A DNA stretch of 62,862 nt, counting the filler, from Trichosphaerium sp. ATCC 40318 (lineage: Eukaryota > Protista > Tubulinea), in assembly GCA_038496445.1 (NCBI GenBank). It is 4 parts of 4 records of this genome, joined end to end, with 100 filler letters (N's around TTAATTAATTAA, not from the genome) between each part and the next. Parts side by side here need not be neighbours in the genome. Positions count along the whole stretch, not along the records: positions 1 to 20,654 come from JALMLS010000203.1; 3 more parts are not named here. One strand, written 5' to 3'. Shown piece after piece: positions 1 to 62,862 of the stretch. Positions within the stretch are counted from its first letter, which is position 1, and every line of letters starts with the position of its first letter. The translations under genes were made by a program, and so were the position numbers. Under the pieces are notes generated by a model. That model did no database searches and had not been told where the DNA came from. It saw only the letters and a program-made list of their open reading frames with translations.

Positions 1-12540: not shown

Positions 12541-15500
12541 TTACACCAAGAGGTTGTTATTGTTTCTACGTTTGATTGTTTCGAGTTGGCAACCATAACA
12601 TTTGCAAATGTCTTTATGTTCGAGTAAATGCCATATGTCAGCATCAAACTTTTCAATAACTCCTCCTTCAGGGTGGTCTTTAGAGTCATTGTACTCGATT
12701 TCATATTCATCCTTTCTTTTAGAATACTTGAGAACAGTTCCTGGATACCAGTCTTCTGCTTCAGTCCAAAAAACAGATACAGTATCTCCGATTTTGACTA
12801 ACGGATTTCCTGTGCTAGCACCAACTGCTACAACGGCATCACTGTCAAACTCTACTGCTTGCTTCGCAATCTTTTTAGTGTTCATTTTAGTAGCTTTACG
12901 TGGCTTTAATCGAGAAGAAATTGGACTAACAAAGTCATTAAACAATCAGTGGATATTGTTAGTACCTTTGAATGGTTGATTTTTGTTTTTTTGGCTTGAT
13001 TACTTTTACACGTTTCTTTAGTTGTAGTTTTTTGCCGGCACGTTTCTTTGGTTGTAGTTTTTTGCCAGCACGTTGTAGTTTTGCTTCTCTTCTTATTCTT
13101 TTTTTATCCTAAATTCGTCTTAACAAAATCATAGTAGTTGATTGTTAACGCACCTCAGCTAATGCCTTGGGAATGTTACCTTGTCCTGGCATGTTTTGCC
13201 TTAAAACATGTGGTGTTCGTTGTATTGGAAAGTTGTTTGGTGAACTATCTGAGGTGAGATCTATTAATATTGGCTTTCGTGTTGTTTTTGGCTTTGTGTT
13301 GGACTTATTAATATCTTGGTGGCGTCTTTGAAAAGAAGCAGGAGTTGAATGCATGAAAGGCGTTGCATCGATAGAAACTTCATTATCAACGTCCATCAAA
13401 TTATCCACCTCAGCTAAGTCTCTGGCAATTTTGGCAACATGATCGTCATCAAACTTTGTATCACAACTTAAAACAACTTTGTTAGAATCAATTACATTGT
13501 CACAAAAAAAATAAAAATACAGTACCTCGCATCGTCAACGTTGTTAACACTGTAAATTTTAGCATCATCTATTACATTAGTAGTATTGTCATCTATTGCT
13601 TTGTTGGCAACATTATTGTCGTTGAACAATTCATTCAAATTGGTTTGTGGTTTGTCCATCGTATATGTTCCTCTTTCTCTAAATTCTTTTCTTTTTTGTA
13701 GCAAGTTTTTATACCAAGGATATGTAGACACTAAAAACCCATGCCATACCTTTGCCGTTTGATTTCTAAACTTAATAAATCACAAAGAACTATAATTAAA
13801 TATTTACCGACAAAGATCAAACACATATTGGTCCCAGAAATCCAATTTTGGCATACTCAACTCTTCAGGATATATAAAACCTTCAGAAGTATTCTCACAA
13901 GTATTCTCAGAAGTATTGATAGAGCTATTATTTTCAAGAGAACGAGTAGGTGATGTAAACACTTGTAGGCTTTTGGATTGTTTTATAGGAGTAGGAGACT
14001 TCAATCGTTCAAAAGCACTATTATTATTGTAAGATTTACAATATAGAAAATGTTTGTACTTACGTATCACCAAAATTGCCATCGTTTGCAAGCCTTTTTT
14101 TTAATTCTATGTTTTGGACCACATTCATCAAATACTTTGTTGTAGGTAAAGGCATACCGTCACTTATGTCAATGGAATCTGCAGAGCTAACAAAGAATTG
14201 GGGGGGAAAAAAAAAGAAAGGTACATACGTATCACATTCGTTTGAGTCTGCTCCATTATCTGAAACTTGTAAAGCATCTCTATCGTTGGTTTTATTCTCA
14301 CCTTCTTTTTCATCATTGTAATCAACAGCAACATTGTGTAAGTCATTGTTTTCTGTTGCCAACACTGGACGGTTTTTATACACAGGAACATTTGAAGTTT
14401 TGCATTTGTTTTCATAATTTTGACGCCAGTGATCTAGCAGTTTTTGAGCGTCTTGTTCTTTACCTACTCTAACAAGTAGTCGTGATTGGTTGTGGTAATC
14501 GTGGTGTGTTGTGCTTCTATTAGCTAGAAATATTATTAGAAATGAACACAAATATTCAGCACGTACATTGTACAGCTTTAAAAACGTTGTAAAATTGAAA
14601 CTCTTCTAATAATTCGACCAGCTTATCCGTTCTACACTGTATTCCTGTCTTTAAAAAAGCTGGTTAGAAAATATTAAATGCATAGCACGTACTCCAGCAC
14701 AACTATCTTTAAATCTTTTATTGTTGCCTTCAGATCTATTATTAGTTCTGTTTTCCATGTATTCTTCGTCATCAATTACACTGTAAGCAGACCAAAGTTC
14801 AGGAGGGTGTGTAGCCGTTTTTGAAACCCAAGTTTTATACAAGTATGCCATATAAGTGGCCTTTTTTTGCCAATTTTTTTTTTTTTTTTTCAATTCGGAT
14901 ACCTAAAAAATGTCAGCACTAATTTGAGTACATCTGTGTACCTCTTGTTTTGCAAGGTTCCATATTTCAACAAATAACTCTCTGCTTTGAGCGTCTAAAA
15001 GCAACATGCTAAAATTACGACACCAAAGCATATCAGATGTTGACAATTTTAATTTCTTTCGTTTTTCTTTGTGTGCTTTAGCAACGTGAAACTTGCATAA
15101 AGTGACTTGTATATCTGGAAATAGCTCTAATAGGGCATATCTGTAAAGTAAATACAAATTAGTATGTGTCAACAGATTTAGTATCCAATGGTACCTTAAA
15201 TTCAATTCACAATCCACAACAATTCTGTCGAATTTTTTGAAATTTTTGTTGACCAACGCAACGCATGCATATCTGTACTCCTCCAATGTTTTCCCTAACA
15301 TCAATGCATAGCCCACTTTAACGGTGTCTTTGTCACATATACTCCAAAAGAACAACAACTTAATAAAAAGTTAAACAACGTACTAAATTGGGTTTAGAAA
15401 TATTGTTACGTACGTGTCCTTTAAAGTCTGCCATGTTGTGTACTCCGTCAAGAAATAATGTTTTACGTAGCAAGTATTTTTTGTTTTTATTTGTCAAAAC

Positions 15501-16387
15501 CTCTTCATTAAATTTAGAAATCACAAACGGCTTCAAACAAATGTTGATTTCGGGATATTTTGCTCTGATTGTACTAAGCACTCCCAAGTCGCTGTATGGG
15601 GACTCTTTTTTAAGTTTGCGCGCCACAGCTCGAATTTGGTCTACTCTAGGTGTAATAGAACTATTTGCCAAAGTTAAAAGCGTTTTGTCACTATTTTTAA
15701 CCATGTTTAACGCCTAACAAACAAAAAGTTTAGTTATACAAATAGATTTTAATTTATTGTAGCATGACCAACCACATTTGAACGCACCACTAATTCAGGA
15801 GTTTTACCACTTAAAAGGTAATCTCGTACTTTGCGTTTTGTGGACTCGCTAAGTCTAAAATCAATGCTGTTTTGAGGTAAACAATTTGGAGCGTGTTTTT
15901 CTGTGTTGCGAATTGAAACTATTGTTCCACGTGCATCAATCGCAAAGTTCACTTTAGCTGTAATGAATATCAACAACAGTTATTGTATTATACAACAAAA
16001 CAAACGTACCGGAGCAGTTAGAAACTATCGTACATTTACAATACACTCTAGTTGCTATATCATTGTTGTTGATGTCATTGACGTCATTGTTGTTGACATT
16101 TTTGTTGTTGGCATCAATTTTTGTCCGGCCACCTTTGGTATTTCTATTTGCACTAATTACTAACAGTGCGCTACAACGCTACAAGCTACAACGCTACAAA
16201 ATGTAGGTGGATTTGGTACGTACTTTTTGTTGATATGTTTCCTTTTGTTCACTGTCCATTGACAACCGTATTGTGTGCCGTGAGCAAAAGTTATGGGACG
16301 ATCAAACAAATCACGCCAAAACAATGTTGTAGTGTCTGTATCACTGTGTGAGTTGGGTCCATTGGTTACATAACCTTTTTTTGCCAT
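12541..16387 (-). CDS. Mutator-like (MULE) DDE transposase with N-terminal zinc finger and C-terminal Tudor-like domain; intron-rich
   Basis: FLDGVH (D), VVDCE (D), CKFH (CxxH), RTNNRSEG (E); CKC..NC...KHAPNC zinc finger; downstream exons splice in frame to IGDTVSVFW..EDWYPGTVLKY...YEIEYND. Confidence 0.8.
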
Positions 16388-16516
16388 AAGAATTAATACA
16401 TAACGTGTAATGTAATTTAGATACAACAAGAATTTATTATTTAAGTCGTTAACAGTCTTTGTGAGCTTTTTTTACCAAGATTAATATTTAGTCTAAAAAT
16501 ATTAATTTAAGCCATA

Positions 16517-18200
16517 TTAAATATGTGAACGCACATTGGGATACAACTGTGCCATGACTTCATCCACTTTTTTCCTAAGTTCTACGCCCAATGCTACAAT
16601 TTCAATTTCTTGTAAAAGACCAAAAGGATTTTGAACAGGAGGTGTAGCAAACACAATACAGTAATGAGTTTGTCCGTTACACAATTTAGGCCAATGGATT
16701 ACACACCAATGTATGTCTATAGCCGCTTTTTGTTTTTGAATCTACAAATAGTGAGTAGAACGTTTAACAATAACAATACGGAAACTAAGTACTCTTTTGA
16801 ATATTGTCCACGGATAATCTTCGTGTTGGCCTGGCAAGTGTACAAAATATGCGCTATCCAAGTTACAAATCATAACATGAGGCTCCAATTCAATTATTCT
16901 ATGACGGCCCAACAAAGAAAATCGTTCAGCAGTGTATTTTTTGGATGTAACTAACCTTATTAAAATGTACAAACCTCATTTTTGGACGTACTTTTCCATT
17001 TTTTCTTTAATGCTAATATTTCTGGAGTAAACATTTTTTTGGCAGCCTTTGCAGCTGGAGTATTCTTGCTACCAAATCCTCCTCCACCCCAATGTGGTGC
17101 AGTTGCATAAGAACAAAGTAGATCTACATGTAAACACGTATGTTTCATTCCGACTTTTCCATAATAGCTGCAATTTAGACTATCTAACACTAAACTAACC
17201 TTGCTATAGTAATAATGGCCAAACAAATCGTGCCAAAGTTTTTTAAAGGTTTTTTCTGGATGTTCGGCTACCAAGCTCAACATCTAAATAATAGTGAATG
17301 ATAACGCAACGTACAATAATAGTGCGTACTGGTTTAAAATAATTATGTGCCAAATTAATCATGTGTTTTGACTCCTCAACAGATACAACGCCGTCCATAA
17401 ATAAATCATCATCACTACATAAGATATTGTCTCTAAAAGACCCATTGTATCCAACTGAAATTATTTGCAACGTAGAATTTCTAAACTCAAATTAGTTTGA
17501 CACATTTTGACACATTTTAACTTGTTAGTACTTATATGCCTTGTAATCGCCATATCCATATGTACAAATGGGATAATGTTTGTCGAACATTACAGCATCA
17601 GCTATTTTATCGCCTCTGGGGTTTTGGTCAATCAAAGAAGTTTCAGGAGGATATGTCAATGACATGTTACGACGTAAATAAACGGCCATCTGCAAATGTG
17701 CCTAAAAAATATAATTGGAATGTAGAAATAACATTAAAATCCGTGTACCCAACGCAAAAAGTCACGTTTTCCAGTTTTAGCACTTTTAGTTTTCCTCGTC
17801 TTATAATCAGCGTCATTAGCATATAAGTTGCTAAATAATACTATTATGGCAAGGAAAAACAATCCATCAAGACAAAACTGGGTACCAATATAACCATTTA
17901 TATTTTAGCTCCAAATACGTTATTTGTTTTTTTGTAAAAAAATGACAAGCCACTGGATGCTTTCTCCAAAGTAATTGGTTGTTCTACAAGATAATAATTA
18001 AGGTGCTATTAATTATATAAAACAAAGTAGATACCAAGTTTCTAAGAACCAGACGTTTATTAGCATCAGATAAAGTGTCAAAAAAAGTGTCAACCTCTTC
18101 ATCTGTTTTATCGTCAAAAATATGTAACAGTTCATACTTTCTATAATCTATCTTCTTTTTAGACGATGGATTTGAACTAGGATTCAATAAGAAACCAAGA
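16517..18200 (-). CDS. Orphan multi-exon protein upstream of the MULE transposase (start uncertain)
   Basis: Chain of ORF pieces separated by short GT-AG introns, ending ...AQLYPNVRSHI*. Confidence 0.5.
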
Positions 18201-18249
18201 CTGAGATAGAAATTATGCAAGGTAAAAAAATAAATTACAAACAACTACT

Positions 18250-18690
18250 AAGCTCAAAATCGATGTTAATGCTTTCTTTGGTATCCAAAGTAAGCTCACT
18301 AACACATTAAGATAATCAAAATGCAGTTGTGATCAGTAGAAAATGAGCAAAGTAAGCTGTAATACAAAAACGAACAATCAAAAATAAAAGTAGAAAAAAT
18401 ACAACCAAAACCATTACTTATAAGCTCAAACAACGTTAATGCTTTCTTTGGTATCCAAAGTAAGCTCACTAACACATTAAGATAATCAAAATGCAGTTGT
18501 GATCAGTTGTATAAGCTGTATAAGGAAGAAGTTGTAGTACAAAAGTGGTACGATAGTCAAAAATAAAATTAGAAAAAGTACAACCAAAGCCATTACTTGC
18601 AAGCTCAAACAACGTTAATGCTTCCTTTGGTATCCAAAGTAGGCTCACTAACACATTAAGATAATCAAAATGAGGTTGTGATCAGTTGTA
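18250..18690. repeat. Tandem repeat, ~172-179-bp unit, about 2.5 copies
   Basis: aagctcaaa...gttaatgctttctttggtatccaaagtaagctcactaacacattaagataatcaaaatg recurs at ~18250, 18422, 18601. Confidence 0.9.
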
Positions 18691-18803
18691 AGAGCTAAGA
18701 AAGCAATATCAATTGAACGACAAATATTTTATTATATAGTTGCTCGTACGTTTCAGAACTACACGTTTCAGAACTACATGTTAAAGGTTTGCCTACAACG
18801 TAA

Positions 18804-19861
18804 TTATTCAGGACTGTGTGGAGTAACCCAACGGAATGGTAAATCACCAAGATGCATTTGAATCAAATATCTGATATACGAAGCTGTTTTAGGACCTAGC
18901 TGATCCAGGTGGGGATACAATTGATGATAACTCAAAAGAAATTTGAGCATACTAAGTAAAATATTAGCAAAAAAAAATAAAATAAAAAAATTAAACGTAC
19001 TGTATTTCCCACGGAGAGAACAAGGTTTTCACCAACAGCTCGTAATCTACGTTGTCCATAATTTCATGGTTTTCCACAACGTAATCAAAATATGCATCTC
19101 CAAAGTCCTTTAATAACATACCTCTAACTTCCATGGCTTCAGATAACTAAATAATTATTTAACACAAAAAACCTTCATTGATACGTACCTTATCAGCAAC
19201 AGTACGAATGATTGGATGTTTTAGAGCCTTTCTATAGTCTCTATCATACCTTATTGGAGAAGGAGGAGGAGACATTCTGGTAGGTGGCTTGTAAGGCGAG
19301 TTGATTTTACCTCCAACTTTGGTAGGAGACAAATCTACATTGCCTTTTAAAGCTGAAGCATAAGACCCAGGTTTGGTCTTACACTCCTTAACTCCACAAG
19401 CTAATAGGAGTAAATAATGTGTAAAAAAAAAAATTCAAAAAAAAAAATAAATACCTTCGTATAACGGTTTCGTTGGGTATGTTATGGGCCCTTTTTGCAA
19501 TGCCAAAGGAGTTCCTACATTGTGTGAGTATACGCTCATTTAGAAACAAGAAAAAAAAGAATCAAAAAAAAAAATTGTGATTTCTTAGTAAATCATTTTC
19601 AACGTTACGTGTTGGTGTTTTTGGACTTTTGGTTGGACTTCCTGTCGGTGTTGTAGATATCACGCCGGATGCGTTAAAGCGTATAATGGAAGGATCTAGG
19701 AAAAAAAAACCACAAATTAGCTCAGAAAATTAACAACGCATACCTGGAGAGTAATCACCGTCATCATCGCGTAATTTAATCTTTTTATGCTCTGGGCTTA
19801 GCTATTTTGGTTAATGTTTGGTAATTAGACTCTTAGCGGTACGTACGTTAGTTCTACGCAT
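18804..19861 (-). CDS. Orphan multi-exon Ser/Pro/Thr-rich protein (many SP/TP sites)
   Basis: MRRTN|LSPEHKKIK..., TPTGSPTKSPKTPT, SPYKPPTRMSPPPSP, ends WVTPHSPE*; canonical short introns. Confidence 0.55.
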
Positions 19862-20654
19862 TGTTAATTGTTTTCTAGTGGGAATAAGCTAAATAAGCCG
19901 GCAAGGAAGGAATAGATCATGAGATTTAAAATATATGGCGTACCTGTTGCCTACGTGTATTGTTTCAAACTTAATAAATGACCTTGTCTTGACTTTTCAC
20001 AAGATCGCATTAGACGGTCAATTTATTATTTGTCTCACTAAACAACTACGAAATAGGCTTATTATTACGTACTTGGAAGGGCTACGCGACTGTGGGCAAG
20101 ATCTACTGTGGGCAAGATCACGTTCGCTATAGCGAACTCACTCAGTTCTCACCCATAATATTATTTGTGACTAATACGTTTGATACAGGAAGGAGCTTGG
20201 CATGCCAACAATTTTATCCGTCATAAAGAACAACAAAGTCGTACGTACTCTAAAAGTAATTAACAGACGCTTAATATGCTCCTGAGCGGTCTCTCGTCAG
20301 AAAACCTACAAAACGACAGTAATTATTCACAAAATTATACTATAGTAGCGTCTTCACATCTCTTGTGAGAGCATACACCGCACCTGACAATTTTATTTTC
20401 CGTCTGTTATTTCATCAATTTATCTGTAGACTTACGCTTCAAACAGGTAACAACGGGCGACGGACAAGTCACTGCTGGAAGCGTAGTAGTGAAGGGTACT
20501 GCCAGAAAAGTAAGACACGTTCAAAATAATGAAATTATTATTGGCATGGCTGGTACGGTACCATTTGATACCTTGAATAACGTACGTTCCTTTGTTATTG
20601 GATTGGAGACTATGCTGTCGTTGTAGTTTGTTAAAACTTATTTAGTCGCTCAAA

Positions 20655-20754
20655 NNNNNNNNNNNNNNNNNNNNNNNNNNNNNNNNNNNNNNNNNNNNTT
20701 AATTAATTAANNNNNNNNNNNNNNNNNNNNNNNNNNNNNNNNNNNNNNNNNNNN
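20655..20754. other. Artificial contig linker (N44-TTAATTAATTAA-N44)
   Basis: N runs flanking a six-frame-stop 12-mer; identical to the other two linkers. Confidence 0.97.
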
Positions 20755-23700
20755 AAGCAAGTAAATAAGTTGTGGGTTTACTTAGGAGTTTTGTTAAATT
20801 GCCAAAAGGGGTGGTACCTTGTTATCATTGCTAGTTTACATAGCACAAGGATAATTCCTGCTGTTACAAGGTACGTTCCAAAGTTATAGAGTCCTAACAT
20901 GTATAAGATGCGTCAGTCTTTCAGTACGTTCATACCATTACTGCTTCCATCAAGCCGATTACCTTACAAAGTTTTTAGGAACAAAATGACTAGCCTACTA
21001 GTAGAAATGGACATACTTGTGTCATCATAAAACAGTGCAAATGTACCCCAGAAAAGTATCTGTGAGTGTACAACTGCTGCTATTATCCAATACAAAAATG
21101 AAGTCCATGTGAGTACACCTAACAGGTATGGTCAATAACATTTAGTTTTACAAAGGTTGTTTTTTCCCTCCTTTTCTCCGGTTGTACCTTTCCTGTACTC
21201 TACACATGCTTTTGGATTTTTATAAATGGTTTCCTTGTCCAGATCTTGCTCAAATAAAGCATAGAAAAACGGAGGCATAGTGGTTAGTATTACCATATAA
21301 AACACAAGGACCCAATCCTCTGCTAACCGCTAGACAACCACGGTTAGCGTTTGCTCCCATAAAAATAAATTTTGAAAAACAACGTGCCTGGCCTGAGAAT
21401 CCACTATAAAAAGCATAATAAAATTGGGGTAAGAACACTGCTAACCCCTTGTAAAAACTATAGTTTATAAGACCGGCATTTCTAATCATGTTCCATCGCC
21501 CATGCTTCATTATTAGAGGGATGAGATGTCTGTTTGAAAAAAAAAAAGAATGAGTGCCTACGACGCCTACTATGTGAATATTTAAACAAGACGCACTTGA
21601 ACTGGCGGATTGCATAATCTGAGGCTCTAGCCGAGTGCGTTCCCTCTTTTCCATAGACACCAACTCCAATATGAGATGCCTTGGTTGAAGATGTAAGCAA
21701 CACTTTCACAAACGCTACGAGGTCATACTTGTATCATAGCGACATCATTTGCTCCATCTCCCACAGCTAGCGACACACAAGATTTCAGTTCCTTACGTAT
21801 AGCTTTCACCACACTCGCTTTTTGCAGTGGGCTAGTACGGCAGCAAACAACAGATTTACAAGCTAGCGCCAATTTGTTAAACTCCTCTTGGAAAGTAGAT
21901 AAAGCATAAATCAGAGCATCTCCGTCAATTACAAGTCCGACAGATCCTGGGTTAGCCTGAAAAAAAAAAAATTAGGTTGGTTTCTTTTGTGAGGTTGTGG
22001 CTGTGAACCTTTGCAGTCTTAAGACCATCATAAAGCGCTTTCTTTGTGCTCGTTGCATCCTTGCATTTGGTAACGGAAACAACAGTGAGGTTCGCTGTTA
22101 ACAGGTTACATGAACGCGCAATGTTCACTGCTGTCTCTTCCTTATCACCTGTGATAATCCACACTTTTATCCCGGACTTGTCAGAAGGTGAGCAAAAGAA
22201 AATAATTCTGGTATTGGGTCTTGGAGGTACCTCGAGTAGGTACTTTATTGTCTCTGGTACTTTGTCTTGAAGTTTATCTTCAATTGCAGTTGCACCAACA
22301 AGCTCAAAGCCTTTTTCCATGTCACTCCACACCTTAGCAACTTTTCTTTTTCTTTCCTTCATTACAGTTGAGGCGTCATGATAACTCTTCATGTATTTTT
22401 GGTATTCATCATCAGACATTTCTCGCTCACACACAATTAATGTGCGCAAACCTTCTTGTGCAAAGCTGTTGAGGTGGTCGTTGGTAGTTTGTATCAGGTC
22501 GTCATCTACTTTTTTGCTCAAACGCTTCATCATTACTGAGTCAGCGCCTTTAGAGTACACCATTATCTTCCCATCTGGATGTCTAACAATTGTAGACATG
22601 CGTGCTCGTTTGGATGAAAATTTGGCTATGCTCAGAATCTCATATTTTTCTCGTACACCTTTATTGGCAGTTGTTAGAAAAAAATAATACTACAACAAAA
22701 CCGGTATACCATTTATTTCGAGTGTAACTGTATCTCCTGCACGTTGTATTAATTTATAGTCATTAGAAAACGCCGCTTTTGCAAGTGCAATCTCGTCTGG
22801 TGAAGGCCCAGAAAAGTTAATCTCATCATCACCATCAGTTGCTAATAATTTTTGTAAGGACAAAACAAAGAAATTTCAGCTTCTTCTAAACAAACTAACG
22901 TGGAGAAGGTACAACAGTATTATTTAACGCCATGTTCAATAAAAAGTTGTGCAAAGCGCTGCTTCCTATTTCTTGATCCTAAAGGGGGGTTACTCCTAGT
23001 GGTTCAAAATTCACACTACCGCGTACTTCAATAGCTTGCTTCAACGACCCATTTAAGGCATCTTGATACTTTAATCCAGCGACAGAACAACTATCAAAAT
23101 CCATAATATTCTCTGTAAGTGTTCCCGTCTTGTCACTGAAAATATAGTTTACCTTAAAAAAAAGCCGTTCAATACTACACAATCTGATCCGGTTTTAATC
23201 AGAAAAAAGAAAATCATACCCTGATTAATTCATCATTGAGATTAAAATTCTTTGGTGTTGCCGTTTTTCCCTCGTGTACCATCTCCAAATCCCAGTAAAT
23301 CCACATCCCTTGCAAAACTTTTACAAATTCCAATGTGACCTACAGTTCGTCATTAGGCGTTCGTGGTGTTAGTAAAAATACGTACAAATAACACGATCGG
23401 AATCCAATAAGAGAACAGCGAAAAGTAACGTAAAAACACATACGCGGCTTCAAGTGCAGGTGAGGCACCCCCAATAAGATAAAAACTGTTCGGAGCTGAG
23501 TTTTTCTATTTTGTTTTTAAGGGTAAGAGATATGTCTTTTAGATGGAAAGCGTAAAAGAAATACCTGAAACAAGCCGCCACCAAGTGCACAACAACAAAG
23601 AGCAAATATCTTGAATATGAATACAGCAAGCGAAATCCTGGTATAGATGGTTAGTGGTGCACCCAAAAAAAAAAAAAAAAAAAAAAAGACTGCTCTATAG

Positions 23701-25198
23701 TTTTAGCGTACATGTCGAGCATGCGGTCAGTTTTTGACCGTTTGGATGGAGGATCGCGCGCATTTTTCATCAGCTTCGTTAACTTTCCGGGATACACCAC
23801 AATACCAAACACCCAACCTGTGTTTCTTAAACTACTGCCCTAAATGTGTTTTTGTGAGCATTTTCATATGCGAAGCTATAATTACCCTCATCAAGAGATT
23901 AGTTTCATCCAGAGATACTGCTGCATTTTCGCCATCAACGAGTAACCTTGCTGTACCCGTAAAAGCGCCAATGCGTGCATGTGGTTGCTCAACTTCCAAA
24001 GTACCCTGTTTAAGGCACAGAGTTATTCCGTGTTCTAATTTATTTACGGTGATTTACCTGTACAGACGCGAGTGATGTAACGTCAAACGTCTGTAATGGC
24101 TTAACAGCATGCATATCTTTTAGGCTCGTTTCACTTTTTTTTTCTTTTAGTTTTACTATTAAAAGTGTGGTGCGTACCCATCCAAGCTTGACGTCTCAAC
24201 ATAGCACAGGCCATTAGGTAGCGCTGACGACAGACATATCACATCTGCTGGAAATTGCTCTCCATCTTTAATCTATTTGTGTTAATTAACAAGAAAAAGT
24301 AAAGTAAAAAAGAAAGCTTTTTCGCGCATACTTGTACAATGTCTCCAACACGAATACGCTTACACTTGACTACGCCCACTTGCTGTGACACTGGATCAAA
24401 CACGTGATACCTTTTATTATTTACAACTTCGTCTTCACGCCATCGGAGCTATGCAAAAGTTAATACAATATTGTTATTCTTTGTAATCAGCAATAAACAA
24501 AATGCACCGCCCCCCACGTACAAAGTCTTCATATGCTTCTTTAATCATACCAACAATTAGAACAAATACAATGGGAAATGCTGCTGCAATGGGCGTTATG
24601 GCACCGGTGACGGGAATGAGATTTATTACAGCCACAAACAGAAAGTATAAGTTGTAAACTCTGTTGTGTTTTAGAGCCGTTAGCTAGCACCATTGAAGCG
24701 AAAAAAAAAAAAAAAAAAGAAAGTAGAGGTACTTTGAAAATTGCTCCATCACTTGTTTCGGCAGAAATGTCCATATAGAGTACTTGGTAGTGCTGTACTC
24801 ATTTTTACTGAATTTCTACAAGGCGAAAAGCGTACGTTAGAATGTCAAGCTCCCCATTTTTCAAGAATGTTTAATTTAATCGTACTTGTAGCTTGTTTTT
24901 GGGTTCGCTATTGAAATAAATAGTTGGATACGGGGTTTCATCCTATTTGAGATTGTTAAGCGCCATTAATACTGTAAACTGCGCAACCTGAGTGTCTATT
25001 ATTTCGACGTCCTATTATCGCGTTACGGCGTGGCAGTGAAAAGTTAGAAAAAGCGTTAGCGCTCCAATACGCACGTCTGCATGTTCATCACTCGTGCTGT
25101 GGTCACCAGAGGAGCTCCCAATGCCCTCTGTGAGGCTGAGTTTTTATTAGCGCTGTGATGATCTAAGTACCCAAAACGTACATAGGCTCTGTTTCCAT
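20755..25198 (-). CDS. Phospholipid-transporting P4-ATPase (flippase), 3' end truncated by linker
   Basis: [71 protein letters not shown]. Confidence 0.95.
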
Positions 25199-25382
25199 AA
25201 TCAAATACTACGCGTTAACGAATTGTCCGGCCGGTTTACCCTCAAATGCGCTCGTACGAAAGGCGACTTTTTTCGTTTTTTCAAGTGTGGTCAAGGTTAC
25301 TTGAAAAAAAAAAACGCAACAAAAATATGTTCAAAAAAAAACGTTTATTTATTTCAGTTTAGAACAAATACTAACATCGTCT

Positions 25383-27156
25383 TTACTCGGTGGCTGTAGC
25401 CTCTTCATATTGCTGATATTCATGCACCAAATCTTGCAAATTCCATTCCGCTTCGGTAAACTCCATCTCTTCCATACCCTCACCTTTGCCAAAAAGTCAA
25501 TTGTGAATACTTTAACGTTAAAACAACTTACCCAAGCTTGGGGACAAGAATGCTTTGCGCTTAAACAGTGACCTAAAGCTAGCTAGAGTTGATTTGAAAA
25601 CTGATGTGATTGCAGTGGTGTTTGCAATATACACACAACTCTGAAAAAGGTCTGCATAATCATTAAACACTCAGTTGAATCAAAAAATGCAATAATTTTT
25701 TTACCTTTGTACTTTGCTTTACAATTTGCGGGTTTTATATGACACGGCAACCAGTCACAAAATAACTTTGCATCATCATCTTGCCTCTTTTGCATATAAT
25801 GTTCAATGTTACATGTGCTGACATCCCTACATAAATGAAAGTCAAAAGTTGAAAAATACAATCAATCAGTACCCTCTGAACATAGCACAAGCAGTAAGTT
25901 GCTTGCCAGCACGAGGATCACATGATAGCAACACATTTTCTTTGCGAAAAACCTCATCTGTTAACTCTTTCACTGAGGTAGGTTTGTCATATGAAATAAT
26001 AGGCGCAGCACTAACAGTAAAAAAGTGAAGCCGTGGGAATGATACAAGGTTTACAGCCATTTTCCTAAAGTCACACATGATTTCACCTGAACAAAAAAGT
26101 TAAACCACGCTCTATACCCTTTTGATTGGAGCACACCTCCCAACCTCATGTTGCATGTGACACCGCTCATAGCCCTTGCTACGAGTTCATTAAAATCCTT
26201 CAAAGACGCAGACAAGCCATTGGAACATATGCGCGACATTGCAGCATTGTCAACACAAAAGCACATATCCATATTTTCAATTAGTTGGTGCATTGATAGA
26301 ACCCTATAAGATTAACTGGTAAGAAAATAGATGCACGAAAATGCATTCTTTTTTTTGATTTTTTACGTGTTGTATGGTTCCTGAATGTTATCTGATGCAG
26401 TAGACGGTATCACATTGAAAGCTGTCATCATTCTATCTGGATACTCTTCTCTTATTTTACTGGCAATTAGTGTACCGAGCCCTAACATATTTAATTGGAG
26501 TGTTTGAAAACTCAAAACACGCACCAGAACCAGTTCCACCACCTAATGAAAACACCATTTGAAATCCTATTTTTCTCAGAAAATTTAGGAACAAAGATTT
26601 AGCTAAATCGTTTTGGACCGTGCCATGCAAACAATCACATTTTTCAATTTCCTTTCGTGTTGTATCTATTACTTCATCAATAATCGCGGCACCCTCAGTC
26701 TGGTTAAATTGTTAGTTTTTGCTACTTATATAAAAGGTGAAAAGTTGTTGTACGTAGTGTCCCTTCGCCCACAAATTGTTCGTTCCAACCCCATTCACTG
26801 ATGTAACGAAGTTGTTTGGATCATACAAGCGCCCACAGGGACCGTTTTTAATTTGATCAAAGGTGCTATGCTCTTTTTACGTTTGTAAGATTCAAACTAA
26901 AATTATCTATCTGAGTATTTTTGTTTTTTTTTTTTGCCGTACCCAAATCTACCAAAATAGAACGTGGTACGTAGCGACCTTGCTTCGTTACGCGATAATA
27001 GGTGTTCGTGAGCTTATTGACGTCTGGTCTACCCATCATTTGACCAATGTGTTGCCCGTTATCATCAATGTCATGTTCACCGTTTATACACTCCCAAAAT
27101 GCGTGTCCTATCCTGTTTCCGCACGCACCGACCTGTATTTGTATTACTTCTGGCAT
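25383..27156 (-). CDS. TUBB: Highly divergent beta-tubulin
   Basis: [72 protein letters not shown]. Confidence 0.9.
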
Positions 27157-27456
27157 TTAATGCAGAATTTCACTTCTCCAACGATCCTTTTCTCGTGAGG
27201 AAACGTTTGAAAGTGAATGCTGACCTGGGCCGAAATTTAGTGAATAAGCCATTTTACGGTTTATGGTTTCAACTGGCCCACCTTTATAAGCGTACTTTCC
27301 AAACTGTTGCGATTGAACAAACCAACAGCGCCATTGTCGCCGCCACTTAAACTTGTAAAAAGTCTCTGTCACACAAAAAAAAATGTTGTGCCAACACGCC
27401 TCTTTGTGTTTGGTAATAGCGATGGGCGCAAAATCACGATAATGTAACCTGTTAGC

Positions 27457-29044
27457 ATGTTGTCTAAAGTATTAAAAGCCCAAAGAGTACGGAAGGCACG
27501 CGCCAAGCACCGAGAAAGATCTCTTGACACAATAGGCAAAGAATTAAACGTGTACACGCTGTGCGACTGGTACGATGTGCCCTGTCGCCGTGTTGTCGCG
27601 CAAAAGAGTAGCACGCTCGCCAGGTACCAAAAATAAGCCAGAACAACATTTCTAACAAAAAAAAACGCTAACTATACCAATAACAGTGACAACGGTTCGC
27701 TGTACGGAGCTGTGAAGAGAAATTACCCGTTTTATCCATGGCAAGCTAATAAATTTTTGTAAGTTGACATTTAGTAAGAACCACAATTCCTCACACATTC
27801 AGAAATACACAACAAAACTACTGGTCTTCAACCGCGCGTCAAGCTATGAAACTAAATGACATTGCCGAGAATCTCAGAATAAAATGTTTGGATGACTGGT
27901 ACACTGTACGTACCGCTCTGATGGCTGCTAACGGTGCTGACAGTATTTTGTACGATGGGTGTTTTTTTTTTGAATTAATGAAAAGTGACACTTACGTACT
28001 GCCAAGGTGTCATTATGGTGGTTCTTTGTCGCTGTGTCTTCACACTGTGTACAACAAATTCAAGTGGGTGTCCTGGAAGTTTGCGTAAGAGGCAAACTAA
28101 GTAAAATTGGCAACTAACATATGCTAACAGAAATGCGCCCAGACAGCTATGGACAAGTGTAGATAATCAACGTGATAAACTGAATACAGTAGCAAAGAGC
28201 TTAAACATCAAAATAATCGATGATTGGGCAAAAGTAAGCAGAACTAAATTCGACCAACATGGCTTTCAAGGAATTCTGTACGTAACTTACATTCTAAATG
28301 ATACAATATTAATAACCTCAAGTCACCACTACAACGGGTCTATCGCGGATTGCTTATCTGCAGCGTATCCCGCATACAGACACCGCTTTCAGAAGGACAC
28401 AAGGTACATCCTTATCTTTGCCTGCTTTAGATTAATTGCCTTTACGCCTAGACCAAGTACTTTACCAGTATGGGAAGACCAAACAGACAATCAGCGCAAA
28501 ATGCTAAACTGGATCGGCAAAGCTCATGGTATCAAAACTCTAAATGATTGGTATAGTACATGGTGCTCAAATACTAAGCTTCCACACTCCATAACATCAC
28601 AGTATGGTTCTGTGGTAGAAGCACTCAAGACTCTCTACCCAAACTACAATTGGGATACAACCAAATTCAACTGGAACATGTCTCTGTGGCTTCAAGAAGA
28701 ACACCAACAAAACTTCCTCCAAAAAGTCCAAGCAAAATTTGAGATTAAGCATCCTGGTGAATGGTACCGTATTTCTTGCAAGCAACTCGTGGACAACGGT
28801 GGCCACGGTATACTGAAGGCATGGCCACAGGTACTTAGGTTGATTGAACCTTCGTACTCTTGGAATTGGGCAATCTTTTCATCACGTAGTGTAAAACGAG
28901 CAACAAAACAAAGGCACGTGATTAAGTTTATGTTATCACCCAATAACCCAAATGTGCAGGAATTTACGCCAATGTGTCAAACATGCTTTCCAAGACATAA
29001 CAGCTGTAGAGGATCACGTAGTTAATCTACTATATGCTAGGTAG
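27457..29044 (+). CDS. Protein of tandem ~70-aa 'L.DWY...GSL...YP...W..F' repeats; apparently ends where related proteins carry a PD-(D/E)XK nuclease
   Basis: Repeats: TLCDWYDV, CLDDWYTV, IIDDWAKV, TLNDWYST, HPGEWYRI; ends KQRNLRQCVKHAFQDITAVED...AR*. Confidence 0.65.
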
Positions 29045-29151
29045 ACTTTACCGGTTTAATACATACGTAAAAACCGAAAAAAATTAATTGTATTTTTAAA
29101 TAATGTTACACCAAAAAAAAAAGACTGTTGTTGGTTTTTTTTTGTTACCCT

Positions 29152-31168
29152 TTACAAAAACTTCTTCTTCTTCCCTTTCTTCTTTTTTGTCTTTACCCCA
29201 CTTGCTTTTGTCTTCACCCCACTTGCTTTCGCATTTTTCTTGGCAACCTTCGCTGTTGTAGGGTTCCTGTGTCGCGTCGGCAGTCGCCTACCAGGAGGAC
29301 CCTTTGGTCTGGACCTCTGAGGAGCATCAAGCCGTGGTCGAATAGATATTTTTCCCAAATCTTTATCCTCTACAAAAGTAGGCAGTGACTCCAACTCGTC
29401 TTCGTCTGCGCTCCCGCTATCCGATTGCATCGTAGGTGGACCTCCCATCATTCCCTAAAATATACAGTTATGATATCAGTTCACAATAAATCTACAACGT
29501 ACACCACCAAATAACTTTTCTAAGTTCATTTTATGTGCATCAGCTTTGGATTGTGGCTTTGCTGGTTTTTTGTTCGCTGGTTTTTTGATTACAGGTTTAT
29601 CAGTTGTTGGTTTAGTGTCATCATTCTCAGTATCATCTTTCTTCTCAATACCATTTTCTTCCTCTTTAGCGCTCTCCACGCTTTCTGTTTCACTACCCGA
29701 GTCTTTGTTATCATCATCACTTTCAACACTCTCAGTTTCGCTGCCTGAATCACTCTTGTCATCCGATTCGCTTTTATCCGATAAATCTAACGAAGGCCCA
29801 GTCGGTGCTCTTGGAGGAGGAAGCGCTGGAGGTCTTCCACTAGAAATTAAACCCTATAGTACAAGTCAATCCAACAGTTCAATGAGGTTTTTTTTTCAAT
29901 CACGTGCCATCTTTTTTTTCATAAACAGAGTCTCTCGCTTTTTCCTTTCTTTCCTCCTCTCTTCCATCGCCTTTTCTTCTTCCTTCGCTAAATCTCTGTA
30001 TTTTGGGTTAAACATAAATAGCTAGGAAAGAGCTTTTGGTTTTTTTTTTTTGATGTTAAGTACTTTTCAAAACTCTCTTCATTAATTTCGTCTGCGCCAG
30101 CATCACATATAATATTGGCCAAAGTTGAGCGCCTTCGACTTTCTTCCTCCATTCTTTCAGGAGATAAAATCTAACCACTGGTTAGCCACATATTATCGCT
30201 ATAAATAACAGAAAAATAGCGTATACCGGTTCAGGTTTCTCAACTCGTAAACCAATTGGATGTTGTACTCTAGAAGGCTTTCGTTTCATGTTAGGCGCTA
30301 CCCACGTGGACATAGAACGTTTGGTACTTGCTCTTCCCGGAGCAATTCCCTGGGGATAAGTATTTTGAAGCGGCTCAGATTTTGATATGTTACTTCTTGT
30401 AGTGGGCTGTACATCCTCTACAACTATTTGTGGTGGGTTTGTGATCTCTTTTGCCTTTGGTTTTGGTTCATCATTGACTTTCGAACTTGGCCGAGTACGC
30501 CCAGAACTAGAATTACGAAGCTTAATCGACTTTTGTTTCACTGTCTCCTTCAAGCTTTTTGCTTTCTTCAACCCACCAGCGAATTTTCGTTTCATAAGTA
30601 CAGATCCAGTCGCAGACTCCACACGATGATTTGGGTCGTTCGCTATTTTTCTATAAAATGTGTAAATAAAACAATCAAAGCGCATACCTAATCAAAACTT
30701 ACAAAAAAAAAACAACAAAAAAAAATTATTTCAAAAATTGCAAAAAAAAAGCTCCAACTTACCTAAGAGCTACCGTGTCCCTGCACGCGCGACATACACG
30801 CACTTTGTCATAAATGCCAAAGTGTGGTAGTGGCATTAAAGTTGCAGTACAATCCGCACAATATACATCTATAAAACACGATGTCAGCTTACCCAAACAA
30901 AAGCTCCTGGTAGAAAACAAAAAAAAACGTAATGATTTCGAAAAAACACCCAAATCACGTTTCGTACGTCCACAATTTCTGCAGTGATGCTATATTAGAT
31001 AACGTCAGTACTTGAATACACGGCGCTAGTGGTCTTACTTACCTTACGCAAAAAGAAATTAAACTTGTTATTGCAGCCAATACAAACTGATACACTATCG
31101 AGCGCGTCTTTTGGTGGCGCAGGTTTTATGTCGCCCTTTTTGTGGTTACAAGTTAATCTCCTACTCAT
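29152..31168 (-). CDS. FYVE zinc-finger protein with long charged/low-complexity tail and CPI-like motif
   Basis: CIGCNNKFNFFLRK|HHCRNCG...YCADC...RVCRAC; C-terminal SRPKGPPGRRLPT. Confidence 0.85.
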
Positions 31169-31605
31169 AGCGACGCTTTCGTACCATACTAGGGTGTGCT
31201 TTTTATTGCGCAATACTTAATAATACGTTAGAGGTGGGCAGTCAACAGACAGTTTGAAAAGGGAATTTTTGGAAGTAAAAAACAAAATTGGCACGTGACC
31301 AAAAAAAATTAAGCACTTTAGCCAACACAACGTCGGTAGTTTTAATGCGTAGTTCTATAGGTTTTCAAACAAACAAAAACGTCACCTCTTACGAAGAAAC
31401 CATTCTAAGACAGGCGAGAAAACTTATTTTTGTGCGCCAGTACTGTTTATGCTGTATCTTTTACATAAACAACTGAAACGCCTGTGGCACAACAAACCTC
31501 TGTGAGTGACAGGGTGTGGCTTAACTCGCCTTTGTTTGCTATGGCTTTTCGTGAAAATTTTGCTACACCCAAACATGAAGTTCGCCCGTTAGCGGTTGCT
31601 ACCAA

Positions 31606-33675
31606 ATGTCAAGTGGTACCAAACTCCAAAAAATAGCGATTCGACGCGAAATAGCTGCTTTCTGTATTTTCCCGCACATAGAGACGCGTTTTACGTTCGC
31701 AAAGCTCCGGGAATGTATAAAGAACTACAGACAGGCGCAATCTATACGTTTGCAGTACGAACGGCACATTCAATCGGTCAAAAGAAAGGCCAATAGATCG
31801 TACTTACGGTATTGCTGGTTTTGGGCTTTTACTAAGTTGTTATTCCGGAAACTCATTAATTTTGTGTTGTAGGCCAGCTGAGTGGGAAGCTATCGCTCAG
31901 GGTATCGGTGTAGATGCCAATGTCGCTAAGATTTACTTTGGTAACCGCAATGTGTATGCTTTTTATTTGGCTCTAACACGCCATTAGATAGGTTCTGTAG
32001 TGTTTATCTATTGCTGTGCACGCACTCAGACAAAGAAGACAACAGTAGTGTTGAGTTTTACCCCTTTATCGTGTATCTTTTCCTACAACAACTTGGCCTA
32101 CGAATGGAAAATCAAAAATACATCACAGAGGTTAACTCTTTGCTCCTTTGCATTTTGAATTGTTTTTTTTTTTTTTTGGGCAAAATCTCTTTCAATCGGA
32201 TATGTCTATTGTGGACGCTCACACTAATGATTTAGAATTACCCTTCACTCAAACATTTTGGCATAAATGTAAACCCAACAAGGGATCGCCTTACGCGCGG
32301 CCAGTTATCTGCCAAAACGGCCACAGCGTTTGTATTTAATAATATGAACAAAATTATAGAACTGATTTCAACGGACGACGCTAAGATATCAGATACACTT
32401 GAAGCAGCGCGAGCAATTTCGGTGGTTTTAGATCTTGATGCAGTGCTAGAGAGAAAAAAATTCAGACTGTTTGAAAATGACGAAATTTCTGTCCAGGAAG
32501 CTCAGGTACAACGCCCAGTAACTCTTTACTATATCCAAATTTATAGCGCGTAGGATATTATTCGTACAAAAATCGAACCAGTTGCGCCTAAACCGTTAAA
32601 AAAAATACTGAATGTGAATATTTCCAGTGTAAACAGCAAAACCAGACTATACACTGACTCTTACTCAACAATGAAAAAACGCAATTCGAAGAGTTCAAAG
32701 AAATCTCCTGCAATTTCACGTGCGTACACCTAGACTTCATTATTAAATGAGACTGACAGCTACTTGCAGCCCGAGTTAAACCTATTGTTGTGTCTCAATT
32801 TTATATTCACGATTGCACTAATGCTTACATTTACCATCTCTGTGCCACTCGCTATGGAACTATCAGAGCTATACAAAACAGTACCTTGGTTTTAGGTGCT
32901 GTTGGTAATATCCTACGGATAGATGACGTACACAACTGTACGATTATTGTTGCTGCAAACGCCATACAGATCAGGTATGCTAGTAACCTTATTACGTTAC
33001 TTGCACAAATTATTAATACCAACAATAGCAATTGCACTGATTTGACGCTACATGTAGCGTGTAGGCACCGGATAGTGATTGTGGGAGCATGTCAAAACAT
33101 AAAGTTTGCTCCTTACAACACTTACTATGCCTCTCTAGGGCATCATTTAAAAACTACTAAACTGAACACAATACGCCATACTTACAGGTGGAAAGATCCA
33201 ATGTTTTACAACCCAGTAGAACCTCCTGCACCTCAACCTGTTACACCTGTACTGACCAGGCGCAATTCTGATCACAGTGACTCGTCATCGTTGTCAACAT
33301 CACGCACAGCAACCTCACAGAGTGCGTATAACGAACATGTACTTACTAATGATATTAACCTACACCATTTAAGGTTATGAGCGCCCAGCTCATAGATTGG
33401 TGCTACCAGTTGACTTTTTTCCCTTCAAGGTGCCGTTTTCTCTAAGAGGAGAAACGACCTCGAATCCATTTTTATTACCAGGCTCTTATGGTATTGCTTT
33501 GAAGTCTAAAACTGAGGTGGTCAAGAAAATGCGCGCAACTGTTACTAAAGGCACGCAAAGCATGAAAGGAGAAGAACAAGTGAAACTTGCAAAGACCATT
33601 GAAGAAAAGTTTTACACTTTCCTACTTGCATCAGATGGCTTGGTGCAGGTGCGACAACTCACAGACCTACTGTGA
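31606..33675 (+). CDS. TBCCD1: TBCC domain-containing protein (TBCCD1-like)
   Basis: FYIHDCTNAYIY, NSTLVLGAV, HNCTIIVAA, NIKFAPYNTYY, PVDFFPFKVPF, NPFLLP. Confidence 0.8.
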
Positions 33676-33811
33676 AACTGATTGTCGATTGTATTAATTG
33701 TATAGTCTCTAAAGTAAAAATAATTAAAAATTGTGCAAGTGGTCGATCACGTGATAAAATCAAACAGTCTTGAGTAACTAACTGCAGTATATTTTTTACT
33801 TTTTTTTTTTT

Positions 33812-34919
33812 TTACGAAATAGTACAACTGGAAGTACAAGATGCACAAGTAGGTTCATATTGTGCTTCTCTAATCTCAGGTTGTTGAGTTGGTTTTCCGG
33901 TTAATAGGGCCCCTGTCTCATCATCTCCTTCTTCAAGAGACACTACATCAGCTTCTACAGCATCAGGGTCACCCTCAGCAATTAAACCAGCAATTTTGGT
34001 AAACAAATGTACAACATTAACCTCGTCCTTCGCACTGGTCTCCATGAATGGGAAGCCATATCCCCGCGCAAGTTCTTCACCTTCCTCTGTAGTGACTATA
34101 TAGCAGCATATTAGATTACAAAAAAATTATTAATTGATACTTCAAACAAGTAAACTATAATGCTGTCTACCTTCTCTGTATTCGTGCTTGTCAATCTTGT
34201 TTCCTACAAGTAAAATCATGGCATCATCACCTTGCTCCTTCTTAATGATTTGCACCCATTTGTCTAACTATTAAAGATCGTGTTAGCATGGGTTTTTACA
34301 AAGTTCTTTAGTACAGCTTGTTGGAACAACAAAAACTGTGGCTTGAAGACATGAAAGTTCAACTCAAAAAACCGTACAGACTCAAATGTATCTCTTTGAG
34401 CGACGTCATAAATAATAATACAACCGCTAGAATTTCTGACGTAGGTTGGCAGTAACGCCTGGAACCTATGGGCGCGTCAGGTGCAATCCAGACAATACAA
34501 TACGAAAAAGGAAAAAAAACAAGCAACATTACCGTTCTTGGCCTGCAGTGTCGAATATATCTAAAATTTGGGCGTTATTTAAGCATGCAGTGGTTTGAAA
34601 TTTCGATGCAACGTACGCAAGCGTATCGACTTATCTTTGACATCCACCATTTTCAGGACAAAGTCTATACCTATTGTAGCTTGATAACTCTCATCGAACG
34701 TTTGGAACAAGTAACGATTCTAATTTATTAGTTAGTTATAACTTCGTTTAAAATTAGGGTAGCAGGATTTACAACTAACGACAGTGCGATAGCTTCGTTT
34801 CCACTACCTCAACGCCTCTTTAGAGAGGTCAAAAAGATTTAATCAGTACGCACAAGGATTGCGCTTTTGCCCACTTGGGTGTCACCTAGAAGCACAATCT
34901 TACGTGGACTCCCAGCCAT
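33812..34919 (-). CDS. Rab-family small GTPase (Rab6-like)
   Basis: LLGDTQVGKS, ATIGIDF, DTAGQERF, GNKID, ETSAK; Cys-rich C-terminus CASCTSSCTIS. Confidence 0.9.
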
Positions 34920-35134
34920 GATTCTGTTTTACTTAAATTTAGGTAAGTGCGCTTTTTAATTCCTTTTGCTCATGCGCTTAGCGATGCAGCTGTTCTAGTG
35001 CAGTATTCGTTTAGCAGTTAATAACACTTGGGGTAAAGGACGCATCACGACTAGATTGGGTTTTTTTTTGCTCGCAGATTTTTTTTTTGTTTTTTGCTCG
35101 TTATTTTTCTGAAAAGGGCCGACAGCGGCGAATT

Positions 35135-38061
35135 ATGAATTACACTGGAGAATTTGTAGACCCTAGCTTTGATGTTGGCGAAATTATTGGCATAGCGCCT
35201 GTTGTCACTTCAACAGAATACGTCACTATAACGTCAAAGGAGCAAGGCGTTCATATCTACAATGTACACGCGATTCTATAGCAATTCGCAATTTTTTTAT
35301 TCTGTTTGCGCTTACACTTCTTTTTAGGTTGTAGATAGCAAGTGTCGCCACAGTTTGCTATTTGGGGAGGATTTCAAGCATAATCACAACATTCCAGCAG
35401 TTTTTGACGGCCTTCGCTTGTACTTGGTAAAAGGCAAACAAGTATTGTATTTTGACAAAGACCACTTGGATGTAACCAAGCAGAAAGTAGCTGCCAAGGT
35501 AATTTCGCGTTTTTTTTGTTTTTTTGTTTTTTTGACATATCACTCTACAATGCCCGCGGGCGATATTTCGCGCGTATGGAAGCATTTAACAACCATTAGT
35601 TTTCCACACCGGTCCATTCTCTATGGCCACTGCATTACGCTGTTGCTGTTGTTCTTCAAAACGGAACTGTCGTCGTGTTAAAGACACGAAACCCTGCAGA
35701 AAACCCAGAACCGATGGTTCAATTGAAACTCGAACATCTATCCATCAAGCGCATCATTTCGTGTGACGTTTTTTCAAAGTATACAAAAAAAATCATCTAT
35801 GTCGCCTTTGCCGTGGAATTGAACAATGGAGATTATGGCGTAGCATACTACAACATTAGTCACGGCTCTGAGTCTCAAAAACAGATGACAGCATTTTACA
35901 CGCTTCCTTTAACAGTAAGTTTTGTAAAGTTATGATTACTCTAATTTAACCAAAAAACGAAGGGCTCAGTTAAAGCTATTTCTGTGAATGCTAAAGCCAC
36001 TCATGTCATGGTATTGTACAAAAACGGATCTATTGAAAGTTTTAATGGTGGCGTGCGTATAATGGAAGAACCATACACTTTGGAGAAGGTGGCAGAAGCC
36101 AAATTAGATATTGATAAATACTCACCAAAGAGAAATATGGTTTTGAAATCGTTGCGCCCGAATGTAACAGCTATGACCTTTGCCTCAGACAAAGAACAAA
36201 AAGGTACATAGTAACCGACAATGTCTTATGTCTCTTTTAACACGGTTATATATAGCCACAATCCTCCTTTGGGATACAGAAAATGCGTTGGTTACTGGAA
36301 ATATTAGTGTTGATTTTTCAAAAGTAAAGAAGCGAAACAATCAAAGCGTTGTAGACGTTTGTACAATTCCTCACACATTCACACTTTGTATTGGCTTGAA
36401 GAGCGCCATTGCTATTTCTAAAGTGGAGATTGAAAAAAGACACAACAGCTTGGTAAACGTAATAGATACTCAACGCTACACGTCAGCGTACACAAAGGAC
36501 ACTTCCCAAAAAAAAGATGAAACTCCTTTTTATAACCAGCTTGACCTTGCGGAGACTCTATCGAGTATTATGGATAACCAAATGGAGACTGGCGAAGGAG
36601 AGATGCTCCTCACAGATGTGCAAATATCTGACGCTCTGGATGATGTTTGGAAGAAACCTAAAAACTCTCCTTCGCTTGTGGCAAGGATGGAACAAAAGCT
36701 ACTCAAAGTGATCACAACACAAAAGTCTTTACAAGCAAAGGAGCTAATAGCACTATGTAATGATGTGTATGGTGCACCAAAAGACGTTGAAGCAGGTACC
36801 AAGGGTAGATTAATTGTTTCATTTCTAACTTTCTGTCTCTGATAGATGATTCAATGGTTCTTCCTCTAATTAGTAACGAGAATATGCCATACTACACCAA
36901 AGAGTCTTTGATTAGAATTGTACCAGATGAAGCTAATACAGAGGTAAGAACGTTTATTAACAGAAGGATTGTACAAAAAGGTTTTTTGATCTAATACATT
37001 GTTTAGCGTTCATTACCTCAACCCTCACAAGCAATGATAAATGCCCTATTGGAGCGTTGTGTCAAGAAAAATTGTTGGACGTTACTTGGTCAAGTTTTAC
37101 CTAAAATGCAATTACTTGGACGAGATGTTGACAATGTGGTTACAACTCTTATAGAAAACAAAAGAGCTGTACGTCGTACATTAGAGTGATTCCAGAGCCA
37201 CCATTGCTTATAACTTCTCAAGGGAGAGCTCGTGTGTTTCTTGATGGCAGCAACGCATGTAAAAGAACAAGATTTGGTCGCCAGTCTTAAGTATCTCATT
37301 ACTGCACCAGCTAAAGCATTAAAGCCATACCTTGGATCTAAAGCGAACTTAAAACAGCTTCGTACAAGTGCAGTGTACGTCGTTTCTCGTTAGTTTATGT
37401 TTGCTAAATATTTGCTTAGATGCGCTGTGCTACGCCAAGGATTTAACAAACATTTTTTACTGAGACACTTGCGCACTCTTTCAATAGAGCACGTTGAGGT
37501 AAACATCAAAGCAAATTTTTTGGAACCAAGACAATCGCGTACTAAATGTTTGTTATAGTTTCTCATGGAAGCACTCTTGTATTGCTTCACCGATCACTAT
37601 GACCTCTCTGAGGCGGCATTGAAAAAAGCAAAAGATAAGCCAGTTGTCCCATCATTGGAAGCAGTACGCATTTGTGGTTGACATATTCGTTTTTAACTCA
37701 ATAATTTAGCTCATAAAATGGTGTTCATTGGTGCTTGACAGCCACGCCACAAAGATGGTACTGGTTGACAACTGCGGCGAACTCTTACAGTATGTCAATG
37801 TGATCTCCTGAACAGTTTTCTAAATGTGCTTTTAGGAAATTGAAAAAGTGCATGACAGATCACATGGCACTATGCGAAAAACTATCAAAACTTGAAGGAA
37901 AGCTACTTTATTTCCAAGGCGAAATCGAAGAAACTCTGACAAGAGGTAAATCTAAGGCTGTACAATCAATGTATGAACGTAGTGAGTACATTGTTCAAGT
38001 ACACAGAGCATCTGGAGATCAACTCACAAGAGGTTGGAGCGATGATGAGGAGTTATGGTAA
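35135..38061 (+). CDS. NOL11: Nucleolar protein 11 / Utp8-like (t-UTP subunit), multi-exon
   Basis: N-terminal VTITSKEQGVHIYNV beta-propeller; C-terminal FNKHFLLRHLRTLS...PSLEA|LIKWCSLVLDSH. Confidence 0.6.
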
Positions 38062-38330
38062 ATAAAATAAATGAACATTCTCCTACACCAGCACGTGTGT
38101 TTTATCTTGTTTTTGTTGTACATTTAGCCCTATCAAAGTACGCTTCAGTGCACTGAAGCTTCAAGGAACCCACCAGATGGATTTTAACATGTCGGAAAGG
38201 TAAAGGGTACACAAGTACAACGATGACAATATGCTTTTGGGGTCTGGCAGGTTTTTTGTAGTACAAAAATATCGTGAAAACTGGACGTATTTTCGCGAAT
38301 CAAAAAAATAGACAAACAAAATCGTGAAAC

Positions 38331-40981
38331 ATGGATGCGGCACAACTTTGCCGCGCCATACTGCAAAGGCTAAATAAATTTGAGCTTGATATACAAGACC
38401 TACGCAAAGGCCAGACTCAGATACTAGAGAGGTTGAGCGACGAACACTATCGCGTACGACATCAAAGAGTAATTCTATTCATGTTTTTGCGCTGAAACAG
38501 ATAATTTCAGAATGCGAATGATATTATTGTTGAAAAGAAGCCACCAAGCGTAAGATAACCATTTCAATAATTGTTTCGGAGGTTTGACAACTTTAGGTTA
38601 TCTTGGCCGAAGGGCGTGCTGAAAAGAGAGCTGATAACGAGCAAGAACTACGGCTGCGCGACTCCGGACCACGGCACGTGTTTTTTGTAGCGAGTAAATG
38701 ATAACATAGCGCAGATTGTCTTGTTTAACAGCAGAAAGACCCAAAATGCCTCACCGTCGTTTACCTACACGCAGAGGAATGAGAAACCAGTCTGAGGTAA
38801 CCGAACACGTGATAAATTTTGAATAACAAAAACAAACAAAAAAAAAAAGATTGCTCACGTTTTTTATTTTCTAGCCGCCATTGCCCTCATGGCGCATATC
38901 GACGCATGTGAGAAAACAGCCAATGAAAACTACTTCGCTAGAAGCTATGAGATTAAAAACTGCACAAAAAAAAATAGAAACAGAAAAGCCAGTAGAAGCC
39001 CTACCAGCAAAGTCACGTGACCAACGCAAAGAAGAAGATAAAAAACTAAACAACACCGATATTCAAGAGACAACAAAACGTGACTCTCCTGCTCACAGCC
39101 CTACAAAACAACCTACGCGCACTACAAGACAACCAAGAAGGAATCGTGGGGTTTCGTGTCCTCCAAAAGTCGGAAACAGAATTAAATCAATTTTTGGAAA
39201 GCTGAGTAAAGGCGGCAGAATTCCCCTTGGAGGATTTGTCGGCCAAGGTGCAGGTCCATATGGCCGCACACAAGTAAGTTTAGAATGCCGTTAGTGCCTT
39301 GTATAAATTATATTTAGCCAAAGACGTATGATAACGAAGAGCCAAGCGAACAAGAGGAAGAAGAGATAGTCATTGAAGAAATAGATGCAAGCGAAGAAAC
39401 CATAACATTCCAAGAACCCACTTCTTCCACCAAGAAAATTCAACTCACAGAGGCTCAAGAATTTGAATCGGATTCCACATTACCTTCTACTGCTGATTTA
39501 GTACCATCAGCAATTGACTTTGAACCTGAACCATCAGGTGAAAGCGATTCACCATCGGAGGAAGCCATTAGAAAACTTCGAGCAAAACTCACAAAATCCA
39601 AGAGTCCAAAATACCAGGCGATGCCTAGAAAGTCTGTTGTTGGCTTGTTTAAAAGCTGCTCTACGTCTATACACCAACTGACGCAATCACAAGAACCTGA
39701 TGACGCTATTGTCGCTGAACTCCGCAAAAAGATGAAAAACGACACGGGTTCATTGACAGAAGCAGAACAACAACAAATTATCGACAATGAAGATCCCGAC
39801 GAAGGTAGTGGTAAAGAAGAAATTATAGAGAATGCTCGAAATGCTCTATTTGCTTTAAAGAGTGTAATAGAAGGACAGAGAAAGTCCAAAGCGAAACTTG
39901 AAAAAGCTGAACAAGAAAAAGATGAAAAAGAACAAGATGAAGAAACATCAGAACAAGCTGTCATTGAGACAATAACTGTAGAAGAAGATGATGAAGCCAA
40001 AATTGAAAGAAGACCTTCCCTCAAGATGATATCACATAAGAAAATTTTGACATCGGAAAGAAAGTCACCAAACATGGGTGAAAAGAGAATATCAGAGAGA
40101 AAACTAAAGAGGAAGATGGGAGATAAAAAGCTCTCGGAGAAGAAACTTGGTGAGAACCTTGTTGAGAAAAACCCTCAGAAACGATCTTCTGATAAGAGTT
40201 TGGGGTCAAAGAAGGTTTCAGAAAAGAAGATTAAGCGGATGGGCGACAGGAAAGCATCAGAGAAGAGGTTGAAGAGACGATCTGTAAAAATAGATAAAAA
40301 CAGTGTAAAGGAGTCAAAGACACTCTTGACAGACGAAGAACGAAAGTTGATTGACAAGCAAATTGAAAAAGAAGAGCGTGAGCTTATGGCTAAAATGGCA
40401 CTTGAAGAGGACGAGCGCGTTAGGTTAATACGGGAGAAACTGGCCAAAGAAGAAAAAAAGTAAGAAACAAGGAACTTGACATAATTTTTTAATTGTTTTT
40501 AAAGGAAGCAGGAGCGCATACAACGCAGGCTTGAACAAAAAGCAAAAAATGAAGCCCTTGCAAGGAAATCTATAAGAGCACAACAGCAAAGAGAAAAGGA
40601 TAGGATGGAGACGATGGCGTTCCAGAAGAAAATCGAGGCAAAAGCAAAGCAAGAAAAGAAACCGAACTCAGGGACTACAAAGAATACAAACATACCGCGC
40701 AGGTACATCAAAAATACCTTCCCAAGTATAACGTAATGCTAAATTGATAATCCTAGGCCAATGAGAGAGAGGTCTAAATCGCACAGCAGAGACAACAGAT
40801 GTACATTAATGACAGTAAATTGAACTGATTTCTAACTCGTTTCATTTTAGTGCGATCAAAGATCAATGCTGGTGTGTCAAAAGAGAGCAAAGACAAAGGT
40901 GGAAAATCTCCTAGAGGACGCATGAAGAGGAAGTCTTCCAGGGTTAATGGTTTGATTAGTTTTTGGAATACCGACAAATGA
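38331..40981 (+). CDS. Large charged low-complexity/coiled-coil protein of unknown function
   Basis: Multiple spliced K/E-rich exons; RRLPTR motif; ends SSRVNGLISFWNTDK*. Confidence 0.6.
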
Positions 40982-41022
40982 GATAAAAATAAATCAGACA
41001 GATTTTGGGTTTTTTCAAGCAT

Positions 41023-42547
41023 TCATTCTTCATCTTTCTTGAACAAAAATTTCACTACATCATTGGAGGGTACAACAACAGTAATAGCCTCCTTATCAAA
41101 CACTGAAAAGTATTCTTTTCCTGCGTTGATTATAACACCAACTCCTCTGCTGTAAGCGTGTCCAAAAACATCTAAAATATTGTCAGTTTGGAGAGGAAAC
41201 AAGGGAGAAAAAAAAAAAGGGATATGTGAAACATACCGTCCATCTTAACTACACGCGTTTTCTTTTTGTTGTCAGTGTGCACTAAATGTGCGCCGAACCA
41301 AAGAGCATAACTTTCTGTTGTAAAGGCAACTATATTTTCATCCTGACCTCGAATCAAATCTATGTCATGTTCTTCCAAGTTTTCTTTGATTAATACATAG
41401 TAATTAAAACTGGCAGTCAATTTTCTTGTTGCCTAAATGAACAGAGATTAGTGCTCGTTCGCTACCATACACTACCATACCTCATCTTTTAAAGTGGGAC
41501 TGGCTCTTATTTGTGATTCAAGAAGAGTGCTAGAGGCATCCACTTTAAAATTAGAAAGCTATCATTTTCTATTAGTACACGTGATATCCTTTATGTCCTT
41601 TAAATTGCACCTCAGAGATCTGGCTACTGAACCTATGATTTGATCCAAAATCTATATGCAATGTAACGTCTTCTTTCTTGCTTTGTGCGTGTTGTACAAG
41701 GTACGGCCAAACTTCAAAAGCAAGTTTCTTTCCAGTCATAATTTGTAAATTCTTTGTACTTGCAAAGTCAGCAAACGAAACTACATCAAATATCCTTTAG
41801 TTGAATCCTAAGGTAACCATGAAACTCACCTGGAAATAAATCAAGTCCATCCAATTGTTTTTGCACTGCTTGGTACGCTTGTGTACTGGAAAAAGCGAAA
41901 TATAAATCTACAACGTGTCAGTCCTGTAAAAAAAGCCCAGTCATTTCAGCCCATTTTCTCGTACGTTTCTTTTCAAATGGCGTAAAAAGCGGTAGATCCT
42001 TCGTTCTTGATTGTAGCACTACCCAGCTATGCGTTTTATTAGAAAAAGAGCAAAATGTCAAGTCAACAATAACGTACCTTGGATACTTCGCTATTTCTCT
42101 ATGTACTTGCGTTCTGATGGAGTAGGCTAACCAAAATGCTTCATTGACACCCTCAACTCCTTCAGCAACCGTTATGTCCTACCTAATTAGCGCGTCATCG
42201 CTACAATATTGTAGTTACCTTCTTTAGCTGGTCTCGTGTAGCAATAACTTGCTTTGTTAACCTAACAATACTTAAACCATCGTCAAGCGCTCTCTGTATT
42301 AACGAAAACGCGTTTGACACTGTAGGTGCGACTTTTAAGTTTTCTGAGTTCATACCCCGTTTTTGATAGCTTGTGGGCGTTAACAATGGCTATTTAATGC
42401 GTAGGTACCCTTCTGTGTTTGTAAAGAATGCGCCAAATTACTATTTCTGAATTTCAAATAGTCTTCATCTTTGGGTTGTGGTAGTACTGAATCCGCTGTA
42501 GTATCAACAAATATCGTTCTATGAGAAATTCGAGTGCTCTTGGCCAT
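41023..42547 (-). CDS. Uncharacterised multi-exon protein; C-terminus weakly SseB-like
   Basis: Canonical short introns; IVAFTTE...GVGVIINAG. Confidence 0.55.
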
Positions 42548-42648
42548 AACACAACGCCTACTCCCTTGTAGAAGCATTTATTACGCTTTAACAGAGCCAA
42601 AGCAACAAGTAAACGGTTATACACAAGTCAAGTGATTCAGGTGGAAAA

Positions 42649-42748
42649 NNNNNNNNNNNNNNNNNNNNNNNNNNNNNNNNNNNNNNNNNNNNTTAATTAA
42701 TTAANNNNNNNNNNNNNNNNNNNNNNNNNNNNNNNNNNNNNNNNNNNN
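42649..42748. other. Artificial contig linker
   Basis: N44-TTAATTAATTAA-N44. Confidence 0.97.
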
Positions 42749-44233
42749 TTCTGATGCAATAACAAAACTAAAGCAAAAACTGGCAAATAAACAACATTCA
42801 CTCATTAAAGATGTAAATGACACTAAACCAAAACACAAAAACAGCCACTTTTGCATAGTTTAGCAACCTCAAAAAGTCTCAAATACCTACAGTGGTGGAA
42901 TTGGACAGCACGTGAATTGCATGTTTTGGGCACATTTATTTTTCATGCAAAAGGCACATTTTGGGCACTTTTTTTTCCACACAAAAGGCACATTTTGGAC
43001 ATGTTTTGGGCACGTTTTAGACACACATGTTGCACATTTTGGGCACACATAAAACACCACTTTATAGAGGGAAAGAAAATAACGATTTATTACAATACAT
43101 AACACATAATGATTACAAAGAGGTTTGATACAATTATTACAAACTTTACATAAAACTATCTCCACATAAATGACACCCAGTTTATATCAACCAACTTCAT
43201 GTTTTTGCCATTTTACCTGCTTTTTTTGCCAATTCTGCCTTATCATAAATACTTAAGCAAGAACTTACCTTAGTGGACAACAATAACCACGTGTGCTGTT
43301 TATTACATTTTATGTTTTCATAGTTCAAAATAAAGATCTTCATCCCATTTGTCTGAGCTTTCATCATCTGAATAATAGTTGTGTCTTTGCCTACTTGACC
43401 TACATATGGGTGGGGTTAGTAATTTTAACTGGTTATTGATATAAGTGTTTTTGGAGTTGGTAGGTGGTAAAGGGGGTGGATCTGGAGGTGGAGGTAAACC
43501 AGCACCCCAATCCTCCCATGTATCTTTAAAATCGACCATCCAATTAGCAGGTTTCCAGTAATGCCAACTTGTATAAACTTGTCTTCATCTGGTAATGATT
43601 CACATTGGGAATTGTCAATATTCAAGGCTACAAGAATGTTTTGTTGATTCATTACCTTGTGGGTGGTGGGAATTTCCTGATCATGTATGAATGAATTGCG
43701 ACATTTCCATATACAGTGCATAATGGAGCTTATATGAATTGCTTTTTCCTTATTAGTGGATACTTTGAGTGTATTTTCATTCCAACTATTGAGTCCAGTA
43801 GAAATGTGCTCAATAAGCATGTTGCCTATAGCCACTGCATAATCCCATTCAAAGAAAAGACAATGATGCTGAAGTGGGTACTGTGAGTCTGAATGCTTGA
43901 CTGGTAGTAGTTTTAGTAAAAAACGCCACAAAATATCACATGGCCTGCCATGGTTTGCGTTGTTTGTAAGGCAGCAAAAAAGTGACAGCAAGAGTACGGT
44001 GATCTGTGCCAGGGATACAAAACGTGTGAACACACTTAATTTTAGAGAGCCATTTTTGGTGGACAAAAATGTAATTGATACAGCTACGTGTACCTATAGT
44101 TGCAAGACGCGCTAGCGTATTGGTCATCATGGACATTAAAATCGCCCAAAACTATGTCAAAATTGGTGGCAAACCGCTTTAGCTCACACCATTGAGAACG
44201 ATAGAGCCAATTTTGGTGCGCACCTTAAGGAAC

Positions 44234-44601
44234 TTTTTTTTTTTTTTGCAAAAAAAGGTGGGTTTATTGTGCTGTGGACGACAATAACCACGCATGCAAT
44301 TAGGTTACATTAGGTTTTTACAAATCAAAGTATGGATCATCATCCCATTCATCTGAACTTTCATAGTTTGAGTAATAGTTGTGTTTTTTCCTTTTATTCC
44401 TAATAATGGGGGTTAAGTGGTTAGTAATTGAATTAATATAGGTGTTTTTAGAAGGTGTGGTTGGTAAAGGAGGAGGTTCAGGTGGAGGAGGTAATCCTGC
44501 ACCCCAGTCTTCCCAGGTATCAGTGATATCTGCCAACCAGCCAGTGGACTTCCAGAAATTACCAACATAAGTGAACTTTTCTTCATCTGGGGGGTTTTCA
44601 T
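44234..44601 (-). mobile_element. 5'-truncated copy of the same LINE inserted into its own APE region, with poly(A) and 15-bp TSD
   Basis: gcaccttaaggaact at 44220-44234 and 44602-44616; poly-T at 44234-44247; homologous to ~43270-43590. Confidence 0.8.
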
Positions 44602-44741
44602 GCACCTTAAGGAACTGGCCAAGAGATGAATCAATAAGCTCAATGGGCGAAGAGTTAAACAACATAGTGCCATTGCCTTTTTTGGTGCAATCACACGTGA
44701 ACCAACCTTTTCCAATCTTGCCTGTGTTAAGCTGTTTGCTA

Positions 44742-46046
44742 CAGTAGTAAAATCGGGAGTACGGATAATGTACGGGTAGAGTACGGGTCAAAAAGTACGG
44801 ATTCTGTACGGGTTTTGTACGGGTCGAAAGTACGGGTTACGTACAGGTTTAATCCGGGTCAAAAGTACGGAACCCGTACGGGTTGAGTACGGGTCAAAAG
44901 TACGGGTTCCGTACGGGTTGAGTACGGGTCAAAAGTACGGGTTCCGTACGGGTTTTGTACGGGTCAAAAGTACGGAACCCGTACGGGTTAGGTACGGGTC
45001 AAAAGTACGGAACCCGTACGGGTTAGGTACGGGTCAAATTATGTGTCGGCAGTTATAATTGTGTACACAAAATAGTAAAAACGATGGATTGGTTTATTGT
45101 TTTCTTAACTATTACAAGTACATTTACATTACAACACATTACAATACATTACATTACATTACAACCCCATTACCACTAAACGACCATGTTTTTGACCTGT
45201 TTGAGGAGATATTTTAGACATCATGCCTTAATTGTCCTAAAACCCAACTTAATATCCACAACTTAACGACTACTTCAGAAAAATGCTTGAAACCCATAAT
45301 CGCCTTTAAAAAGTGGTTTAATAGAGCTATTAGGCCATAATATCCTTAAACTACTCCAAATACATATTTTCTGTCGTTTTTGCCTAAAAATGGTGAGTTG
45401 ATCCCCAAACCATCATGAAACCATGCATTGTACCTAAATATACCTAATGCTACATTTTCTGAGCAGTTCGTACAGTCAGACCAAAGTTATTCAATAAAAC
45501 AACAAAATTCAGCAAAAAGCTACATTTTGCACTTTATTAAGTTTTCTCCTCTACTTTTTAAGTAAATGCCCTAATAACCTTAAAACACCCTCATCTATTA
45601 ATAATACATGTTTTTGTACCTTACGATTACAAGCTGCCATTTAATTGCAGTAATTTTTTTTTGGATTTTTTGATTGCCAAATCCAAACAAAATTTGATGG
45701 CCAAATTTTTTTTTTGATTGCAAGTGTATACTGATGGTTGTGGTTTTGGCACACATGTGATATATGTGTACACATACATTGTATGGAAAAAGAGGAGTAT
45801 ATTCTGTATCCAATTTTTCATATTATTTAATTGTACTCTACCCGTACGGATTCCGTACGTAACCCGTACGGGTAGAGTACGGGTCAACAATACGGAACCC
45901 GTACGGGTTAAGTATGGGTCAAAAGTACGGGTTCCGTACGGGTTTAGTACGGGTCAAAAGTACGGAACCCGTACGGGTTAAGTACGGGTCAAAAGTACGG
46001 GTTCTGTACGGGTTTAGTACGGGTCAAAATCCCGATTCCAGTACTG
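44742..46046. mobile_element. MITE with GTACGG tandem arrays and TA TSD, carrying an internal insertion (~45040-45830)
   Basis: TA|CAGTAGTAAAATCGGGA ... TCCCGATTCCAGTACTG|TA; removing it rejoins APE coding (HPLT-SKQLNTG). Confidence 0.85.
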
Positions 46047-47099
46047 TAGTTAGCGGATGGTAGTCTCGGTTAATGAAAGTAAGTTTATTTTTAAGTTGTT
46101 ACATGCTAAATGAGTTTTGCTGACGTTACAAAATCCCCTAGTGTTAGAGGTGGCTATGATAAAGTCAGCCATTAGATAGTTTAGGTTTTTTGCTAGCATC
46201 GGATTCCAAATGTGTGTTACTCTTGCGCTTGGCATAGTTGGCCAACTCAGTAGGTGTGAATAGTGTAACTTTGTCATACAGCTCATTGGCTTTCACGGCT
46301 TGTGAGCCGCTTGTGAATGGAATCATAACCATAAGACCTGCAGTGCCAAGACCATAAGGTACTGTGTTGTTGTGGTGTAAAATCGCAGGATAATGGTCGA
46401 TATCCAGAATGCACGCATTTGTGGGAAGGTTGAGCTCTTTGTTAATATACTGAACAAAAAAAAACATGTTGATGCCTAGCTTAGCGCAGAAAGCGCTGCA
46501 GAACTTGCAAAACCCAGTGTCGCCTAACCCACGACGAAGACCCTTGTGGAGTTATTGAGCCATAATATCCTTACTATTTTCTATCATTTTTGTGTTAAAA
46601 GGGGCACCAAACCCCAAACCATCATGAAACCATGCATCATACCTAACAGTGGGCCATACTTCATTTTTTAAAGGATTTGTACTAGTAGACCTGAGTTATT
46701 CATGAAAAATAGGAAAATCAAGAAATTTTGAATTGACCAAATTTCTATTAAAGACAGGTCATGGTTAAAACACACAAATGGCACATTTTGGGCATGTGTA
46801 TTTTGTCCGATTCCAACACTGTAGACAAATATGGAAAAAAGTGGTTGGAATAGACAGTGTTTATAAATTCAATGTGTACTTGTTTTCTATTTGGAGTATG
46901 GTTTGTGAAGACCCACACACTGGAAGAGGGTTTCTAGGAGTGGCAAATTGAGAGATAGATTTAAACTAAAGACAAACACTCCAAAATAGTATGTAGCTTT
47001 TATTTTTACTTTAACAAAGCATATTTTAGTTGAAGCAAAAAACAATTGTGTTTATTGAAACAAGCTACTTTTGACAAAGATTTGACTTTATGAGAAACT

Positions 47100-47650
47100 G
47101 TGTTTTTGGCATTTTGCAAAAGCAAATGCACTGTTTTTGCTTTGTATTAATGCTATTAGGCTTTCAAAGGATTGGCATTCGTCATGGCCTGACTTTGGAC
47201 ATCCTTATAGACTTGGTCTCTTTAACATGAACAATAAGCTTGAAACTCAATGGAAGCAATTCATGGCAATATTTGGTGCATTTGAGGTCACTCATACAAA
47301 AAAAAAACTGATTATGTTTTAGGTTTTTTGCAACACTGTTGTGGTATAACGTGATGCATGACAATTTTACCAGCCATTCTACTTCATCACTGTGGTACAA
47401 AACTTGATTGAGGCAACTGGAGTTTGTACAAACATTTGCAAGTCACTTGCAAAACTTAAAAATGATGAAATGGAGCCAGTAGTGAAATCGAGATTTTGAC
47501 ATGTACAATATATGTACTTCACACTTACTTTCGATTTTACTATTGGCACAAAGCAAAAGATTTGGTGTTAAAAGTGTAATTAAGCAGTAATACATGATCT
47601 GACTATTAAGCTGTGTTGTGTCACATTCTTTACTTCTTGTTAACACACAA
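47100..47650 (+). pseudogene. Possible decayed MULE transposase fragment
   Basis: NMNNKLETQWK resembles the MULE TNN..E catalytic motif; CpG-poor and interrupted. Confidence 0.35.
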
Positions 47651-47706
47651 GCATAGATTTTACCTACAGCAGTAAACTCAAAACTGTGATATTTTTTAGA
47701 TCTGAT

Positions 47707-47916
47707 CAGTAGTAAAATCAGGAGTACAGATAATGTATGGGTAGAATATGGGTCAAAAAGTATGGATCCTGTGTGGGTTTTGTATGGGTTGTAAGTACAG
47801 GACATGTATGGGTTTAATCTGTGTCAAAAGTCCAGAACCCATGTGGATTAGGTACAGGTCAAAAGTATGGGTTTTGAGCAAGTTAAATACAGGTCAAAAT
47901 CTCAATTCCAATACTG
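47707..47916. mobile_element. Old CpG-free copy of the GTACGG MITE
   Basis: Aligns to 44742 onward and to the right end of that element, with CG replaced by CA/TG. Confidence 0.85.
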
Positions 47917-48220
47917 CATATCCTTGATACCCAATACTCCTATTACATCCCACATATGTATCACTTTTTTTATTTTTTTATTGTAAAAAGTGAACCAATA
48001 CTGAAATATGCCTCCACTTGCTCTAAACCAATGTTATTTGACTTGGAGTGGAAATCTAACATATTTTCATTTTTGACAACCACAAAGGATATACTTGGAA
48101 ATGCCAGCCATGTGTTTTTTAGAGGTTCTATTGTCATGACCTCAAAGCACTTATGTGCCTTCAATTTCAACCCTAAACCAAACATGTATTTTTATTGAAT
48201 TATTACAATACAGATGTTAT

Positions 48221-50907
48221 TTATTGGAACCAAACAAAATAAATATCAGCAGCTACACATCCAAATAAACTCCAAACACTCCAAAATACAAGGGGAATAA
48301 ATGCAACAATCCAAGCAGCTGTGGTTTGCTGTTGTACCTTGGCACACCAGACAATCATCCAAATGAAAAAAGAAGCAAAAAACACAAATATACCAGTGTA
48401 CAATAAAGCAAGTTCAGTGATACTCAAATGAGATTCAAAACAGCAATATAATCCAATTGCAACGCCAGCACAAAATAACAGCCCAAAAATAATCCAAAAT
48501 GGAATGAAGACGGTGTACAAACTCCAACTAGCAGTCACACCTATGTGTTTTGTAAGACACGTAAAATAATAGTTGGTAATGGTGGTTGGTACCTTGAACA
48601 CGCAAAAAGATAAAAATCAGAAAGAAAAACCCAGGCACAAAGATCCCTGCAATTGCCAGCAATCGCACACAAAAATTGTTACCTTTGATACGAGAATTGC
48701 CACAGCCACCATAGAGCGGAACAGAGCAATAAAAGCAAAAAAGCAACCAAATTGGGATCCACACACCCCACCATCCAAATGAATGTGAAGTACCATCTCT
48801 AGATAACCACGTTGTTAGAAAACAGCAAGTGTGTGCCATACATAAAACGAGTAAAACGTACAACCCAAGCTTGACTGCTATCAAGACGAAGAATGCTAGA
48901 AAAAAGAAAAACGTGACCCAGACCAAGTCACGCATGAACCGAAAGTGGAAAACTACCTTCCAAAGTGCTAGCGGATACCCTAATGGTCCTGCTATGGAGA
49001 GAAAACATTTAGGATAACACGTGACAATACTTAAGCAGTATTACGTACACCACTCCAACTTTTTGTGAAAGTACAAGTGCAACACGTCATAGACACCAAC
49101 AATTGCTAAAAACTGAACAAATATGAGGTACCTACACAAATAACTTTGTTAACATATCTAGCACGTGCAAGAATAACATAAAAAAGTGCCATGCTAGTTA
49201 CCAGGGAATGAGTACCAAAGCCCAAGACGCTTTGATTGTGTCGTCTAATTTAAGTGGAATCAGCAAGATACCCAACATCAGCAGAACTACCGTGATGTAG
49301 TCGCTCACACGTGAAAACGTCGTCATTTTTAATATATCGAGACAACGTGCAGCTAAATAGAATTGCGGTTAATAGAAAGCGACAAAAGGGAACGATAAAA
49401 AAAATATTGTTGGTGGGTTACCTTTTTGTTTGAGTCTGTTATCTCGCAACTGCCTCTTTTGTTGTTGACGCTGTGCACGTTCAAGCTTCTCTTTGTTCAA
49501 TTGCTCCTGTTGCCAACGCTTGTATTCGAGATAATAGTTTTGTTTTGCTTCAGACCTCTCCCGTGTCAACTAAATTTGTCGTGTCAGCATCATCATACAT
49601 GAATAAAGAAAAAAGTTCCAATCAAGGGAGAGACCCAAACGCCGACCCGAAAAAACTTACGTCAGTAATATCACATCCCCACACTCGCGCTCGCTCTCTC
49701 CAAATGTCGTGGTGGTAACTAAAATGACTGAAGGCCTTGTTCACCTTTTTGGGATTGTAAGTGGTGATGTGATTGTACCGTTTAGACACGTGTCAAGAAC
49801 GAATTATTATGATTGTATTGAAAACAGTACAACCGAAATTTTGGTTATAAGACTTGCCTGAGCAGCGCGACCAATACTGTAGATATCAAGGTAAGACCAT
49901 ATTTGCAGGACAACCTCTTGTGGTAAGAGCCTATGAAAATCCATGTTCAACTTGTGCTTGTCTTGGTGAGGCACATTTAAATTGTTGTCAATCGTCACGA
50001 TAACATCAGAACTGTAGCATATCGCACTGTTAACAATAATAACCACCAGGTTTCTAGTAACATTATGTACCCGTCTTCCGATTCAGATACTTGTATCGGT
50101 TCAAACGCATTGATGTCTATTGAGTATTTGGACAAGGCTCCCTTTAAAAGAGCGGTTAGAGACACAAGTTGCCGCAAAAAACTCGAAAATGGTAAAAAAT
50201 AGAATAAAGTACTAATACGTACGATGATGGGGCTTTGTTTGTATTTCTTTCTCTTCTTGTCGCTTTTTTCTTTGAGCTTGACGGTCTTTGCTGGTTTTTC
50301 AAAATCGTCCGAGCTTGAATCCGCCCGTGCTACACGCTAGATCCACGGTTTATTTTAGCGTGCTGTTTGCCGTGTTTTCATGTCAGTACCTCATCTGCGT
50401 GAGAGATCTGCATGGAGTCTGGTGGCGTCAGAGCACTCATAACTTTCAATTTTTTTGCGCTTTTACTCTGCTTGGACGCTTTAACAGACTGTTTACGTCG
50501 CTTTTTTGAAGGCTTCTTTGACTTTTTGGGTACAAGATGTGCAGACGGCGATTCGTGCGTAGGTTCAATAACGCCCACATTTGTCCCTGATTCACGCTCA
50601 CTACATAGTGTTATTATTATCCGCGGGATGTAACTGCGATACAACATCGACACACACGATGTCATTATTTACTGTTAACGACACTGGGTTCATATACGCA
50701 CCTTGAGAGATTGGTTTCAGACAGTTCCACCTAAAAACGCATGAGAAAGGCAAAAGTGTAACGCGCTACTAACCACACTAGTTCGTGTCTTGGACTCTGT
50801 TGAACTATTAGATACGTCCGAGGCCTAAAAGTAGGTTACGAAACGGAAAAAGAACAAAGAGTAAAACGTCAACTAAAACCTAAAATTAATCTCACCTCTT
50901 CAGACAT
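48221..50907 (-). CDS. F-box + TMEM185 (Fragile-X-F-like) multi-pass membrane protein
   Basis: LLPQEVVLQIWSYLD; repeated LKLD....SWALVLIP / WWGVWIPIW / LYTVFIPFW / WIVAFIPL. Confidence 0.7.
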
Positions 50908-51063
50908 GATGCTTCTATGACTTACTTGAGATAGCGCAGGCGAAATTTGTTGAAAGAGGTATTTTGGTTAAGGGACAATGAAAAACAAAATATATCCCTT
51001 TTTTTCATGCGTACGCGATAAAAACACGTGTCACTCCGCCATTTCACGCTTCAAACGAACGAA

Positions 51064-52098
51064 ATGAGGGTCTGGATGCTGATACATCACTTTGTGGCTA
51101 TTTTTATTGTAGCTATCGTTGTAACGCGCACAAATGGCGTAAAGATAGATCACGGCACTTTGAGTGTTAGTACATTTCACATGGACGCACTATTGGCACG
51201 CCTGCAATACCTGAAGCACCGTGTGGTAGCGTTAGAGCGCACTGTACGTATTGCGTATAATTCGTTGCGTAACTGCTCGTACAGATAGCCGACCTTGTGA
51301 CACGTCACAACAACAAACCAGATAACGTGATTGCAATATCAACCACAGTATTACAGAAATCAAAGATTGCAGATGAAATACAGGAGGTACATTTTCTCAT
51401 GTTTTTTTTTTTTGAACCGCTCAGGCGTCAAGAGTTAACACGTCATTACCTAGGTTTCTGTTGAACTGTTGACACTCATCGACGATAGAAAAATGAAGAT
51501 GAAGACGTATATAGATCTGACGACGGGTACGGTGTACATGTTGTAGTCTTACTTTTATTCACTTATTGTCAAACTTGTGGATCATCTGACACGCTGGTTA
51601 GGTATTCAAAAAATGGTTTCTCAAGCACAACAGTACCGCACATCAAGCACAGCGCCTGCTTTCGTGCAAAGCATTACAAGAGTGTTTGACGCAATGTCCC
51701 TGACGTATGGTAACAAAATGCCAATCGCCTCGACTTTGCCATTTTTTAAGACGACTGCAACCGCCACTGGCACATCCAACACTGATGAGGTACGCACCAT
51801 ACTCTAGATAACCCGCATCACGTATTCCAAACGTTTGAATGAACATATTGTAGCCACCTGTTCAAGACGCACAAGAATTAATGGAGGAAATGAAGGCGAT
51901 GATACGAGAGATGTTAGGTGCAGATGTGCAAGTACAGACATATACAATCAGCCTGAACGACCTTGGTAACACGACAAATCTGCTGCCCCACATCAAACAC
52001 CTTCTTAATGGTCAAGGTGAACAAAACTACACATTATGCATATACATGCATCTAACGCACATTTAGAGGAGGACAGTGAGTCAAAGGATAGTGAATAA
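51064..52098 (+). CDS. Putative secreted or membrane-anchored protein of unknown function
   Basis: Signal-peptide-like MRVWMLIHHFVAIFIVAIVV; spliced exons ending EEDSESKDSE*. Confidence 0.55.
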
Positions 52099-52177
52099 CA
52101 AAGTAGGTTTGATTTTTTTTAATGTAATAAAGCTTGTATTGTACAAATTCTGATTTTTTTCTTTTTTCTGAAAAGGC

Positions 52178-54228
52178 TCACATCCCCAGCGCACGCTTGC
52201 ATATATCATCCTCGCGAAAAGCGAAAAGAAGCTCGGATATATCTAGGCCAATAGCAATAGATCGATAGTATCCCTGTTGCCATTGTTATTGGAAATGGTT
52301 TAAATGTTAATAGTGACTTACCTTGCTCGCTGCGCCTACATGCAGTATCTGTGTTGCGCCCAGTTGTGTGCAGATACGGCTTAATATAGATGCACACTTG
52401 ACAGGAGGAACGTTTACCTTGTTTGCTAATGCTGTGTAGCAATCCACAACCTGTTTTGATGTTAATCGCGTGATTTCGAAAACTACTAAATAATGTACTG
52501 ACTGACCTTGCCGAACAATACCGACCCGTTTTGTGGATTTATGCGATGCTCACTTATCACAGCGCACACAAATAACCGGGAATGCAGAGTATCATTACAG
52601 AGAGACACGATAATTGGATTCTACAGTTGAAGTGAGGGAGTGACTGCGGCCCGTGTAAATTTGTTTGTTTGTGTACCTCATAAATCTCATCGATAACACG
52701 TGTCACGTGCTCCACTTTAACGTGTGGTCTATTGTCCTGGTCTATACTATCCATATCATGCGCTATTATCGTAGCACGCCTTTTTTTTTGGGTTAGTGAA
52801 CAAAAGAGCAAAGGGATATGTGGCGAGGAACCACAGCGTACCGCATTATGTTTAGAACGCGCCTTGTATCGCTTGTAACGCTCGCTACTTTCTTGGCCGC
52901 TACGCGTATAGCACTTGCGTCAAAGCAAGGCAAGTACTCTTCTATACGATTTTGTATGATCTGTATGAGCTGTGCACTGTTGTACGGTTTGAAATCTAAC
53001 CGCAGAAGACCTAGAGAGCTTGCACATCAATTCCTAACATCCAGATGCTACCAGATAAGCGTACCCAATCTAGAATGAACCTTTGGCAACATTCGTTGCG
53101 GAAGATCTAGCGTGTTCGCAATGCCAATCATAATTAACTTGGAGTCCTTCTCTTTTTCGCAGAGAAAGCAGTGGGTTAGCCATTTGTCAAACAGAGTTGT
53201 GATGGATGATAAAGTTTGCGTACTTCGAGGCCAGTCAAAAAAATTGTACAGAATTTCCTGCTTCTTTGTTACAAGCAAATCGATTTCATCCAGTAATAAT
53301 ATACTTTAGACGCATGGTTAGGATTGGCGTTCACAAAAAGCTCAATTACGCACCAAAACTTCTGCTGTGTGTTTGACCTGCTATACTTGCGATCGAGGTA
53401 ATCCTTTGCTTTCGTTTGTGCAATGCGCTTGCCTGTCAGGCTGTTGCAAAATTTGGAGTAAATAGCCTTGGGTGAAGGAAGCTTCATGCAATTTATTTCA
53501 ATGTACTCAAAAGGTATCTAAACAATCCCTCCTGAGTTAGTACATTGCTAATCGCCATAAAGACTATGAGGCAAGAAGCTAGCTAAAGTTGATGCCATAC
53601 CTTGGACGTTTTTTTCAACTTTTCTATGACAGATCTTGCTGTAATAGTTTTGCCAATACCTGGCACGCCTGCTATATCTGCAACGAAAAAAAATTCAGTT
53701 TTGTTGGGCAGAGAGCATCTCATAACGTACATATGGCGGCGCCAAGTCCATCCCTCATGTGCGTCGATAACATATCACGCAGTTTGCTCGCTTCGTCTTG
53801 CCTACAAGGCAGTTCCTACAACAGAACGAGGTTAACCAAATGATGATCTAGACACTGTGCTGGCTATACTTTAGGGAGTGACGACTGGTGCAACAGCTTT
53901 AATATCTTCTTGTAGTCGGTGTATGCAGCACTGCGTCGCCGAGTAGGACGCCCACTTTTAACCTCGGTGTTATCACGTGCGCTTTCAATAGTGTACGATA
54001 GGTCCATAGGATCTCCGGTGGAATGCCATCCCAGTTCGTCGTTCTCATCATCGAAATACTGGACTAGAAGAAAACGTGTTTGTGTCAATCATTCAGTAAC
54101 ACCTTTTCGACCGTACCATCGCACTCTGAATCTGAAGAGGGACCGATTTCATCTTCACTGGTAGCGATTTCACAGCCAGAAGAAGATGAGCTGAAATAGG
54201 CATTTACAACACAGTCTTCATCCTCCAT
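52178..54228 (-). CDS. ORC1: Origin recognition complex subunit 1 (ORC1/CDC6 family AAA+)
   Basis: [74 protein letters not shown]. Confidence 0.9.
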
Positions 54229-54362
54229 AGCTGAATACGTAAGCAAAAACGCCACAATCAACCGAATAAGCAACTTCTGTTGTAGAATTAGTAGTGATAG
54301 TAATTTACCGACGTATGAGATCTAACAACTGAAATTTAGACATACCCAACCTGTTGTAGCTG

Positions 54363-54380
54363 TTGGCGCGGTTTTTTGAA
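54363..54380. promoter_or_regulatory. Candidate E2F/CHR (DREAM) element upstream of ORC1
   Basis: TTGGCGCG-N4-TTTGAA. Confidence 0.5.
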
Positions 54381-54495
54381 ATATTTGTGTTTAAGTCACC
54401 TGTCAACAATTTCACTTCCATACAACAGTCATGACGCTGCGAGGGTTTTGGGTTTTTGACGCAGCTGGCAACGACGTTATTTTCTCGCGGTACGT

Positions 54496-54831
54496 TAAAT
54501 TTGTTTGTTTGTGTACCTCATAAATCTCATCGATAACACGTGTCACGTGCTCCACTTTAAGTGTGGTCTATTGTCCTGGTCTATACTATCCATATCATGC
54601 GCTATTATCGTAGCACGCCTTTTTTTTTGGGTTAGTGAACAAAAGAGCAAAGGGATATGTGGCGAGGAACCACAGCGTACCGCATTATGTTTAGAACGCG
54701 CCTTGTATCGCTTGTAACGCTCGCTACTTTCTTGGCCGCTACGCGTATAGCACTTGCGTCAAAGCAAGGCAAGTACTCTTCTATACGATTTTGTATGATC
54801 TGTATGAGCTGTGCACTGTTGTACGGTTTGA
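54496..54831. repeat. Near-identical duplicate of ORC1 internal segment (~52656-52992) at contig end
   Basis: Same sequence including the intron, with two 1-nt indels. Confidence 0.9.
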
Positions 54832-54931
54832 NNNNNNNNNNNNNNNNNNNNNNNNNNNNNNNNNNNNNNNNNNNNTTAATTAATTAANNNNNNNNNNNNN
54901 NNNNNNNNNNNNNNNNNNNNNNNNNNNNNNN
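54832..54931. other. Artificial contig linker
   Basis: N44-TTAATTAATTAA-N44. Confidence 0.97.
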
Positions 54932-57010
54932 TTTCTAGTATTTGGTGATATCTCGGGGATAGACTGTTGATTATTTCAGTGGTTATTTTGTCTTCGCCTG
55001 GTTGCTTGCCCTTTTTAGTATCTTCTACTGCTTTGATGTACTCTTCGTGTGTGATGCTTTGCGTGTTAAGTTTGTTTGTGATGTTTGGTTTGGTTTTTAG
55101 CCACTTGGGAGTTGTATTTGGGTTTGGAGAGCATTTTTGTAGGATTTCTTTCCACGTGTTTACAAAGATGTTCATTATCTCTTTTGGGTTTACGGTGTAT
55201 TCTTCTGTGATTGGATCTTGTAGTAGGTTGGTGTTCGATCTGTGTTTCCTTTGTAGTAGTTTGTCGAAGAAGGCTTTAGGGTCATTGTGGTATTTGTTAA
55301 TGAGGTTTGAGACTCGTTTCTGTATTAGTTCCTTTTCTAGTGTTTCCGTTCTTTGGTTGACTAGTTTTGTGAGACGATTTTTTGCCCATTTGAGGTTTTT
55401 TGTGATTCTATGTATATTGGTTGCGTAGTTAGGTAGCGGTGGCGGTTCAGTTTGGATGTTTTCAGGGCTGAAACTCAACAAGGCATTTTTGGACAATGCC
55501 TAGGCATTTTCATCAAATAATGCCTTATTTTTTACAAAAATGCCTAGTTTTTGCCTCATTCAAAAAGGCAAATACAGGGCAATGCCTTATTTTTTGCTCC
55601 AAAAATGCCTTATATTTGATGAAAAATGCTTGCATCTGGTACACAAGATTGCAATGGTTTTGCCTGCATATTTTTAGGAATTATGCCCTTCAAATTAGGG
55701 CATAACTCATGCATCAATGCCTTATTTTGAAGGCAAAAAGTAAGCATTATCATAGTCTACAGTGCCTAATAAACCAGGGCATTTTCAGGTAATAACACAA
55801 CTATTTATTTTATAATACAGTACACATACAATACACAAAACTCCTAAGTCCACATTTGAAAAAACCTTAAAGAAAATATGAGATGGTGTAGAAAAAAAAA
55901 AAAAAAAAACTTACCTTGTAGTGTTAGAATTCCGCGGTCCTGGAAATATCGCGGAGTTCACTCCTACTACTGTTGTAGGTGAAATAGAGTGCTGCGGTTC
56001 GTTTGGCGGTGGTTTCGTCTAATTTCATAAATTACTAAGAGCGCTAGGTGCATATCTATATAAAACGTCAGTAGGTGATGTGAAAAAAAAAGTGTAAAAG
56101 TTGTTTGACTGTTACTTACCTTAAACCACTTCCTTAATGTGATCAGTCCTATGATATAGTATAGGCAATGCCTTATATATGAATTAAAATACAAGGCATA
56201 TATTGCTTAAAAAAATAAGGTATAATAAAGGCATAAAGTACTTGCAATACAGGGCATTACTTGATTTTATGCAATGCCAAAAAATGCAATACAAGGCATT
56301 ACCTGATTTCATGCAATGCCAAAAGATGCCCAAAAATGCCTGGTATTAATGCCTTTTTGATGAAGGCATTGCCTTTTTGTAAAAATGCCTTATTTTATTG
56401 GGCATTGCCAAATGCAAATGCCTTGATTTTGCCATCTAATGCCAAATGTTAGGAATATGCATCATTTTTTAAGGCAATGCCTAGCTGAGTTTCAGCCCTG
56501 TTTGGAGATAATGGCAAGGGCTTTTGCTAGGGCTACCTCAGCTTTATTTAGCATTTTTGGTGTGAGTTTTTGATCATGTATGTCAATTTTCCTTATGTTT
56601 CTGAGGGTGAGGGATTTCGCTGCTTTGAGTTGTCTTAGTTTCTTGTCAGAGTATGTTTTCTTTCTATTCTTCTCGATTGTGCCAAGTTCTGATTCGCATT
56701 TTTCGTAAATGTGTTTATTTATGAGTTTTACAAGGAGTGAGGCAGATGTATTGCCTTCTTGAGTTAGTTTTTGGAATTCTTTTTCGATTTGGGGCGTTGT
56801 GTCTATGTTGGCGATGAAGTTTGATTGGTTTTCGTCTTTTGAGTCGTATTTGATCGAGGGTTTCATCTGTGGGAGTGTTATTACTTCTTTATCGGTGTTT
56901 AAGTTTGCAAATTTGTACGTGATTTTGACAGGGCGGTGGTCACTGTCTATCGCTGTATTGTGTATTATTCGGTTGTCAAGTACTAGGATAACTGAGCAAG
57001 TGTCTTATGA
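54932..57010 (-). mobile_element. 5'-truncated non-LTR retrotransposon ORF2 (APE end to RT start), split by a MITE
   Basis: IDSDHRPV, NDPKAFF, KQPGEDKITTEII; K/T/N-rich like 58905-60994. Confidence 0.8.
55463..56500. mobile_element. MITE with 15-bp TIR and AATGCC/GGCATT arrays
   Basis: CAGGGCTGAAACTCA ... TGAGTTTCAGCCCTG; interrupts the LINE ORF. Confidence 0.85.
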
Positions 57011-57014
57011 ACTA

Positions 57015-58575
57015 TTACATACCTGTTTTTGCTGGGGTCTTTTTAATAGTTGTAGCCTTTACTGGTTTCTGAGAAATTTGCTTCTTTGTTTTTTGTGTTC
57101 TTGCAGCGATTTTACGTCTCTTCTCAGCTGTTGTCAACGGTGATACATTTTTGAAGTCATACACAAATACAGCGTCATTATCGTTAACACATGCGAGATA
57201 AGAATCGTTAGTAGCCAAGAAGACAGTGGAAGATCGTGAGCGTGTTGGTATGGTGTACAAAGTCTTTGATGATTCAAGAGAATAAACTAAAACATCTTGT
57301 GAGTTTCACGCTTTGTGTGTTGGACTAAGTCTATTAAACCTAGTTTATACGCACCAGAAGTACCACCAGATTCTAGACCACATATGGCAAGTAACTCATC
57401 GGCATTAACAAGAGATATAAATTCAGATTCAGGTAAGTTTCGGAATTCTTTTGTAATCTTGGCTTTGCCATTAGAATAAAGGAACGTCTTTACAACGCCA
57501 TCGAAGTTTACAGTGGCAAAGGAAATGTCTCCATCATCCACTTTCTAAGAAGAAAGACGCCTTAGTGTTTGATATACGAAATAAAGCGTACCAGAAGAAC
57601 GAGGTTATCCATGCGGCAATCTTCTTCTGTGTCCTCAATGTCACAGATGATGTCCTTAGATTTCAAATTCCTTTCCATTTATTAGATTACTGTTCGCCTG
57701 ATTTTTGAACAAAGCACTAATGCTGTATGTACCAAAATTGAATGAATCCTTCATTATAGCATGCAATCAATACATTTCCAACAGCGAGTAAATGCATCTC
57801 ATCAGTTTCATCTCCAGCAAGTTTTCTCTCGCACGTCTTGTCTAGTTTATAGTAGTTAGGATCAACAGTACTAGGAACATAAACTAGTTAACGTACTACG
57901 TAGAGAGAAGATATTTATATGTCCATCAGCACTCGAACCTTAGATTTTCAATGAAAATAGTTTCACAGAAGTAAAACTTGTCGTGTCACTCAAAAAAAAA
58001 CCATGTTCATTTTGACACGTCACGTTTTCATACCACTTGCTAAATATTCATCATTGGTTGCTATTGTATTTATTGGAAAGTCATGAGCACTCGCAAAAGT
58101 GTGAAGCGATGCTGCCTTCTCAGTTGAAACGTCAACAATTCTGTAACGGATTTTTAGATTTTTGGGTTGTATTTGATGTTAAACGCAGCTAGCTCCTTTT
58201 ACCTCATGTTTGATGCGTCATCACCTAACTGCTGTTACATGGTGACGTGTCATTAATAGACATACCTGTGTATAGCTTGTTATCTGCTACATGAAGTGCT
58301 CCGATAGGAGATTGATGGAGGTGAACAGTCTCTGTTTAAATATGCCCTTAGTAGTTGTTTTATGCACTATACGGTACTTACCTGACTCGCTGGTTGTCAA
58401 ATCGTGAATTAATAGCTTACCGCTAACAAACCCTACGTATAATTTACCTAATGCTATTAGCGACGTCTGTGGTACCTATGGTTCGCGTACCGGAAGCCAA
58501 TTTGACGGTTGTAACTTCTTCTGAACATTGCTGTTGAAAACCATTCTTGTAGTTACCAAACGTCCAATTATCCAT
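57015..58575 (-). CDS. WD40-repeat protein, multi-exon
   Basis: LYVGFVSGKLLIHD, AHDFPINTI, SSADGHINI, TVNFDGVVKTF. Confidence 0.7.
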
Positions 58576-58678
58576 CTTAGACCACTACTACGCAGATTTG
58601 TTTACGAAATTTGATGAGTGTCAACTAATAGTGCACGTTAAGATTGAAACAAAACTACGCTTGTGACGCTAACCTGAT

Positions 58679-60994
58679 CTTTACTTTACTTTACTTTTAT
58701 TCCGGTCAAGTTTCTTATTGACGGTTCTTTACAAGTATGTTTTACAACGTATTTGTCTTCCCATCATCTTCCCCTTGTCGCCAGGGCCCCTATTCGGGGA
58801 CTCACATAAAGTTAGCCCATGAAAGATCATCGACCAAGGTAAACCAGACTGTGTAGAATACCTGCCCAGCTCGGACCGCGCACTAGCTTCGTATGGTTGC
58901 GTCGCTAGTCTGTGTTAGTGTTAGTAAGGGTTTTATATTTTTCATGGAAGAGGCTGTTTCTTTTATCGTAGATGCGCTTGTGTCCGTTGACTATAAGGAG
59001 TTGTAGTTGTTTGAGTTTGTCTTTGGTGTATTTTTGGTCATATCCTGCGTATGTGCATGCGTTTATGGTAACGTTTGCTATGTACGCTCCTGTGTATGTT
59101 TCTTTAGAATATTTGGTTTTCTTTGCTTTTTTGTTTTTTCTTGTTTTGGTTTTACGTAGGTTCTTCTTGATGAATTTATTGATCTCTTTTGCGTTTTCTG
59201 TTCTGATGTCATTGGTGGCTTTGCAGTGGTTTATTATGTGGTTGGTATCTTCTTTAGGGTGTCCGCAGAGTATGCAGCTAGGTTCTTTGTATTTCTCGTT
59301 GAATTCTGCCGTGTTGTGTGGGCCTGTGGCTTTGTTTAGTGCGTATCTCCCACTAAGGTTATTATTTCTTAGTTTGAATTGGAAGCACGCGACTGTGTCC
59401 ATAAGTGGAATCTTATCGTATACTATTTGGTTGGATATCTTGTGGCTAATTTGGTTTAGGTAGGGGTATTTCCGTTCCATGTCTCTTTCGTGTTCACAAT
59501 TGGTGGCTTCTTTGATGTATTTCCTGACATTCCCTTCGATGATTTTGTTTTCGTGGTTGTATAGCGTGTATTTAAAAGCTACTCTTCTTTTCGGCATGTT
59601 TGGTTTGTTTAGTAACGTTCCCTCTTTGGCTAAGGTATCTGCCTCCTCGTTACCATCCAGAATCCACTCTATGTTTTTCCCGAACTGTTTTTCGAGGTTT
59701 TTGAGTTCTTTGTTGAGTAATTTGAGTTTTTTCGGTTTGTTTGCGTATTTAGCTTGTTTTTCTTTGACATGGCTAGGTACTTTCCACAGTTTAGTGTATG
59801 CCTTATTTTTGTTTCTTTGGGCTATTGTTTGGGTTATTTCTATGATGAGTGATGCGTTGTATGCGTTTATTCTTTGTGAGTGTTTCCATTTATTCCAGTT
59901 TTCTATAGCCGTGATGACATATTTGGAGTCGGTGAAGAGGTTGATGTTAGAGGTTGTGTGTGTGTTTTTGAGTGCCCATAGTACTGCCTCCAATTCGGCA
60001 GCATCTACAGTGTTACCTGAGATGCATGGGCATGCAGCATTGGATGGGGAGTTCTTCTCGAAGTATACTCCGAATCCTGCTGTGTCATTGTTCTCCATTT
60101 TGGAGCCATCTGTCCATACATTCAGTGTTTTCTTCGGTTCTATGGGTGGTTCCCATTCTGCGTATAGCTCGTAGTCTTTGAAGAGTTTTGTTTTGAGATG
60201 TGGTTTGATATCTCCGCCTTCGTTGGATAGGAGCGTTTGGAGTTGGTTAACATATGTAGGTATGATGTGTTGTACCAGCTTTGAGCTGGGTCTGATTTTG
60301 TTTTGTGTTACTATGTCTGACCATTTTGTTTTATTGCTCATGCCCAGTCGTGTTAGTAGTTTGTTTCCCTTTCTGGTGACATTGTTTAGCACTGTTCTGT
60401 CTTCAGCGTTAGTTGATACGCAATTTATTTTTAGTTCTTGTAGTGTTTTGGTATAGGTGGTTATTCTGTCATCTTCGGGTTCTCTGACAGCTAGTAGTGG
60501 TATAGACGTGAGGCCTTCAGTGTACTTTCCTCTACCCATTTTGTTTAGATATGTGTTGTCTTCAAGTCTTTGATTTGTGGTTATGGCAGCGAGGCTTGCT
60601 GTGGGTGCGTTGATAGCGAAGATGTGTGTGGTGGCTATAAAGCTTGTGCGGTTGGTGGTTTTTGGGGGGATGATGCCGAGTCCTCCTTTATCTGTACGTA
60701 ACCATAACTGCGCTTGTTTCGTGTAGTAGGTGGTGGGTATTGAGTAGAGGATTGCTTTGGCTAGCCTGTTTCTTAGTAGGTATGTCTGTTTTGTTGGTAT
60801 GATATAGAAGTTGCAGTGGAATTGGTACGCTGGGTTTATTATGTTGTTCACTATGTCGATACGGGCTTGTAGGGGCATGCGTTTGTTTCTGATGATGCTC
60901 AGTCCTCTGTCGAAGTTTTTGATCGCCACGTTTTGGTCTCTGGTCCAGTCTAGTTGTGTATTTATGTGTATTCCCAAGTATCTGTACGTTTTCT
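58679..60994 (-). mobile_element. Non-LTR retrotransposon 3' portion: RT thumb, RNase H, CCHC zinc finger, 3'UTR with (TAAAG)n tail
   Basis: YRYLGI, WTDGS, AELEA, TDSKY, KVPSH, GNEEAD, CILC...EDTNHIINHC; tail aaagtaaagtaaagtaaag. Confidence 0.9.
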
Positions 60995-62862
60995 CAGGTC
61001 TGAAAATTATCATGGTATAATACCATATTTTATGGTATAATCACCTTTTATGGTACAAGCTCAGTATAATCCATAATTATACCATATAATTATACCATAA
61101 AATATGGTATAATACCATGTTTTTTGGACAAATGGTATAACAGCCATTATACCATGTTTATACCATATCTCAATTTATAGAATATAATTATACCATAAAA
61201 CATGGTACTATACCATGGTATTATACTGCATTTTAAAGTATATTATACCACGCATTATACCATATAATTATACCATAAAACACAGTATTATACCATGGTA
61301 TTATACTGTATTTTACAGTATTGTATACTGTGCATTATACCATATAATTATACCATAAAATGTGGTATTATACCGTGGTATTATACTGTATAAGTATAAG
61401 TTAGTCAAAGCTCACTTGGTCTGCACTTGATTTAATAGCATATGGACCTACACAAATGCCATACCACACAATGCTTTGACAGTAGCTGTTATTGAACATA
61501 ATTGGCATATAAATGTGTGAAAAACAGTTTTAAGAGAGAAATCTGGTAACGCGCCCCAATTACGGGCGTTTTAGGGATAAATTGGCCAACTTTCTCCGAT
61601 TAATGGTATTTGAGGAAGAAACCACTCCGCGTACCCCATGTTAGAACGCTACAGTGGTATACACACCAAAAACGCGTTTAGCGCTCGAAAAATGCCCATT
61701 TGCAAAAAACCTCCAATTGGAGGTTTTTTTCTCCGGCTCTCATTTTTTTCTCCCCTCCATACGCATTTTTACACTCAATCAACGCCATACAGCCTCATTT
61801 ACCAAATCAAGAGCAAAATTATTTATTTTTTTTTGACATTCTTGATATATGTCCCAATGTGTGTTAAACCACGCGATTAGTGATATAAGGCAAAGTTGTT
61901 TCAGAGCCTACCCATTTTTTGAGTTTTTTGGTTTTTTTTGGATTTTTTTTGATTTTTTTGGTTTTTTTCCTACCAAACGCCCGCATTTGCCGGAACAGAT
62001 AGCATTTAGGCTCTGCACCCATGCGTTGACCTTACGAGTGATATTGTAAACTAATTGGCTAAGCCAGGGCATAAAACTAAGTTTTGACCAGTTTATTGCC
62101 CACACAACACAAGGTACGCTAGAAAGTAGTTGTTTTAAAGCTGTTTGCCATAGGTTTTACAGGCTTAATAGGTGATATAAAAAAAACAAAACGTGTTAGC
62201 CGCCCAACCAGGTACTATTCCGCTAGAACTCGTTTCCGATGAGGTTGGTAGCTATTTTCATTTCTTTGTTTTAGTCTTGGTTTGGCTTCACCGTGCAGGT
62301 CATTTGTTACTCTCAGCACTGCCATAAAACAACAATTTTTGTACGACTATTTATTTTGTGTACAAGAAACCAAGCCGGCGCTAACTCTTCTTTTAGGTTT
62401 CATGCTATATCCATTCAATGCACTTACAGCAAGTACGATCTGTTCTTTTAAGGTTATTTGATCACTGCAAAAAAGGACATGGGCAAAACTAAAAGTCACG
62501 GATGTAAACAAAAAAAAGATGTATTAATAAATGTGTTTTTATTTTTAGAACAGTTTTTACACAGTATATACACCTGGTTTTGTGGTATAATCTACCAAGT
62601 TTTAAGGTATAATATACCAGGCTTTATGGTATTATACTGTGTTTTATACCATGTTTTATGGTAGAATTATACCATATAATGCATTTTTTCAGGTGAAAAA
62701 ATATGGTATAAATTCGCACTTTCTACTGTATATTTATGGTATAATTTGGCTGTTTCATGGTATAAATCCTTTGATTTATGGTATATTATACTGGAATTTG
62801 TGGTATAAAATTGGAATCAATGGTATAATTATACCACAAATTCATGGTATCTACCATAAAAA
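60995..62862. mobile_element. TIR-type element with ATACCAT/ATGGTAT arrays interrupting the LINE, with an internal unrelated insertion (~61400-62500); right end outside window
   Basis: Starts CAGGTCTGAAAATT where LINE homology stops; motif arrays at 61010-61390 and 62560-62862. Confidence 0.7.

Follow-up and report, generated by a model that had tools for sequence, protein, structure and literature searches.

Where a transposon lands decides the extent of the damage or the regulatory novelty that it brings, and retroelements are known to steer their landing with reader domains such as chromodomains. A gene in the window, i.e. the whole stretch of 62,862 nucleotides analysed here from Trichosphaerium sp. 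ATCC 40318, raises the question of whether a DNA transposase may do likewise. The original prediction saw in it a MULE transposase fused to a C-terminal Tudor-like domain, and proposed either a transposon that reads histone marks, for target choice or to evade silencing, or a domesticated chromatin factor. The host genome is AT-rich, and a MORN protein is encoded in the neighbourhood of the gene.

Spliced frame of the predicted transposase-Tudor gene

The gene (12541..16387, minus strand) is modelled from an ATG at 16387 to a stop codon at 12543-12541, both exact coordinates, and contains 15 exons that together give 3159 nt, or 1052 codons without a stop. The first five exons are E1 (16387-16224), E2 (16170-16010, for which alternative acceptors would place the start at 16152 or 16143), E3 (15957-15788), E4 (15713-15414), and E5 (15358-15195). 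They are followed by E6 (15140-14942), E7 (14902-14693), E8 (14648-14567), E9 (14523-14229), and E10 (14186-14064), and then by E11 (14017-13808), E12 (13765-13526), E13 (13466-13154), E14 (13108-12966), and E15 (12925-12541). Between the exons lie 14 GT-AG introns, each 39-74 nt long, whose phases are consistent. Six of the junctions (VQ/S, GDT/A, LCR/N, DAS/C, LAE/D, and IQS/P) had been traced previously, and each of them proves to be a canonical GT...AG intron, 40-59 nt long, that restores the frame; eight further introns upstream of these six complete the model.

The ease with which such a path arises by chance was assessed on control sequences. On the real strand, the best open path used 12 introns and 529 intronic nt, as against 21 introns and 1143 intronic nt on the opposite strand and 32 introns and 1692 intronic nt in the reversed sequence. 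Among 20 shuffled sequences, 10 had no open path, and the others needed at least 29 introns and at least 1713 intronic nt.

A second line of evidence comes from a diverged paralog on contig C362 of the same genome, in which tblastn finds all 15 exons in collinear order, the ends of the matches to E3-E7 coinciding with exon ends. Over E5-E6 the two genes are 63% identical, and in the Tudor domain 41%, with a DNA identity of about 68%; both have their exon ends and introns at the same positions, and the intron sequences have diverged. The recurrence of 15 exons in the same order argues against a chance join. The start codon at 16387 is conserved in the paralog, where stops lie just upstream of it, and the Tudor exon is kept together with its acceptor site and first residues. 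The equivalent of E13 is a single open exon of 508 codons that extends from the linker up to the last short intron ahead of the basic patch; this patch and the Tudor exon lie together in one open frame of 131 codons. Codon-position identity between the two genes was set aside as evidence, being circular when the alignment is chosen at the protein level.

As a gene model, a transposase frame that runs uninterrupted into a C-terminal Tudor domain is supported. A different partition of the same exons would have the transposase end soon after the catalytic glutamate, the linker and Tudor domain forming a separate accessory gene with its own start. There is precedent in the MuDR element of maize, in which mudrB is separate from mudrA, and in the element described here ORF1 is already an example of a separate accessory gene; E15 contains internal methionines, and the junctions are known solely from the gene model. 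Against this partition, the stretch from E7 to E15 contains neither stops nor non-coding gaps or spacers the size of a promoter (no gap exceeds 59 nt), its phases add up, and the same continuity is found in C362, the 508-codon exon included. By contrast, a genuine gene boundary is visible further upstream: ORF1 (16520..17701, minus strand, several exons) ends with a stop at 16519-16517, and that stop, about 130 nt, and a conserved ATG lie between it and the transposase. ORF1 is taken as a separate gene because C362 conserves the ATG of the transposase (16387) and has stops closely preceding it. Two genes downstream of ORF1 therefore appear unlikely, and we keep the reading of a single transposase-Tudor gene. 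ORF1 itself has coding blocks conserved with C362 at about 45-69% identity and relatives at five other loci, and gave no match in Pfam or the PDB.

Domains of the predicted protein

The catalytic core (14729..15449, minus strand) can be read directly from the sequence, and all the motifs that had been claimed for it (D, D, CxxH, and E) are present: D254 at 15449-15447, D314 at 15214-15212, C335xxH338 at 15097-15086, and E444 at 14731-14729. Their spacing, D-60-D-21-CxxH and D-130-E, is the Mutator-like one expected of the superfamily. The protein thus combines a DDE triad with Mutator-type spacing, a C/DxxH after the second D, and an E that lies within an RTNNxSEGNN sequence, a motif of the TNNxxExxN type. 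Conservation of these motifs extends over four transposase families of the same genome.

Database searches say less about the superfamily. Family, fold, and homology searches, including that with the Pfam MULE profile PF10551, were run exon by exon. The best PF10551 match (E 0.004, 18 bits against a cut-off of 27.6) covers 21 residues around the CxxH and stays below the gathering score; as the domain is distributed over three exons, exon-wise scores are lowered. The same profile had no match at E<=1 in the whole genome, and neither Pfam nor NCBIfam gave a transposase match on single exons or on the longer open frames of the related families. Relatives of the transposase were found neither by a HMMER all-library search with the E5-E6 piece, nor by a word-based search with the transposase alignment. 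The sole match of the HMMER search was a spurious repetitive protein, which was discarded. The Tudor exon likewise yielded nothing in a word-based search, and a metagenome scan was negative as well. Among ESM-Atlas neighbours, all 30 of the best named clusters carry PF10551 (scores 0.91-0.95), which is a lead and not an alignment. With the Pfam MULE threshold out of reach, it is the motifs, their spacing, and the language-model neighbours that support assignment to the superfamily. Of the original MULE label, what stands is that the gene encodes a DNA-transposon transposase with a Mutator-like design; PF10551 being below threshold on every exon, the label itself is weaker than had been claimed.

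Upstream of the core, a putative zinc-chelating DNA-binding module (15881..16040, minus strand; C-x-C ... H-x3-C) spans the E2/E3 junction. Its residue pattern resembles that of the WRKY-GCM1/FLYWCH fingers, a zinc-finger class described in MULE transposases (PMC1702500), and makes it a candidate member of this class. The zinc-finger-like block is conserved in the C362 paralog, and had no Pfam match.

Downstream of the core, E9-E14 encode a linker of about 440 residues of low complexity (12966..14523, minus strand), which ends in a lysine/arginine-rich patch (E14, 13108-12966) containing a 30-nt tandem repeat (13009-13074). Compared with C362, E9-E13 match at E 1e-4 to 1e-9 and E14 only at E 0.21.

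The linker leads to the Tudor barrel (12625..12798, minus strand; residues ~968-1025). The four Pfam families that match the Tudor exon best all belong to the Tudor clan and are all sub-threshold, among them Agenet (E 5e-5, 24.1 bits, cut-off 27) and PTM_DIR17_Tudor (18.7 bits, cut-off 27.2); both of these families are matched by five of five genomic homologs of the domain. A profile built from five Tudor-exon sequences retrieves the Tudor domain of Arabidopsis RDM15/PDS5C (PDB 7de9_A) at E 1.7e-7. A single-sequence AlphaFold prediction was discarded (pLDDT 36) in favour of an alignment-based run, in which the core reaches pLDDT 70-85. The resulting model is a predicted five-stranded SH3-like barrel that superposes on solved Tudors; with 7de9_A it aligns over 57 of 58 residues at an rmsd of 2.1 A and a Z of 6.3, a value tied with those of unrelated SH3-like barrels. 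Nearly all of the top 50 Foldseek hits are Tudor or Agenet domains (E-values 0.07-0.4), and the Tudors of SMN, TDRD3, and SGF29 are as near as that of RDM15. The Tudor-like character of the C-terminal domain is thus borne out by the profile match to 7de9 and by a model that superposes on solved Tudor and Agenet domains.

The residues that would form the aromatic cage are W (12768-12766), Y (12747-12745), and Y (12693-12691), together with a D (12687-12685), and they align with W616, Y623, Y641, and D643 of RDM15. Domain residues W25, W31, Y50, and D52 are invariant in five genomic homologs. The predicted cage for a methylated side chain is intact. The specificity of RDM15 for H3K4me1 involves two acidic residues, one of which (D645) is not conserved in the window copy: the position is occupied by K here and by E in C362.

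Extent, copies, and mobility of the element

Of a DNA transposon about 11 kb long, as judged from the complete paralog at C362:11080-22064, the window contains the 3' two-thirds. The 3' end of the element (12411..12540) runs from the stop codon to a terminus at 12411, where similarity to C212, C362, and C269 ends at the same base; beyond it lie four different flanks. Conservation between subfamilies extends over the last ~30 nt, and the terminal 23-mer, allowing up to 3 mismatches, was counted at 92 sites, compared with 8 for a control. In the 5' part, an internal repeat of about 3 copies of ~175 nt (18246..18704; off-diagonal matches of 86-89% identity) has counterparts in C362 (17850-18278). 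Further along, an extra block of 1229 nt (19362..20590) stands where the C212 copy has 5 nt, and the shared unit starts again at 20591 and continues as far as the end of the contig; this block places the 5' end of the window copy outside the window. Looking for the terminal 20-mer in inverted orientation gave no match in the window, C212 (43000-55400) or C362. The two ends of the C362 element agree at 20 of 29 positions and have a perfect core of 14 nt, an imperfect inverted repeat seen in C362 alone; MULEs without terminal inverted repeats are already known. Two facing ends in C324 were read as two separate elements, as their flanks do not match. A search of the window with Rfam gave no match.

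There are two to three full copies of the element. The C212 copy is 98.5-99% identical to the window copy over 12411-19361 and has a different 3' flank; both sit in repeat-rich contigs. Their coding sequences differ by 17 substitutions (13 non-synonymous and 4 synonymous) and no indel, with a rate equal to that of the introns, so that the substitutions between copies look neutral. Transitions in CpG context account for 24 of the 83 differences between the copies, which hints at cytosine methylation of the element. The C212 copy carries a 929-nt MITE with TA duplication inside its Tudor exon, and C269 holds a 570-nt 3' remnant. The C362 element sits within another repeat, three other copies of which lack it: it is flanked by T8 and T9, and the three empty copies have a single T-run that is 8 nt shorter. 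This points to an empty site and a duplication of ~8 bp, of a size that would suit the 8-11 nt target-site duplications of Mutator-like elements; in a poly-T context, the duplication could also be due to slippage. With copies ~99% identical and an intact frame, the whole looks like a young family of a recently copied mobile element.

These data bear on two further readings. First, the original prediction had left room for a domesticated chromatin factor derived from a transposase, in the manner of FHY3/FAR1 or MUSTANG, which would have been duplicated segmentally. It would fit the failure to find an inverted repeat of the 3' terminal 20-mer at the other side, and the fact that a junction with a C42-like repeat, at 19361, is common to the window and C212 copies. 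Whereas a domesticated gene would be an immobile single locus under purifying selection, we find several copies and a remnant, a 13:4 ratio of non-synonymous to synonymous changes at the intron rate, one copy interrupted by a MITE, a shared unit that stops exactly at a terminus common to four loci, and a nested paralog with its empty site and duplication signature. The domesticated factor is contradicted by these features, and we consider it extremely improbable.

Second, the Tudor exon might be a captured host fragment, carried passively as in Pack-MULEs and contributing nothing to the element. Host-like genes with the same type of Tudor exist at C8, C35, and C102, and the C212 copy tolerates its MITE in this very exon. 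A passive passenger would be expected to decay, and the conserved Tudor exon therefore speaks against passive capture: it is in frame, its acceptor site and first residues are conserved in C362, and its cage is invariant in the subfamily at 41% domain identity and ~68% DNA identity. Passive capture is accordingly rated as very unlikely, and a Tudor domain that belongs to the transposase of a mobile element remains the preferred reading.

Candidate role of the Tudor domain

On balance, we lean towards a two-gene Mutator-like transposon whose transposase carries an N-terminal finger, a DDE core, a linker, and a Tudor of the PDS5C/RDM15 type that docks on methyl-lysine to bias insertion. Such an element would encode two minus-strand genes, ORF1 and a transposase of 1052 residues, the latter with a zinc-finger-like module, a Mutator/IS256-style DDE core, a disordered linker of ~440 residues with a basic patch, and a single C-terminal barrel of the PDS5C/RDM15 (PTM/DIR17) type in this order. 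The N-terminal module and the core would bind and cut the element ends, and the flexible linker would permit the Tudor to bind a histone tail at a methylated lysine. The docked domain could then tether the transposition complex to marked nucleosomes and bias the choice of insertion sites, in parallel with the chromodomains of chromoviral integrases. The proposed reading of histone marks is suggested by cage conservation and analogy, on which grounds the Tudor may also serve target choice or silencing evasion.

A fused Tudor could also have another job, such as binding a methylated non-histone partner, nuclear retention, or interference with host silencing. The Tudors of SMN and TDRD proteins bind methyl-arginine partners, and it is to the SMN, TDRD3, and SGF29 Tudors that the fold search ranks the domain as close as to RDM15; the loss of D645 in the window copy and the hint of element methylation point the same way. 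However, the closest solved relative by sequence is a histone-lysine reader, and the known fusions of readers to transposable elements act in targeting. We give these other roles a small chance, and histone docking stays the favoured role.

Comparison with known systems places the element among several partial parallels. Mutator-like elements (MULE/MuDR, and prokaryotic IS256) have the same D-~60-D spacing, a CxxH ~21 residues after the second D, an E in TNNxxExxN, an N-terminal zinc-chelating module (putative in the window element), a duplication of ~8 nt (in the present case an apparent one, at poly-T in the C362 paralog), a long element, and an accessory gene. The window element differs from them in scoring below Pfam MULE, in the lack of a SWIM finger, and in ends that form at best a 29-nt imperfect inverted repeat, in C362 only; no Tudor appears among the MULE groups of one survey (PMC6446971). 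Rehavkus, a MULE-related group compared here by description, also joins a Mutator-type transposase to a small domain of the histone-reader class, but this is a PHD finger instead of a Tudor, and its hosts are arthropods and annelids. Gypsy-10_Ec32, an LTR retrotransposon of Ectocarpus likewise compared by description, has a C-terminal Tudor on its integrating enzyme; this enzyme is the integrase of a retrotransposon, whereas that of the window element is a DDE transposase of cut-and-paste type, and the two hosts belong to different lineages. It was reported in 2025 as, to the knowledge of its authors, the first transposable element with a Tudor (PMC12477816). Chromoviruses, and the fusions of Chromo or PHD domains to DNA transposons (hAT-Chromo, sponge), also attach a methyl-lysine reader to an integration enzyme, and the chromodomain of MAGGY was shown to direct integration to H3K9me chromatin. 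In these systems the reader fold and the enzyme family are different, and targeting by the present element is proposed by analogy. The RDM15/PDS5C Tudor (PDB 7DE9; PTM/DIR17-like) is the best match in sequence and structure and has the four conserved residues W616, Y623, Y641, and D643, but it works in the context of a cohesin/RdDM factor, its D645 is replaced by K (window) or E (C362), and identity is 23%. In the full-text literature, where Chromo and PHD fusions are catalogued, we found no Tudor fused to a cut-and-paste element.

The family provides a tractable pair, a DDE enzyme and, at the end of a long linker, a detachable reader; with it one can ask whether a Tudor biases the integration of a DNA transposon, and which mark it follows. 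Finally, a Harbinger-like family with DDE_Tnp_4 and SWIM domains also carries a Tudor in the same genome (C613, C14, and C5). The same kind of Tudor in a second, unrelated transposase suggests a recurrent solution and not a one-off accident. More tentatively, transposases of two superfamilies, Mutator-like and Harbinger-like, could have acquired a PDS5C/RDM15-type Tudor, maybe independently, to choose their sites via methyl-lysine, a possibility that we hold to be doubtful at present; if true, these would be the first DNA transposons to be guided by a Tudor, and would provide a DDE enzyme with a natural and programmable module for targeting chromatin.

Gene model and its conservation in a paralog

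The contig C487, which makes up window positions 1-20654 in its entirety (G+C about 35%; assembly of 70 Mb in 642 contigs), carries genes of eukaryotic type, with short GT-AG introns whose donor is often GTACGT. The transposase-Tudor frame runs on the minus strand from an ATG at 16387 to a stop at 12543-12541, in 15 exons (E1-E15) separated by 14 introns of 39-74 nt, and its spliced product has 1052 residues. Donors were set by coordinate and every frame-keeping acceptor was enumerated by a script; the nearest acceptor suffices at each donor. As a control for chance, the open path with the minimum of intronic sequence was compared between strands, a reversed sequence and 20 shuffles. The real strand needed 529 intronic nt in 12 introns, as against 1143 nt in 21 introns for the opposite strand and 1692 nt in 32 introns for the reversed sequence; half of the shuffles (10/20) had no path at all, and the others required 1713 nt or more, spread over 29 or more introns. 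The stretch E7-E15 contains no stops, its largest gap being at most 59 nt. The fusion is the best gene model predicted from the genomic sequence. All six junctions quoted in the original prediction proved correct, each keeping the frame open, and the catalytic residues it had reported (D, D, CxxH, E) are D254, D314, C335xxH338 and E444, placed in exons E4-E7.

A diverged, complete paralog on contig C362 (63% protein identity over the E5-E6 piece, about 68% in DNA) gives a collinear match for all 15 exons. Over E3-E7 the ends of these matches coincide with the predicted exon ends, and the matches are separated by intron-sized gaps of 50-66 nt devoid of sequence similarity. The start codon is kept, with stops immediately upstream in C362. 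The counterpart of E13 is one open exon of 508 codons, enlarged by a proline/serine/arginine-rich tandem repeat, which reaches the same conserved exon end. In this linker exon (C362:11673-13196, minus), a serine/proline/arginine-rich unit of 16 residues is repeated in tandem about 20 times, always in frame; the linker is thus highly plastic in length, in contrast to its conserved ends and to the Tudor. A single open frame in C362 contains both basic patch and Tudor exon. The first residues of the Tudor exon are identical in the window, in C362 and in a 3' remnant on contig C269, which shows conservation of the last acceptor site. A short non-coding motif at 16440-16475 (minus), about 70 nt 5' of the transposase ATG, is also kept in C362 and is a candidate promoter or transcription-start element.

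Transposase core and Tudor domains

Three further families of transposases in this genome have the same catalytic motifs, and the best 30 named clusters in ESM-Atlas were all MULE (30/30). The transposase domain is divided among three exons and family searches were done exon-wise: PF10551, the Pfam MULE transposase domain, gave just E 0.004 over 21 residues of the transposase, with no match on single exons and none across the whole genome. Queried with exon pieces, 1.8 billion representative proteins yielded no relatives, nor did a word search. The enzyme is Mutator-like by motif and spacing, not by curated models; it is classed as working like a MULE, and is a probable, unproven member of the superfamily.

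The Tudor-like domain proposed at the C-terminal end of the frame is well supported. E15 alone matched four Pfam families, all sub-threshold and all of the Tudor clan. A profile built from five genomic homologs of this exon matched PDB 7de9_A (E 1.7e-7), the Arabidopsis RDM15/PDS5C Tudor in complex with H3K4me1. AlphaFold, run on a nine-sequence alignment, returned a β-barrel (core pLDDT 70-85), for which Tudor or Agenet domains made up nearly all of the best 50 Foldseek matches. VIA-align superposed the model on 7de9 with Z 6.3 (rmsd 2.1 Å, 57/58 residues). SH3-like barrels that are unrelated reach an equal score, so that the fold is not decisive by itself. W616, Y623 and Y641 of the RDM15 cage are kept, together with D643; the position of D645, one of two acids that select monomethyl-lysine in RDM15, is K in the window copy and E in C362. 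These results make a methyl-lysine cage plausible and point to no specific mark.

A second element with a Tudor, unlike the Mutator-like family, is Harbinger-like and lies at C613:2170-2850 (frame on the minus strand), C14:258983-259665 and C5:781614-782111, two of the three loci being degraded. A DDE_Tnp_4 match (25.7 bits) lies upstream of a SWIM zinc finger (22.5 bits), both above cut-off, which is followed by a C-terminal PTM/DIR17-like Tudor keeping the full RDM15 acidic pattern Y-N-D-G-D-R-E. Finger and Tudor occupy one 227-codon open frame, so this fusion needs no splicing model.

Mobile element or domesticated gene

Contig C212 has a second copy of window 12411-19361, 98.5-99% identical, whose 3' flank differs. 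Between the coding sequences of the two copies there are 17 substitutions (13 non-synonymous, 4 synonymous) and no indels, a rate equal to that of the introns. The C212 copy carries a 929-nt MITE at window position 12816/12817, seven codons ahead of the Tudor barrel; the ends of this MITE (C212:61829-62757) match perfectly in inverted orientation over at least 16 nt, and a TA duplication accompanies it, in Tc1/mariner-Stowaway style. The C269 remnant spans 570 nt. Similarity among the window, C212, C362 and C269 copies ends at one common base, with the terminal ~30 nt conserved. The family's terminal 23-mer (window 12411-12437) has 92 genome sites with up to 3 mismatches, versus 8 for a control. 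Related termini, with a ~36-nt end beginning GGGG, head repeats with differing interiors, which are candidate non-autonomous partners of the present transposase family. The paralog element (C362:11080-22064) is nested in another repeat, three other copies of which lack it. These element-free copies have one T-run and C362 has two, a difference of 8 nt; this is an empty site, and the target duplication is plausible, if weakened by being a homopolymer. Read in inverted orientation, the two ends of the C362 element agree at 20 of 29 positions.

Together, the copies, neutral-rate substitutions, MITE, remnant, common terminus and empty site point to a young transposon family. What the original prediction observed is confirmed and its interpretation is supported in part: it had offered a DNA transposon or a domesticated chromatin factor, and these results favour the former over the latter.

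C487 ends before the 5' end of the window copy is reached; at 19361 there is a junction common to the two young copies. A 1229-nt block there (19362-20590), missing from C212, is probably a nested repeat, since part of it (20127-20569) is 92% identical to C12:583813-584253. Among 83 substitutions between the copies over 12411-19361, 66 are transitions, 24 of them in CpG context; CpG sites make up about 4.5% of positions (observed/expected 0.78), and the element may thus be subject to cytosine methylation.

Precedents and neighbouring genes

By analogy with known reader fusions, we infer that the N-terminal module and DDE core would bind and cut DNA, that the linker of ~440 residues, including the basic patch, would serve as a leash, and that the Tudor, docked on a methylated histone tail, would bias target capture. 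Chromodomain integrases are a precedent for a reader fused to an integrating enzyme, and Chromo/PHD fusions with DNA transposons for a reader-fused transposase, as with the PHD finger in Rehavkus (PMC6446971). A Gypsy element of Ectocarpus with a Tudor was described as, to its authors' knowledge, the first such TE (PMC12477816), and full-text literature searches turned up no DNA transposase, Mutator-like or otherwise, described as carrying a Tudor. As modelled, the transposase-Tudor protein is a reader-fused mobile-element enzyme, a kind already known, with a predicted function.

Upstream in the same element, a multi-exon gene (ORF1, 16520-17701, minus) shares ~45-69% identity with C362 and has no match in Pfam or PDB; relatives occur on C165, C412, C448, C41 and C16. 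It is set apart from the transposase by a stop codon, a spacer of ~130 nt and an ATG that is conserved. On the other side, the element adjoins an intron-less gene (10922-12274, minus) for a 450-residue MORN_2-repeat protein (Pfam E 5e-34). Its N-terminal ~45 residues recur at more than 40 loci (76-84% DNA identity), which makes it one of a large family of genes; there is a shorter relative at 4468-5202.
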